Shown here in pieces: positions 1 through 64,000 of a DNA stretch of 64,000 bases. The DNA comes from Octopus vulgaris (lineage: Eukaryota): positions 8,990,001 through 9,054,000 of the forward strand of contig OX597831.1 in the NCBI GenBank assembly GCA_951406725.2, given 5' to 3'. The notes beneath the pieces are model-generated. The model ran no database searches, was not told the DNA's origin, and worked only from the letters and a program-made list of their open reading frames with translations. Positions within the stretch are counted from its first letter, which is position 1, and each line of letters starts with the position of its first letter. A program made the position numbers and the translations under genes.

Positions 1-164
1 GTCTGTAGCTATCTTGCATGAAATGAAGAAATGTAAAATTAATTCTTTTGAAGAAATACTTTTATTTCATACACAATATTTCCTAAGAAATCAAAGCATT
101 ACAGAGAACTCAACGAAATAATGATAATGATAATGATGATGGTAATAATAATAATAATAATAAC

Positions 165-231
<67 letters not shown>

Positions 232-1139
232 GCAAGGACAACAATGATAAAAAATATATGAGAGAGAGCATATTTTGTGTATGAGTTTTAACTTGCATAT
301 ATTAAAGAAAATTATGAGCTATTTGCTTTATCCAGCAAAAACATCTGGCAATTAAAAGAAACATGAGTGAAAAAAGGAATAAATCTGTGATTAGAAATAT
401 AGATGGAGTCTATAAAGAATTGTAAGAGGAGAATGATGAAGAATTAAAAAAAAGAAAAAAAGATTTCTGATATTCTTGATTTTTTTCGCATCAAAGTAAA
501 ATTAGAAAAATAACAATGATATATATATATTGCTTTTTTTAAACATTTACTTGTAATTCGTTCTGTTACGTAATGAACACCATTCGCGTTTAAGCATAGA
601 TTTCATCATTCCTGTAAACAAATACGGAAGAAATGAGGTGTTGACAAGACCGAGCATACTCTGAGTTTTCTTCGTAAAAAATGAATTGAATGTCAGTCCT
701 TACCTAATTATGTATATATTTTCCTCTCAGGATATTTCACATTGGTGAGATTTCCAATGTTTCTTTTATTAAATATGATATTATTGACATGTTTGTGCAT
801 ACATTTGTTTCATACAGGTGATGTAAATTTAAGTATTGGTGAACCAATATGTTCACAAGTTCCATAGTAAAATTCTGTTCTGGTGGTGTGAAGCCTGGCG
901 TTTTCATATTTCCAAAGAATTAATTTGTTTCTTTTTTTCTTCCTCTTTGACATCCTTAATTATTACAAAATAGAACGTTGCTTATCAACTTCTTAAAGAA
1001 ACCGATTCTAGCAGGACTCTGTATCAAAGTCGCAATGACTGAATATTATTAAAGTTCGATCTTGTGACTCAGAGATCAGTTGTGCAGTAAACGCAGAACA
1101 CTTGCCTTTCGGGTACTTCGGCATTTTTCATTGATAATT

Positions 1140-2470
1140 CTCACATAGAGACACCGTAAAACAATATTTTCTTCATATTTCCACAAGAAGAATATCCCGA
1201 ACGATATTTCTTTGATGCCTAACAATCGTTAAAGAAGATCATTAAGGAATTTATCGGACATATTTGCCAGAAATATAGGACGAATCAATAAAATGTAGAA
1301 CCTTGCAATAATTATTAAGATGAAAAACCCTAATGGCGCAATGACGTAATAAGTATAAAAGGAGGAGGAACGAAACGTGAATATTGATAGATATAAACAT
1401 TGCGTCTTTGAACAATGCAACTTTGAAGAATGTATGCAATGTAAGATCTTAGAAAACTACAAAGAAATTCCACATTGAATGCGTCTTTATAGTTTATAGA
1501 TCTAGGAATCTGTGATTTGAAAAGTACGGCTGTTGATAATAGTAACAATAACACTTGGTTTATTTGGCCATTGGTGTATAAGAAAGAAGAATGCTGAAAA
1601 TAATGGAATATTGTGAAATTACTTAGCAACTGAAAGTTTAAACAATACAAAAGATTTTCCTTAATATTCCTGCCTTCCTCCTCCTCCTCCTCCTTCTCCT
1701 CCTCTTCTATAGAATTTTATCAATACGATAGTCTGATATACAATATTGTTGAGTTTTGAATTCACATTTATTGAAATTTACTTCTGTTTTATCGGTTTAC
1801 TCAGTGCTTCAAGTAGATTCGAGCCCCCTTTTTGTTATTTATTTTATGCTTTGTACGAATGCAATAAATGTTATTGCGGTATGTTTCGTAACTCAGAGTA
1901 TTTCTTCGTCTCTTTGTACCTTAATGTATATTTATGTGTATATGTATGGTATATTTATGTGTACGGTATATCATATTACTGGATGTGCTATGTTATTGCT
2001 ACTGTGCGCTTGCGTGCATGTGTGTGTTTCATTATTGAATCAAATATTTTAGCCATGTCTGGTATTCCAAAGTGTTGTTGGTAAGAAAGGAGATGGTCGC
2101 TTCGGAAGGTCATAAACATTTCTTTGCTCTTTGCGGCGCTTCATTTAGAAAATTCCAAGTTCTAGAAGAGTTGTTCGGTTTAGTAACAATGCGGCCGAAG
2201 TATATTTGGAATTATGTGAATTTTTGATGGAATTATTGCGAGTAATGTTCACTCGGATGATCTGAACCATAACACTTTCTAGAATGTTCGTGAATGTAAA
2301 GATAACAGTGATAGATCAGTGGAATACTGTTTCGTTTGGGAATTTCGTGGGAGACTTAAAAATTGTTATAACGTTTTTCAGTTTCGAATTCCATAGATTT
2401 TCAATGATCATAGAATATATGTTTTTAACGACTTTGAACGAAAAATGTCTTGAGGTCACCGAAGAATGAG
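1140..2470. pseudogene. Highly degraded Penelope-like remnants
   Basis: Weak motifs: MPNNR.RRS...DIFARNI (~1216-1290 +), NIVYQTIV (~1720-1750 -), ITVIDQWNT...FFSFE (2284-2469 +). Confidence 0.35.
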
Positions 2471-4054
2471 GAACTACAAAGAAGGAAAATAAGAGGTTTG
2501 CAAAGCCAAAAGATGCCGATTGGCAGAAAGCTTCAAGGACCGAATATCATAATAGCTATTAAAAAAAGCTATTAAATAAAATGACTTATGACTAACGGGA
2601 AGATCAAAAGAGAAACTATTTACTTGGGAAGAGAAGCAGATGACATGTTTAAAGCTGTTTAAAGAGGGTACCAGACTAGAAATTTCATCAGAGCAATAAC
2701 CTTGGAAATTGGGGGAAGACGTGATAAATATAGATTTCGACGACGAGTCAAAGGTTTGAACCCGGTGAAAAGAAGACGAACTACCATTTGAACAATTTGA
2801 TTCTGAATTCTATCAAGAGGCTCAGACGAGTCAGCAGTCCAGAGATGGCGGCAATATTCAATTTTGCCGAGGTCGAATGCTCGGCAAAAGAAATTAATGA
2901 GACATCAAACTTCCTTGGCAGCGGTCATGGCAGTGAACCGAAATAATTCCGTCATATTCTACAAGTTTCAGGCATGTTTTTCTCCTCCTTCTCCTCCTCT
3001 TCTGCATTATCATCAATGTCACCGTCCCCTCGATATCGAATTGCGTTCTTCCGTGCAAGTATCACACTAAGTATACAGCATCTGTCATCCAATCAATTGT
3101 ACATTCATATCACATGTCCGTACCAGCACAATCAACCTTGTTTGCATATATTAACCGGATATATTTCCTTTCTCTCTCTCTCTCCCCTACACACACACAC
3201 ACACACAATATCTTTCTCCATGCTTATTGTTTTTCCGTTTTTCTGCTTTTCGTGCATGTTAGCGCTGCTATTTAGAATCAAAAGACTGCTGGGACTCCTC
3301 CATTGTCGTTTCGTAATGCGTTAGCAGCTACGTCCCCCATATATTCTTTTGTCCGAAGAACACTAACCTTACAAACTGATCGGTAGACAATAGCAAATGT
3401 CTCTCATTCACATTAAGATATTGCACTGATTGGCATTAAAACTAATAAGGTCCTTTCACAGAAAACATAATTAAACACACTGAAAATACAGGAGACGCTC
3501 GGTGTAATTTAACTACTTTCTGTTTTTTTCATTTCCATCAGTGATTTCCAGCAACGATTTCCAACAAGGAAACGTAAGAATCTTTAGAAGTCGTTTCAGA
3601 AATAATTTTTATTGTAATTTTACATCATTTTGCGGTAAATATTATAACTTCTACTATTGCGACTATTGCAACTAATAGATAGTAACATGTATGTATCTAT
3701 GTAGAATACATAAATAAAACAAGTGAAAAAGAAAATAAATTAATAATTACATGGGGAAAAAAACATGGGGAAAAAAATTAAATGTACTAACGTCAATAAC
3801 GTTTTGATTTAAACATAAATTTTATGGGAATTAACATTTCGGAAGTTAAAATGGAATATCGAAGACAAAGCATCTTACACTGACCTTTAAGTACAAATGC
3901 TATATATTTGCTCACTGCCAAGACAGTTTGTCACTATTAATAATCCTTGATGCTGTTATCAATACACAGCATAATCACAAACAGCTCATACACATGCAAT
4001 GCATATACATATATATATATATATATATATTCATCTGAATCTAAATTTTGCTGA

Positions 4055-4138
<84 letters not shown>

Positions 4139-4616
4139 GTATGTATCAGCTTTACCACATAATTAAAAGGAGACAAAATGTATTTTTTTTGCATGTAGAT
4201 ATGTTAAATTATCTCAACTTGTTCATATCGAAATGGAAATTTTGCAGTAATAAACCTAAGATTTACATATTTGGTTTTTGCTTTGCTAACAGTTTGTTAC
4301 GATGGTGGTTATGTAAAAACAGAAATGGGGATGCTTGTGTCCATTCTGCAACTGTTGCTGGTACAATTCCGTTCTGTTGGAAAATGTTATTAATAAAAGC
4401 CATGCAAATCGATGATGAAAGCGTTCTTGGGATTACTTGTAGCTGTCCTCCTGCACCTCCTGCCGCTGCTGCTGCTGCTGCTCCCCGCCTCCTCCTCCTT
4501 CTCTTCCTCCTCCACAACCACAACCACCACCACCACCGCTACATTCTTCTTCTTCTTCTTCTTCTTCTTCTTCTTCTTCTTCTTCTTCTTCTTCTTCTTC
4601 TTCAAGCTTTTATGTC

Positions 4617-4765
4617 GTGAGTTCAAATTTCACTGAGTTCGAAATTGCTTTTCCTTCTTTCGGAGTCGATGAAATAAATACCAGTGGAGTACGGGGGTCG
4701 GTGTAAAAGAGTAGGCTTTCTTTCCCCGAACTTATACGCCTTGTGCCTATGGTAGAAAAGAATAT
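4617..4765 (+). mobile_element. SINE family B fragment
   Basis: gagttcaaatt...ttccttctttcggagtcgatgaaataaataccag...gccttgtgcctatggtagaaaag matches the copies at 60765-61588. Confidence 0.7.
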
Positions 4766-4934
4766 GGTTATTAACAGAGCAGCGCATGCCGTCATACATT
4801 GTTTTGTATCAGATTTCATTGGTATTACTAGATTATCTTTATTCTTCACAAAATATGCCGGTAGCCCTGCTCCGAATGCATATTTAAAAAATATTTTGTT
4901 GCGTTTCAGAAAGCTTATTCCAATACATTCCGTA

Positions 4935-5110
4935 CTCAATACAATGGTTTCAAATTTTGACACGAGGCCAGGAATTTCTGGGTAGGGAATATATTTTGGC
5001 ACAGGGGGCCAAATATTCGGCTTCCGCAGAATTTGAACTTCAGAATGTAAAGACACACAAAATGTTTAGCTGCATTTCCCCTTGGCTTGCTAACGATTCT
5101 GCCAGCGCGC
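4935..5110 (-). mobile_element. SINE family B fragment
   Basis: gaatttgaacttcagaatgtaaagac...gctaacgattctgccagc is the reverse of the family B head. Confidence 0.6.
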
Positions 5111-6180
5111 GAAGGCTTATTCCTGCTTAATATAATATTTCCGTGTCGAAACTTTGGGTAATCTAATTGAATTCATTATTTTTCTTGTTTTCCTGTATAA
5201 TCTTGTTAATTTACTTACCGTCCAGTTGAGAATAATATAACTTACTACTTGAACATCGAGAGTAGCTATCATAACTTTTACCATTCTTTTTTTTTTAATA
5301 TTTTCTCATATTTAGCTGCTTCAGACATTAATCTAATTCATCTGTAATATTCCTTTCTAAATTTTCTTTCATTTGTCCGTGTCTAGACAATTAATTACAA
5401 CTATTTGTAAAGTCTCTGTTTGATACAATTCTAATATCTCTCTTCAATTATCTAACATCATATTAATAGAATTTATTATTTTTGCTTCCCTTTAGGGTTG
5501 CTTCGCCGTTTTTATGAATCTCATTTGTTATCAAGTCATCAAGTGAACAAAATGGCTGATTACAGCAGCGTTTCCATATGTTGACTATCTGCTATGCACA
5601 CGCTCACAAGGACACATGCAGGCACACACGCGCCCACACACACAATACGTTCCGCACCCGTAGTGATTAGTACCGAGTCCTGGTTGATGTATCGTGGTGG
5701 TTCAATGTTTGAATTCCGTGTAAAAACAATATCGAAATGGAGTTTTCTTAGAATATTGTCGTCCAAATGAGAATGGTATTCATTGTTCTAATTCAGAGTT
5801 TTCGCCATTAATGAAATGTGTTTCATACTTCTCCTTATCGATGCCACCTGACTCATGTCTAATATATCCAGAACCCACACCAGGAAAATACTGGCACACA
5901 CATACAGATCGTTAATCATACAAAATATACACATTCTTGCCTCATGAATTTTGTCCACTCATTAATTTTCAAAAACGTCATGAATCGATCAGTAATTGAT
6001 ATTTTACAACGTCCGTTCAGCCTTGAAAGAGTGTTTTCTATATTTTCGTACGTAATAAATAATTTTTGCGGCGTTATTACAGCTAGGTATGGTAACCTGC
6101 ATGAAAATAGCTGTGGGTTGTGAGATTTGGAGCTTCAGTGTTTCCCGCAGCCGTAGATTCCATTTGTTTCAAATGATCTC

Positions 6181-6545
6181 TTTTTCTCTTTTTCTCTTTT
6201 TACTTGTCGAGCAAATCGACCCCGGGACTTATTCTATTGTAAGCCCAGTACTTATTCTATCGGTCTCTTTTTGCCGAACTGCTAAGTGACAGGGACGTAA
6301 ACACACCAGCATCGGTTGTCAAGCAATGCTAGGGGGACATACACAAACACACACACATACACACACATATATACATATATACGACAGGCTTCTTTCAGTT
6401 TCCGTCTACCAAATCCACTCACAAGGCATTGGTCGGCCCGGAGCTATAGCAGAAGACACTTGTCCAAGATGCCACGCAGTGGGACTGAACCCGGAACCAT
6501 GTGGTTGGTTAGCAAGCTACTTACCACACAACCACTCCTGCGCCT
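6181..6545 (-). mobile_element. tRNA-derived SINE family A (tail partly deleted)
   Basis: Head ggcgcaggagtggttgtgtggtaag...ggttccgggttcagtccc (A/B box-like). Near-identical to the copies at 17299, 47204 and 56431. Confidence 0.9.
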
Positions 6546-7239
6546 ATCATGAAATATTTCCTGATCATGAAATATTTTTAACAAAATCTTATTTTTAATT
6601 TTAAAATATTTCAACCATAAATTTGCATCTTTCTTACTTCGTGTTATTTTACTCTTGTCTTAAAGAGAACAAAAAAAGAATAATTCTTGCATAGCGTTTA
6701 ATAGATAAAGTCGTTGTATTAATATGGTGTATTTTTCTGATAGGCCGAGAATGTAATTTCATTCATTGCAGTATATACTGCATCTCACTTGAAATTATCA
6801 TAATCAAAATCGTAAATAAAATTCTGTTACACAGTAGGAATATAAACCAAACTTACGCATCTAAGAGCATGTAAGGAAAACCTTCACTTTCCGATTTGTA
6901 TCGCACTTACTTCGTATATATTTTTATTTATAGACACATGTTGCCGAATGGCTAGAAATACTAATAATGTATCTCTGGTTATCGTTACTCTCTCAGCAAA
7001 ACACTATAATCTGAGTTATACTAAGCAACTCTCTGTCTATCTACCTCACTCTCTGTATCTTCCTCTCTTTCTCTCTATCTCTCTCGATTTCTATCTATAT
7101 GGCTGTCTGTCTTTCTCTCTCTCGCTCTCTTTCTCTCCCTGTGACTATCTATAAATATACATACATACATATACTTCCATGTATACATACATACATACAT
7201 TCATGCATACATACATACATAAATACGTACATACATACA

Positions 7240-7323
<84 letters not shown>

Positions 7324-7337
7324 GATACATCTATCTA

Positions 7338-7957
7338 CCGCGAGCGTCGCGTTCCTCTCAAGCAACTCTGCCATCCGAGACCAAACTTGTGCGACTTCAT
7401 TATAACAAAGGCATTCTATAGAGGATTAGTGGAGGGGAGGTGCGACGACGTTCTCGGGCAGAATCTAGGCGAGGACGAGAAAAACCTGATCCGCCTGTTC
7501 AGGAAAACCTTCGGACCAGGACCTATGGACAATCACCAAAGAACCCTGGCCTGACAGTGCTATCGAGAAACATTACCTGTTCGGGATAAGCTCTACAGGC
7601 ACGGTTCGAGACACATCGGACCGACTTGCCCGAGATGCGGTCAGAGCGACGAAACCGTTCTGCACGCCTTCGTGCAGTGTCCAACAATTTCGGACTTGTG
7701 GGCATATGCCGAACCCCTGCTGCCACGTGTGGGATGAGTCCGCCTATCGGCCGAGTCTATCTTGTCAATTGCTGCGCCACCTTTCCTCAACTGGGAAGGC
7801 AAGGCAGTTTTCATCGTACTGGTGGCCATGGTGAAAGAATGTGTGTGGTGGACTCGAGTGAAGGGACTAGAGACAAACACTTACCTCTCTGGTCAATCGC
7901 TCATCAACCTTTTCAAGTACCACTTGAAAAGGAAGATGAGAATGGAGAGGCGTAGCT
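7338..7957 (+). pseudogene. 3' fragment of a Tx1/L1-clade LINE ORF2 (zf-RVT domain)
   Basis: Read-through gives LPVRDKLYRHG...CPRCGQSDETVLHAFVQC...LWAYAE...KECVWWTR, with in-frame stops. Preceded by (CTAT)n and followed by (TA)n. Confidence 0.8.
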
Positions 7958-7981
7958 GTGTCATATATACAAATCCATATA

Positions 7982-8045
<64 letters not shown>

Positions 8046-8337
8046 TATAGTTATCAATAATAATATATGGTGAAATTAATTAATTTGGAATAATCATTAA
8101 TTTCACCAAGTAGATTTCGGCATGTAAAAGCTCCATTCGAGGAAGGTTTAAGTAATACTAAGTAATTAAGGGTTTAGCAACGATTTGCCTCACCACACAC
8201 CGAATTTAGAAATAGCAGTCAAAGAGTTATGGCTATTCTTTCTACTTAAGAGGGAGATCTCAGTAAAACCACAGCACTTAAAAGGCAAACGCAGGCAAAA
8301 GAGAAAGAAATGACGACAATCATTCTATATTAAGTCA

Positions 8338-8428
8338 CCTACGGACGTACGTTTCGAAATTAAGTCATAGGAAAGCATAAAAATTAAATAATTATGTCTT
8401 ACCCGACTACTTTTCTCCTCAGCGTAGG
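8338..8428 (-). ncRNA. Type I hammerhead ribozyme motif
   Basis: cctacg-CUGAGGA-gaaa...tttc-GAAAC-gtac-GUC-cgtagg: perfect 6-bp helix I, intact core, palindromic helix III (ACGTACGT). Confidence 0.8.
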
Positions 8429-9037
8429 ACTCTACAATTATGAATAATTGTGTATTAAATTTGAAGGCACTAGAAGACATCACCTCAACTCATGGTATCA
8501 GAGCGAGCGTAAGCCGATATATATATCTTTATACACACACATATATGTATGTATATGATTATATATAAACACACATAATTATATGTACTTATATATGTGT
8601 GTGTGTTAACGAGTGTGTGTGTATGTGTTCATAGACTCTTAGACCAGCCGCACACTACACTCACATCTATGAAAATCTTCAGATACATACACGCCCACAT
8701 GAACACTAGAAGCAGTTGATTCAAGAAGAATATAATGTACAAATATTTTACACCTACGTCGAAGCCATATCTTTCAGCTCCTGTTAACCGCTCACTCTCT
8801 CCTACTTCCTTATTCCATTGATGGTCGCACACATTTCTAGCGTTCTTTTGCATTTCCTTTCCTCATGATTCTTCTGTATTTTCCTTGCCCGTGTGTGTCA
8901 CTCATTCTTCTTTTTAACTGTATCAATCATGGTTCTTCTTCCCCTTATACTTGTCTATTCTGAGTAGTTTCAAAAAATGTACACACGATCATTTGTTTGT
9001 AAACACTCGTGAAGCTTCAAGAAAAATGTGCCTTTGC

Positions 9038-9116
<79 letters not shown>

Positions 9117-9433
9117 TCTGTGCTTGTGTGTATGTGTGTGTGTGTGTATTTGTATATTTCTGTGAGAGTATAAATACATGCAGAGGCGTATGTTCTTGCG
9201 AATAGATAGTTAGTTATATACACATAGATATCAAATTTATGAGCATGATTGCGTATAGGCCTGCATACATGATTTTATTCATATAATATAGAGACATTTT
9301 GACTGCAAGTATATCATATGTTAACGTATATATCATATATACTTTCACAAACTTACACACAAGTATATTCTTACATACATACACCCCCACATATATATAT
9401 ATATATATATGGATATATAAATACACATATATA

Positions 9434-9481
<48 letters not shown>

Positions 9482-9512
9482 CACATACATATATACATAC
9501 ATTTATATATAT

Positions 9513-9565
<53 letters not shown>

Positions 9566-10325
9566 TATGTAATGTATGTATAAATGTATGTATATTTACA
9601 TGAAGTAGTTTGCGTATGTGCGTGCACCTGGGTGAGAGTATGTCGGTAAGAATTTGCGTTTCCATGTGTGCAGATATGCAAATATTTGACATCTGTACAT
9701 GCTCATATAATTTTATGCCATTTCACATTACAGCCCCGTCAAACGCTGTTTCCCGTTAAGTTTCAAATACATATATTGTCAGCACGGGATATTACCAGAT
9801 ATACTTTTCGAATATTCTAACGACATCTAAGGTAAAATGATAAATACACTTCCAAGAATTTATTGAATTTAATTCGAAATGTATTTCCCACGTGAAACGT
9901 GGTCCCCCAATTCATGAGGTTGTTATATTCTGATTTTCAATAACAATGAAGATATGTATGATTTTTATGTTATTTATTTATTACTCCTCTCTTCCTCTCT
10001 GGCCGTATCTACTCGGGTTTAGAGACGCTTGTTCTCGTTCATACATCTATGATATCATGTTTTTGTCCCCCTCCTATATTGTGTGACGTGCGATGCTGTT
10101 GATAATTTGCATAACGGGGAAAGCGAATATATTTGGAGCCTCAACATCTGCTATTGTATTTGTTGCAGAACACCGATAAGGTGGAGTGTAGCATTGTATA
10201 ATGTTACTAGAACCGATATGTAACAATGACGACGTTTTCGTAAACCCGTGTATGCACTACCAAAGACTGAGCACCATAACTATTTTCTGCTTATTGTTAT
10301 TTCTATGTACACGAACACACACACA

Positions 10326-10365
<40 letters not shown>

Positions 10366-10786
10366 ACACACACAAATATATAATTCGTTACCGTAATTGT
10401 TGTCATAATGTTACTCTCTGAAGTTTGATCCCATCGATTTTAATACTTTTGGAGTGCGGGATTAATGAATAAAACAACAATCAAGTGCCCGGAACGATTC
10501 CCTCTGCAGTCTCGTATTTTCCCGTGTTGGGCTGGGCACACTGCGGGATAGTGTTAGGGGACGAATATAATAACTTCTCTTCCATATAAGAAATCGGTAA
10601 TCTAGAGATGAGAAACTGCTTCCATCTAGCATGAATAGCCTGACATTAGGCACAGAACTAAATAAGTAAAAGGACAGTACACATACAACCCTTCCAGTAA
10701 ATATCTGGGTCCCAAATGGCGTACATTATTTGTTTTATATTATCACTGATCTAACTCTTAATCGCTATATTTTTTGAGAATGTATT

Positions 10787-10844
<58 letters not shown>

Positions 10845-10847
<3 letters not shown>

Positions 10848-11077
10848 GTTGTCTACTCCTTATACAGAGTTTGACCACCTTCAGTAACTACACCTTAGCA
10901 CCCTCATGGCGTCTGAAGTGGCTTTTTAAAGCAGAGAATGTCCTCAAAAGACACCCACATGGATTGCACCTCTGATTCGGACTACCAAAACTGCAGATAA
11001 TTTCTGCTCTTTATGCATCTTAAAATGTATTTTGAGGCCTCCGTTGGATTTGCAAACCTTTTGGCATACATTGCAGG
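10845..11077 (-). pseudogene. 3' end of an RTE-like LINE with two degenerate C2H2 fingers and a (TA)n tail
   Basis: CNVCQKVCKSNGGLKIHFKMH...CNPCGCLLRTFSALKSHFRRH; homologous to 38596-38858. Confidence 0.65.
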
Positions 11078-11702
11078 TGTGTATGTATATATGTATATAT
11101 ATGATTATAAGGAAAAAGATATTTTCAGTGCATAGACTTCACTTTGAAGTATTAAGGATATTCAAACCTGAGGCGTTAGATTAATGTAGAAATAAGAATC
11201 AAAGATAGACAAATCAAATTTATATTTATATTTATATACGTTTATATTTATTCAGCCCTAGACCCAACCTGCATGAATTTCTCTAAAAGTATGTGCAATA
11301 CGTCAAACATATTAAAAATCTATGAAAAATATAATATATAAATATATACATAAAAAATATATTGAAAAAAGTAAATACATATATCGGTCGATTATAAAAC
11401 GAAATCATAAAAATAGTTAAGAGTCTGGAATATAAAACGTTTGTGTGTTACTAATGTAGTTAAAAATCCTACGGCTATATTCTTCAGGAGAAGAGGATCG
11501 GTAGCTATGACATTTACAGACCTTCCCTTATAGACACATCAGATCGATGTTCACGAGGGAAAATAGGGCGAAAAACAAAGGGGGTCAGAATGCTTACCTC
11601 AGAATGGGTATCAGCAAGAGTTCATATTTTAACGACAAATAAGGCAGCGTGTCAAACAAATCAGATCAACATAGAATTTTACTAAACTCTTAAATATGTT
11701 GA

Positions 11703-12560
11703 GGCGTAGCCATGGCTGTGTTCAGGAAGCTTATTTTGCAAACAGGTGTTTCAGGTTCACTCCCATAGCGCTCCAGCTGGGGCATGTGGCTTCCGCAATA
11801 ACCCTGGACCGATTAAAGCCTTCACAGTGAATTTGATTGACAAGTTTGTGGAAAACCGTCGTACATACATACATACATACATACATACATACATACATAC
11901 ATACTATCCAGATTATAAGTTCAGGTTTATACCTGTAATTATTGGAGCCCTGGGATATGTAACACACTGCCTAAATACCAATCTTGAGTAATCAGGCTTC
12001 TCAAAACCAGAAAGGAGAAAGCTAATTCGAAAACTACAAATCCAATCCATAACTGGAACTGTAAAAATCTATAAAACTTTCCAGAAGTTTATCATTTAAA
12101 TATATATGAGCATGTCTATATATGCAACTATATGCATGAAAATACATACATAATACATAGAAACATATATACATGCAAACAAAAATACCCTGTTGAAATT
12201 TCAATGAAGGAGCCTTGAATCTAGGTTGGAAACCGGTTCTTTCTTTATTGGCCAGAAATCTTCAAATAAAACAGGAACAATTACATACATACATAAATAC
12301 ATACATACATATATACATACAAACTGAAGCATCTATGTGTGTGTGTGTGTCGTGTATTTTAGTTTATGTGCTTGTCCCCCCCACCTCTTGACAGCCGGTG
12401 ATGGTTTGTTTTAATTCCCGTGGCTAGAGACTCGGCAAAAAGAAAGCGATGAAATAAATACCAGATTAAAAAAAAAATAGTGGGGTGGATTTGTTCGACC
12501 CTTCATGGTAGTGCTCCAACATGGCCACAATCTAAAGGCTGAAGCAAGAAGTGATAAAAA
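11703..12560 (+). mobile_element. Old SINE family A copy split by an R4-type LINE insertion (5' half 11703-11862, 3' half ~12335-12560)
   Basis: Degenerate head ggcgtagccatggctgtgttcagg...caggttcactccc and tail gtgctccaacatggccacaatc flank the insertion. Confidence 0.65.
11902..12282 (+). pseudogene. 5'-truncated R4/Dong-type (RLE) non-LTR element inserted in (CATA)n
   Basis: YPDYKFRFIPVIIGALGYVT...LQIQSITGTVKIYKTF matches the C-terminus of restriction-like endonuclease elements (P.IIGALG..., LQ...L.GT..I). (CATA)n on both sides. Confidence 0.75.
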
Positions 12561-13170
12561 AAATCTTAAGAGTTTATTTGCATTTGAACCCCGCACTCAG
12601 GCACACACACCTGGGCGCGCGCGCATAAGCTGTTTTAATAGTACTTTATTCTTGGTTTCTCGATTATTACCCGTTTGTAGAACGAAGCTGTTACGTTAGA
12701 AATATTATTTACAAGTTATTACAAACTATATTAATAATCTCTCAATCACAACAAAATTATCATTCCGTTTCTTATTGTAGCAACTGTCAAATTTTCTATA
12801 TTCTTCACCACGATTCATTTACAAGAAGACAACCTATTCTGAGAATGTTCATTGATTCATTTCTCTAAAAACTGTTTGTCACGCATACAGACCATTCAAA
12901 CTTATCTTTCGTCTATTAACGTTTATTTCTCACGTTTTGGTGTTCAATATCTCTTTTTATTTCATTGCTTTTATGTTGCAAATCTGGTATTAAAAGCGAC
13001 CCATTGCCGCGTTATATATTTTTGCCGGGTGCCGTAAACGGACTTCACTCTGTTCTAAAACTTGCGACAAAGTAATCGCTTTGATCATAATTACACCCCT
13101 TCCCCGCGCTCGTCCCGATAAATTGGAAATAAAAAAAGTGATAGGCACTTCCTTTTTTACTTGGAATCAT

Positions 13171-13368
13171 TTACTACTCTTTCATTTGCTTCAGTCATTT
13201 GACTGTGGCCATGCTGGAGCACCACCATTAGTCGAGCAAATCGATCCCAGGACTTATTCTTTGTAAGCTTAGTACATATTCTATCGGTCTCTTTTGCGGA
13301 ACCGCTAAGTTACGGGGACGTAAACACACCAGCATCAGTTGTCAAGTGATGTTGGTGTGTGTGGGGTA

Positions 13369-13433
<65 letters not shown>

Positions 13434-13584
13434 TTCAGTTTCCGTCTACCAAATCCACTCACAAAGCTTTGGTCGGCTCGAGGCTACAGTAGAAGACACT
13501 TGCCCAAGGTGCCACGCAGTGGGTCTGAACCTGGTACCATGTGCTTGGTAAGCAAGCTACTTACCACGCAGCCACTCCTGCGCC
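13171..13584 (-). mobile_element. SINE family A
   Basis: Full head, core and tail with an internal (CA)n; same consensus as the other copies. Confidence 0.9.
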
Positions 13585-16018
13585 ATCTACTAGAATACAA
13601 AGCAAAGTAACAAATGAGGCATCTTGACGTTAAAGATTTATCGACAAAATAAATATAAGACATGAGTGAAAAGGTCAACCATCTTTCAAAGATAGACATG
13701 CGAACGAGAAGTCATCCATTAGTGATAAATTTGATTGTCTAACGTCGTTGCGTACTTGATTAAATGTCTAAATGTCTGAGATAGGTTATTTTTAGGAAGA
13801 TTTTACTTGATCGGACTATTACTTTGGTCTTTAGCAGACATGAAACAGTTTCCTGTAATTTCATCTCCATTTGCCGTTGATTGTGTGAATTACTACTTGT
13901 CATCGTATACCTCGTCCGTAAAGGTCAGGGACATTCTCTGTAGGCAGGCAAAGACTGGAAAGAACACGATTACAAAACAACAATTGGTTATAAATTATCA
14001 AAAAAATGTCTTCATAAAATTCGAAGAATACTTCAGTAAGTGTCTAATATCTACATGTTACACATGAACGATTCCTACTGGCATTTAAGCCTTTCTCTAT
14101 TTTCCCTTCAGCCTGACTAGGTTTCCTTAAATTGATTGAAACCGGTAGCTGCATAGTTAGAAATGTAAGTACTGTCCTTCTGTTTTCCATGATAAGCTTC
14201 TCTAAGTATTTTCTTATTTTTCAATGTATGACGATATGAAACGATGCGACATGAATTGAGTTCTAGAAACGTATAAACTAAATTGTCATAAACTGAATAC
14301 GATTTCTGCCTTTTGTTCAATGTTATTGAATGTGAAGTGAGTGAATGTGCATCAGATTACTCCCACCTTGTAAATGGGTTGAACGTTTCAAGCCATACTT
14401 TAGTCTATTGGCGTATAAAATAACAAAATAGCTACACTCACACACACACATATACACACGTATATACGTATGTGTGTATGCGTACATACATATGTATACA
14501 CAATCCTTGCCCCCACCGTATGTAATTGAAAATGGTGAAGCAGAAATGAAACGGATTCAGATCGCGTGAAAACCATTTCTAGAATATGAATCAGAGTAAC
14601 AAGAATAACGGTAATTTCTGTGTTCCAGATGTTCCACTCAAGTATGTGGAACTGAAACAGAGATGGACAAAATTATTATGAAATATCTTTTCAGTTGTAA
14701 GTGTCCCGAAAAGTTTTAGGGTAGCATGCGCACGAGTAATGACATGGTACAAAGAATGGTTAAAAGTCAAATTATAAAAAGATAAATGCGCGATATCAAA
14801 GAATATCTTTAATGGTTTGAGCTGGGAACATTGCTGTGGTTATGGCCATTGATGGGTTTTTGAGATTAGTGAGACAGACGGGATTAACATTTAAAATGAG
14901 CGTTACGCAAACAAATTTTGCAGGGAATTCCTGTGCAATAAAGGGATTCTGTTGGGACAACGTTCTGTAGAAGGCTTCTAACATAGCAAGATCGGGGAGG
15001 GAAGAGGACGTGTCATGAATGGTGCGATGAGGAGAGATCAATGTAGTGGACACGAAACCAACCAGTTTGGAGTTTTAGTGGCTACAACCATGGCGCTAAG
15101 ATATGCAGAGCTACGAGACAGATCACCTGAATCAGAATTTGGTGTGTTTTAATGAGTGGGTGTATAAGAATTAATCAGTTGGCCTGTATTTTTAAAGAGG
15201 TCTTGGATGTCTATGCATGTAGTTTCAACAGCCTCACAGATGTGGGGGGCAATGCCCCTTCGTAGGCCTTTCATAGATCTGTTGTAGCTTGAGATGTTTC
15301 TGGCTCTGGATAGGAAACCCAGTTTATAATACAGAGTTTGCTAAGTTGAGATTACATTTACGCCATAAGATAGCATCAGTTATGGAGAGGCTTATCATCT
15401 GAAGCGGCCTTACGAGTCCTAGAGCTGACCTGCTCGTCTTTATTATTAATGCCTTCTCAATTCGTATAATGATCATGAAACCACTAAGACTGTTATAGCT
15501 CCGTTTGAGGACACTTTCGAATTCCCCGTGTATTCATGGCCGATTTGATGTGAGGCGTCTATGTTGCCGCAGTATGACGCTTAGTTGTTGTGTAAGACAA
15601 GAGATCCTCTGCCGCTGGGAAGAACATCTTAAAATGTTTCGATGTTACTGGTGATTTCAGATGGTTGCAAATATTGGATAATAAGTAAATATCACATTAG
15701 TTGTTTTACGGGGAGAGAAAATGTGATATACGTTTGAAAATCTGTATTTCATTATGGTTGACAATGGTGTCGGATTTAAAATGATGGCGTCTTTTCATAT
15801 AAACAACAATTTCAAAGGAAGGTAAATAATTGCTGTCATATTTTTAAAGATTCGTGACAACTTGAGGAATTATCTTCAATAAACAACACATGGTCGTTTT
15901 TAGAAATTTTATAAATGGAAATGAAAGTTTCAAAGACGTAGAATTATTAGTATGATATTTAAAGTTGTGGTAGAAAAAAAAAAGATAAAGGAAAAAGAAG
16001 GAAAACATATGTAGAAGG

Positions 16019-16151
<133 letters not shown>

Positions 16152-16735
16152 GAAATCATGGTTGTGTTAAAATTCAGACTCACTAACACTCGAAGGTATT
16201 ATGGAATGGATCATGGTTCTGAAATCAGAATGCAGAATGGCAACAGAAGAAAGAAAAGTAAATGGACTTTCAGTTAGCCTCAAATCCATCCATCCATCCA
16301 TTTATCTGTGCATCAATTATCATATATATATAAAATATATATATAAAAATGTGTGTATATTTATATATGCGTACATTTGTGTTCGTATACATATGTTTAT
16401 TACATACGTACGAACGCAAACGTACACATAGCACTCCCATTTGAAACCTTGTTTGTATGAACACAGTCTCGATTTTACTCCAACAGAACTGTCGTATATT
16501 TATGTCGCTGGAAATAAAGTTCGATTAAAGTATTGTGTTTTAAAAGCAAATATCTGTTTGAAGTCTAAATTATGATCTAATAAAAGCAACGTAAAACTTA
16601 TTTATGGCGTGTTAAGTCTCAGATTTAATCACACACTCTGCGTACAGCCATACTTTAGCTTTCCCTAATGAATATATACATACGTATATATATATACGTA
16701 TATATATACGTATATAAGTATATATATATATATAA

Positions 16736-16775
<40 letters not shown>

Positions 16776-16795
16776 TTATATATATAGATATATAT

Positions 16796-16828
<33 letters not shown>

Positions 16829-16964
16829 GTATGTATATATATATATACATATATGTGTGTGTGTGTTTGTGTGTATGCATATTTTGGTAATTATTATGTA
16901 TGCACACATACACATACATATATGTGTATAAATATATTTATACGTGTGTGTGTGTATGTGTGAA

Positions 16965-17246
16965 AGTGGGTGGCAGAGTGATGACGGTTTTGCACTCATC
17001 ATCGCTAGATCGTGAATTCCATTTCCGAACCGGGCAGGTTCGTTGCGTTCTTGTGCAAAACAACCACTTTTTTGCCCCAGGTGTCTCAGTTCACTCAATT
17101 GCAAATGGTTAACCTTACAACAGACTGTCTTTCTGATCAGCGGTAATGTTGGTCTCCCCGCCCAGACAGCGGTGTGGAATCATCCGAAAGCTAAAACGAG
17201 TCAGGCGCATAGCGACCATCTATAGTCTGGTCGATCACGTGATATA
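16965..17246 (+). mobile_element. Diverged SINE with family-C-like head and type-1 tail
   Basis: Tail gaaagctaaaacgagtcaggcgcatagcgacca...gtctggtcgatcacgtgatata matches 49358-49443. Confidence 0.65.
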
Positions 17247-17252
17247 CGCACG

Positions 17253-17291
<39 letters not shown>

Positions 17292-17298
17292 ATATATA

Positions 17299-17713
17299 TT
17301 ACTCTTTTTACTCTTTTACTTGTTTCAGTCATTTGACTGCGGCCATGCTGGAGCACCGTCTTTAGTCGAGCAAATCAACCCCGGGACTTATTCTTTGTAA
17401 GCCCAGTACTTATTCTATCGGTCTCTTTGGCCGAACTGCTAAGTGACGGGGACGTAAACACACCAGCATCGGTTGTCAAGCAATGCTAGGGGGACAAACA
17501 CAGACACACAAACATATAAAGACACTTATGTATATATATATACATATATACGACAGGCTTCTTTCAGTTTCCGTCTACCAAATCCACTCACAAGGCATTG
17601 GTCGGCCCGGGGCTATAGCAGAAGACACTTGCTCAAGATGCCACGCAGTGGGACTGAACCCGGAACCATGTGGTTGGTTAGCAAGCTACTTACCACACAG
17701 CCACTCCTGCGCC
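17299..17713 (-). mobile_element. SINE family A (full length)
   Basis: tRNA-like head, cttgagcaagtgtcttc core, LINE-like tail cagcatggccgcagtcaaatgactgaaacaag followed by (gtaaaaga)n. Confidence 0.92.
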
Positions 17714-17742
17714 TATGTATTATATATATATATATATATACG

Positions 17743-17799
<57 letters not shown>

Positions 17800-18238
17800 G
17801 TGAGAAAAGGAAGCACATTCTAAAGAAGAGTCATTAAGTATTGAAAGTTAAAAGTTCTGGTCATAGATTGACCAATGCTTTCGTACTCACGAAAGCTATA
17901 GCCTTGTGGACAACTCATATGACATGCACACCCATACGCACGCGCACACACACACATATATTTATACATACATACGTATATATATATAGACAGATAAATA
18001 CATCTATATATATTCGGCGCATATATTTATATATGTATGTGTAGATATGTGTGTATGTGGATATATACATACATATATATATATGTTTGCATATATATAT
18101 ATAATATGCATATGGATATATACATATATATTTATATATGTTTATATTATGATTGATTGATTGATTGATTCTAGTTTCAGCTTATGAGCTGTGGCCATGC
18201 TGGGGCACCGCCATTTGGTGTTGCTGCTTGGTTTCACT

Positions 18239-21235
18239 TCATGGAGGCTTTCTAGCAACTGCTATTTGGTGCATGAGAGAGTTCGATGCAGCTGCCCTCA
18301 TCTGCCCCTCCTGCCGTGAAGTTGGTTCATCTGGGACACCTGACAGGAAGAGATCCAGCTTCATTTTAAAGACATCTGTATCCACCCCATGCAGGTCTCT
18401 CAGGTTCTTCGGGAGGATATTGAAGAGCTGTGGGCCTCGGAAGCCCAGGCTATCACAGTATCTTGTCCTACATCTTGATGGCAGGTTTGGAGTCCTAGGC
18501 ACCACGCAGTGGCGCCCAGTTCTGGCATTTGCGTAACTCTCGATGCCAAAGTTCAGGACACTTCCCTCCAGGATCTTCCAGATGTATATTATGGCATATC
18601 TTTCCCGCCTACGCTCCAGGGAATATAATTTTAATCTCTTGAGTCTTTCCCAGTAGCTTACATTCTGCATAGAGGCTATCTTCTTTGTGTAGCTTCGTTG
18701 GATCGCCTCAAGTTCTGTGATCAACTTGACACTGGATGGTGACCATAGCTGAGAGCAATAGTCAAAGTGGCTTAGGACAAGTGTCTTCCAGAGGACCATC
18801 ATGGTTTCTTGTTCTCTTGTTCTAAAGGTTCTAAGAATCCATCCAGCCAGCCGTCTACATTTCATTGTCAGTTTAGCAACATGTACATGAAAGGTCGCGT
18901 CATCACTCATGTGAATACCCAGGTCACGCACTGATTGTGCCTCTGGGATTGCAATCCCTCCGGGTCCAGTGTATTCATTGGGTATTGCATTCAGTTTTGC
19001 ATGCTGATAGTATAAAGCTTGAAACTTTCCAGCATTGAACTGCATGCTATTCTTTTCAGCCCACTTGTATATTTCGTCCAGCTCACATTGCAGGTGTTTA
19101 GTGTCCTCAGGGTTCTGTATTGCCTGTGAAACTTTTGTATCATCTGCATAACTTGTGATCGTGGCTCTCTGCGTGGCTGAGGGCATGTCTGAGAGGGCCA
19201 TTATGAACAGTAGTGGTCCCAGAACAGTGCCCTGCGGAACACCGCTCACTATTTGTGTGTTAATGGAGGTGGCCCCATTGGCTACTACCACCTGACTTCT
19301 ATCCTTCAGAAAGTCATGAAGCCATTCTCCAAGTTTTCCAACTATGTTGAGATCACGCAGTTTGTGACATATCATTCCATGATCGACTTTATCAAAGGCC
19401 TTTGCAAAGTCGAGATATATCACTTCCACATTTGAGTGGTTGAGCAGCCGTTTCAGCACCCAGTCATAGTGTTGTAGGAGCTGAGTTAAACAGCTTCTCC
19501 CTGGTCGGAAACCATGTTGGGTGTCGGGCAGCAAGTCATTCTCTTCAAGGAAGGTGATCAGCTTCCTTCTGACTATTCGTTCCATGACCTTGCTGATGTG
19601 TGAGGTCAGAGAGATAGGTCTATAGTTCTTGGCTTCCGCTCTGCTACCTCTTTTATGAATGGGGCATATTTTACCTTCCTTCAGTTTTCCTGGAAGTTTG
19701 CCAGCTGCAAGGAAGCTCTGAAAGAGGAACTGCAGTGGTCTTGCTAGGACTCTCTTACATGCTTTTAGGAGGATTGCCGGGAATCCATCGGGGCCAGTAG
19801 CTGAGTCTGTTTTCATTTCATCTATAGCCTTGGTTACATCGTCTTCATTTATATCGATGTAATCTATCGTCGCCGCCTCTGATTTTATATCTGCAGTGGT
19901 AAAAAAGTCAGTTGGATTGGTGATTTGGAGATGCCCAAGGGGTGGAGTGAAAACACTCTTGAATTGCTCATTCAGTATTTCACTTACCCTCATTGGTTTT
20001 CCTGTAAGTGTGCCATCCTTTTCGAGGAGTGGCCCTATTCTACAGTGCACTGTAGCTGTTTCTTTGGCATACCTGTAGAAAGCTCTGGGGTTAGATTTTA
20101 TGTTTTCTATAGCCCAGGCTTCTTTGTCTGCTCTTTCTTTTTCATGGGAGAGTTGCAGACATTTTTCGATTTCCAACAGTTTTATTTTTAGGCGGGACTT
20201 TTCACTGCTTTCAATCTGTTTGTTTAGGCGATTTGAAAATTTCGTACGCCGTCTCATTAAAATTTTCCTCTCTCTGGGGATTTTGTTCTTGTGTACAGTG
20301 GCCTTTCTCTCTGGGACACATTTGTAGCATATGGCTTGCATTACAGACATGAATTGTTGAAGTTTCACGTCGATGTCTGGCGAGGAGAGACATTCAGGCC
20401 AGTTTTGTTTGAGGATCTCTTTCTCAATTTGTTTCCAGTTTGCCTTATGGTAGTTCAAGCTGGAAAGATTTTGAGGGTTTCTTGTAGGCTGCATGTCCGT
20501 GCTCTCTTTTGGCCCGTACATGGTCAGCTCTACCATGTTGTGATCCGAGAGTAGTGTCGGTGTCACTTTCACATTATGGATGAGATCCATGTCATTTGTG
20601 AAGCAGAGATCCAGTGTGTTACCTGCCCTGGTTGGTTGGAGTATTACCTGCTCCATGTACAGGGTGTTGATGAGGTTCAGGAGGGACCTCGCCTGTCCTC
20701 GTTCACATCTTGTCATTCCTGGGAGAAAAAGGCCCTCGGGCCATCTGACATTGGGCAGATTGAAGTCTCCCATAAGAAGCACACCTATGTGTTGTTCTAA
20801 TGTGGTTAGAATTTCTTCTATTTTTATAAGGCAGTCTTCGAACTTGCCCACATGGCTTGGGGCATCTGGAGGGCGATATGTAGCACACACAACTACATCA
20901 AGTTGCCTAATATGTACAATTAGTGTGTCACACACCGAGTTTGAGTATGACAAGAGGACCTGGGGTGTGAGGTCCTCACGGATGTACATAGCAACACCTC
21001 CATGACTCCTTTCTTTCCTGTCGGTTCGTAGTACAGCATACTGTGGTATGTGTAACTCCGCATCTGCTATGTCCGGTTTCAGGTGCGTTTCTGTAAGTGC
21101 TATGCATAAGGCTTGATTGCATGCAACAAAGTCTCTCAGGAACGGGATCTTTGTCCTGTTACTGAGTGTTTGCAGTCCTCTGATGTTCAGTAGGAGTATC
21201 GAGGTGAGGTGTACGTTGTTGCCGGCGGTGTCCAT
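18239..21235 (-). CDS. LINE ORF2: AP-endonuclease + reverse transcriptase, uninterrupted (~998 aa from first ATG; frame open to ~21358)
   Basis: APE motifs LLNIRGL, ALTETHL, GGVAMY, YRPP, GDFNLP, TLDLCF, LSDH. RT motifs NYRPISLTS, QHGFRPGRSC, YLDFAKAFDKVDH, GVPQGTVLGPLLF, YADD. CR1/L2-like C-terminus LYSLERRRERY...FKMKLDLFL. The track start at 21343 is a GTG; the first ATG is at 21235. Confidence 0.96.
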   Translation of the reverse strand: MDTAGNNVHLTSILLLNIRGLQTLSNRTKIPFLRDFVACNQALCIALTETHLKPDIADAELHIPQYAVLRTDRKERSHGGVAMYIREDLTPQVLLSYSNSVCDTLIVHIRQLDVVVCATYRPPDAPSHVGKFEDCLIKIEEILTTLEQHIGVLLMGDFNLPNVRWPEGLFLPGMTRCERGQARSLLNLINTLYMEQVILQPTRAGNTLDLCFTNDMDLIHNVKVTPTLLSDHNMVELTMYGPKESTDMQPTRNPQNLSSLNYHKANWKQIEKEILKQNWPECLSSPDIDVKLQQFMSVMQAICYKCVPERKATVHKNKIPRERKILMRRRTKFSNRLNKQIESSEKSRLKIKLLEIEKCLQLSHEKERADKEAWAIENIKSNPRAFYRYAKETATVHCRIGPLLEKDGTLTGKPMRVSEILNEQFKSVFTPPLGHLQITNPTDFFTTADIKSEAATIDYIDINEDDVTKAIDEMKTDSATGPDGFPAILLKACKRVLARPLQFLFQSFLAAGKLPGKLKEGKICPIHKRGSRAEAKNYRPISLTSHISKVMERIVRRKLITFLEENDLLPDTQHGFRPGRSCLTQLLQHYDWVLKRLLNHSNVEVIYLDFAKAFDKVDHGMICHKLRDLNIVGKLGEWLHDFLKDRSQVVVANGATSINTQIVSGVPQGTVLGPLLFIMALSDMPSATQRATITSYADDTKVSQAIQNPEDTKHLQCELDEIYKWAEKNSMQFNAGKFQALYYQHAKLNAIPNEYTGPGGIAIPEAQSVRDLGIHMSDDATFHVHVAKLTMKCRRLAGWILRTFRTREQETMMVLWKTLVLSHFDYCSQLWSPSSVKLITELEAIQRSYTKKIASMQNVSYWERLKRLKLYSLERRRERYAIIYIWKILEGSVLNFGIESYANARTGRHCVVPRTPNLPSRCRTRYCDSLGFRGPQLFNILPKNLRDLHGVDTDVFKMKLDLFLSGVPDEPTSRQEGQMRAAASNSLMHQIAVARKPP

Positions 21236-22098
21236 CCTGTTTCTGTTTGCTGTGGTGGTCTGGTATATAGTGGGTAGTCCCACCTGCGGGCTTGGGTTTG
21301 ATGAAGCCAGGTCAGCTGCTGTACAATCTTTTGTGCCATGCACAAAAAAGATTGTTGCTCAGCAACTGCTCTTTCGACAACATCATGTTGGCTGTTTGTG
21401 GCGCGCACAACATCTGCGTACCTCCGCTTTGGGGCAGGTGGTGCGTGGTCCATCCCTTTTTTTTGTGTTGATGGTTTGTCCATCTGCCTCGTGTCTCTGT
21501 GGCAGGGTCCCCGATGTGCAAAGCGGCAGCCTGCACCTTCCTTTCCATGCCAGCAGGAACCTCTCAGGTAGAACATACACACCCGTGTGCGCTGTTTGGT
21601 TCCATCCTTTGCGGATCCACTTCTATTTCTGGTTGTTTCACTCTTTGGTCCTGCTTGAGCTTTTTCTTTTCCTTTAGCTCTTCCAGTCCTTCTTTTAGTT
21701 CTACTTCCTCCCTCTACCTCTTCACCGGGTTCTCCGTCTCCATGGCCCTTGCTGCCGGTTGGAGAACTTGCACCTGGGTTCACTTCCCGGGCAGGTTTCT
21801 CATTCAAAACCTCCTCCCGGGCGTCCACCAGGTGGGGGTGACTTCTTTCATCGTTTCCATTCTTGCCATCTTTGCTCCGCTCGTTCTCAAAGATGGCATC
21901 AAGTGCGCCAATGTGCGACCGTACAAGCGCATATGAGCGCACGAATTCCTGTCTCTTTCGCTCCATCTGAGCCGCTGTCCTCTTGTAGCCTCTGCTCTTC
22001 AGCGCAGCCGCAATCACCTCCCTAGGGCTATCTCCGCCGGCGCACTCCCATGCTCGTACGAATAAATCCAGCTCGTCACGTCTCCATGCTCTGGACAT
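21187..22098 (-). CDS. LINE ORF1 (303 aa): N-terminal Myb/SANT-like (trihelix) domain, basic disordered linker, CCCH zinc finger
   Basis: N-terminus WRRDELDLFVRAW...IAAALKSRGYKRTAAQMERKRQEFVRSY resembles Myb/SANT-like DNA-binding domains (W..E...L...W...IA..L...GY.RT..Q...K...L...Y). CMFYLRGSCWHGKEGAGCRFAH = C-x7-C-x8-C-x3-H. Lies directly upstream of and overlaps ORF2. Confidence 0.85.
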   Translation of the reverse strand: MSRAWRRDELDLFVRAWECAGGDSPREVIAAALKSRGYKRTAAQMERKRQEFVRSYALVRSHIGALDAIFENERSKDGKNGNDERSHPHLVDAREEVLNEKPAREVNPGASSPTGSKGHGDGEPGEEVEGGSRTKRRTGRAKGKEKAQAGPKSETTRNRSGSAKDGTKQRTRVCMFYLRGSCWHGKEGAGCRFAHRGPCHRDTRQMDKPSTQKKGMDHAPPAPKRRYADVVRATNSQHDVVERAVAEQQSFLCMAQKIVQQLTWLHQTQARRWDYPLYTRPPQQTETGWTPPATTYTSPRYSY

Positions 22099-22149
22099 GC
22101 TGGATAATCCGTCTATCCGTTTATCTATCTAATTATGTTCGAGAGAAGA

Positions 22150-23310
22150 CAGGAAGATATTAAGGCTAATTAGAAGATAGAGTACTTGAAAAAGAAATAG
22201 TAACAATATTAAAGTTTGTGTAAAAACGTTATTTGGGTAAAAACGTTATTTAATCTTAAGGCTAATTAGGGGATAGAGTATCTGAAAATGTATTAGCAAT
22301 ATTAATATTATATTAGAGTGTGGATAAAAACGTTGTTTAATCTTAAGGCTAATTAGGAGATAGAGTATCTGAAAATATATTAGCAATATTAATATTATAT
22401 TAGAGTGTGGGTAAAAAAACGTTATTTAATCTTAAGGCTAATTTGGAGATAGAGTATCTGAAAATATATTAGCAATATTAATATTATATTAGAGTGTGGG
22501 TAATATTAAACGTTATTTAATTTAATCTTAAGGCTAATTAGAAGACGGAGTATCTGAAAAATTATATATACAATATTAAGCAATATTAACCGTTATTTAA
22601 TTTAATCTTAAGGCTAATTAGACGTTATTAATATTAAACGTTATTTAATTTAATCTTAAGGCTAATTAGAAGATAGAGTATCTGAAAATATATTAGCAAT
22701 ATTAATATTATATTAGAGTGTGGATAAAAACGTTATTTAATCTTAAGGCTAATCAGGAGATAGAGTATCTGAAAATATATTAGCAATGTTAATATTATAT
22801 TAGAGTGTGGGTAATATTAAACGTTATTTAATTTAATCTTAAGGCTAATTAGAAGATAGAGTATCTGAAGAATTATTAACAATATTAAAACAATATTAAA
22901 CGTTATTTAATTTAATCTTAAGGCTAATTAACAGTAATTATTAACAATATTAAACAATGTTAAACGTTATTTAATTTAATCCTAAGGCTAATTAACAATA
23001 ATTATTAACAATATTAAACGTTATTTAATTTAATCCTAAGGCTAATTAGACGTTTTTAATATTAAACGTTATTTAATTTAATCTTAAGGCTAATTAGAAG
23101 ATAGAGTATCTGAAAAATTATTAACAATATTAAAACAATATTAAACGTTATTTAATTTAATCTTAAGGCTAATTAACAATAATTATTAACAATATTAAAC
23201 AATATTAAACGTTATTTAATTTAATCCTAAGGCTAATTTGACGGTATCAATATTAAACGTTATTTAATTTAATCTTAAGGCTAATTAGAAGATAGAGTAT
23301 CTGGAAAATT
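22150..23310 (-). repeat. Modular AT-rich tandem array in the LINE 5' region (16 copies of a conserved core, units ~48-96 bp)
   Basis: Core (a)acgttatttaa(tttaa)tcYtaaggctaat recurs 16 times (the first copy is partial), with optional modules agatagagtatctgaaaa, tattagagtgtgg and aacaatatt. Confidence 0.92.
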
Positions 23311-23540
23311 ATTATATCGAGAACAGATATTGAAAATGTAAACAAACAAAATGACGATCGCAACTTTAACTAAGATGTGGGCCTAAGTGAAAGATAAAAT
23401 AGAATAATAAATAAAATATGTAATAGATGAAATTGATACTTAATCCAACAATGTGGTCTGGATTATTTTTTTTGGTTTACGGGATTTTTTTTCAGGAGAG
23501 ATGCTTCTTTTTTCTTTCTTGCAGGAGATAACTTGATTCA

Positions 23541-23682
23541 GTTCTAAATGCTCCGAAATCATCCGAACACCTGAATTTATCCAGCAAGCTCAACTGACCA
23601 CTGACTACAATCGCAGAAAGTCCATGAGTTCAATTGCAAAAGATTTCCAAGTGTCAAAAGGAACAGTTGTCCTCGAAGACAT
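23541..23682 (+). repeat. Inverted duplicate of 24502-24643 (DD37D transposase segment)
   Basis: gttctaaatgctccgaaatcatccgaacacc...cgaagacat is the reverse complement of 24502-24643. Confidence 0.92.
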
Positions 23683-23801
23683 TATGTTATATAATTATGT
23701 TATATAATATATATAGACATTATGTTATATAATATATATAGACATTATGTTATATAATATATATATATATGTGTGTGTGTGGGTGGGTGGGTGGGTGGGT
23801 G

Positions 23802-24690
23802 TACAGAGTGCGTAAGATATTTGGGCACAGATTTATGTTTATAAAAAAAGCCAGCTATATAATAACAGATAATAACTAATTTTATCAAAAATGCTCTGAG
23901 GATAAAAATAAAGATTCTTTTCTATGATGTTATTCAATAAGGCCACCATCATCTTCAACAACGCTCCACATGTTATAGGCCAAGGGTCTGAGATCTAGGG
24001 AATAAGGAGGTCAAATGTTAGGGGTTATAAGATCATGAAAACTTTCAGCCATCCATTCCTTTGTTACTAGAGCCGTGTGTAATAGGGAAGACTTTTACTG
24101 AAACACATATGACCTTCCATTGCATACACTGTCTATCCAGAGCTTAACAATTATTTCCAGTACCTCAATGTAGGCGGCAGAGTTAACTCTAAGTCATTGT
24201 GGAAAGAAGTCAGGAGGCATCGCATGTCCTTCATTGCTGACAACCCCTAAAACCATAACAGTTGCAGGAATTTTGTATGCATAACACTTGGAACTTCAGA
24301 AGGGTCTGCACATAACGATCTATCGTTTCTTCTGCTAACCTTTTGTTCTTGGTCGAAGTTTTTTTTGTTAGAGAAAAACCAAAACAAATCTTCTGCTGGA
24401 TTTTTCAGTCTGTTTAAGAGCTTTTTAGATCTGATGTAGTGATTTTCTTTTGCTTTTTTCTGACAAATTGACCTTTCGTCATCATATAAGACTTATATCT
24501 GATGTCTTCGTGGACAACTGTTCCTTTTGACACTTGGAAATCTTTTGCAATTGAACTCATGGACTTTCTGCGATTGTAGTCAGTGGTCAGTTGAGCTTGC
24601 TGGATAAATTCAGGTGTTCGGATGATTTTGGAGCATTTAGAACGATTTTTATGTTTTGATACTGGTGATACGTTTCCATCTTCAGTCTCT
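23802..24690 (-). mobile_element. DD37D (maT)-type Tc1/mariner transposase remnant
   Basis: FFSNKKNFDQ, NDR, PATVMVLGVVSNEG, NSAAYIEVL, YVFQ...WMAESF...PPYSLDLRPL with stops and frameshifts. Spacing from FQ to DL.PL is compatible with D37D. One end reads tacagagtgcgtaagata. Confidence 0.8.
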
Positions 24691-25272
24691 GTTTGCAGTT
24701 CCTAGAAATTTATTTACATTTAACAGTACTTTGTGAATTTAGCACTAAAACACACAGAGTTTTACTTTAAAATAGAAAAGCTGTCTTCTTATTTTTGTTC
24801 TCTGCTGTAATGATGAACAAGAGCGGCAGAACGATTGGCACCAAAGTATTTCCTCGTAAGCGGACTTTCTAAAATGCCTTCTGGGGCCATCTCACTCAAA
24901 TGGCTTTAACATCACATTCTGTCGGTTCTGTATTTTAACTATTTCTAAGTACCCACTGCGACATTGCTAGATATTGGTTAACCCTATAACGAGTTCATTC
25001 TTAACATTTCTGCTGTTTGTTCTGCTCGTATTCTCCTAGAGCATTCCCATTATGATAGCAAGTTATGAGGCAACAATCTGCTCTTCGAAGACACGAGCTT
25101 GTACGCCAGTTTTCTTAAATCACATATTAAGAAGAAGCACTAAGAGTCACCTTTCATGAACGCACTTAAATATATTCTTGCATAGATATTTAGTCACAGA
25201 GAAACATACACATATACACATAGACATACGAACATATATACAGATGTCTGTATGTATGCATATATATCTATA

Positions 25273-25326
<54 letters not shown>

Positions 25327-25431
25327 TTTACTGTATATATAATATATATTTATGTATATATGTATGTGTGTATATATATATATATATAGGTGTATATATA
25401 CTGTACATGTATGTATATATTTATGCATATG

Positions 25432-25467
<36 letters not shown>

Positions 25468-25510
25468 CATGCACACACATACACATATATATACTGTATA
25501 TGTATGTATA

Positions 25511-25552
<42 letters not shown>

Positions 25553-25908
25553 AGTGTGTATGGGTACATGATGACAAGGACAAGATTTATTTTTTGTATT
25601 TTTTGTCTCTATATTTCTTTCCTTATTCATCTATGTATTTGCATATTGCACGACATAACGGGCAAACGTTTTGGATTATCCTGGAGACATTATTATAATT
25701 CGTTCTAGAATATTCCACAGGGAAATAGATTTATTTCTTTATCAACAGCTATATAAACTCACAGGCATTCGACCTCTGACTAGTTTGATAAGTACCAAAG
25801 CACGAAACTCTCGGGCCTAGAGTCACTCTGTTCCGCTAAATATTAATAAAAGGATAGTTATACTCCTATTTTCAGGTCTATCTCTCCTGTTTGCACCAAC
25901 ATACCTAT

Positions 25909-25939
<31 letters not shown>

Positions 25940-26106
25940 TACATATATATATACACAGCAGAAAACTGCATGCGCATATACACATATGCATACACATGCA
26001 TATTCCTTACCACACACGTATGCAAACGCATATACACATACATGTAATTTTTTTTAATACGCAAAACAATACAACCACGCATGCATATAAAATATCTATT
26101 TATATA

Positions 26107-26500
26107 GGCGCAGGTGTGGCTGTGTAGTAAGAACCGTGCTCCCCAACCACATTGTCCCCAGTTCAGTCCCTCTGCGTGGCACCTTGGGCAAGTGTCTTCT
26201 ACTATAGCCTCGGGCCGACCAAAGCCTTGTGAGTGGATTTGGTAGACAGAAACTGAAAGGATTCCGTCGTATATATATATACATATATGTGTGTCTGTAT
26301 GTGTGAGTGTGAGTGTTTGTGTGTGTGTGTTTTCCCCACTATCGCTTGCCAACCGATGCTGGTGTGTTTACGTCCCCGTAACCTAGCAGTTCGGTAAAAG
26401 ATGCCGAAAGAATAAGTAGTTGGCATGCAAAGAATAAGATTAAAGGCCGTGTTCCAATCTAGCCGCAGGCAAAATGACTGAAACAAGTAAAAGAATAAAA
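26107..26500 (+). mobile_element. SINE family A
   Basis: Runs ggcgcaggtgtggctgtgtagtaag...aaatgactgaaacaagtaaaaga. Confidence 0.9.
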
Positions 26501-26526
26501 AAATATAACGAAAGTATATCTATCTC

Positions 26527-26592
<66 letters not shown>

Positions 26593-26608
26593 CATCTATC
26601 TATCTATC

Positions 26609-26657
<49 letters not shown>

Positions 26658-27687
26658 ATCTATCTATCTCTATATATATTTATACATACATAAACATTTA
26701 TATACATATATATATACATACATTTATATTATATATATACATATATATATATATACATATATTTATATTATATATTATACATACACATAAATATACACAC
26801 ACACACACACAAAAGTGTTTCTCTGTGTAATCTGTTTTCCTTCACTAAAGAGCCTAAAGTTACGTAACTCACATTTCCTCCTGCGTCCTATTCCTCATAT
26901 TTTCTGCATTAAAAGCATTTTAGTCCACAAAAAATTTCTCTAATTCACCATAAAATTGGCAAAAGGAGTGAATGGAATGAAAAAAACGCAACAGTAACAA
27001 CAACTACAACAAAAAACAGCAATATAAAGGATTTCAAACCACATCAAACAACGATGACAGAAAACAACAACAACAAGAACAGCATCAGCAGCGGCAGCAG
27101 CGGTAGTTGCAGGAGCAGCAGCAGCATCGCTGAAACTGCTGAAAGAATCTATAAAAACAACAATAATAACAACAATCAGAAACAACAAAGAAAGTTGAAC
27201 GACCTAAAATCCCGTCACCACCACCATCACCACCACAACCTCCAACACCACCTTCACGATCACCACGATCACTGCGATTATCCCCCCTCCCCACCAGAAT
27301 CAACACCACTACCGCCACCATCACCACCACCACCACCACCACCACCACCACCACCACGATCAGCCCGCTCCCACCATCATTGGTACTACTACCTACACCA
27401 CCGTAGCTCAATTACAAACGCCATAATAACCACCACTATCTCCAATACCAGCAAAGAACAACAAACAAAGCAACTAAAATACTATCAAATGGAACAAATT
27501 GTAAGACCGCCGCCGCCGCCGCCGCCACAGTCAACGATACAACAACAACAAACACTGCAACAACAATAAAATTCAGCAATAACAACTACAAATATTAAAA
27601 GAAGTTTTTTTCATAATTCCAAAATTTAAAACACGAAACAGATTCACAGCACTATGCACTGGTTCTTGCTTACGCATGTATGGCGCT

Positions 27688-27755
<68 letters not shown>

Positions 27756-27882
27756 TGTGTGCGTGTGTGTTTGTTTGCGTGTGCGTATAGATAGTTATGT
27801 ATATATAGATATATGTATGCATATATATGTATATATATCGATATATAAATATACATACACATATGTGTATACACACACACAC

Positions 27883-27928
<46 letters not shown>

Positions 27929-28046
27929 ATATGTATATAAATGTATGTATGTGTATGTATATATATATATATTATATGTATTGGTAAAAACGGTAAGATA
28001 ACAAAAGAAAGAAAGAGACCTCAATATTATGTAAATAGAGGAAATT

Positions 28047-28221
28047 TATCTGTAAATATAATATGTGACAATTATTCGGTAGCCAAGATAAAACTCTGAG
28101 TTTCGGATGCCGAGGTGGAAATCCACACCACCATCTCTTCAGGTGGATTTACACCTCGGCATCCGAAACTCAGAGTTTAACTTGGCTACCCAATAACTGT
28201 CACATATTAGTTTTACAGATA
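28047..28221. repeat. Inverted repeat (~80 bp arms, 16 bp spacer)
   Basis: 28047-28126 vs 28143-28221. Confidence 0.92.
28090..28142 (-). ncRNA. Hammerhead ribozyme core (helix I 5' strand lost at the inversion junction)
   Basis: CUGAAGA-gatg...catcc-GAAAC-tcaga-GUU. Confidence 0.55.
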
Positions 28222-28888
28222 TATATTATATGTATGTATAAACAGGTGTTTATATATAAGCATACATATATATATATATATATCTATTTTTGTGTAAATA
28301 CATATATGTAAATATGCATGCATACATACATGTATAAATACATATAAAAATTTATATAAATATATATAAATACATATATAAATTTATATAAATATATATA
28401 AATTATATTTCTATAAACTTCTATATTGATCTACTTCATTTCAATTTATTTATTTAGTTAATTTAATCTGGGTTTTACCATTCCATGGAAGAAATCCATG
28501 GCAACAGCAACTTTCACTTTCCATTTTGACTGTCTTTCCATTTGTATTTTTCATTTTATTAGAAAAAAAAAGAGAGAAATCAAAACAAACGAAAAACAGC
28601 CACCCTAGAAGCCAGACATTTCCATTAAGCACGGATTTATTTAGTTATATCAAAGAACTGGCGAATGATTTTTGGCTTTCACAGCCTCCTGCTTCCATTT
28701 CACGCTATCCATCAAAAATGGTTTGGACACAGAATATGTCTTATAACCGCAAGGGATATGTATTTCATTCGTTCTTCCTTTTTGAGGCTCACATTTACGT
28801 GTACAGTTTTGTTTTTATTTAGGAATGTGTGCTTCTGCATGTATGTATATATGTATGGTGTTTATGCATGTATAAACATGCGAGAATA

Positions 28889-29118
28889 TACGAGGTGAGT
28901 TCAAAAAGTAGCCACGTTTATTTTCCGGCCAAAACTAATGTCACGTAGACAAAATCTATTGGGTAGGAAGTGACGCTACTCTTTCTACGCATGCGTGAAA
29001 GTATTCGCGCCTGTAAGCCGCGTCAGTTCATAGCTGTTACACCTAGAGTACAGTCCTGTAGTGCTCGTTTGTCGGATTTTCGTTTTCACGCAATATGACC
29101 GAATGCATCGAGCAGAGA
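28889..29118 (+). mobile_element. Mariner-like transposon 5' end
   Basis: TA-CGAGGTGAGTTCAAAAAGT terminal sequence and transposase start MTECIEQR, then truncated. Confidence 0.6.
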
Positions 29119-29537
29119 CCATAAACCTAAGTCTTATCACAAATGCTGATGGCCTTCATGAAGTCCAAGTCGTGGTTTGCACAGTCCAGCTTGTCCTGAA
29201 TTGTTTCTGCTGCTTTGCCAGCACCTTGGCAATATATATGTCATCTTTAATCGGAAGCAGGACATTTGTAAACTCTGGCCGAAACCTTGGATACACCATC
29301 CGCCACGACAATTCCAACGTATCCGTTCCATTGCTATTCGCAATTAATAAAAGTCTTGTCGATGCAGTCCACCTTGGATTCTTTTTTCTCAGGGAGACGA
29401 AAAGCAAAAAAAGGAGGTTAAATATCGAAGTAGTAAGACTTTTGATGTGGAATAGAAAATGAGCGGCTAAAAATATTAATTTGCCTGGCATCGCGTTAGA
29501 TAAGTTATTTCATTTTAATAAAATATTTCACTATATA

Positions 29538-29853
29538 GGCGTAGGAGTGGCTGTGTGGTAAGTAGCTGGCTTACCAACCACATGGTTCCGGGTTCAATCC
29601 CAATGTGTTGCACCTTGGGAAAGTGTCTTCTAGTATAGTGTAAATGTTTGTGTGTCTGTGTTTGTCCCCCAACATCGCTTGAAACTGATGCTGGTGTGTT
29701 TACGTCCCCGTAACTTAGCGGTTCAGCAAAAGAAACCGATAGAATAAGTACTAGGCTTACAAAGAATAAGTACTGGGGTTGATTTGCTCGACTAAAGGCA
29801 GTACTCCAGCATGGCCACAGTCAAATGACTGAAACAAGTAGAATAGTAAAGAG
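29538..29853 (+). mobile_element. SINE family A with internal deletion
   Basis: Head and tail present; the central gccttgtgagtggatttggtagacgg block is missing. Confidence 0.88.
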
Positions 29854-30874
29854 TATATAGAGTAATGACTTGGCACCAAATAATACAAAATTTATTTGAA
29901 CAATTCTGTTGAATCTGGTTGAAAAATACTTGTTTTGGTTGAAAAATACATATATATGTATGCATCGATAAACACACACATCCACGCGTGCACAAACATA
30001 CATAGGTACACTAAATATTCTATTATATGAATTAATTTTCAGAAAAGTCGAGAACATTCTTAACAATGGCTTCGCATTTCATACCATAATTTTCCGAAAT
30101 TGTCAGGAAGCAATTTGATGTCTCTTCACTAAAATCTTATGTCGAATCGAATTATTTTTCAAGAAGAATTCAAAATAATTTTATCAACGATTATGTGTCG
30201 TGTCTATCGAAAACTTACAAATTATTGCAATACTAGAAATGCTGAAAAATTTTCCTTGTGATATACGTTTGTTCAGTAAATCTTGAACTATGTACTATTT
30301 TAATGTAAAATGAAATATATTCTTTACAATGGTTCGATAGGAATCTATTTGTACTTAGGATATAACATCTCCGATATATAAAGTTGGATATATAAGTATA
30401 TGCCTGACATGAAATACGTAATCACGATGCGACAATCACTCTACTGTAAGTATAATGGCTGGAAGGCGAGCGACGGAAGTGCAGTTATAATCTTGGTCAA
30501 AATGAATTTGGATACCTGCTATCTATATTTACATTCTACTTTTAAGTCTTGCTAATGCTCTGTTTGCTTGTGATCGATCTGTGGTTCGGATAACAAATAC
30601 CAATAATAATTCAATGTAGCGATCAATTTGATTTGCCGCAAATCAGAAGATGTCAGTCTTTAACACCGACGTTTTGTACCCAATTATATTTATACGTACC
30701 ATTCCCCTTAACAACAACCGTTGATAGGAGAGATCTAATGGATGAACAACGCTGGTCTTTCATACAAGCTTGCCCGTTTCTGCATCATGGGGAAGGACTC
30801 ATCAGTGCTGGTTCGCTAAGCTCGTCTCACAGAGAATAGAGTAAAACTTTCTAGAAATAGGAACGAAATATATT

Positions 30875-31070
30875 GTTTCCTTTCACCTCAATGCCATGGC
30901 CTGTGATTTGGGGAGTGGGAGCGAGTCGATTAGACCAACCCCAGTAGTCAGCTGCTACTTATTGTATCGACATCAGAAGGAAGAAAAGCAAAGTTGACGT
31001 TGGCGGCATTTTGAAAACGGAACTTCAAACCGGAAGCAATATCGCCAAGCATTTTGTCCGATGTGCTAAC
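30875..31070 (-). mobile_element. SINE family B (diverged)
   Basis: Reads gagtcgattagaccaaccccagta...aaagcaaagttgacgttggcggcattttgaa...aagcattttgtccgatgtgctaacg. Confidence 0.7.
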
Positions 31071-31151
31071 GTAAGTTTAGGAGGCATCTAGAGGCTAAAG
31101 ATTACACATGCCTGCATACCTACACGCACTCGTATACACATAAACAGATAG

Positions 31152-31182
<31 letters not shown>

Positions 31183-31263
31183 CGTACGTATGTATATATG
31201 CATGTGTTTATATCTATGTCTATTCATCTATCTACATATATGGACAAATTCTTATGCATATGG

Positions 31264-31333
<70 letters not shown>

Positions 31334-31835
31334 ATGTGTGTTTGTGTGTGTGTGTGTTTGTGTGTGCATACACACAACTCTGTGTTTATTATCAAATTAT
31401 AAATGCATACACACATACGCATATACACTCATACGCATATACACATTAATATAAATGAACACATATGCATATACACTCACACCACATACACACAGGCGCG
31501 CGCATACCCCCACCCACCACACACACACACACACACACACACATACGAGCTAAGCCAACGTGAAAGAAAACTTCTCTGTTCGAGTCAAAATTTATGCAAC
31601 ACTGTAGTGTTTATGAATAAACATATCACAATATTCTAAATGTGCAGACTTGGATATCAGGAAATATTTCGCATGATCATATCTATAACAAATTCGTTGG
31701 CTGAACGTTTGAAAAATAAAATGAAACAAAATAAATAAAATAAATGAATAAATAAGAAAATAAATAGAATTTCTTAGAATTTATTTTGCTGTTCAATTGT
31801 CAGCCGAAAACCAAACTTTTAAATCGCTGTTGTCG

Positions 31836-31841
31836 TTATTA

Positions 31842-31903
<62 letters not shown>

Positions 31904-32064
31904 CATTATTATTATTATTATCATTATTATTATTATTATCATTATTATTATTATCATTATTATTATTATCATCATTATTATTATTATTATTATTATTATC
32001 ATTATTATTATTATCATTATTATTATCATTATTATTATTATCATTATTATTATCATTATTATTA

Positions 32065-32095
<31 letters not shown>

Positions 32096-32277
32096 CATCA
32101 TCATCATCATCATCATCATTCACCATCATCGTCATCATCATCATTATTATCATTATTATTATTATTATTATTATTATCATCATTATTATTATCATTATTA
32201 TTATTATCATCATCATCATCATTATTATCATTATTGTTGTTGTTGTTGTTGTTGCTGTTGTTATTGTCGTCGTCGTT
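31836..32277. repeat. Compound (ATT)/(ATC)/(GTT) microsatellite
   Basis: Direct inspection. Similar (AAT)n tracts lie at 118-230, 41371-41572, 43250-43626, 45949-46123 and 60645-60754. Confidence 0.97.
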
Positions 32278-32329
32278 CCAGTTGTTGGTGTTTTTTTGTG
32301 GTTATTTTATCGTCATGAATGGAAATTTA

Positions 32330-32570
32330 TTTTATATATGGAAATTTTGTGAAATGTTGAATATTTTTCGGTCAATAATCATTTGAATGGAAGCAAGAAT
32401 ATTCATTGTTGATATGAATTTGCAAATAATGGAGGAGATTTTGAAGAAGATGTTATTGTCAGTAAGAGACATAATTTTCCAGAAGTAAGATGGAAATAAA
32501 GAACTTATTGCCAAACGAGACCAATTGTATATAAGGGTTTGGTTATTCCATGTAATCGAAGACATTTCTC
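32330..32570 (-). pseudogene. Degraded Penelope-like linker remnant
   Basis: ITWNNQ...ICKFISTMNILASIQ..DRKI weakly resembles the IIWFNPP...KISYS.M.NIASII region. Confidence 0.3.
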
Positions 32571-33398
32571 ATAATAAATTATTCAAGAGAAACGACGGCC
32601 GAAATGTGCATGATGTTGGCTGATTTTTGAAGACTGGTTAGAACCAAGTAGCTAACTCTTTCTCAGATCTCATGATTTTGTCGAAAAATGTGAAAGGAGG
32701 CGGAGAATAATGTGCTCCTGGATGAAACATTGTTTAAAAGGAAGATGGTGGTGATCACTTTGTAAACTCTGGTTTTTTTTTCATTTCGGTTGGCCTGGGT
32801 AAAACAAACAGAATGTGGGTAGATAGATGCAGAATTTTCAGCGGAGCGGCGTCTAGGCAGGAGGGTCATCTAAAATTTGTTTTGTGCAATAATGTACTTC
32901 AGATTACCTTTACTAAGATTGGCGGTAAATGAGAAATGAATTGTGAAAGTTAAAATAGGCGGGAAAATGAGAGGGAGAGAGAGAGAGAGAGAGAGAGAGT
33001 GTGTGTGTGTTATTTAGAGAGCAAGAATGAGTGGGCGAGGGAATGGAAGGGCGTGAAAGAGAGAGAGAGAGAGATAAAGAGAAAAAAGAGACAGAGAGAG
33101 AGAGCAAGGGGAATAGATTTAAAGAGAGAAAAAGAAGCAACGATATTGCAAAGGAATGGTGGTTTATATGAAGACAAATTCACAAGAGGAGACTTTTCCG
33201 GTTTAAAAGGACAGAAAGATATGGGGAATTGCCGTCATGATGGCACTATCCAAAGTTCGGACACACACACCGATTTCCTCGAGAGATTTACTTCACTCTT
33301 TCTGTCACCCTCTTTTCAAATTATACAAGTGTTACTGACGCAGGCCAGCAAAACTCTCTTTGGATACATTTTGGTGAAAAAGAGGGCATGAAGCTATT

Positions 33399-33803
33399 AT
33401 TGTTTCATGCTAATTCATTTTATTAAAACCTGTAAGTATTACATCAGTTTTAAAATGTCGAGCAATCTTCAGCCACATATAGAATTTTTCAATTAAACGG
33501 ACAATGCACATTCCTATACTTATTTCATTTGCCACCATTACGAAGAGGGTAGATATATAGACAGAGAAGTTAATTTCACCTGTCAGACGGGGAATGAACA
33601 TATTACCATCATGTGTTTAATGATGAAATTAACTTCTCTGTTTATATACCTATTCTCTTTGTAATGTTAGCAAATGAAATAAGTATAAGAATGTGCATTG
33701 TCCGTTTAATTGAAAAATTCTATATGTGACTGAAGATTGCTCGACATTTTAAAACTGATGTAATACCTACAGGTTTTAATATAATGAAGTAGCATGAAAC
33801 AAT
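33399..33803. repeat. Inverted repeat (~180 bp arms, ~45 bp spacer)
   Basis: 33399-33578 vs 33624-33803, roughly 90% identical by eye. Confidence 0.92.
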
Positions 33804-33812
33804 TGTACTACT
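33724..33812 (+). ncRNA. Type I hammerhead motif, partly degenerate
   Basis: CUGAAGA-ttgct...agcat-GAAAC-aatt-GUA; palindromic ACAATTGT; helix I imperfect. Confidence 0.6.
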
Positions 33813-33843
33813 CTACCTTGGATATCCTTGTTGCTTATTTTGA

Positions 33844-33885
<42 letters not shown>

Positions 33886-35024
33886 GGGGAGGGAGGATGA
33901 GAGATAAATAGATAGAGGCAGAAAGGGAGAAAGAATGAGAAAGGAGCAGAAAGAAACGGATATACAGAAAGAAAGGGCCATAAAAAGAGAGGGTAAGAAA
34001 AGAAAGCATGATCTTGAACAAAAAGGGTTAGAGAGTCAACATGCTTTATTGCCATGTTGTTTACAGAGTACTCAACAGGAGGCATTGCTTGTAATTAGTG
34101 ACTAATCGTGGTCTCCTTTTGATAGTTTGATATTAGCTCCCGAGAATAATTAGGCTCTAACCTAGCTCCATACCCCTGTTGCATACCGGGAAATCATGCA
34201 AAAAAAAAGGGTCCCCATTATATTGAATAACATCCTGAAACAGCATAGAAATGGTATGTAATATCTAACGGCGTTCTTATTGAAACCCTATCTACCCACA
34301 GAATTAAAAATATTAGCCTATGTTCAACAATAAATAGAGGATAGGGATAATAGGAAAGGCTCGTAAGTAATTTTTTGTTCAGCGACTTCGAGTATTGAAT
34401 AAACTGATCAAATTTACTGCCTAATAACAATATAGCAACGAAAATGAGTTTATTACATGGGAGGGGGGGGGGGGTTCAGCTCAACTACTTACGTATATGA
34501 AAATATTTTCGGTGGAACCTCTTCACAAACTAATTGGTCGCCTCAATGATTATAAAACATTAAACGTAGCCGAACCAGTTGGATATGAGAAGGAGGTTTG
34601 CAGAAAACGACAAATGACGTCATCGACTGCAGCGCATTTTATTCACTTAATTATTTTTATATTATATATTTTTCCTACCGTTTTACATTGATTTTTTTTT
34701 TTAAAGTTTGTGGAGGAGAGATGATTTATTTGTTGGAATAATTATTTCTGCAGCTGAATGCTTGACTTGCTGAGAGTCAGTCAATTGTGAAGTAGGAGTG
34801 GAACGTGTCTTTAATCAGTTACACAAATTAAACAAGCAGAACTGAATGCTTCTATCCAACATGGTGTATAACGATGGCTGCTATACGAGTAAATATATAT
34901 ATTTCCGTTGTGGTTTGATTAAAAAATGAAGAATAAAGCTAGTTATATCTCTGTAGGATCTTCGAAACTCCGGGGGAAAAAAATGAAAAACGTATGATGC
35001 CTGTTTTTCTGCTGTAGGAACGGT

Positions 35025-35079
<55 letters not shown>

Positions 35080-35214
35080 TTTTTTTTTTTTTCTCAGACC
35101 TGATCCAAATAAGGTTGATAAAAGAAGGGCATTTAAAGTTAATGATCTTATTCCGAATGATGTATTAGATGTCCAACCAACAATACGTAGAACTTGCATG
35201 ACCAGCTATTTTTT

Positions 35215-35613
35215 TTTTCTTTTTTTCTTTTACTTATTCCAGACATTGGACTGTGGCCATTCTGGGGCACTGCCTTGAAGGGATTAGTCAAGGAAATCAG
35301 CCGCACCACTTGTTTGTCATATCTGGAACTTAATCTGTCGGTTTCTTTTTCCTAAATGCTAGATAACAGGGACGTAAACAAACTATGAACAACGGTTGTT
35401 AAGCGATAATAGGGAGACAAACACAAAGGGACACACTGCTACACATTTATATATGCCGTAATTCCACTCAGTTTTCGTAAACCAAATTTCTTCACAAGGC
35501 ATTGTTCAATCCGTGGTTATAATAGAAGCCGCCTGCCCAAGATGCCGCTCAGTTGTACTGAACCGAAAACCGTGTGGATGAACAGAATTTCCTGAAGCAC
35601 GCAGCCATGCCCG
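35215..35613 (-). mobile_element. Old diverged SINE family A copy
   Basis: Degenerate tail (gactgtggccattctggggcactgcc), core and head are recognisable. Confidence 0.7.
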
Positions 35614-36597
35614 TACTTTAAGTTTTGGTGTTAGTCCTACTAAGTAAGCAAACGCTTGCCCAAGATGAGGCAGAGATGGGTTGAAATCAAAAGCAAACGG
35701 TCATACTTAAACCCGTTTACCAATCTGCTGCCATACCTTCATTGTGTTTGTATTTGTAACCACGTGGTCTGCAGTCATATCTTGACAATCAGCATGCTCC
35801 TCAGCCAGAATGAAGAATCTCGCAGCCATTCTGTCTCTATGATAATAATTAACTCATAACTTAGAAAGAAAATAGGTTCCAAAGAGTTAAAAATAATAAA
35901 GTAGAAATAGAAAAAAAAACACTGATTATTGTAAGTCTCTTTCCAACGTAATAAATGCAAAGCGAGTAAAGTATATCTGATAACCAAAACTAACGTGTTT
36001 CGGTTAGGAAATTTTATCTCACCGTGAGAGATCATCTTACATTGTAAACTGTTTGAAATGGAGAAATTTTCTTAATGCTTTCATTAAGTTAACAATTTTC
36101 TGTAGCAATTTTGTTGGGTCACTTCTATTACAAGATTTACTGCGAGCTGCGTACAGTTGTATCGTGTAAAATAGGAATTCGTAACTGATTTGAAGGACCC
36201 AACAGTGATATGGAGATTTTGTCTTCAAAATTGCGACGCAAAAATAATAACGTTGAGATAATGTGAAAACACAAGAAGGGAAGTGCAAATTCTTTGGATA
36301 CAAAACATAACATACATCTCAGATTACATTGTATATTGTGGAGGACTGCAGAGACTAGAGCTGATAGTAGAGAAAAAGAGCATTTAAAATTTATGGCTGG
36401 AAATGAGATATTTTGCTGAAAATATGAGTGCGCGGCGTTGAAATGAAATATATGGCCAATAAGATGAAGATTCAATATTGCTATGCACTCACGCGCGTGT
36501 AAATGTACGCATGTGCATATGTTTTCATGAGTGCATGTATATACGTATATAATCTAAAACACAAGGCAAAGGAAGAGTTAATTACATCTTTAATGAC

Positions 36598-36715
36598 CTG
36601 CTACAATTGTTTCTGTACCAACTCTGTTTTCAAGGCCAGTCCGCACAAAAGTTCCGTACGAAAAGTTACGTAATGTTTGCGGTGTTAAACTGTGGAGCGG
36701 CACGTCTTCAGGCTT
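36598..36715 (-). ncRNA. Type I hammerhead motif with long loop II
   Basis: CUGAAGA-cgtgcc...ggtaca-GAAAC-aatt-GUA-gc; helix I weak. Confidence 0.55.
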
Positions 36716-37267
36716 GAATCAAAGTTGCGCTCTTACACGATGTGTCATCCAAGCGTTGTGCCTTGCATGTATCGGGAGGACACACTATGTATAAATAAAT
36801 GGAATTAAAAATAAAATTGTGAAATGACGGACGGGGCAAACACGATGTTAATAACAAAACAAATAAAAAAAATATGGTTTGGAGAGGAACAAGACGATAA
36901 AAGAGGACGAAGGAGGAGAAACTGAAGAGGAAGAAGAAAGAACAAGAAAGAGAAAGAGAAAACCAATAGGGAAAAGAAGAAAAGAAAGAAGAGGAAGTAT
37001 AAGATGTAAAGGGTAAGACGATCTAATAACAAGTAACAACACCGTCGCCGGCTCCGATCATTAATGGATGAGTGAGTAAAATAGTATTGGCGTAGAGCGG
37101 TGAACTATAAATATCTAGTAATACTAAGAATGATAATGAAGATGATGATGATGATGATGATAATAACATTAATAATAACTTTAGTAGTAGTAGTAGTAGT
37201 CGTAGTAGCGGCAGCGGCTATTGTAGTAATAATAATAGCAACAATAATCTACACTCATATATATATG

Positions 37268-38493
37268 CAGGAGTTAGACAAAATAATTGGAACAGGTGTT
37301 AAATTCAATGAATATTTATTTAATGCGGTGTTGGTCCTTCCTTCTGAACAGCTTCGATGTGTCTAGAAATTGATTCATACAGATTCCTGACTTCCTTGAG
37401 AGGAATTTTGAGCCACTCTTCCTGCAAACCCTGCTCCAGCTGTTGCAGACACGGCGGTAGAGGGTAACGATGCACCACAGATGCTCAATAGTATTGAGAG
37501 CTGGAGATTGAGGGGTCGGGCACTCCATGTGTTGTAGCTCACTACTACGCTCTTCATACCAATTCTTAACCACTGGAGCATTGTCATCTTGGAAGTTGCA
37601 CTCACCATCAGAGAATAATGTATGGATTATGGGAAGGACTTGATTTCCCAAAATATTCAGACAATCATTGCTGTTGATCCTATCATGCAGGGCAACGACT
37701 GGACCAAGAGAATTCCAAGAAATGGCTGCCCAAACCATCACAAAACCTCCTCTGTGCTTCACTGTAGGAAGAAAGCAGTCAAGGTTAAAAGCTTTTTTCG
37801 GGTTGCCTCCACACATAAAATAGCCCTGCAGTGGAGCAAAGAGAAAAACTGGATTCATCGGAGAATATCCCTTGCTTCCATTGGTCTGTCGACCACCCCT
37901 TGTGATCTCTACGTCAGTTCAGTCTTAACTGAATGTTTTGATGAGAAAGCAGGTTTCCTGACGGCGGCTCTTCCATGATATCCGGCTTTATTGAGCTCAT
38001 GGCAAATTGTTTTGGTCGAAACTGGGCTAGTCAGATGATTCAATTTTAAAGTCACTTTAGGGGCAGTTGTCCGGTGATTATTCATCACAATGCGATCCAA
38101 CACTCGTCGGTCTCTTTCAATAAACTTCGAAGTCCTGCTGAACTTACTCCTCCTGCTGGAGGTTCATGCCCTGCTTATCAAATTCAGTCATGGTCCTTGA
38201 TATGGTAGTTCTCGAAAATCGAAGGAGTCCAGCTGTTCTAGTGACAGAAGCTCCTGCCGTTCGAGATCCAACTATTGCCCTTTTTCGAACTCATTCAGGT
38301 CACGCATCGTAGCTTAATTTATTCTACAATCTGAAAAAGAGAGAGAAATGATCATTAAATTAGATAAATAAAACCATCTACAATACAAAAAACCCCCACT
38401 CACAATGAAATTTGGATGAATATTCGCAACATAATGACTCATTGAATATTGGAATCAAATTACTACTGTTCTAATTATTTTGTCCAACCTCGG
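37268..38493 (-). mobile_element. Tc1 (DD34E) DNA transposon, decayed, both TIRs present
   Basis: TIRs caggagttagacaaaataattggaacag / ctgttctaattattttgtccaacctcgg. Motifs PTVKHRGGFVMVWAAIS, FQDDNAP, PQSPALNTIEHLW; HTH part at 37909-38103. Confidence 0.92.
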
Positions 38494-38589
38494 TCTATGG
38501 CAGTGTTCCAGTATTGCTGTAGACCAATGAATGAAACAAGGAAAAGATAATGCATCGCGCGCGCTCACACACACACGTACGAATCTCAT

Positions 38590-38858
38590 CTGCGAATGTA
38601 TGGAAAACGAACCTCCACCAACTATTCTGACGATATGTCTGCGCACACCTTTGAATGCGGTGTATGCCAGAAGGTTTGCAAATCCAACGGAGGCCTCAAA
38701 AGTCATGTTAAGATCTACAAAGAGCAGAACTTATCTGCTGGTATTGGTGCTCCAAATCAGAGGTGCAATCTATATGGGCATCTTTTCAGAACATTGTCTC
38801 GTTTAAAAAATCCATATCAGACGCCATGATGTTGCTAAGCTGTAGGTACAGGAGGTGT
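38590..38858 (+). pseudogene. 3' end of an RTE-like LINE with C2H2 fingers
   Basis: FECGVCQKVCKSNGGLKSHVKIY...CNLYGHLFRTLSRLK. A second copy lies at 10845-11077, so this is a repeat and not a host zinc-finger exon. Confidence 0.65.
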
Positions 38859-38861
38859 ACC

Positions 38862-38920
<59 letters not shown>

Positions 38921-38922
38921 AA

Positions 38923-39240
38923 ATAAGCAACAAGAATGACTCCGGTAATTTGGTACAATTGTTCCGCACTACATTTTATTAAAAGTTGTAAGTATTAGAG
39001 CAGATTTAAGATGTTGAGTGCTCTTCAGCCAATTATATAGGTTTTCCAATAACACAAAAAGCTTTCAAATCAACCTTCTCTAAAATGTTACTACTTGATT
39101 TGAAAGCTTTTGTATTATTGGAAAACCTATATAATTGGCTGAAAAACATCTTAAATCTGCTGTAATACTTACAACTTTTAATAAAATGTTGTAGTGCAAA
39201 ACAATTGTACCAAATTACCGGAGTCATTCTTGTTGCATAT
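38923..39240. repeat. Inverted repeat (~150 bp arms, ~21 bp spacer)
   Basis: 38923-39073 vs 39095-39240. Confidence 0.92.
38946..39036 (-). ncRNA. Type I hammerhead motif (one core substitution)
   Basis: taattgg-CUGAAGA-gcact...agtgc-GGAAC-aatt-GUA-ccaaatta. Confidence 0.6.
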
Positions 39241-39354
39241 GTTTTGTTTATAATCACCCCGCAAATTTTTATGGATAACACCATACAAAATTCTGGTGCA
39301 TCTAAATTAAGTACCATATTCATTTGAATCTAAATTGTTGCTGAACTTGTAATT

Positions 39355-39398
<44 letters not shown>

Positions 39399-39952
39399 AT
39401 ATGCAGTCCAAAATAAGGAAAGCGCAAGGAGAAGGTGAAAGAACAACCAGCACGGTGTATTAGGGTGAGGCTCAGATAAAATGGAAGAAGTCTTCGCTGT
39501 TTGGAGCCTAGGTTTTCGAACAGAAAGTGTAGATGAGAAGAGAGAAAAATAAAACGAAGATACAAAACGAGTCTGAGTTAAATGGTCAAGGCTTATTGAA
39601 ATAACCGGAAGATGAAGGATTTGGCTTGAGGCGTGGATGGCAAGGGAGACAAAAGTGACCCTCACATACGTGTGTTCAAACACGTGGATATGTGTGAATC
39701 TAATGTGTGCGTGCACCTATACCTATATGGGCGCGCGTGAGTATGCGAGAAAGCACGCCTGTGTGTATGAAACGGATGTGCAAGTGTATACTATGTGTGT
39801 TTGTGAATCTGTGTGCACGTGTATGGTCGTGTATATGTATGTGTGTGTGTGTGAGGCTATCTGATGTGTGTTAGCAAATAAGTAAAAATCGGACGTGTGT
39901 GTGTATGCATATATGTGAGTGCGTATGTGTATATAAACAATTTGCGTATCGT

Positions 39953-40003
<51 letters not shown>

Positions 40004-41371
40004 CTTTTTTCTCACTCTGTACACACAGACACAGACACACACAGACACACACACACATACACGCGCGCGCGCGCGTATAGACATGCGTATATAAATATTA
40101 TATTACACTGAATAAATTGTTGAAAAATTATAGTTAATCGTGGTTTCATCGTTGGAATTGTCGTAAATTGTAGAATACTTTTATTCTATACTATACGATT
40201 TTATACTATTGTTCTCTACCAGTTTTGAGTAGTTTTAACCATTGTTATTGCATTATTTAAAAGTAACTTCACATTAAACTCTTTTATAGCGTTCTAGGTT
40301 TTCAGCTCTGTAATGTGGTGCATTTTAAAGAATATCTATGTCATTCTTCTTTCTTGTTTGCAGATAATTTTTGTCTGCTTGTTGAATTCGTTCATTTTTT
40401 CCCCAACCCCAAAATAGCAAAGATTTATTTTGTTAAGTCTATCTATTTGTAAGAGACAAATAAAGAAAGTTGGGAGGAATAAAATGAAATGAAATACAAG
40501 TAAAAGAAATATTTTTCCTTAGGTAAAGAAACAAAGGATAAGTCAAAGCATAGCAGGGAAGACATTTATCTTTGTTTGGAATACATTTTCTTGCATCAAA
40601 ATTCCATTTCTAAGAAGAGACAATTGGGAAAAAAGAAAGATACATTGTTCATTTTGCAAAAACAAAAATGAAATAACCACACTATGAAATATAACACATT
40701 TAAATGGGACATTGAAAGCAGCAGAAAGAAAAAAAGTAAAAAAGAAAAACAAGCGCAAAATGAAAATGAAACAAAGATGTAAAACAGTGTTGTGTGATGA
40801 AGGAAAATCAAGGTAAAAATGATGCCTTTCAAAGAGACAAGCTATTACAAAGCTAAAATACATTAAACATACAATAGCTACATAATAGAATATTGTGTAC
40901 AACCAGCAAGTGCTTTTACAAAGAATCTCTATTTTGGGTCACAATGGGGCCTTTGGCTTTCTTCCTTTCTCTCCTTCGTTCTTTCTTTATAGCTCACATT
41001 TCATCTTTTTGTTTTCTGAATTGTTATTTATTTTTTGGGTTTCTTTTTACTATATTGATTGAATTTTACTTATTGATACGAGCGTAGTTAACAGATTTTT
41101 TCTTATAACTATAGTAATAATTGTTCCGCCGGTCAATTTCTAAAAGTCTTGCGGACGTTTTATAATATAATGCAATTCTGCTGTTCATAAATATGCTTTA
41201 ACCTGTTCCTGCTCAGTGTTCTCTCTTTCCTTTATATCATAACAGCGAACCAATTGCTGTGAATTCCACAGGGAGCTCCACTCTTGCATCATTCACGCTC
41301 ATTACATTCATAAAGCCACCAGCTATTTCATCGAAGCAGCACAGTGGTTCTCATTACCTGACATCGCATTG

Positions 41372-41450
<79 letters not shown>

Positions 41451-41473
41451 TGATAATAATGATAATAATGATG

Positions 41474-41990
<517 letters not shown>

Positions 41991-42029
41991 GATAGTAGTA
42001 TTAGTAGTAGTAATAATAATAATTACACA

Positions 42030-43212
42030 TACTTGCTATGCAGAGGTTTCTGTACCCATCTGCTAGCTAATTTTTCATGTACTTTTGTATTTGCAATTAA
42101 TTTTATTTTCGTTGTAACAGCAGTTGGCGCATTTCCTTCAACCTGATCAATCTGGTGGGTATCTTAGAGATCAGTAGCGAATTTTTTGCTCTCTTTGAGA
42201 ATAGAGTGAAGTTTTTTTAGGTCTTTCATGTTTTTCAACAAGTTTTAGCATCCGATCTTTGGTTGCTTCAAGGTATTTGGCCAATCCGATTGTGGTAGTT
42301 TTGTATGTAAGTTCAAGCTGGATCAAACCTCGACCTCCCTGAGCTCTGGGAAGGTAAAGACGATCCACGTCTGCCTTTGGATGGTGCATCTTATTACAAG
42401 TCAGTAGCTTGCGGATTTTTCTGTCAATTTTCATTATTTCACTGGTATTCCAGTTAAGCACATTGAAGCTATAAAGAACAACTGGTACCGCTAAGGAATT
42501 TATGGCTAACACCTTATTATATGCATTCAGCTCAGACTTCAGGACCGCTCGAACTCTTCTATAACATTCCTTCCTAACCTTCTCTTTCATGCTTGCATGC
42601 TGGATACCAGAGCTTTCATTTATTCCTAGGTATTTATAGGTTTCTTCCTGCTCAAATTCCTTTATTACTGTTTCGACATCTAATTCGAATGAACTAGACT
42701 TTACCAATTTCCCTTTTCGTAAAAGTGACTTCGGCACACTTTTCAAGGCCAAACTCCATCCCGATATCATCACTGAATCCTCTCACAGTATGTTGCAGTC
42801 CTTCAAGCTTTTCATCATCTTTGCCATATAGCTTTAAATCATCCATATAAAATAGATGGCTTATTTTCCTGTTGTCAATTTTGTAGCCATATCCTGTTCT
42901 ATTCAGTTCACTTGAGAGTGGTATTAGTGCTATGCAGAAAATTAGTGGTGAAAGTGAGTCACGTTGGAAAATTCCACAGTTTATGCTAATGTCGTTTGAG
43001 TGCAATACTCCATTAGAATGATATAATTGGAGCTTCGTGTTGCATAGTGACATATTATACTTTAAAAAATCTGAAACCACAGGAGAAATTTTGAAAATGT
43101 CCAGCAGTTTCAGAATCCACGACTGTAGTATGCTGTCAAAGGCTTTTTTACAATCAATCCATGAAGAGCTGAGATTTCTGCGCTTGTTATGACAGTTCTC
43201 AAGGATCATGCG
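42030..43212 (-). pseudogene. R4/Dong-type reverse transcriptase fragment
   Basis: WIDCKKAFDS, GIFQRDSLSPLIFC, ISHLFYMDDLKLYG, GMEFGLEKCA, YKYLG, RLYLPRAQGGRGL; one frameshift at ~42715. Confidence 0.9.
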
Positions 43213-43268
43213 ATTAATTAGGAGCTGATCTTTGCATTCGTATGAGCCTAATTATTATTATTATTATT

Positions 43269-43301
<33 letters not shown>

Positions 43302-43303
43302 GA

Positions 43304-43377
<74 letters not shown>

Positions 43378-43411
43378 TCATTATTATTATTATTTTTATT
43401 ATTATTACTAC

Positions 43412-43512
<101 letters not shown>

Positions 43513-43516
43513 CTAC

Positions 43517-43627
<111 letters not shown>

Positions 43628-44599
43628 GTCATCCTCAGATTACCTAACTGTCAAAGTCCAACTCCGAGTTACAATTGCTTGCTAAATACAAACATTGCTT
43701 CATTTCACGGTCGAGTGGGTTAAGAAAGGCATGTGGCTGTACAGCAATCGTTTCTCGCCATCCGCATACGATATTTCTTCAGTCCGATAATGAAGAAATT
43801 AATGTTTAATCGCCAAAAGCAAGCTGGCGGATGTGAACTAGTTATGTAATTAAGTATTATGTAATTAAGTATTATGTAATTATGTATTTGATCAGGCGAA
43901 TAAAATTAAATGCACCATGTTCTAAGTACACAGCGGAATATTATTAGCAGCGTTGACAGTCGTAGTTGTCGTCGATGTGGTGGTCGTCACCATCACCATC
44001 GACATCCTCGTCATCATTATTATCACCATTGTCATCATCACCACTCTCACCACCACCACCACCAACACTACCACCACCGCCACCACCATCATCATCATCA
44101 TCACCATAATCTTGATTGTCGTCGTCAAGGCTGTACACCAAGAAAACGAAAACACCAAAGCCACAACCACCAGCATCACCACCACCACAACCACTACAAC
44201 CACCACCACTACCACCGGCACCAGCACCAGCATCACCTCCACCTATCATAATCACCACCACAATCTCCACAACCACAGCCATGACCACCACTACCATCAA
44301 TCTCACTCCACCACCAATGCCATCACCACCACCACCACCACAATCACTAGCGTTGAAATCGTTAGAAATATCTATTTGTTATCATCTTCATCATCATCAT
44401 CGTCGTCGTCGTCGTCGTTGTCATCATCATCTTTAACACCACCAACAACAACAACATCACCACTACCGTCGTCCTCCTGTTCGTCATTATTTTCCTCAAC
44501 TGCATAGCTGTCGCCATACTGACTCCAGAAATAGCAACCAAATCACCCTTATTAAATCGAACATGACAGTTTTATGATGTTACTCGTAAGAGAGTCAGC

Positions 44600-45060
44600 A
44601 CTCTAGTCCAGCCATCTGGTTTTTTTGTTTATATCCTGATTTCCGTAGTGTGGAGTTATAGGCCTCTTTATGTCTGTTAACGATGTTCATGTTGGAGGAG
44701 AGACGTGATTTTCTATTCCTAATGCTATGTACTAGGCTACTCTTAATAAAGTTGGGGAGATTACTTGCAGCGTTAATGTATTAGAGGTTCGTGTTAGGTT
44801 TCATGTAGGGTTCATATAATCCTGTGGCTAGGCTGCAGGTTGTGTCTACTAAGTAGTTAATAGAGGTGTGTTCGTTTTCGATAGAAATAGATAGTCCAAA
44901 TCTTTTGAAGAATTTATGTAGCTTTTCTTTTAGAAGTTCTAGTTTTCTATTTGAGGGTTTATTAATTATGAAGAGAGCGTCATCCGTGTATAACCCTCCT
45001 TTGAGTTCCGGGAATTCGTCCTTTATGTATGATAGCAGGAGGGAAGCTTCTACACTAGGA
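44600..45060 (-). pseudogene. Penelope-like element RT fragment (inverted segment)
   Basis: GGLYTDDALFII...INYL...TGLYEPYMKPN, continuing after a stop as YINAASN..., RLSSN...AYNSTLRKSGY. Confidence 0.85.
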
Positions 45061-45789
45061 AAAACAACACAAAAGACAAACAAAATAACGATAATATCTG
45101 GTTCTTAATCCCCTACGCCATGCACCTCAGATCAAATATAGTTCGCTCATTAATGAAAATGATAGACAAACACTTAAACGTTAATAATAAATACACAGAA
45201 TTATTTAGGAATAAAATCAGAATAGGCCACAGTTTGGCTAACAACTTAGCCACAATAATAGCCTTAATGAATAATAAAAAAACTTGACAAATTCTACGAA
45301 ACTAGAAAAATAGTGAACAATAAAAGTAATAACCAACCAACTAATAGGACCAAGCCCCCACTAATGCAACGCCTCCTGCCTACTTAGGTACTGACCTGAA
45401 TAATAATTGGCCCCCACAATACAACACAGACGTAGATACACCTATTTATTTATGCGGCTGTAGTGATAGAACAAAGTGTCGATTCTCAAACAGATGTAAG
45501 ACAAGTAACGTAGCTTACCAATGTGACGTCCGGACAAATAACCAGACGAAATCTTACATAGGTGCAACTAAGAACCAAATGATTCTCAGATATAATACAC
45601 ATCTATCCAGCTTCAGAAATAGGAATAAGGCAAACTCAACAGGACTTAGTGCATACATTTGGAAACTTAAGGATAAAAAAAAAAAAAAATTTTAGCTTTA
45701 ACTGGCATATACAAACAAAAACAAACTGCTACAACACTGCGTGGAGACGCTGCGATCTCTGCCTATCAGAACGCCTAGCTATACTTACG
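45061..45789 (+). pseudogene. Penelope-like element linker + GIY-YIG endonuclease fragment
   Basis: IWFLIPY...NIVRSLMKMIDKHL; CGC..RTKC..SNRCKTSNVAYQCDV...SYIGATKN...RYNTHLSSFRN...STGLSAYIWKLK; CDLCLSERLAI. Confidence 0.9.
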
Positions 45790-45948
45790 GATCCTGCCAA
45801 AGGCTTTCTCCACGTCCAGAGAAGCTAAGTATAGGGGTTTATCTTTAGTTAGGTATTTCTCCGGCAGTTGTCGAACCAGGAATATGGCATCAGTGGTACT
45901 TCTACCCGGCACAAAACCGAACTGCATCTCATCTAAGCAGCCTCTCTC
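45790..45948 (-). pseudogene. RTE-clade RT fragment
   Basis: LDEMQFGFVPGRSTTDAIFLVRQL.EKYL.KDKPLYLA.LD.EKAF. Confidence 0.85.
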
Positions 45949-46127
<179 letters not shown>

Positions 46128-46160
46128 TCGAAAAATACCATAGGTTCGAAATTTCCCCAA

Positions 46161-46206
46161 GACACCTGATGAAGTCTGGAGGGTATATCAGCCGAAACGT
46201 TGTGTT
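46161..46206 (+). ncRNA. Minimal type I hammerhead ribozyme
   Basis: gacac-CUGAUGA-agtctgg...cagcc-GAAAC-GUU-gtgtt; helix III is reduced to the palindrome AACGTT. Confidence 0.75.
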
Positions 46207-46689
46207 AACAGCAAAGAGGATGAGGACAAATATACGTCAAATGTAAATAATGTAAATAATGTACATAATTCCTCATCTCTTAAATATAGAACTGTAAGGA
46301 TGCTATGCTTGAAAAAAAAAATAAAATAAAAAGCAGGAAAAGAATAAAAAATGCAATCGTGCAAGAAAGCAGAAATATAAGTCTTTGCCTTATGAAATTA
46401 AAATTCATGGATCTGCATTAAAAGTCACTGATCAGTTTGGTTTTATATATTGGAAGGAAAAATAATGTTTTTTTTTTTTTTTTTCCAGCGAAATATTCCA
46501 TTGATATTACGTAAGAGACTTTCGCAAATAATATCGACATATTTATCGATAAGTGATTTATGAATAACATCATCAAGATGGAGGAACGGTTTTTAATTTG
46601 ACATTTCATTGAAGGGGACCAATTAATCATTCTCTCACTCAAACATTTGCCATCGAACGAACGATTTTGAAAAACGTTGTTGCGCATGC

Positions 46690-46720
<31 letters not shown>

Positions 46721-46822
46721 CATACATACATACATACATACGCACACACGCACATACATACGCACATACACACATATATACATATAAGCACACGCATATG
46801 TGTGCCTGAATGTGTGTGTGTG

Positions 46823-46862
<40 letters not shown>

Positions 46863-47203
46863 CATAGATATACTAGTATGTCTATATTTGCATCTGTCCA
46901 TAAATACATACATACATACATACATACATACATACATACATACATACATAAATGTTTATGTAATTTTTTTTGATTAATGGGTATATGTCAGTTAGTGTGT
47001 TGAGTAAAGCACGTCCACGGTATAGGCTACCTGGTGTCATCCACGGTTGGAGTATATTTTCTATAGAACGATGTCAGGAATTCCACAGTGTTAGTTAAGA
47101 TAATAATAATAATTTACGAAGGAAACGAAAGATAGATACGGCAGTAGTCTTATAAAGACTACTGACCAATCTACCTTCTGTTTTCTTCATGAATTATATA
47201 TAT

Positions 47204-47610
47204 AGGAGTGGCTGTGTGGTAAGTAGCTTGCTAACAAACCACATGGTTCCGGGTTCCGTCCCACTGCGTGGCATCTTGGGCAAGTGTCTTCTGCTATAGT
47301 CCCGGGCCGACCAATGCCTTGTGAGTGGATTTGGTAGACGGAAACTGAAAGAAGCCTGTCGTATATATGTATATGTATATATATGTATGTATGTTTGTGT
47401 GTTTGTGTGTCTGTGTTTGTCCCCCTAGCATTGCTTGACAACCGATGCTGGTGTGTTTACGTCCTCGTCACTTAGCGGTTCGACAAAAGAGACCGATAGA
47501 ATAAGTACTGGGCTTACAAAGAATAAGTCCCGGGGTGGATTTGCTCGACTAAAGGCGGCGCTCCTGCATGGCCGCAGTCAAATGACTGAAACAAGTAAAA
47601 GAGTAAAAGA

Positions 47611-47611
<1 letters not shown>
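47204..47611 (+). mobile_element. SINE family A (full length)
   Basis: Reverse complement of the 17299-17713 copy at high identity. Confidence 0.92.
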
Positions 47612-47654
<43 letters not shown>

Positions 47655-48807
47655 CTAATGGGTACAAGTCGATTAGTGTGTTGAAGTGTTTGGCAGAGTA
47701 GTGGCACAGTTTGGGCTACTTGGTGTCATCTGCGGTCGGGTTATATTATAGTTGGATCTAATTCAGGTACTCCGAAGTGGTAGTTGAGATAATAATAATA
47801 ATTCCTTAAATAACCAGAAGATGGATTTGGTATTAATCTTTATTTTCTTCGACGGTCGTTTTGAGACTGTCCCTTATGGGTGGGGCTCCATTCAACGTGT
47901 TGCATCCATTTTGTAGTCTGGGTCTCATCAAGTATATATCCACGCATAAAGTTGTGTCTCGCTAAAGATCCTTAGTTTATTTTTCAAATGTCTTCACTTT
48001 GATGCGCTGAGGTCGGAAATTACTCTGCAGTTAATAAATTACAGCAGCCAATTTACCGGTTAGAGAACATTTTTTAATTTAAAATTAAATAATAAGGGTA
48101 GAAATTGATATTAATCAATTAAAACCAGTGGCTTAGCATATTTAAAAAAAATTCGAAGATTAAAATTTGTGTTACATACAAAATTTAGAGGAATGACCAC
48201 TAAAGTGGACACTCTATATGCTAAACATAGACGTCAAATCATCATTACCACGAAGAATGTGTACTCAAGAAAAAATCTCAGCAAAATCCAAAATGTAAAA
48301 ATAAGTACGACAAATGGCGGTGCCCCAGCATGGCCACAGCTCGTGAGCTGAAACTAGATAAAATAAATAAAATAAAATAAAATAAATGAAAATATACGAA
48401 ATCTATAATTACATGATGGGCTTGAAAATAGTCATGTATGTGTAAATTAAGATATATACGTGAAATATATTCGTCTAAATATACGCAAGTAAAGCCGTCC
48501 AGCAGAAAATATGAACAATTTCATTGTTTGAATTTTAAGTCTGCAGAGGAGATTATCTCCCAAAAACTGACACTGTTTGTCTTTAAAATGTCAAAAACAC
48601 AAATGATTGTGAAAGAAAAAAAAACATACGAACTATAAAAATACTAGAAACATGTAAATATTTAAGAGAAGAAAAAAAAAAGGACAAAAAATATAAACAA
48701 CGAAATTACCAAAGCAAACAAATGATTATACTCAGACACACAAACACACAAACTTATATATATATATATACTATATATATATACTATATATATATACTAT
48801 ATATATA

Positions 48808-48866
<59 letters not shown>

Positions 48867-48879
48867 ATATATATATATT

Positions 48880-49088
48880 TGTGTGTGTCGGTGTTTGTCC
48901 ACCCCCACCCATCGCTTGACAACAGATGCTGGTGTTTACGTTCCCATAACTTAGCGGTTCGGCAAAAGACCGATAGGATAAGTACTAGGCTTACAAAGAA
49001 TAAGTCCTGGAGTCGACTTTTTCGACTAAAGGCAATGCTCCAGCATGACCGCAGTCAAATGACTGAGAAGTGTAAAAGAATAAAATAG
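48880..49088 (+). mobile_element. SINE family A, 3' half
   Basis: Runs tgtttgtccaccccc...atgctccagcatgaccgcagtcaaatgactg. Confidence 0.85.
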
Positions 49089-49136
49089 TATATACTTGTG
49101 TGTCTGTGTTTTGTGTATCTATATAGATGCATGTGT

Positions 49137-49443
49137 GGAGGCGCAATGGCCCAGTGGTTAGGGCAGCGGACTCGCGGTCGTCGGATCGCGGTTTCGATTC
49201 CCAGACCGGGCGTTGTGTGTGTTCATTGAGCGAAAACGCCTAAAGCTCCACGACGCTCTGGCAGGGGGTGGTGATCCCTGCTGTACTCTTTCACCACTCT
49301 TTCTCTCACTCTTTCGTCTGTTGGCCTACTCGCTTAGCCAGCGGGGTGGCGTCATTTGAAGGCTAAAACAATGCGAAGCGCATTGTGACCAGCGATGTAT
49401 AGCAACATCTGATGGTCTGGTCGGTCACGTGATCACGTGATAT
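49137..49443 (+). mobile_element. tRNA-derived SINE family C (tail type 1)
   Basis: Head ggaggcgcaatggcccagtggttagggcagcggactcgcgg...ggtttcgattccc has A and B boxes; ends ggtcacgtgatcacgtgata. Confidence 0.88.
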
Positions 49444-49669
49444 AGATGAATGTATATATGGTTGTATGAATGAAGAAGCTTTAAACTAACATACAATGAC
49501 AGTGGACTCGGCAGAGTAATTGCACCAGTGATCGGGTATATATCCGTTTTGATATTTAATAGAGATATCGGGCATTTATCGGACAACGATATAGACGTAT
49601 ACACACGTTTGATAAATGTATGTTTATGCATAATAAATAATAAATGAACTATATTTGTTGCCATGTGTA

Positions 49670-49734
<65 letters not shown>

Positions 49735-49946
49735 TGTGCATGTGTGTGATGTTGTTTTTGCCTTAGTATGTGTGAGACGCTTGTATGCGCTGATCTCTAA
49801 AGCTGTGTAATGGTGTATGCGTCTGATAATGCAGGAGTGTTCGGGTTTTCAGAAAAGTGTGTCGTTGTGCTGGTGTATATATTTCGCCGTGAATTGTGCG
49901 TATTTATATGTGTTTCCTTGCTTTGGTTTGTGTTTATGCACGTGTC

Positions 49947-50042
<96 letters not shown>

Positions 50043-51515
50043 TAAGTGTGTTTGTTTCTTTATTCAGTTTGTCCGTCAAACATATGTAAATGAAACATGA
50101 AAAGACATGGACGGTGGTCTGTTTCTCTGAACTGTAAAATTATGTGTTCTGTGCAAAATGAATGCATTACAAAGAATAACTATCACAAACAAACAAACAA
50201 ACATACAATCTAGGGAAATAATCACTCACACATATATAAAGCTGAAACAAATATATAAATAACTCACTAATAAACGATATATCGAGAAGAAAACACTGTT
50301 GTGACCAAACAAAAAAGCACAGCAGACACAAATACACATCAAAATATAAACATACAAATAAGTGTTAAGAGAAGAAATTAAATATTTACACATAAAAAAT
50401 ATTAACAAAGAAAATATTAACCCAAATACATAAAAATTAACGCAAATAAGAACATTATTATATACAAAGAAAGAAAGAAAAAAAAGGAAATTATTTGAAT
50501 AAATATTGATGTAAATATTAACAGAAGAAGAAAATCATTAACATAAAACCAAAATTATTATCATACGAAGGAAAACATTGACATTCAAACGTAAACGTCG
50601 TCACATGAACGAAACATTAATACACACCTAAGCACTGATCCCAACGTAAACATTGTTACAGGCAGGGACATTAACAGGAAAAGATAAACGCTGACAAACA
50701 TCAATATTATCGGGCAAACAGAACATTATCAGACAGACACAAACATTAAGGTACGTAATAATATTATCACATACAGAAGCATTAATAGGCATCCGTAAAC
50801 ATTACCGCGCAAACAAAACATTTAACGTGCATATATGAATTAACGCCACCGTTAACGCCATCGCACAAACCAAACATTATACGTAAACATGAGCATTAAC
50901 ATATTCATAAGCATTATCAAACGCGTTAACATTGATCCGCCATCATATGCATTAATACACAAAGAACTCCAACAAACACACTAAACCAAGAAGAATGCCA
51001 TTAAGACATACAACAACCGTCAACACTAATAATATATTATTGCACAAATGTCAACGACGCTGAATTAGAAATATTTACTCAATCAAACATAAAATGAACA
51101 AAGGACAGCATTGAAGAATGAATATTAAGAGACTCATAAACATTAACAGGCCAGACATTAATACACGGACATAAATATTAAGAACCAGAAATTGAAGATC
51201 AACAGAGATAAACAATAATATTAAGACCTAAAGAAAATCATTGACGAACGGACATTAAAATTACACAAGCACAGATGAAAACTTTGGCAAATAAGACATA
51301 CAAACAAAATACAAACTCTACCAAATAAACCGTTTTTAATTTTGGCACGACGCTATCGATTTTGAAGGACCCAAGTACATAACTGGTATTTCGCCAATCT
51401 CAGTGGGACGAAGATCAAAGTTTAGCACGGTGAAATTTGAGAAGAGAAGAAGGATTAAGAGACACACGCGCACACACACACTCTTGCATGTATATATGCA
51501 TATATGTATGTACGC

Positions 51516-51611
<96 letters not shown>

Positions 51612-51649
51612 ATATATATGGATCAAAACAGTTTGATTCAAATTCATTG

Positions 51650-51868
51650 GTACACTTGAGTTTCAAGCGTGATGCTAGTCGTCAGCCATAACTAGTACTC
51701 TGTCGGTTATTTGACCGATTTGCAGCTGAGTGGACAGGAGAACCCCCCCACCCCCAAAAGAAAAAGTGTTTTGATTAAGTACACAACACACAACAGGTCT
51801 GAGAATCGAAACCGTGATCTAACGATCGTGAGTGTAACACACCTAAGCACTCGGCTACGTAGCTTCAC
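51650..51868 (-). mobile_element. Degenerate family-C-like SINE
   Basis: ggtctgagaatcgaaaccgtgatct...cctaagcactcggc resembles the 54776-54835 head. Confidence 0.55.
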
Positions 51869-51954
51869 ATTTCGATTTACACTTTTGGGAAGTTGCCGAT
51901 ACCTTTTCGTGGTAAAAATCGTTGCACAAGCATAATTTTACTCGACCCTGTATC

Positions 51955-52290
51955 TCTGTGTGTTTGTGTGTACTTGCGTGTGTGTGTGTGTGTATGTGTG
52001 TACGTGCGTGTGTGCATGCGTGTGTGTGTATATGTGTGTGCGTATGTGCGTGTGTACGTGCGTGTGTGCATGCGTGTGTGTGTGTGTATATGTGTGTGCG
52101 TATGTGTCTGTGTGCATGCGTGTGTGTGTGTATATGTGTGTGCGTATGTGTCTGTGTGCATGCGTGTGTGTGTATATGTGTGTGCGTATGTGTCTGTGTG
52201 CAAGTGTGTGTGTGTATATGTGTGTGCGTATGTGTGTGTGTACGTTTGTGTGTGTGTATGTTTGTGTGTGTATTCGTGTGCGTGTGGTAA
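51955..52290. repeat. (GT)-derived minisatellite with a ~40 bp higher-order unit
   Basis: tgtgcatgcgtgtgtgtgtatatgtgtgtgcgtatgtgtc repeated about 5 times with variants. Confidence 0.85.
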
Positions 52291-52408
52291 ATGCACACTC
52301 ACACACATGCGTAGGTTTTTGCGTGTACGTGTGTACATATATAAACTGTTTGCTACCTTCTATATTGATATGTATGAGTGTGTATACACACACACACACA
52401 TATATATG

Positions 52409-52458
<50 letters not shown>

Positions 52459-52532
52459 CATATACACATATTTACTCACATGCATATACACATGCAAATA
52501 TTATATAGAGAGTGAGAGAGCGAGAACAAAGC

Positions 52533-52569
<37 letters not shown>

Positions 52570-53108
52570 GGGATGGAGAAAGTGTGAGAGAAAAACAAAG
52601 AAAAGAAATAAAGAACCAGAACACATTCTAATCCAGATTTTAAAGAGGGATTTCAAATTTCTTGTATCAAGGAAAGTCTGTGAATCTGCAATCGGGATCA
52701 TTTTATTGGCAACATTATATTCTCCATTGCTCTCTTCTGCCAATACCAAAATGGCCGATAATCCAATTCCCTTTATTCTTACGGAATATATAACTTTATT
52801 TTCATGGCTGTTTTTCGTAATTTCATTTCACCTTCGAGCGTAAGAACCTCGAGATTTTTATGGGCGCCACAGCCTGCTCTCACAATGTTACTAGCATGAC
52901 AAACATATTCTGTTAAATATAGTTATTACCCTAATATTCCGAATATGTTAATATTTGCTTTAATATATACACACGCGTTTAAAAGCGATGGGAAAAACGT
53001 ATCTAATATATGTACTTTAATAAAGGGACCGGAGTTTATTCATTTGTCAAAAGTGGCCAGGTTCTGTATCGAATAATGTAATGTGTGTGTCATTGTATGT
53101 GTGTATGG

Positions 53109-53149
<41 letters not shown>

Positions 53150-54464
53150 TGTGTGTGTATATATATGTATGTATACACACACACCCACACACACATATAT
53201 ATATATATATATATACACATACATGTATATATATATTTATATGTGTGTGTGTATGGATTTATATATTTATATATACATATATATATATATATATGCGTGT
53301 GCGTGTATATATATGTGTATGTATATATATACATACATACATACATATATATATATTATATACATGTATATATATTTGTGTGTTTGTATGTGTTCGTTCT
53401 ATGTATAGACTGAGAGATTCGCATATAGAGATATGATTGAGTAAGTAGTTTTTTTTTATGTGCGTGTGTATACACACATATAAACATATATGTATCAGTG
53501 TGTGTTTGGGTGTGAGTATATAGTGTGAGAGAGAATGTGCAATATATATTCTCCTTACTATGAAGACATTCGCATTAGATCCCTGCCCTTCACAATTTCA
53601 TGACACCGTGATATGGAAAAAAACTTTTATGGGTATATATAACTACATAGTGATTTATTAAAAACTCCTGTATAGAAATATTTGTCGCAATATATTAATA
53701 TTGTAAGCGATAATTACCTTTGTGTGTTTATTTGGAATTGGTAATGTGTTTTTATGTTGTCCTGCCAAAAACGGGAAAATACACCGTTATTATTTCTTTG
53801 GAAGAAATAATAATAATAATAGAAAATAATATTAATCATTGTTGAAAATTCTGTTTTTAGGATTGATTTCACTGACGTAAATTTCTGAAAAATGATTGTT
53901 GAAAGAAATGTATATGTGAAGGAAGATGTAAATGGCGATTAGGAGGTCATTCGATGTCATCCTTTTATTGTCGTTGGCGATGCATTTCTAAGGTCACTGA
54001 CAAGATGAAATGTCACCGAAACACCTGTGTCTAAGGAGTGACTAACATCATTTAGAGAATGTTTTCATCTTTAATTGTATGAAGTAGGATATAGGAAGAG
54101 ATTCACCGAGACTATATTCCACTGCGATCGTCGATCCACGTCTGTGTGTCCATAAATCTGTCATAAGTGATGCAAACACTATCGTTTAAGTCTCTGCTGT
54201 TTCAAAAAAATATGTTGATACGTACACACACGCACACATACACACACAAGCACACACCCACGGGTGCACAATTCACGCACATATATACACACATACATAT
54301 CTTTGTAAATGAGTTCGAATGTAACGTTTTGAAATCGGATGTGGGAGAAACACAATGACGTAGAATGTCAAAATATTTAAGCGCCGAAAGTTGAACAATC
54401 TAAACCCATTTATACACGCAGTTATGACAAGATATAACAATACACAAAGATGTAACGAAAGATT

Positions 54465-54843
54465 CGTGTCACTCCTTCGGTTATGACGACGAGGGTTCCA
54501 GTAGGTCCAATCAATGGAACAGCCTGCTCATGAAATTAACGTGCAAGTGGCTGAGAACTCCACAGACACGTGTACACTTGACGTAGTTCTCGGGGAGATT
54601 CAGCGTGACACAGAGTGTGAAAAGGCTGGCCCTTTGAAATACAGGTACAGCAGAAACAGGAACAAAGAGTGAGAGAAAGTTGTGGTGAAAGAGTACAGCA
54701 GAGTTCGCCACCATCCCCTGTCGGGACCCCGTGGAGCTTTTAGGTTTTTCGCTCAATAAACACTCACAACGCCCGGTCTGGGAATCGAAACCGCGATCCT
54801 ACGGCCGGGAGTCCGCTGCCCTAACCACTGGGCCATTGTGCCC
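54465..54843 (-). mobile_element. SINE family C (same head/core, different tail type 2)
   Basis: First ~180 nt match 49137-49315; the 3' ~190 nt are unrelated to that copy's tail. Confidence 0.85.
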
Positions 54844-55866
54844 CAACAGCTAAAAATAAACTATGTACATAGATACAAACATGCAGGTGTTTGCGCACTC
54901 AAAATATGTATGAAGACAGACATGAAATTATACATGCAACAGAACATACGTGTGTGTCAGTGATGTTCATAGGTTTCTCAGAGCGTATCGAAGCTGATTT
55001 AGAGAAAGAGAGAGGGGGACTGGAGGAAGAAAGACAAAGAGAGATAGAGAGAAACAGACAGACAGAGACAGAGATACAGAGAGGAAGAGGTAGGGAGAAA
55101 GACAGAGACCAGAGAGAGTGAAAGACAGAGAGGAAGAGAAAGAAGGCGATAGCACGAGAGGGAGAGAGTTGGTGAGAGAGAGGGAGAATATGTATGTGTG
55201 TGTATAAGAGAGTGAAGGAGAGAGAAAATGAAAGAGCGAGGCATAGACAAAGAGAGAGACAGACATAGAGAAAGGAAGAGAGAGACTGTGAGAGAAAGAG
55301 AGTGTGTGAGAGATAATGTATATGAGAGTGGGTGTGTGTCAGAGAGGGAAAGTGGGAGAGAGAGAGAGAGGTGGGGGAGAGAGACTCCAATCAATGAGTG
55401 AGTCTCCATTTATGGACAAAACAATGATGCAAAACATATTTACCCTCGTTTTGAAATCCGAGGCCAGAAAACTGGAAGCAACAGCAAGACAACTGTGTCA
55501 CTACGTTTCCTTCTTTGATTTATGCCAAATTCCATTAATTTAATCCTTTACTTCTTCATTGTAAAAGTAATGCAAGCATAACTGACCAGACATAATGATC
55601 AGGGATAGGGAAAAAGGAAATTATGCGCAGTAGTTAAAACCAGTTGCACAGCAGTTGATAAAATGTACCATTCTCAAAACAACTGGGCGTCACAAAGCCA
55701 GAAAGAATAACAGCTTGAAACCATCAAAAATATAAGTAATATGAAGAAATATAAACGCTTACATGTGTATTTTCATATGTATATAAGTGTGCGTAAATAT
55801 ATGTATACTCCCGTACATGCACGCACACTCAAATATATTTATATCTATAACTATATATCTGTTATT

Positions 55867-55923
<57 letters not shown>

Positions 55924-55926
55924 AGA

Positions 55927-56003
<77 letters not shown>

Positions 56004-56006
56004 AGA

Positions 56007-56115
<109 letters not shown>

Positions 56116-56430
56116 ATTGCAGTAGCAACAGAGTGACTCAAGGGCCGAGAGTTTTGTGCATGACCACTGATCAAATTAGTTACAGAGAGATGAGTTGTAA
56201 ATAAATTTATATACCGGCGATAATAGTATTTCCCTGGAGAGTTCTGGAACAAATTATAAAAAGCAATTACAATGTGACGGAGGATAATTTTTATCTTTCA
56301 AACAGTTTTCCAGTTATGGCGTTCAATTAATAAACCGAAAGCAAACATGAGATGGTTACATAAGCTCAATATAGTTAGATAGATAGAGAAGTAGAGGTTA
56401 CTTTAGCATAGTAAAGTAGAGGATATACTA

Positions 56431-56842
56431 TTTTACTCTTTTACTCTTTCACTTGTTTCAGTCATTTGACTGCGGCTATGCTGGAGCACCGCCTTTAGTC
56501 GAGCAAATCGACCACAGGACTTATTCTTTGTAAGCCCAGTACTTATTCTATCGGTTGCTTTTGCCGAACCGCTAAATGACGGCGACGTAAACACACCAGT
56601 ATCGGTTGTCAAGCAATGCTAGGGGGACAAACACAGACACACAAACATACACACACACATATATATATATACATATATACGACGGACTTCTTTCAGTTTC
56701 CGTCTACCAAATCCACTCACAAGGCTTTGGTCGGCCCGAGGCTATAGTAGAAGACACTTGCCCAAGAGGCCACGCAGTGGGACTGAACCCGGAACCATGT
56801 GGCTGGTAAGCAAGCTACTTACCACACAGCCATTCCTGCGTC
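56431..56842 (-). mobile_element. SINE family A (full length)
   Basis: Same consensus as the other copies. Confidence 0.92.
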
Positions 56843-57645
56843 TATGATACTATTTTTCATGAAATTTGCACACAATTCATAAACCATATTTAATTTTGTT
56901 ATATAAACCATATTTAATTTTGTATATAACAGTATACATTCCATAGTCACCGCACCACATATTTACAACAATAAATAATGGCCATATTTCAGAATCGTTA
57001 CAACACACTGTAGCTGTACACAGCTATATTACAGAGCAGCTGTATTATATTCCAGCGATATTTCGCAATGTAAAACATAGCAGGTTATGTGTACTATACA
57101 ACTATTACAATAAACAGTTGAAATATTGTAGATAGCCGTAAAAGATATTTTACACAATGGACATTGTACATAGCATCAATAATACCCTGCGGCTGTTCTA
57201 CACACTACCCGCATGCCATTAACACGACGAAAAGAGACACCTCCATGCGGCTTTGTGCAAGTTAGTGTGATATCTATGTATATTCGCCTTTTTATGTTTG
57301 TATACTCACACACACAAATACACACATGTTTGTATATATATATATATATATATCTACACAAACTGGTGCCAACACGCTATCTTTAAGGTAGCATGTTTTA
57401 CATTGGTTTGATATCATTCTATCATATATTTCTACTGTGTATATATACGTGAGTGTACATGTGCGATGCATGTGGGAAGAATGGTAGCAAGACATGGATC
57501 ATGGATGACGTTCGAACATCAATATCAATAAGATGAAATGCAATTATCTTAAAAGAACTGGCATATATAAAACAATGAAAAAGTAGTGCCTAAATACTGC
57601 CTCTAAGCCTATACACACACATATACATATATACACTACTATACA

Positions 57646-57726
<81 letters not shown>

Positions 57727-57743
57727 GTATGTATGTATCTATA

Positions 57744-57777
<34 letters not shown>

Positions 57778-58004
57778 GGTATATATATATATTATGTGAA
57801 ATAGAAAGATGAATAATCTTGTAGTAGATTAATCAAAAGTTTAACCGATACCTTAGTAGCAAAAATCACAGCAGTAAAACAGCACGGTTGGAGGTACAAC
57901 CATATGGTGTTGCAACCGTGCGTTGGTGCGGATAATTGAAATTAGAACATTATTGGTGAATTGAAGAAATGGAGCTGAACGCAGATTGAACAGAAATCGT
58001 TTTA

Positions 58005-58093
58005 TTTCATTCTACACGTGTTTCGAAAGGCACAAATTACCAAAATCCGATGGAATAATGGGACCATATTGTGTCTTTCTCTTCAGGAAGAAA
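58005..58093 (-). ncRNA. Type I hammerhead ribozyme (intact)
   Basis: tttcttc-CUGAAGA-gaaagacacaa...ttgtgcctttc-GAAAC-acgt-GUA-gaatgaaa. Confidence 0.82.
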
Positions 58094-58858
58094 ATAGGAA
58101 ATCCGTTGGAAAAACAAAAACAGAACAGAGGCGGAGCAAAAACAAATCGAACTATGCTCCTAAGAGCCCATGGCGAAACTGTTTATCAGTGTATGTTGAG
58201 AACCGGTGGCTGAAGAATTCAACGGGTCAGGCATCGGTCAATCATGTGGGTGAGGGGGCGTAGATGTTCTTTGTGACCGAGAATAAAGTTCTGACTATTT
58301 AAGGAATATTGGATGTTTTATAAGGGGCGAGAAAAAATCTACTTAGAGACGTGTGTGTGTGTATACTGTTCTATATACGTGTGTGTTGGCGTAGGGGTAG
58401 AAAACATTTTTTGTGTACGTGTGTGCGTTTGATCGTTCGGCTGTCAGTGGCTACTGCCGTGATGACCGTTGGGTGGCAGAAAAAAAATATACATCATGTT
58501 TTATGTGTGTGTGTGTTCTCATCTAAACCTGCCTTGTCAAGGAAACCCCCCGCTGTGAAAAAAACCAAGCCCCGTTTGTCTTACAGGAGTAATTCCCCTT
58601 GCAGTGGTTAATCGTAGATATCTTAAAGGCTATTTCAGAATTTGTTACCAAGGGCTATGGGTGCCGGTATTATTTATAAACGCTATTTAAAAGCCCCCTC
58701 ACCCACATGATTGACCGATGCCTGACCCGTTGAATTCTTCAGCCACCGGTTCTCAACATACACTGATAAACAGTTTCGCCATGGGCTCTTAGGAGCATAG
58801 TTCGATTTGTTTTTGCTCCGCCTCTGTTCTGTTTTTGTTTTTCCAACGGATTTCCTAT

Positions 58859-58945
58859 TTTCTTCCTGAAGAGAAAGACACAATATGGTCCCATTATTCC
58901 ATCGGATTTTGGTAATTTGTGCCTTTCGAAACACGTAGAATGAAA
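58859..58945 (+). ncRNA. Inverted second copy of the hammerhead (2-nt deletion in helix III)
   Basis: Same as 58005-58093 but reads GAAAC-ac-GUA. Confidence 0.72.
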
Positions 58946-58998
58946 TAAAACGATTTCTGTTCAATCTGCGTTCAGCTCCATTTCTTCAATTCACCAAT

Positions 58999-59069
<71 letters not shown>

Positions 59070-59099
59070 TATATGTGTGTGTGTGTATGTATATATATA

Positions 59100-59297
59100 T
59101 GTTTTCTGCGTGTTTGTTCTTCGTGTCTGTGTTTTTCCCCCCATCACCACCACCATTGTTTGCCAATCGATGTTCATGTATTTAAATGACCGATAGTATA
59201 AATACTAGGCTCACAAAGAATAAGTCCTGGGATCGATTTACTCGTCTATAAGCGGTGCTCCAGCATGGTCGCAGTCAAATAACTGAAACAAATAAAA

Positions 59298-59300
<3 letters not shown>
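59100..59300 (+). mobile_element. SINE family A, 3' part
   Basis: Tail gcggtgctccagcatggtcgcagtcaaataactgaaac. Confidence 0.8.
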
Positions 59301-59334
<34 letters not shown>

Positions 59335-59376
59335 AACATACACATGCATACATACATACATACATACATACATGCA

Positions 59377-59416
<40 letters not shown>

Positions 59417-59540
59417 TACATATATTTCATCTTATTGCATCGTTAATCGCTACACATTTTCTCTCTCTCCATTTTTGTCCTCTCTCAACACTTGTTGTTC
59501 ATTCACCTGTCATAGTTTCTTGTTTCCTATTAATCTGAAT

Positions 59541-59604
<64 letters not shown>

Positions 59605-59754
59605 CATACATATATGGACATATATATATATATATATATATAATGATGTCGTTTCGAGTATGACTCTTCGTCGGAAAAATCATATACATATATGTATGTA
59701 TGTGTGTGCGTATCTGTGTGTATAATATATATTAAAATATACAGTGTTAGTGTG

Positions 59755-59813
<59 letters not shown>

Positions 59814-60698
59814 ATTAATAGAAAGATGTGCTGCAATGCATCCGTTCATACTCTGTCCTTCCGAATCTAAGTAAAGTTGAACTGCTACTTCAGTTGGTCG
59901 TGTGACAATGCGCAGAGTCTAAAAGTTTCTGCGTTTATCAGAAATTTGGAAAACGATCATGTCGTGTACCTGACCACCCGTAAGTATTTTTCCGTAAACA
60001 TTTATAAATAAGATCGAAATAGATATTGAAATAAAACTGAGTAGGGTTTGAGAGAATGATTGAAATAAATAAATAGTAAAATGTATTCTAGTAAAACATA
60101 TTGAGCTGAAAGTTATTGAAATATGAAAGGGAAATGAAAAAATATCAGTGAAATAACTTTTAAGCATTTATAAGAAAGTCGAAATAAATAACTAACGAAA
60201 TATTTCTTTGAATGGGAAACGAAAAAAATTATTGAAATAAATTAGAAACTTTTAAAATAAAATGTGCAAGTATTTTGCTGCGTTCTGCTTGCTTATCGGT
60301 GAACAATATTGTCATGAGACTGAAACGGGCGGAAGCGGGAGCGACGTGAGCGTGAGTTAAAAAAGTGGAGGAGAGGAAATAGAGGAGGAGAGTATTGCAG
60401 TGAATGAGAGGAGGGGAGAAAAAGAGAGGAGAGAGAGAGAGGGAGATCTACGAACATATACGGTGTGCAAAATGGGCAATAAAAGCGTCATTTTCATTAA
60501 AATGTCTTAAAATTGGAACTTTTAAGACTTTTCTATAATTTCAGATCGTTTCGAGAATTGGTATCTAGTAATATATTCCCGTTATTGATGCTGTGTTGTT
60601 GTTGTTGTTGTTGTTGTGTTGATGTGGTTGTAGTTATCTTTTTATCATTACTATCATTATTATTATTATTATTATCATCATCATCATCATCATCATCA

Positions 60699-60756
<58 letters not shown>

Positions 60757-60764
60757 GACGAGAA

Positions 60765-60943
60765 GATGCTTAGCGGCATTTTATCTGTTTTTTACGTTCT
60801 GAGTTCAAACTCCAGCAAGGTGATCTTTGCCTTTCACCTTTTCGGCATCGATTGAATAAGTACCAGTTACATATTAGGGTCGATGTAATCGACTTACCCA
60901 TTCCACGCCAAAAATTTCAGGTCTTGTGCCTGTAGTAGGAGGG

Positions 60944-60985
<42 letters not shown>

Positions 60986-61170
60986 GAAATTGGCGAGTTG
61001 GCATTATCGTTAGCACACTGGACAAAATGCTTAGCAGCATTTAATCCGTCTTAACGTTCTGAGTTCAAATTCTGCCGAGGTCGACTTTGCCTTGCATGCT
61101 TTTGGGATCGATAACATAAAGCAACGGTTGGGAACTGGTGTCAATATAATCGACTTAACCCTTACCCCTT
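60765..61170 (+). mobile_element. Two tandem SINE family B copies separated by (ATT)n
   Basis: Copies at 60765-60948 and 60992-61170 share atgcttagc...ttctgagttcaaaYtc...ctttgcctt...aatcgactta. Confidence 0.85.
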
Positions 61171-61202
61171 ATATATTGAGTATGTACTAATAAATTTGAT
61201 AC

Positions 61203-61368
61203 GAGCAGGCATGGCTGTGTGGTTAAGGAACTTGCCTTGCAACCGTATAGATTTGGGTTCAGGCCCACCACACGGTTCCTTCGGTGAGTAACTTCTAGTG
61301 TAGCCCCGCACTGATTAATAACTTGCAAGTGAATTTGATAGAGGGAAATTGTGGGGAATCCTAGCACG

Positions 61369-61375
<7 letters not shown>
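61203..61375 (+). mobile_element. Degenerate SINE family A 5' half
   Basis: Reads gcaggcatggctgtgtggttaagg...gggttcaggccc. Confidence 0.6.
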
Positions 61376-61402
<27 letters not shown>

Positions 61403-61406
61403 AAAA

Positions 61407-61588
61407 TTTTGGGGGAGGTGGTCAGTCGATTAGATCGACCCAGTACGCAACTGGTACTTAATTTATCGACCCCAAAAGGCTGAAAGGCAAAGTCGAACTC
61501 GGCGGAATTTGGACTCAGAACGTAACGGGAGACGAAATACCGCTAAGCATTTCGCCCGGCATGCTAACGCTTCTGTCAGCTCGCCGCC
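61407..61588 (-). mobile_element. SINE family B
   Basis: Head ggcggcgagctgacagaagcgttagcatgccgggcgaaatgcttagcgg...gagtccaaattccgccgag on the minus strand. Confidence 0.88.
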
Positions 61589-62174
61589 GTACCTACAATA
61601 AATATCATATAAACTATGCACCTAAGAACGGTAAGAAGCAACGGTAGGAACAAATAGTTGAATGAAGAATAACATAATATACTGAATGAAGAAATAATTG
61701 GTGTTGAAAGAAAATTACTTTTGTTTTTTCTTCTCGTTTTGGGTTTGAATTCAGTTGATTAACAGTTCTTTTCGGTGCACTGCATGAAGTATGTTTTTTT
61801 TTACTGTATAAAAACGCCATTTTATAAACAACGTATTTTTAGAGGAAGAAAAGAAAGATAAAACATTTAGAGCAAAAAAAGATCGAATTATCGAGAAAAC
61901 ACCCCGTTACTGCCTCACCAAGAAGTTAAGCAACAGAAGATTGAGGAAGAAGGAGTAACGGGTTATGCACCCCATACCAAAGGGTGTCTTCAAGTGCACC
62001 TGACGGACATGATTGTAAAGGTGTTGCCTTTAGAATAGCCAGCAATGATCACCGCAAATAACGAGGCTCATTTCTCAAGTATATTTTCCAGCATTTATCT
62101 TCGATGAATAACATTCAGACGATGTTACATAACGGATGCGTTACGATAATTTTTTCTTTCGCTTTTATTATGGA

Positions 62175-62569
62175 CTAGCAGTATCGCACGGCGTTGCTCG
62201 GGTTTGTAAGGGAAATAACTATACAGCATTTTTAGAGAGTTATAGCAAAAAAATAGCAAAAAAAATGCAGTAAAAATGGAAAAAATATGATGGTAAATTT
62301 TTTTTTTAAATCGTTGACTCATCGTAGGCATTTTTAGAGAGTTACTTCCCTTTAAAAAAGTATGCATGAAAATGAAAAAAATTATGGTAAACTATTTTTA
62401 AAATCGTAGACTCATCGTAGACGCGCGCTAATACCCAGAAGGGCTCGATATGAATCACGACTATAAGATACCCGGTTTTGGTTAAACTGCACCGCAAAAT
62501 GTGGGAGTAGTTAGGAATCTAAATCGAAGGGGACAGACACTCACACAACTACAGTTTTATATATAAAGA
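62175..62569 (-). mobile_element. Non-autonomous Helitron (395 bp)
   Basis: Minus strand reads A|TCtttatatataaaa ... cccgagcaacgccgtgcgatactgCTAG|T: 5'-TC, subterminal GC hairpin, 3'-CTAG, inserted between A and T. Internal ~100 bp tandem duplication. Confidence 0.88.
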
Positions 62570-63039
62570 TTACGATAAAAGAATGAAATATCAACGAGCT
62601 GAATGGTGGCTACTTTGTTTATTGTAATAAAGCCACAGCTATGCTGATTTAATCTCTCACCACACTGTTTCATGGAATTCCTGTGCCTGGTCACGTGCGC
62701 TCACGTGCCGCGGTCATAAAAAATGAGAACAAGAACCGGTGGATAAATACGTAAATGTCTCAATGGGAAAAAATAAAAGGCAGCCATACGCTAGAACGTC
62801 TCTTTTTATGAATCTGTTCGATCCTGGCTCATCTCGGATAAGCAAATACTTTTGTTTATTGTATAAGTCTGCCCCCTCCCTCCGCCCAGTCTGTATTATA
62901 TACGGTCACCATAAAAAATGATCATGGCATCGGTAGTTAAGTTATTATCTGTTTTGTGTGAGACGACTGTTGTTATCGCTAGGTCTAACTCATCGTAAAG
63001 TCAATACCACCATGACTGATATCCAATCTTCAGTGGAGA

Positions 63040-63330
63040 AGGCTAGCCACTGGATTTGGTTAAAAAGGGACGATAAGCGATCGCTAGAAGGATATTGAGC
63101 TTTATTTGATAACCAGCTGATCTAGCAAGTGGGGCCTCATATCCGTGACGGGGGGGGGGGGGCGGTGGGCATTGATGCCGTCGAGAGGTAGGCCCCGAAA
63201 CGGCGCGCATTCTCTCCTGATGACCCCATACACTTGCAGGCTTCCGGTATGCGGAGTTTTTGACTGGTAGCACTTGCATGTGCAAGTTGTTTGCAAGACA
63301 TCAGTGCTGTGGTGCAGCCTTGTTGCAGGT
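63040..63330 (+). pseudogene. Probable 3' end of a Hero/NeSL-like RLE element
   Basis: VEKASHWIWLKR C-terminal motif, then a GC-richer UTR with stem gccgt...acggc and ccccgaaac...ctgatga. Confidence 0.5.
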
Positions 63331-64000
63331 AAACCACGATAATATACCAAATACTTATGATGTCATAAACAATTTCTTCAGTGTAGAAATACAGTAATTA
63401 ATCTGTAAGAAAATTATAATTTTGTTTTTGTTTTTGGTCAGTAAGTGTTATTTCTTATTCGCTTCTTCCTAGAAATGAAAGCAAATGACTACTTTTCTCT
63501 TCAGACTTTGCTTTAAAACTGATCTATTTTCCATTACACTTCAGACAGATTCAGTGCCGAGTTGCTGAAGCAGAAATAGCATTATAGCAAATATTCCGCT
63601 CAATACCACAGATTTACTTGTCAGATGCTTGACCTTATCTACGTGAGCATGTCCCTTAGTGGTTTACGACATGTGCGTTTTTGATCAGAAGCTAGAGTGG
63701 GGGGAGGGATTATAACAATGTGTTGAGAGGGATTCTTTGGGGTTTGAATAAATGTAACAAAAGCAAAGTTTTAAGCCATTTTTCATACTCTCTAGGGTAA
63801 GCAAATAGGAAATAATAGTCGCTACCCAAGGACAAAATTCGTGTTAAACAGTGTAATCAAATGATATGATCTTCCACCCATGTTCACCTCTCATTCGTCA
63901 GTGACTATATTCATTGTATGTATACCACAAGTGTTATATTCTGTTGTAATTACGTCCTAGTGAAGCTCCCCCCCCCCCCAGACTGACTACAATGTAATAT

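What the first reader, a model, noticed from the sequence alone, without database searches (positions are those of the whole stretch)
22150..23310. 16-unit modular tandem array immediately upstream of the LINE ORF1
Seen: a conserved core (aacgttatttaa[tttaa]tcttaaggctaatt) repeats 16 times with interchangeable modules. Units are about 96, 87, 89, 95, 80, 48, 87, 95, 80, 64, 54, 48, 79, 64 and 48 bp, giving higher-order blocks. The array is rich in short palindromes (AACGTT, CTTAAG, TAATTA, AATATT) and stops ~50 bp before the ORF1 ATG. Known: mouse L1 uses tandem 5' monomers as an additive internal promoter. Inference: a monomer promoter regenerated by RT template jumping, and possibly an array of binding sites for the ORF1 Myb/trihelix domain (autoregulation). 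It is not CRISPR-like, because the linkers are recycled modules and not unique spacers.
Basis: partly seen in the sequence, partly recalled or inferred. Interest (0 to 1): 0.72.

Follow-up and report, generated by a model that had tools for sequence, protein, structure and literature searches.

The report
Expanding repeat inside octopus LINE leader
The repeat is a variable-length filler inside the front, non-coding part of a young octopus jumping gene that lands in TA-repeat DNA; it is likely made by slips during copying and is probably not the mouse-type stacked promoter proposed, while the gene's first protein carries a predicted DNA-binding fold unusual for this kind of element.

Summary
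The array is real (16 cores, 22157-23315) and belongs to a young LINE on the minus strand (copies 0.6% apart). It is not a terminal monomer promoter. Full-length copies start at one fixed point, followed by a unique ~440-nt leader, and only then the array (9-38 cores, ends fixed, middle variable). The window copy lacks the first ~220 nt, which hid this. Older subfamilies keep the leader but hold other fillers: one proto-unit (87% ORF1 identity), 8-9 units (96%), CT tracts or unrelated 42-, 87- and 187-bp arrays. The array has no AUG and no fold beyond chance. Best reading: an SVA-like internal VNTR, likely produced by slippage between cores during copying and acting as a tolerated spacer, with the promoter likely at the conserved 5' end. 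Two side results: 44 of 52 copies end in (TA)n (background 6%), and ORF1 joins a predicted Myb/trihelix fold to a CCCH finger, a type not found in my searches. ORF1 binding to the array is untested; the domain is older than the array core.

The parts
22157..23315 (-). Internal 5'UTR VNTR: 16 cores, 15 full units of 48-96 bp plus a partial module at each end; short-core units (older type) near ORF1, long-core units distal; 22% GC, no ATG on the sense strand
23316..23543 (-). Retained part of the unique 5' leader; the copy is 5'-truncated here and lacks about 220 nt, including the conserved 5' terminus
   Evidence: 39 of 39 other top hits begin at query position 18-21; longer copies continue to a fixed start
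22099..22156 (-). Tether between array and ORF1; its last ~30 nt are shared with the 87% sister subfamily
21187..22098 (-). ORF1, 303 aa: N-terminal three-helix Myb/SANT/trihelix-like domain (aa 1-77), disordered linker, CCCH finger (aa ~170-195), C-terminal long helix (aa 237-273)
18239..21235 (-). ORF2, 998 aa from the first ATG: AP endonuclease + reverse transcriptase, intact, overlapping the end of ORF1
18151..18238 (-). 3'UTR and (AATC)n tail (tail 18151-18171); the last ~50 nt resemble the 3' end of SINE-like repeats in the window
18146..18150 (-). Probable 5-6 bp target-site duplication (ATAAT or CATAAT) in a TA-rich tract; the partner copy lies beyond the 5' junction
   Evidence: reading of the junction is inference
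23544..23682 (-). 139-nt inverted copy of window 24502-24640 (2 mismatches) joined to the truncated 5' end through a 3-nt microhomology
23694..23765 (.). 25-bp tandem repeat (2.9 copies) of the target flank at the 5' junction, likely repeated joining attempts

Best explanation
The array is a variable-number tandem repeat inside the 5' untranslated region of a young, (TA)n-inserting octopus LINE, likely built by the copying enzyme slipping between shared cores and likely serving as a tolerated, AUG-free spacer, while transcription likely starts at the conserved 5' terminus upstream of it. Shown: the array is internal; full-length copies share one 5' start and a unique leader; arrays are inherited between unlinked copies, so they pass through the RNA; unit number and order differ between near-identical copies; the slot holds other fillers in older subfamilies. 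Inferred: (1) the fixed 5' end marks the transcription start, so the leader is the promoter; (2) a ~90-bp stretch behind the leader was duplicated near ORF1, amplified to 8-9 units, the intervening sequence was deleted, and the array kept growing on its 5' side; (3) gains and losses arise mostly when a copy is made, by re-annealing at the 20-45-nt shared core; (4) selection acts on what the filler must avoid (upstream AUG, stable folds), not on its motif.
For: Fixed 5' start in 44 of 61 copies examined; the first core lies about 475 nt downstream. Genome-wide counts: 91 5' starts, 118 last units, 162 ORF1 starts; 19 of 19 last-unit hits on C1 and C2 lie ~123 nt from an ORF1 start (compared by eye). 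55 copies with a leader: 9-34 cores, median 16, 46 distinct unit strings; first unit the same in 52 of 55, last in 51 of 55; 38 cores in L185. 50 of 51 pairs with at most 8 substitutions in 3.9 kb differ in the array. Series: 96% subfamily has proto-unit + 8-9 units (3 copies); 87% subfamily has the leader at 75% identity, one proto-unit without AACGTT, CT-rich filler and different arrays of 87 bp x 15+ and 187 bp x 7 (5 elements); the family at 44% ORF1 protein identity has the leader at ~70%, 0 of 30 loci with the core, and 4 of 30 with a 42-bp array. Array: 0 ATG in 1220 nt; leader 1 ATG against 6.6 expected. Fold z = 0.18 for 711 nt, -0.5 to 1.35 for 9 units. Private array indels do not rise with private substitutions (rho 0.04, P 0.81, n = 43); 20 of 26 single indels scored have 10-109 nt of flanking homology (several rows are the same event seen from two references).
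Against: No transcription start was measured: the runs laid are contigs and RNA is only a guess. Unit number rises from old to young subfamilies (1, 8-9, 12-22, median 16), as for mouse monomers (PMC9022269 abstract), which would also fit an advantage; no intact full-length young copy has fewer than 9 cores. In SVA/LAVA the VNTR is remodelled at the DNA level and de novo inserts showed no change (PMC4432496 passages), so the RT-slippage step runs against the best-studied case. The age test is weak: 43 of about 118 copies, and assembly errors would also be age-independent. AUG depletion is absent in 3 of 4 copies of the oldest family, and the array's zero count rests on about 525 distinct 12-mers, with P 0.35 for one unit. 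The copies were mostly best hits to the window copy, so biased to long, young elements.
Confidence: 0.68

Rival explanations
1. The array is an internal enhancer or additive promoter module: the leader sets the start site, but repeated TAATTA, TAATCT and AACGTT sites recruit host factors, so subfamilies with more units out-copied the others.
For: Unit number is higher in younger subfamilies; every intact full-length young copy keeps at least 9 cores; units carry homeodomain-like TAAT sites (recalled motif) and one CpG each; the young leader lost one of two AACGT sites while the array gained 16-20.
Against: Sister families spread with no such core (0 of 30 loci); SVA VNTRs also lengthen in young subfamilies by expansion bias (PMC12593883 passages); unrelated arrays fill the same slot.
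Confidence: 0.17
2. Mouse-L1-type monomer promoter: each unit starts transcription, and slippage regenerates units lost by 5' truncation.
For: Variable unit number; four copies carry a 372-nt tandem duplication of the inner leader plus two units (L122, L125, L127, L154), a monomer-like event.
Against: Array is internal; 44 of 61 copies share one start upstream of it; 22% GC, unlike CpG-island monomers (PMC5381506 passages); array-truncated copies seen (L092, L094, L117) break at different places next to AT tracts.
Confidence: 0.05
3. The array is a binding platform for ORF1's own Myb/trihelix domain (autoregulation).
For: ORF1 aa 1-77 is confidently folded (pLDDT 81-96 by block) and its best matches are GT-1, LUX, RAD, SANT, TEAD, Zeste (Z 6.8-7.5, tied); AACGT occurs in both the array and the conserved leader.
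Against: The third helix is nearly the same in subfamilies without the array core; Pfam hit is below the curated cut-off (E 0.009); Z under 8 may be only a common helix arrangement; a shared fold shows no function.
Confidence: 0.07
4. The array is a satellite beside which the LINE landed, or an assembly artefact.
For: None found; some unit-level differences may be assembly noise.
Against: Identical unit strings on different chromosomes (window, L095, L103, L147); 1517 exact core hits match about 120-160 elements; contigs of independent runs run from ORF1 about 100 nt into the array and across the leader.
Confidence: 0.01

Closest known systems
SVA/LAVA central VNTR (PMC4432496, PMC12593883; passages read)
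   Same: Internal array of several unit types, conserved at both ends, variable in the middle, indels at microhomologies, longer in younger subfamilies.
   Different: SVA is non-autonomous and GC-rich, and its VNTR changes at the DNA level; this array is 22% GC, sits in the 5'UTR of an autonomous two-ORF LINE, and its changes do not track copy age.
5' VNTRs of FoTeR/MoTeR telomeric retrotransposons (PMC12857005; passages read) and tandem duplications in horse, elephant and opossum L1 5'UTRs (PMC5381506; passages read)
   Same: Variable tandem repeats upstream of the ORF in an autonomous non-LTR element, lineage-specific units.
   Different: Other clades and hosts; here the birth of the array can be followed through four subfamilies in one genome.
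Mouse L1 monomer promoter (PMC6454616, abstract and sections 3, 7; PMC9022269, abstract)
   Same: Tandem units upstream of ORF1, a short tether, variable number, more units in younger subfamilies.
   Different: Mouse monomers are terminal, ~200 bp, CpG-rich, and 5' ends fall inside a monomer; here units are internal, 48-96 bp, AT-rich, behind a unique conserved leader with one start.
CR1-group LINEs (Jockey superfamily ORF1 types, PMC4120745, passages; active CR1 families in O. vulgaris, PMC13282606, first third of text)
   Same: Two ORFs, APE + RT, short-repeat tail, short TSD, SINE sharing the 3' end.
   Different: ORF1 has a Myb/trihelix-like fold plus CCCH finger; the words myb, SANT, CCCH and trihelix do not occur in PMC4120745. 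Strong (TA)n preference. Clade is inferred, not tested on a tree.
Microsatellite-targeting elements: MuTAnT (PMC4486113, search listing only); R2 Myb domain (PDB 8ibw, rank 46); Waldo, Dong, TRAS/SART (recalled)
   Same: Insertion into a simple repeat; a Myb fold in a retroelement protein.
   Different: MuTAnT is a DNA transposon; R2's Myb domain is in the single ORF of a restriction-like-endonuclease element, not in a separate ORF1.

Membership tests
Mouse-L1-type monomer promoter | Tandem units lie at the 5' terminus of the element | tested here: not met
   Unique ~440-nt leader precedes the array in full-length copies
Mouse-L1-type monomer promoter | 5' ends of complete copies fall at a common site within a unit | tested here: not met
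   44 of 61 copies start at one point upstream of the leader; 91 such starts genome-wide
Mouse-L1-type monomer promoter | Variable unit number between copies | tested here: met
   9-38 cores
Mouse-L1-type monomer promoter | CpG-island composition | tested here: not met
   22% GC, 24 CpG in 1220 nt
Mouse-L1-type monomer promoter | Each unit has promoter activity | not testable with these tools
   Needs reporter assay or CAGE; laid runs are contigs
Internal retrotransposon VNTR (SVA/LAVA-like) | Internal array of mixed units with conserved ends and variable middle | tested here: met
Internal retrotransposon VNTR (SVA/LAVA-like) | Indels bounded by microhomology | tested here: met
   20 of 26 scored rows with 10-109 nt homology
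Internal retrotransposon VNTR (SVA/LAVA-like) | Remodelling at the DNA level after insertion | tested here: inconclusive
   No rise with copy age; no allelic or orthologous pairs available; foldback pair L184 differs in one block but may be an artefact
CR1-group LINE | APE endonuclease + RT in ORF2, separate ORF1 | tested here: met
CR1-group LINE | Short tandem-repeat tail, no poly(A) | tested here: met
   (AATC)n in the 52 copies with a 3' end
CR1-group LINE | RT groups with named CR1 elements on a tree | not tested
   Homologues returned carry no clade names; the CR1 label rests on recalled C-terminal motifs and on the LINE groups listed in PMC13282606
Myb/SANT/trihelix DNA-binding domain (ORF1 aa 1-77) | Three-helix fold with conserved Trp and basic third helix | tested here: met
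   best structural matches Z 7.5-6.8, all middling; Pfam PF13837 below cut-off
Myb/SANT/trihelix DNA-binding domain (ORF1 aa 1-77) | Sequence-specific DNA binding | not testable with these tools
   Needs EMSA or SELEX
Satellite independent of the LINE | Arrays occur away from the element | tested here: not met
   First 10 arrays listed on C1 all abut ORF1; 19 of 19 last units on C1-C2; only the first 100 of 1517 core hits were listed
CRISPR-like array | Unique spacers between constant repeats | tested here: not met
   Linkers are reused modules

The most novel reading that the evidence does not exclude
This is a LINE lineage whose ORF1 is a DNA-binding protein: the Myb/trihelix domain tethers the particle to (TA)n tracts, and landing just behind a TA tract hands every new copy a ready-made TATA box in front of its fixed start, with the growing AACGT array as a second, self-made binding platform. 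That would be target choice and promoter supply through ORF1, in a genome packed with TA microsatellites.
Probability: 0.15. Interest if true: 0.78.

Novelty: new variant of a known kind. Interest (0 to 1): 0.42.

Why it matters
The array alone is a known kind of thing. Its value is that one genome holds the whole series from a single proto-unit to 38 units, with about 120 near-identical young copies, so the open question of whether retrotransposon VNTRs change during reverse transcription or later in DNA can be tested directly. The (TA)n preference and the Myb-like ORF1 may matter more: they suggest how a LINE and its SINE partner colonise the microsatellites of octopus genomes, and they add an ORF1 type absent from the classification I could read.

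Tried and rejected
RNA hairpins from the palindromes: no fold beyond shuffles. Rfam: no family at gathering score in a full-length copy, so no known 5' ribozyme. Expression: no RNA holder listed on record; contigs give no start site. Sigma-70 scan is irrelevant to a eukaryote and at chance. Foldseek gave no match at E 0.001; ESM Atlas hits were all under 0.9, leads only. P0005 found nothing at E 1e-40 in G000; P0006 gave 5 decayed loci with CT-rich upstream DNA and no array core. The automatic mapping of truncation points failed and was not used. L094 was mis-parsed and left out of array counts; 14 of 61 copies were left out of the tree for gaps, deletions or missing 3' ends. In one search, 8 of 30 loci were dropped (6 ran off the locus, 1 gap, 1 no chain), and L072 was mis-chained and counted as a miss. 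The transposon identity of 23870-24860 was not confirmed by Pfam. Literature searches found no description of this family, of a Myb-type LINE ORF1, or of a TA-targeting CR1; subscription journals and Repbase are not covered, and the repeat library behind PMC13282606 was not in its one readable supplement, so the family may be catalogued there.

Full report
Observation. The window holds 16 copies of the core at 22161-23276 with spacings 96, 87, 89, 96, 80, 48, 87, 96, 79, 64, 54, 48, 79, 64, 48, and none elsewhere; TRF sees 176- and 245-bp higher-order blocks. The palindromes are four sites copied many times; 0 of 5 single units tested has a significant excess. Downstream on the minus strand lie ORF1 (22098-21187, 303 aa), ORF2 (21235-18239, 998 aa, APE + RT) and an (AATC)n tail. 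A protein that its source labels Octopus vulgaris matches G000 at 100%, so this is an octopus genome.

The array belongs to the element. The exact 26-nt core occurs 1517 times in G000 (control 0). The last unit occurs 118 times, the ORF1 start 162 times, the 5' start 91 times. The first 10 arrays listed on C1 all abut ORF1, as do 19 of 19 last units on C1 and C2 (by eye). Two copies have the array joined directly to ORF2 by internal deletion (L176, L180). The family is very young: mean divergence 0.6% over 3.9 kb in 47 of 61 copies.

The array is internal. 44 of 61 copies examined (60 fetched, mostly best hits, plus the window) begin at one point, within a few bases, followed by about 440 nt of unique leader. 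The window copy is cut at 23543 and lacks about 220 nt. By the reasoning used for mouse L1, the 5' end of a complete retrocopy marks the parent's transcription start (PMC6454616, section 7); in mouse that end falls within a terminal monomer, here it does not. The terminus resembles the CTTCCGG start of lizard L1 (PMC5381506 passages). That the leader is the promoter is inference; no start site was measured.

Variation. Among 55 copies with a leader there are 9-34 cores (median 16) and 46 unit strings by a coarse classifier, with the first unit fixed in 52 and the last in 51; L185 has 38. 50 of 51 pairs differing by at most 8 substitutions differ in the array, yet 15 pairs on unlinked loci have no indel of 10 nt or more, so arrays pass through the RNA. 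Private array changes do not rise with private substitutions (rho 0.04, n = 43), which fits change at or before insertion, but the sample is partial and assembly noise would look the same. For SVA/LAVA the change was shown at the DNA level (PMC4432496 passages), while PMC12593883 leaves replication, transcription and ORF2p slippage open. I give RT-level slippage a modest lead. The window's own 5' junction (139-nt inverted copy of 24502-24640 plus repeated target flank) and the scrambled copy L180 show multi-step template switching at insertion, by the RT or by host repair (5' joining by annealing: PMC4245944 abstract).

Origin. Older subfamilies give a series. At 97-98% ORF1 identity: 12-22 cores with an extra ~130-bp unit taken from the leader end. 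At 96%: leader, one proto-unit, a TG/CT stretch, then 8-9 short-core units next to ORF1 (3 copies). At 87%: leader at 75%, same start, one proto-unit without AACGTT, CT-rich filler with other arrays (38, 81, 87 x 15+, 138, 187 x 7, 221 bp; 5 elements). At 44% protein identity: leader at about 70%, CT tract, 0 of 30 loci with the core, a 42-bp stretch single in 7 and expanded in 4. So the leader persists, the filler turns over, and total UTR length stays mostly at 1.1-2.3 kb. The young array has no sense-strand ATG and the leader has 1 against 6.6 expected; this holds in the 87% subfamily but not in 3 of 4 copies of the oldest. It has no fold beyond chance. This is the profile of a tolerated spacer in a duplication hot spot. 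Against it: units increase toward the youngest subfamily and no intact full-length young copy has fewer than 9, so an enhancer effect is not excluded.

ORF1. AlphaFold gives three confident helices at aa 7-77. The best structural matches are GT-1 trihelix (Z 7.5, rmsd 8.2, 76 aligned), LUX (7.4, 2.1, 55), RAD Myb (7.3, 2.5, 58), SANT, TEAD and Zeste, all tied and middling; Pfam gives PF13837 and zf-CCCH below cut-off. The domain is the best-kept part among 24 relatives; the 5 of 10 looked up that carry names are Octopus proteins. The ORF1 survey PMC4120745 has no occurrence of myb, SANT, CCCH or trihelix. The third helix is conserved in subfamilies without the array core, so the array is unlikely to be what it evolved to bind.

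Target. 44 of 52 3' flanks and 39 of 44 5' flanks match (TA)n at 8 of 10 bases, against 6.4% of window positions; in the oldest family 12 of 22 5' junctions against 9.7%. The window copy's own 3' flank is TA-rich but is one of the 8 misses. SINE-like repeats in the window share the last ~50 nt of the LINE. Whether the endonuclease, tail-target pairing or ORF1 sets the preference is untested. A TA tract right before the fixed start could also act as a TATA box; this is my inference, prompted in part by scan note e1-8669313 on another family.

Comparison and verdict. It works like the SVA/LAVA or FoTeR internal VNTRs and fails three defining tests of the mouse monomer promoter. The element looks like a CR1-group LINE (inferred; PMC13282606 lists 13 recently active CR1 families without describing them); it is not the single-ORF RTE-2_OV of PMC9115989 (passages). 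Eight literature searches found no account of this family; Repbase and subscription papers were not searchable. The scan's notes had no match by place, sequence or words; the genome-wide listing showed other families. New variant of a known kind; interest 0.42.

Noticed in passing
window 23544-23765 and 24502-24640: The 5' junction of the window copy carries a 139-nt inverted copy of DNA 0.8 kb away and 2.9 copies of a 25-bp target flank, with short microhomologies: templated insertion at the junction.
   Followed up: yes
window 17300-17716, 29500-29860, 47563, 49040, 56484, 59260, 13217, 35265: SINE-like repeats share about 50 nt of 3' end with this LINE, and several are followed by (TA)n; likely its non-autonomous partner.
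   Followed up: partly
window ~48325: A 3' end of a related LINE with a different tail, (AAAAT)n instead of (AATC)n.
   Followed up: no
L122, L125, L127, L154: A lineage of copies with a 372-nt tandem duplication (triplication in L154) of the inner leader plus the first two units.
   Followed up: partly
L184 (G000:C12:45513800-45518300): Two complete 5'UTRs in a foldback palindrome centred on the ORF1 start; arrays of the two arms differ in one block. Real rearrangement or assembly artefact.
   Followed up: partly
G000:C2:57586505/57591299, C4:59703666/59709671, C10:98091596/98094923, C20:30824828/30832894: Neighbouring copies in opposite orientation, as expected if both strands of one TA tract are hit.
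   Followed up: no
L180, L176: Internally deleted copies joining the array to ORF2; L180 holds inverted and reordered ORF2 pieces.
   Followed up: partly
window 23870-24860: Decayed sequence that looks like a Tc1/mariner remnant (recalled resemblance); Pfam gave only weak HTH hints.
   Followed up: partly
window 42171-43209 and 37316-37858: Fragments of another RT-bearing element (PF00078) and a DDE-like transposase fragment (recalled resemblance, no Pfam hit).
   Followed up: no
L122: ORF1 reads through into ORF2 (1286 aa) in this copy; mutation or assembly indel.
   Followed up: no

Follow-up and report, generated by a model that had tools for sequence, protein, structure and literature searches.

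Penelope-like elements (PLEs) are already described as leaving inverted, 5′-truncated copies with a tail at one end and a bias toward (TA)n targets, and how they make tandem and inverted insertions has been named an open question (PMC8557442). A linker zinc finger has been proposed to direct the (TA)n targeting. For an anole PLE, the protein, a predicted dimer, has been shown in vitro to cut both strands and to extend them; its reverse transcription begins at two RNA positions flanking the tail, and ribozyme cleavage is dispensable in vitro (PMC11167929). The octopus insertion analyzed here, which lies in a 64,000-nucleotide stretch of Octopus vulgaris DNA (the window), has a foldback layout that is known; what its family adds is a strict pairing of one long with one short end together with concordance of alleles between the arms, a ~155-nt tail, and (TA)n targeting retained in spite of a missing linker finger. 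In the literature searched, which covered papers outside subscription, we found neither such a pairing count with allele concordance nor a ~155-nt tail nor finger-less (TA)n targeting.

The 1.2-kb foldback (57792-59000) is framed by a 14-bp target-site duplication, of which the left copy (57778..57791, plus strand) lies inside a (TA)n array, carries a GG interruption as a mark, and is identical to the right copy (59001..59014, plus strand), which is followed again by (TA)n. The element unit is numbered from its 3′ end, with unit position 1 at window position 57792. The long arm (57792..58695, minus strand) is the 3′-terminal 904 bp of an autonomous element and comprises the end of its ORF, the 3′ UTR, a hammerhead, and the tail; it maps to unit positions 1-904 of 3,622 bp, is 99-100% identical to 39 other best copies over query positions 1-904, and ends on the outside at what is called here the long end, or site A. 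Its outermost 158 bp (57792..57949, minus strand) form the tail, which runs between the fixed end sites designated A and B and holds a hairpin. Inward of this left extension lie the left inverted-repeat arm of 310 bp (57950-58259, minus strand), which pairs with 58693-59000, and a 433-bp spacer (58260..58692, minus strand), which is the 3′ UTR of the parent element and is unpaired in the foldback. The last three codons and the stop of the parent's 895-aa ORF occupy 58683..58694 (minus strand) and are identical to the ORF end at locus L047. The short inverted arm (58693..59000, plus strand) is 308 bp long, covers unit positions 468 to 159, and has the short end, or site B, on its outside; the two meet head to head at a junction with 3 nt of microhomology (58693..58695).

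The repeat arms of 310 and 308 bp differ by one 2-nt gap only, and over an ungapped core of 244 nt their complementarity is 100%. Exact matches to a 26-mer taken from the arm number 1,197 genome-wide versus 0 for its reversed control, and the inverted repeat, as a near-perfect repeat of 310 bp and by this count, exceeds what chance would give. A preliminary description of this stretch had recognized near-identical inverted arms of ~310 bp, a left extension of ~160 bp, (TA)n on either side, and the lack of a real ORF, and all of these are confirmed, no stop-to-stop frame of more than 100 aa being present in the foldback. The same description was right about the size of the spacer (~430 bp) but not about its being non-coding, as it holds the last three codons and the stop of the parent's ORF besides the 3′ UTR. 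Elsewhere in the window, a common short repeat occurs on either side of the insertion, at 56442-56555 and 59189-59302, in two oppositely oriented copies that are 86% complementary, lie 2.6 kb apart, and are probably unrelated SINE ends. An apparently intact LINE lies at 18239-22128 on the minus strand, with a 1,039-aa frame, which we take to carry endonuclease and RT motifs, and upstream of it a 313-aa frame, presumably with a CCCH-like motif; an AT-rich minisatellite with nested periods of 16, 64, 89, and 245 bp follows at 22215-23294. The long ORFs of the window revealed no host gene.

The origin of the insertion is apparent from its relatives. In a search with the whole foldback, the 39 other best copies all match bases 1-904 only, stopping at the junction, and 29 of the 29 copies inspected run past that point into one common sequence, the ORF of the parent; a 29-mer across the foldback junction has a single exact match in the 2.8-Gb genome. 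The parent is a tandemly occurring unit of 3,622 bp. Its 895-aa ORF is uninterrupted in seven fetched loci and has its start at no fewer than 41 places in the genome, and its family includes tandem and partially tandem copies that form pseudo-LTRs, truncation at the 5′ side, and an inverted 5′ copy. Contigs of sequencing runs not recorded as RNA span the unit but say nothing on transcript ends, strand, or level, and among the contigs listed for four other runs none crosses the foldback junction, a result that carries no weight. The parent is a young autonomous PLE, and the foldback is one 5′-truncated head-to-head insertion of it and not a family, because its junction is unique and the other copies continue into the parent. 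The Penelope-like origin that had been suspected from the window alone is borne out by this parent, its ORF, and its telomerase-like RT, as is the view of a young, ribozyme-bearing element with an inverted end; the further genomic copies and the linked PLE ORF that the preliminary description had named as checks both exist, with copies in tandem 3,622 bp apart.

RT motifs are present in the single 895-aa ORF, and the nine best matches to the predicted fold of its protein (mean pLDDT 75) are telomerase RTs, with a best E of 2.6e-9. Pfam found no domain in this ORF, nor did a sequence-profile search against solved structures return a match. At locus L046 (4699-6960, minus strand), a different PLE ORF of 753 aa, with Pfam RVT_1 and GIY-YIG, adjoins one copy of the parent family, and its comparison with the 895-aa ORF is uninformative (E 0.045). 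A C-terminal VY..YVG..R..NH..E..N pattern can be aligned between the 895-aa protein and 18 homologues, and residues 774-887 of the predicted structure form a folded domain; one homologue matches GIY-YIG in Pfam at E 0.001, the 895-aa protein itself having no direct Pfam or fold-search match to GIY-YIG, and the assignment of a putative GIY-YIG endonuclease rests on these motifs and homologues. Further motifs are RWL at residue 37, the third residue of which also varies in homologues, and DKT at 122; CCHH is absent, and CxxC and CxH stand beside the E and N of the putative endonuclease. The CxCX5C linker zinc finger is absent from both the parent family and a sister family, whereas 68 of the full-length homologues, out of 72 examined, seem to carry a CxCX5C-like motif, as a pattern not tied to position. 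Between the RT and the endonuclease, residues 485-559 and 632-765 (approximately) are disordered inserts rich in Ser, Asn, and Gly, across which the frame is kept open.

The sister PLE family just mentioned, with 3,304 candidates at a first look (L093:1738-1996, L165-L176), is ~80% alike in the terminal repeat and 44-66% alike in the C-terminal part of the protein. It has the same hammerhead core and end sites, and its inverted arms start at the same inner site in eight of ten opposite-strand matches. The tail hairpin between A and B has 13 pairs, is 100% paired with one two-sided change, and is kept in both families; it may be the protein's handle.

As to the ribozyme, the whole window was scanned on either strand for hammerhead cores with a closing helix II, which yielded exactly two matches, with CUGAAGA at 58086 (minus strand) and at 58866 (plus strand), one per arm. 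The preliminary description had placed a type I hammerhead with an 11-bp helix II and GAAAC-acgt-GUA in each arm. The GAAAC-acgt-GUA stands for the left arm, where the motif is complete (58004..58095, minus strand) and shows the type I pattern of CUGANGA core, GAAA, NUH, and helices I-III, with a palindromic helix III and a predicted cut between 58013 and 58012. It fails for the right arm (58857..58946, plus strand), where 2 nt of GAAAC-acgt-GUA are missing and the motif is defective and probably impaired: its shortened helix III encloses a loop of 2 nt, and the self-duplex is predicted at -2.3 versus -10.3 kcal/mol for the left. Instead of a continuous 11 bp, helix II has 5 bp on each side of one A-C mismatch and is capped by a loop of 33 nt. 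For each motif, the minimum-energy fold of the monomer is not the hammerhead, and the predicted fold of the whole insertion RNA places the two inside the long duplex, so that the earlier idea of self-cleaving transcripts from either strand is weakened by the damaged right motif and by this duplex alike. The scan with Rfam hammerhead models that had been suggested as a check returned microsatellite noise and no hammerhead match. Between the parent and the sister family the core is invariant, and helices I and II keep their pairing with one two-sided change each, which is modest support because the six alignment rows represent two lineages only.

The right-arm variant with the 2-nt deletion (58930-58937) has eight exact matches genome-wide, and loci L048, L126, and L127 share the deletion. 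It is the commonest deletion outside homopolymers, at 4/196 arm alignments with some loci counted twice, and in the four pairs seen it sits in one arm only, which implies that it arose repeatedly, during or after copying. The idea of a ligation scar from a circular RNA template was rejected, substitutions at positions 222-224 numbering 3 against ~1.4 expected and thus not clearly exceeding background, and slippage on a dinucleotide pair explaining the deletion equally well. A run-off of the cDNA at the ribozyme cut, hinted at by three arms of an earlier selected sample, was likewise given up, since in a position-ordered sample two of 55 inner ends fall at the cut (p 0.28). In the explanation favored below, the hammerhead travels as a passenger with the terminal repeat.

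For the position-ordered sample, the 1,197 matches of the 26-mer were taken in positional order up to the 100th; these all lie on contig C1, form 62 clusters, and were fetched as 63 loci. Arm ends were classed as site A (up to unit position 20) or site B (150-173), limits that were set after the earlier, similarity-selected sample. All 47 two-armed insertions join one long and one short end, with no long-long and no short-short pair among them. Their site A ends lie at position 1-3 in 46 cases and at 18 in one, and their site B ends at 152-164, with one at 172; the sites are thus ~155 nt apart, and the tail is present at one end in 47/47. Of the 62 clusters, 15 fell outside the two-armed class, most of them being one-armed, and by locus a single classed arm was found in 16/63 (ten A, six B), the second arm at L140 running beyond the fetched stretch. 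Outer ends abut (TA)n in 109/110 cases, the exception being an internal tandem joint. Two exceptions to the end sites come from the earlier selected sample, in which an inverted arm at L045 ended at unit position 460 and a direct arm at L051 began at 71. The occurrence of many short-short pairs, suggested by a count of 335 arms spanning site B, was discarded, none being present in the direct sample; sequence variants there are the probable cause of the low count of 335.

The two arms of an insertion are closely related to each other. They differ at 0.26% of 9,561 sites versus 1.47% between insertions, and at 19 recurrent polymorphic sites their alleles agree in 206 of 207 comparisons, where 83 disagreements are expected. 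Arm lengths differ in every insertion. Of the 42 pairs of abutting arms, 28 have the longer reach on the B side and 11 on the A side, three have both arms ending together, and neither arm contains the other in 31; the inner ends are more than 12 nt apart in 35 and within 5 nt in five, the latter against a permutation mean of 0.62 (p 3e-4). In nine of the 42 the A arm stops before site B, so that no sequence is common to both arms, and in 28 each arm holds sequence absent from its partner. Inner ends pile up at unit positions 388-390 (window ~58179-58181), with 7/55 and a scan p of 0.002, and at 310-314 (window ~58101-58105), just upstream of helix I, with 6/55, the null model being rough and paired ends not independent of each other. 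The pile-up at 388-390 may mark a transcription start or the 5′ end of the RNA, and the Penelope of D. virilis is described as starting inside its own terminal repeat (PMC2377424). At loci L042, L124, L141, L144, and L069 the joints are complex, with several short templated element pieces between the arms, which suggests repeated template switching during repair.

In the model favored here, to which we assign a probability of about 0.8, the foldback is a 5′-truncated head-to-head PLE insertion, likely with both nicked (TA)n strands priming at two fixed RNA sites. The endonuclease would nick the two strands of the (TA)n target ~14 nt apart, following which one 3′ end would prime reverse transcription at site A, giving in the present case a cDNA of 904 nt, and the other would prime at site B, giving one of 308 nt; both enzymes would stop early, and the cDNA ends would be joined via the 3-nt microhomology and then repaired. 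That a protein dimer held a single RNA and that both cDNAs were copied from it appears reasonably probable, the coincident inner ends suggesting a single RNA, short of proof. That only five of 42 pairs have such ends weighs against this best explanation, and the shared alleles point to one source element and not to one RNA molecule; later gene conversion between the arms would look alike. More generally, we lean slightly toward a scheme in which PLEs integrate by obligatory paired priming, in which a dimer grips a single RNA at two fixed sites and the two cut strands take one site each; the tail at one end only, the inverted 5′ copies, and the palindromic joints would then have a common explanation. 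With the anole enzyme in vitro, the two strands showed no difference in start site (PMC11167929), and strict pairing is therefore not predicted by the in vitro data alone. The present copy is dead on arrival, a foldback shape without demonstrated function.

An alternative that has to be considered, although we hold it to be unlikely, is that the two primings took place on separate RNAs of one source copy or that two successive insertions entered one array. The mostly unrelated inner ends, differing by more than 12 nt in 35/42 pairs, are what this would give, and a cell that expresses a single source copy would also yield shared alleles. However, independent events provide no reason for the pairing of long with short in 47/47, and they leave unexplained both the joints without (TA)n between the arms and the excess of coincident inner ends.

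Considerably less probable is a snap-back mechanism, in which a single cDNA or antisense RNA folds, self-primes, and thereby makes the inverted arm. Such a mechanism has been proposed for rotifer PLEs, palindromic junctions being described in Adineta PLEs (PMC3846280), and it is in keeping with the shared inner-end position in five of the 42 pairs and with the nesting of the short arm in the long arm at the window locus. In the wider sample, by contrast, a B arm that reaches further (28/42) or ends together with its partner (3/42) cannot be a shorter nested copy, and snap-back is contradicted by the nine pairs whose arms share no sequence, by the 28 in which each arm has sequence missing from the other, and by two outer ends that are both fixed and abut (TA)n (109/110).

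The preliminary description had favored a non-autonomous, ribozyme-bearing retroelement, that is, a foldback or retrozyme family moving as a 1.2-kb unit, as would suit an insertion that has no ORF of its own and hammerhead motifs on both strands, retrozymes being PLE derivatives according to bioRxiv 10.64898/2026.07.22.740005. That claim does not survive the finding of the junction once in 2.8 Gb, with 39/39 other best copies stopping at it and 29/29 inspected continuing into the parent ORF, nor the lack of tandem monomers, the repeat unit being the 3,622-bp coding element, nor arm lengths that vary from insertion to insertion, and such a family now seems highly improbable. Least credible of all is an assembly artefact from a read folded back on itself, since, although tandem and inverted PLE loci trouble assemblers (PMC8557442), the 14-bp target duplication has its unique mark, the arms differ by 2 nt, and the unequal outer ends lie at family-wide fixed sites, with 47 like structures.

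Taken by itself, the insertion is an unremarkable dead copy, and the interest lies in the family. About a thousand young ends provide a hard rule, one long and one short from the same source, for biochemical models, in an element that has an intact ORF and two start sites so widely spaced that they are easily distinguished. The family also offers a natural test of the role proposed for the linker zinc finger in (TA)n targeting, which persists here in the absence of the finger. If the model is true, paired priming is seen here with a tail four-fold longer than in the literature found, described PLEs having 30-40 nt and the octopus family ~155 nt.

In LINE-1 twin priming, both target strands prime, the 5′ part of the element becomes inverted, and the joint carries microhomology. 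The octopus PLE differs from this in that the second priming site is fixed and that the two cDNAs often copy the same stretch of RNA, producing a true inverted repeat. Closer in mechanism is Poseidon of Anolis carolinensis (PAc), which likewise has two RT start sites bounding the tail, an AT-rich target, cutting and extension of both strands, and a hammerhead upstream of the start sites; its start sites, however, lie inside the ORF, whereas those of the octopus element are ~155 nt apart and before the start codon, and no difference between strands was seen in vitro, whereas in the octopus genome each arm uses one site (PMC11167929).

Two hammerheads on opposite strands, 100-700 bp apart, have been ascribed to truncated PLEs in Schistosoma, where the minimal hammerheads have a palindromic helix III of the dimer type, as in the octopus, and cleave weakly in vitro (PMC4209133). 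The octopus hammerhead differs from these by its longer helix II and loop, and in the octopus the parent and the joints are resolved. Animal non-LTR retrozymes resemble the foldback in their hammerhead, their origin from a PLE terminal repeat, and their lack of an ORF in the copy (bioRxiv 10.64898/2026.07.22.740005), but the foldback has no tandem monomers and no family of its own, being a one-off fragment of a coding element.

By its motifs, the parent comes nearest to the Hydra clade of PLEs with a C-terminal endonuclease (EN+), as described in PMC8557442, sharing with it the RW motif, given as RWK for the clade, the DKT motif, the absence of CCHH, the CxxC and CxH, the insertion into (TA)n, and the hammerhead in the terminal repeat; Penelope-13_HM of that clade is listed with a 5′-truncated inverted copy and a hammerhead on both strands, which is the layout of the foldback. 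The clade elements are smaller than 3 kb, compared with 3.6 kb and 895 aa for the octopus parent, which also has two disordered inserts (485-559 and 632-765, approximately) and lacks the CxCX5C linker (PMC8557442). These inserts resemble the Asn-rich inserts carried by Adineta PLEs (PMC3846280). Hydra-1_Obim, at 2,507 bp, differs from the octopus parent in length and in its hammerhead, loop II of the parent having 33 nt. On its sequence motifs, the parent is therefore filed here as Hydra-like and not as a member of the clade.
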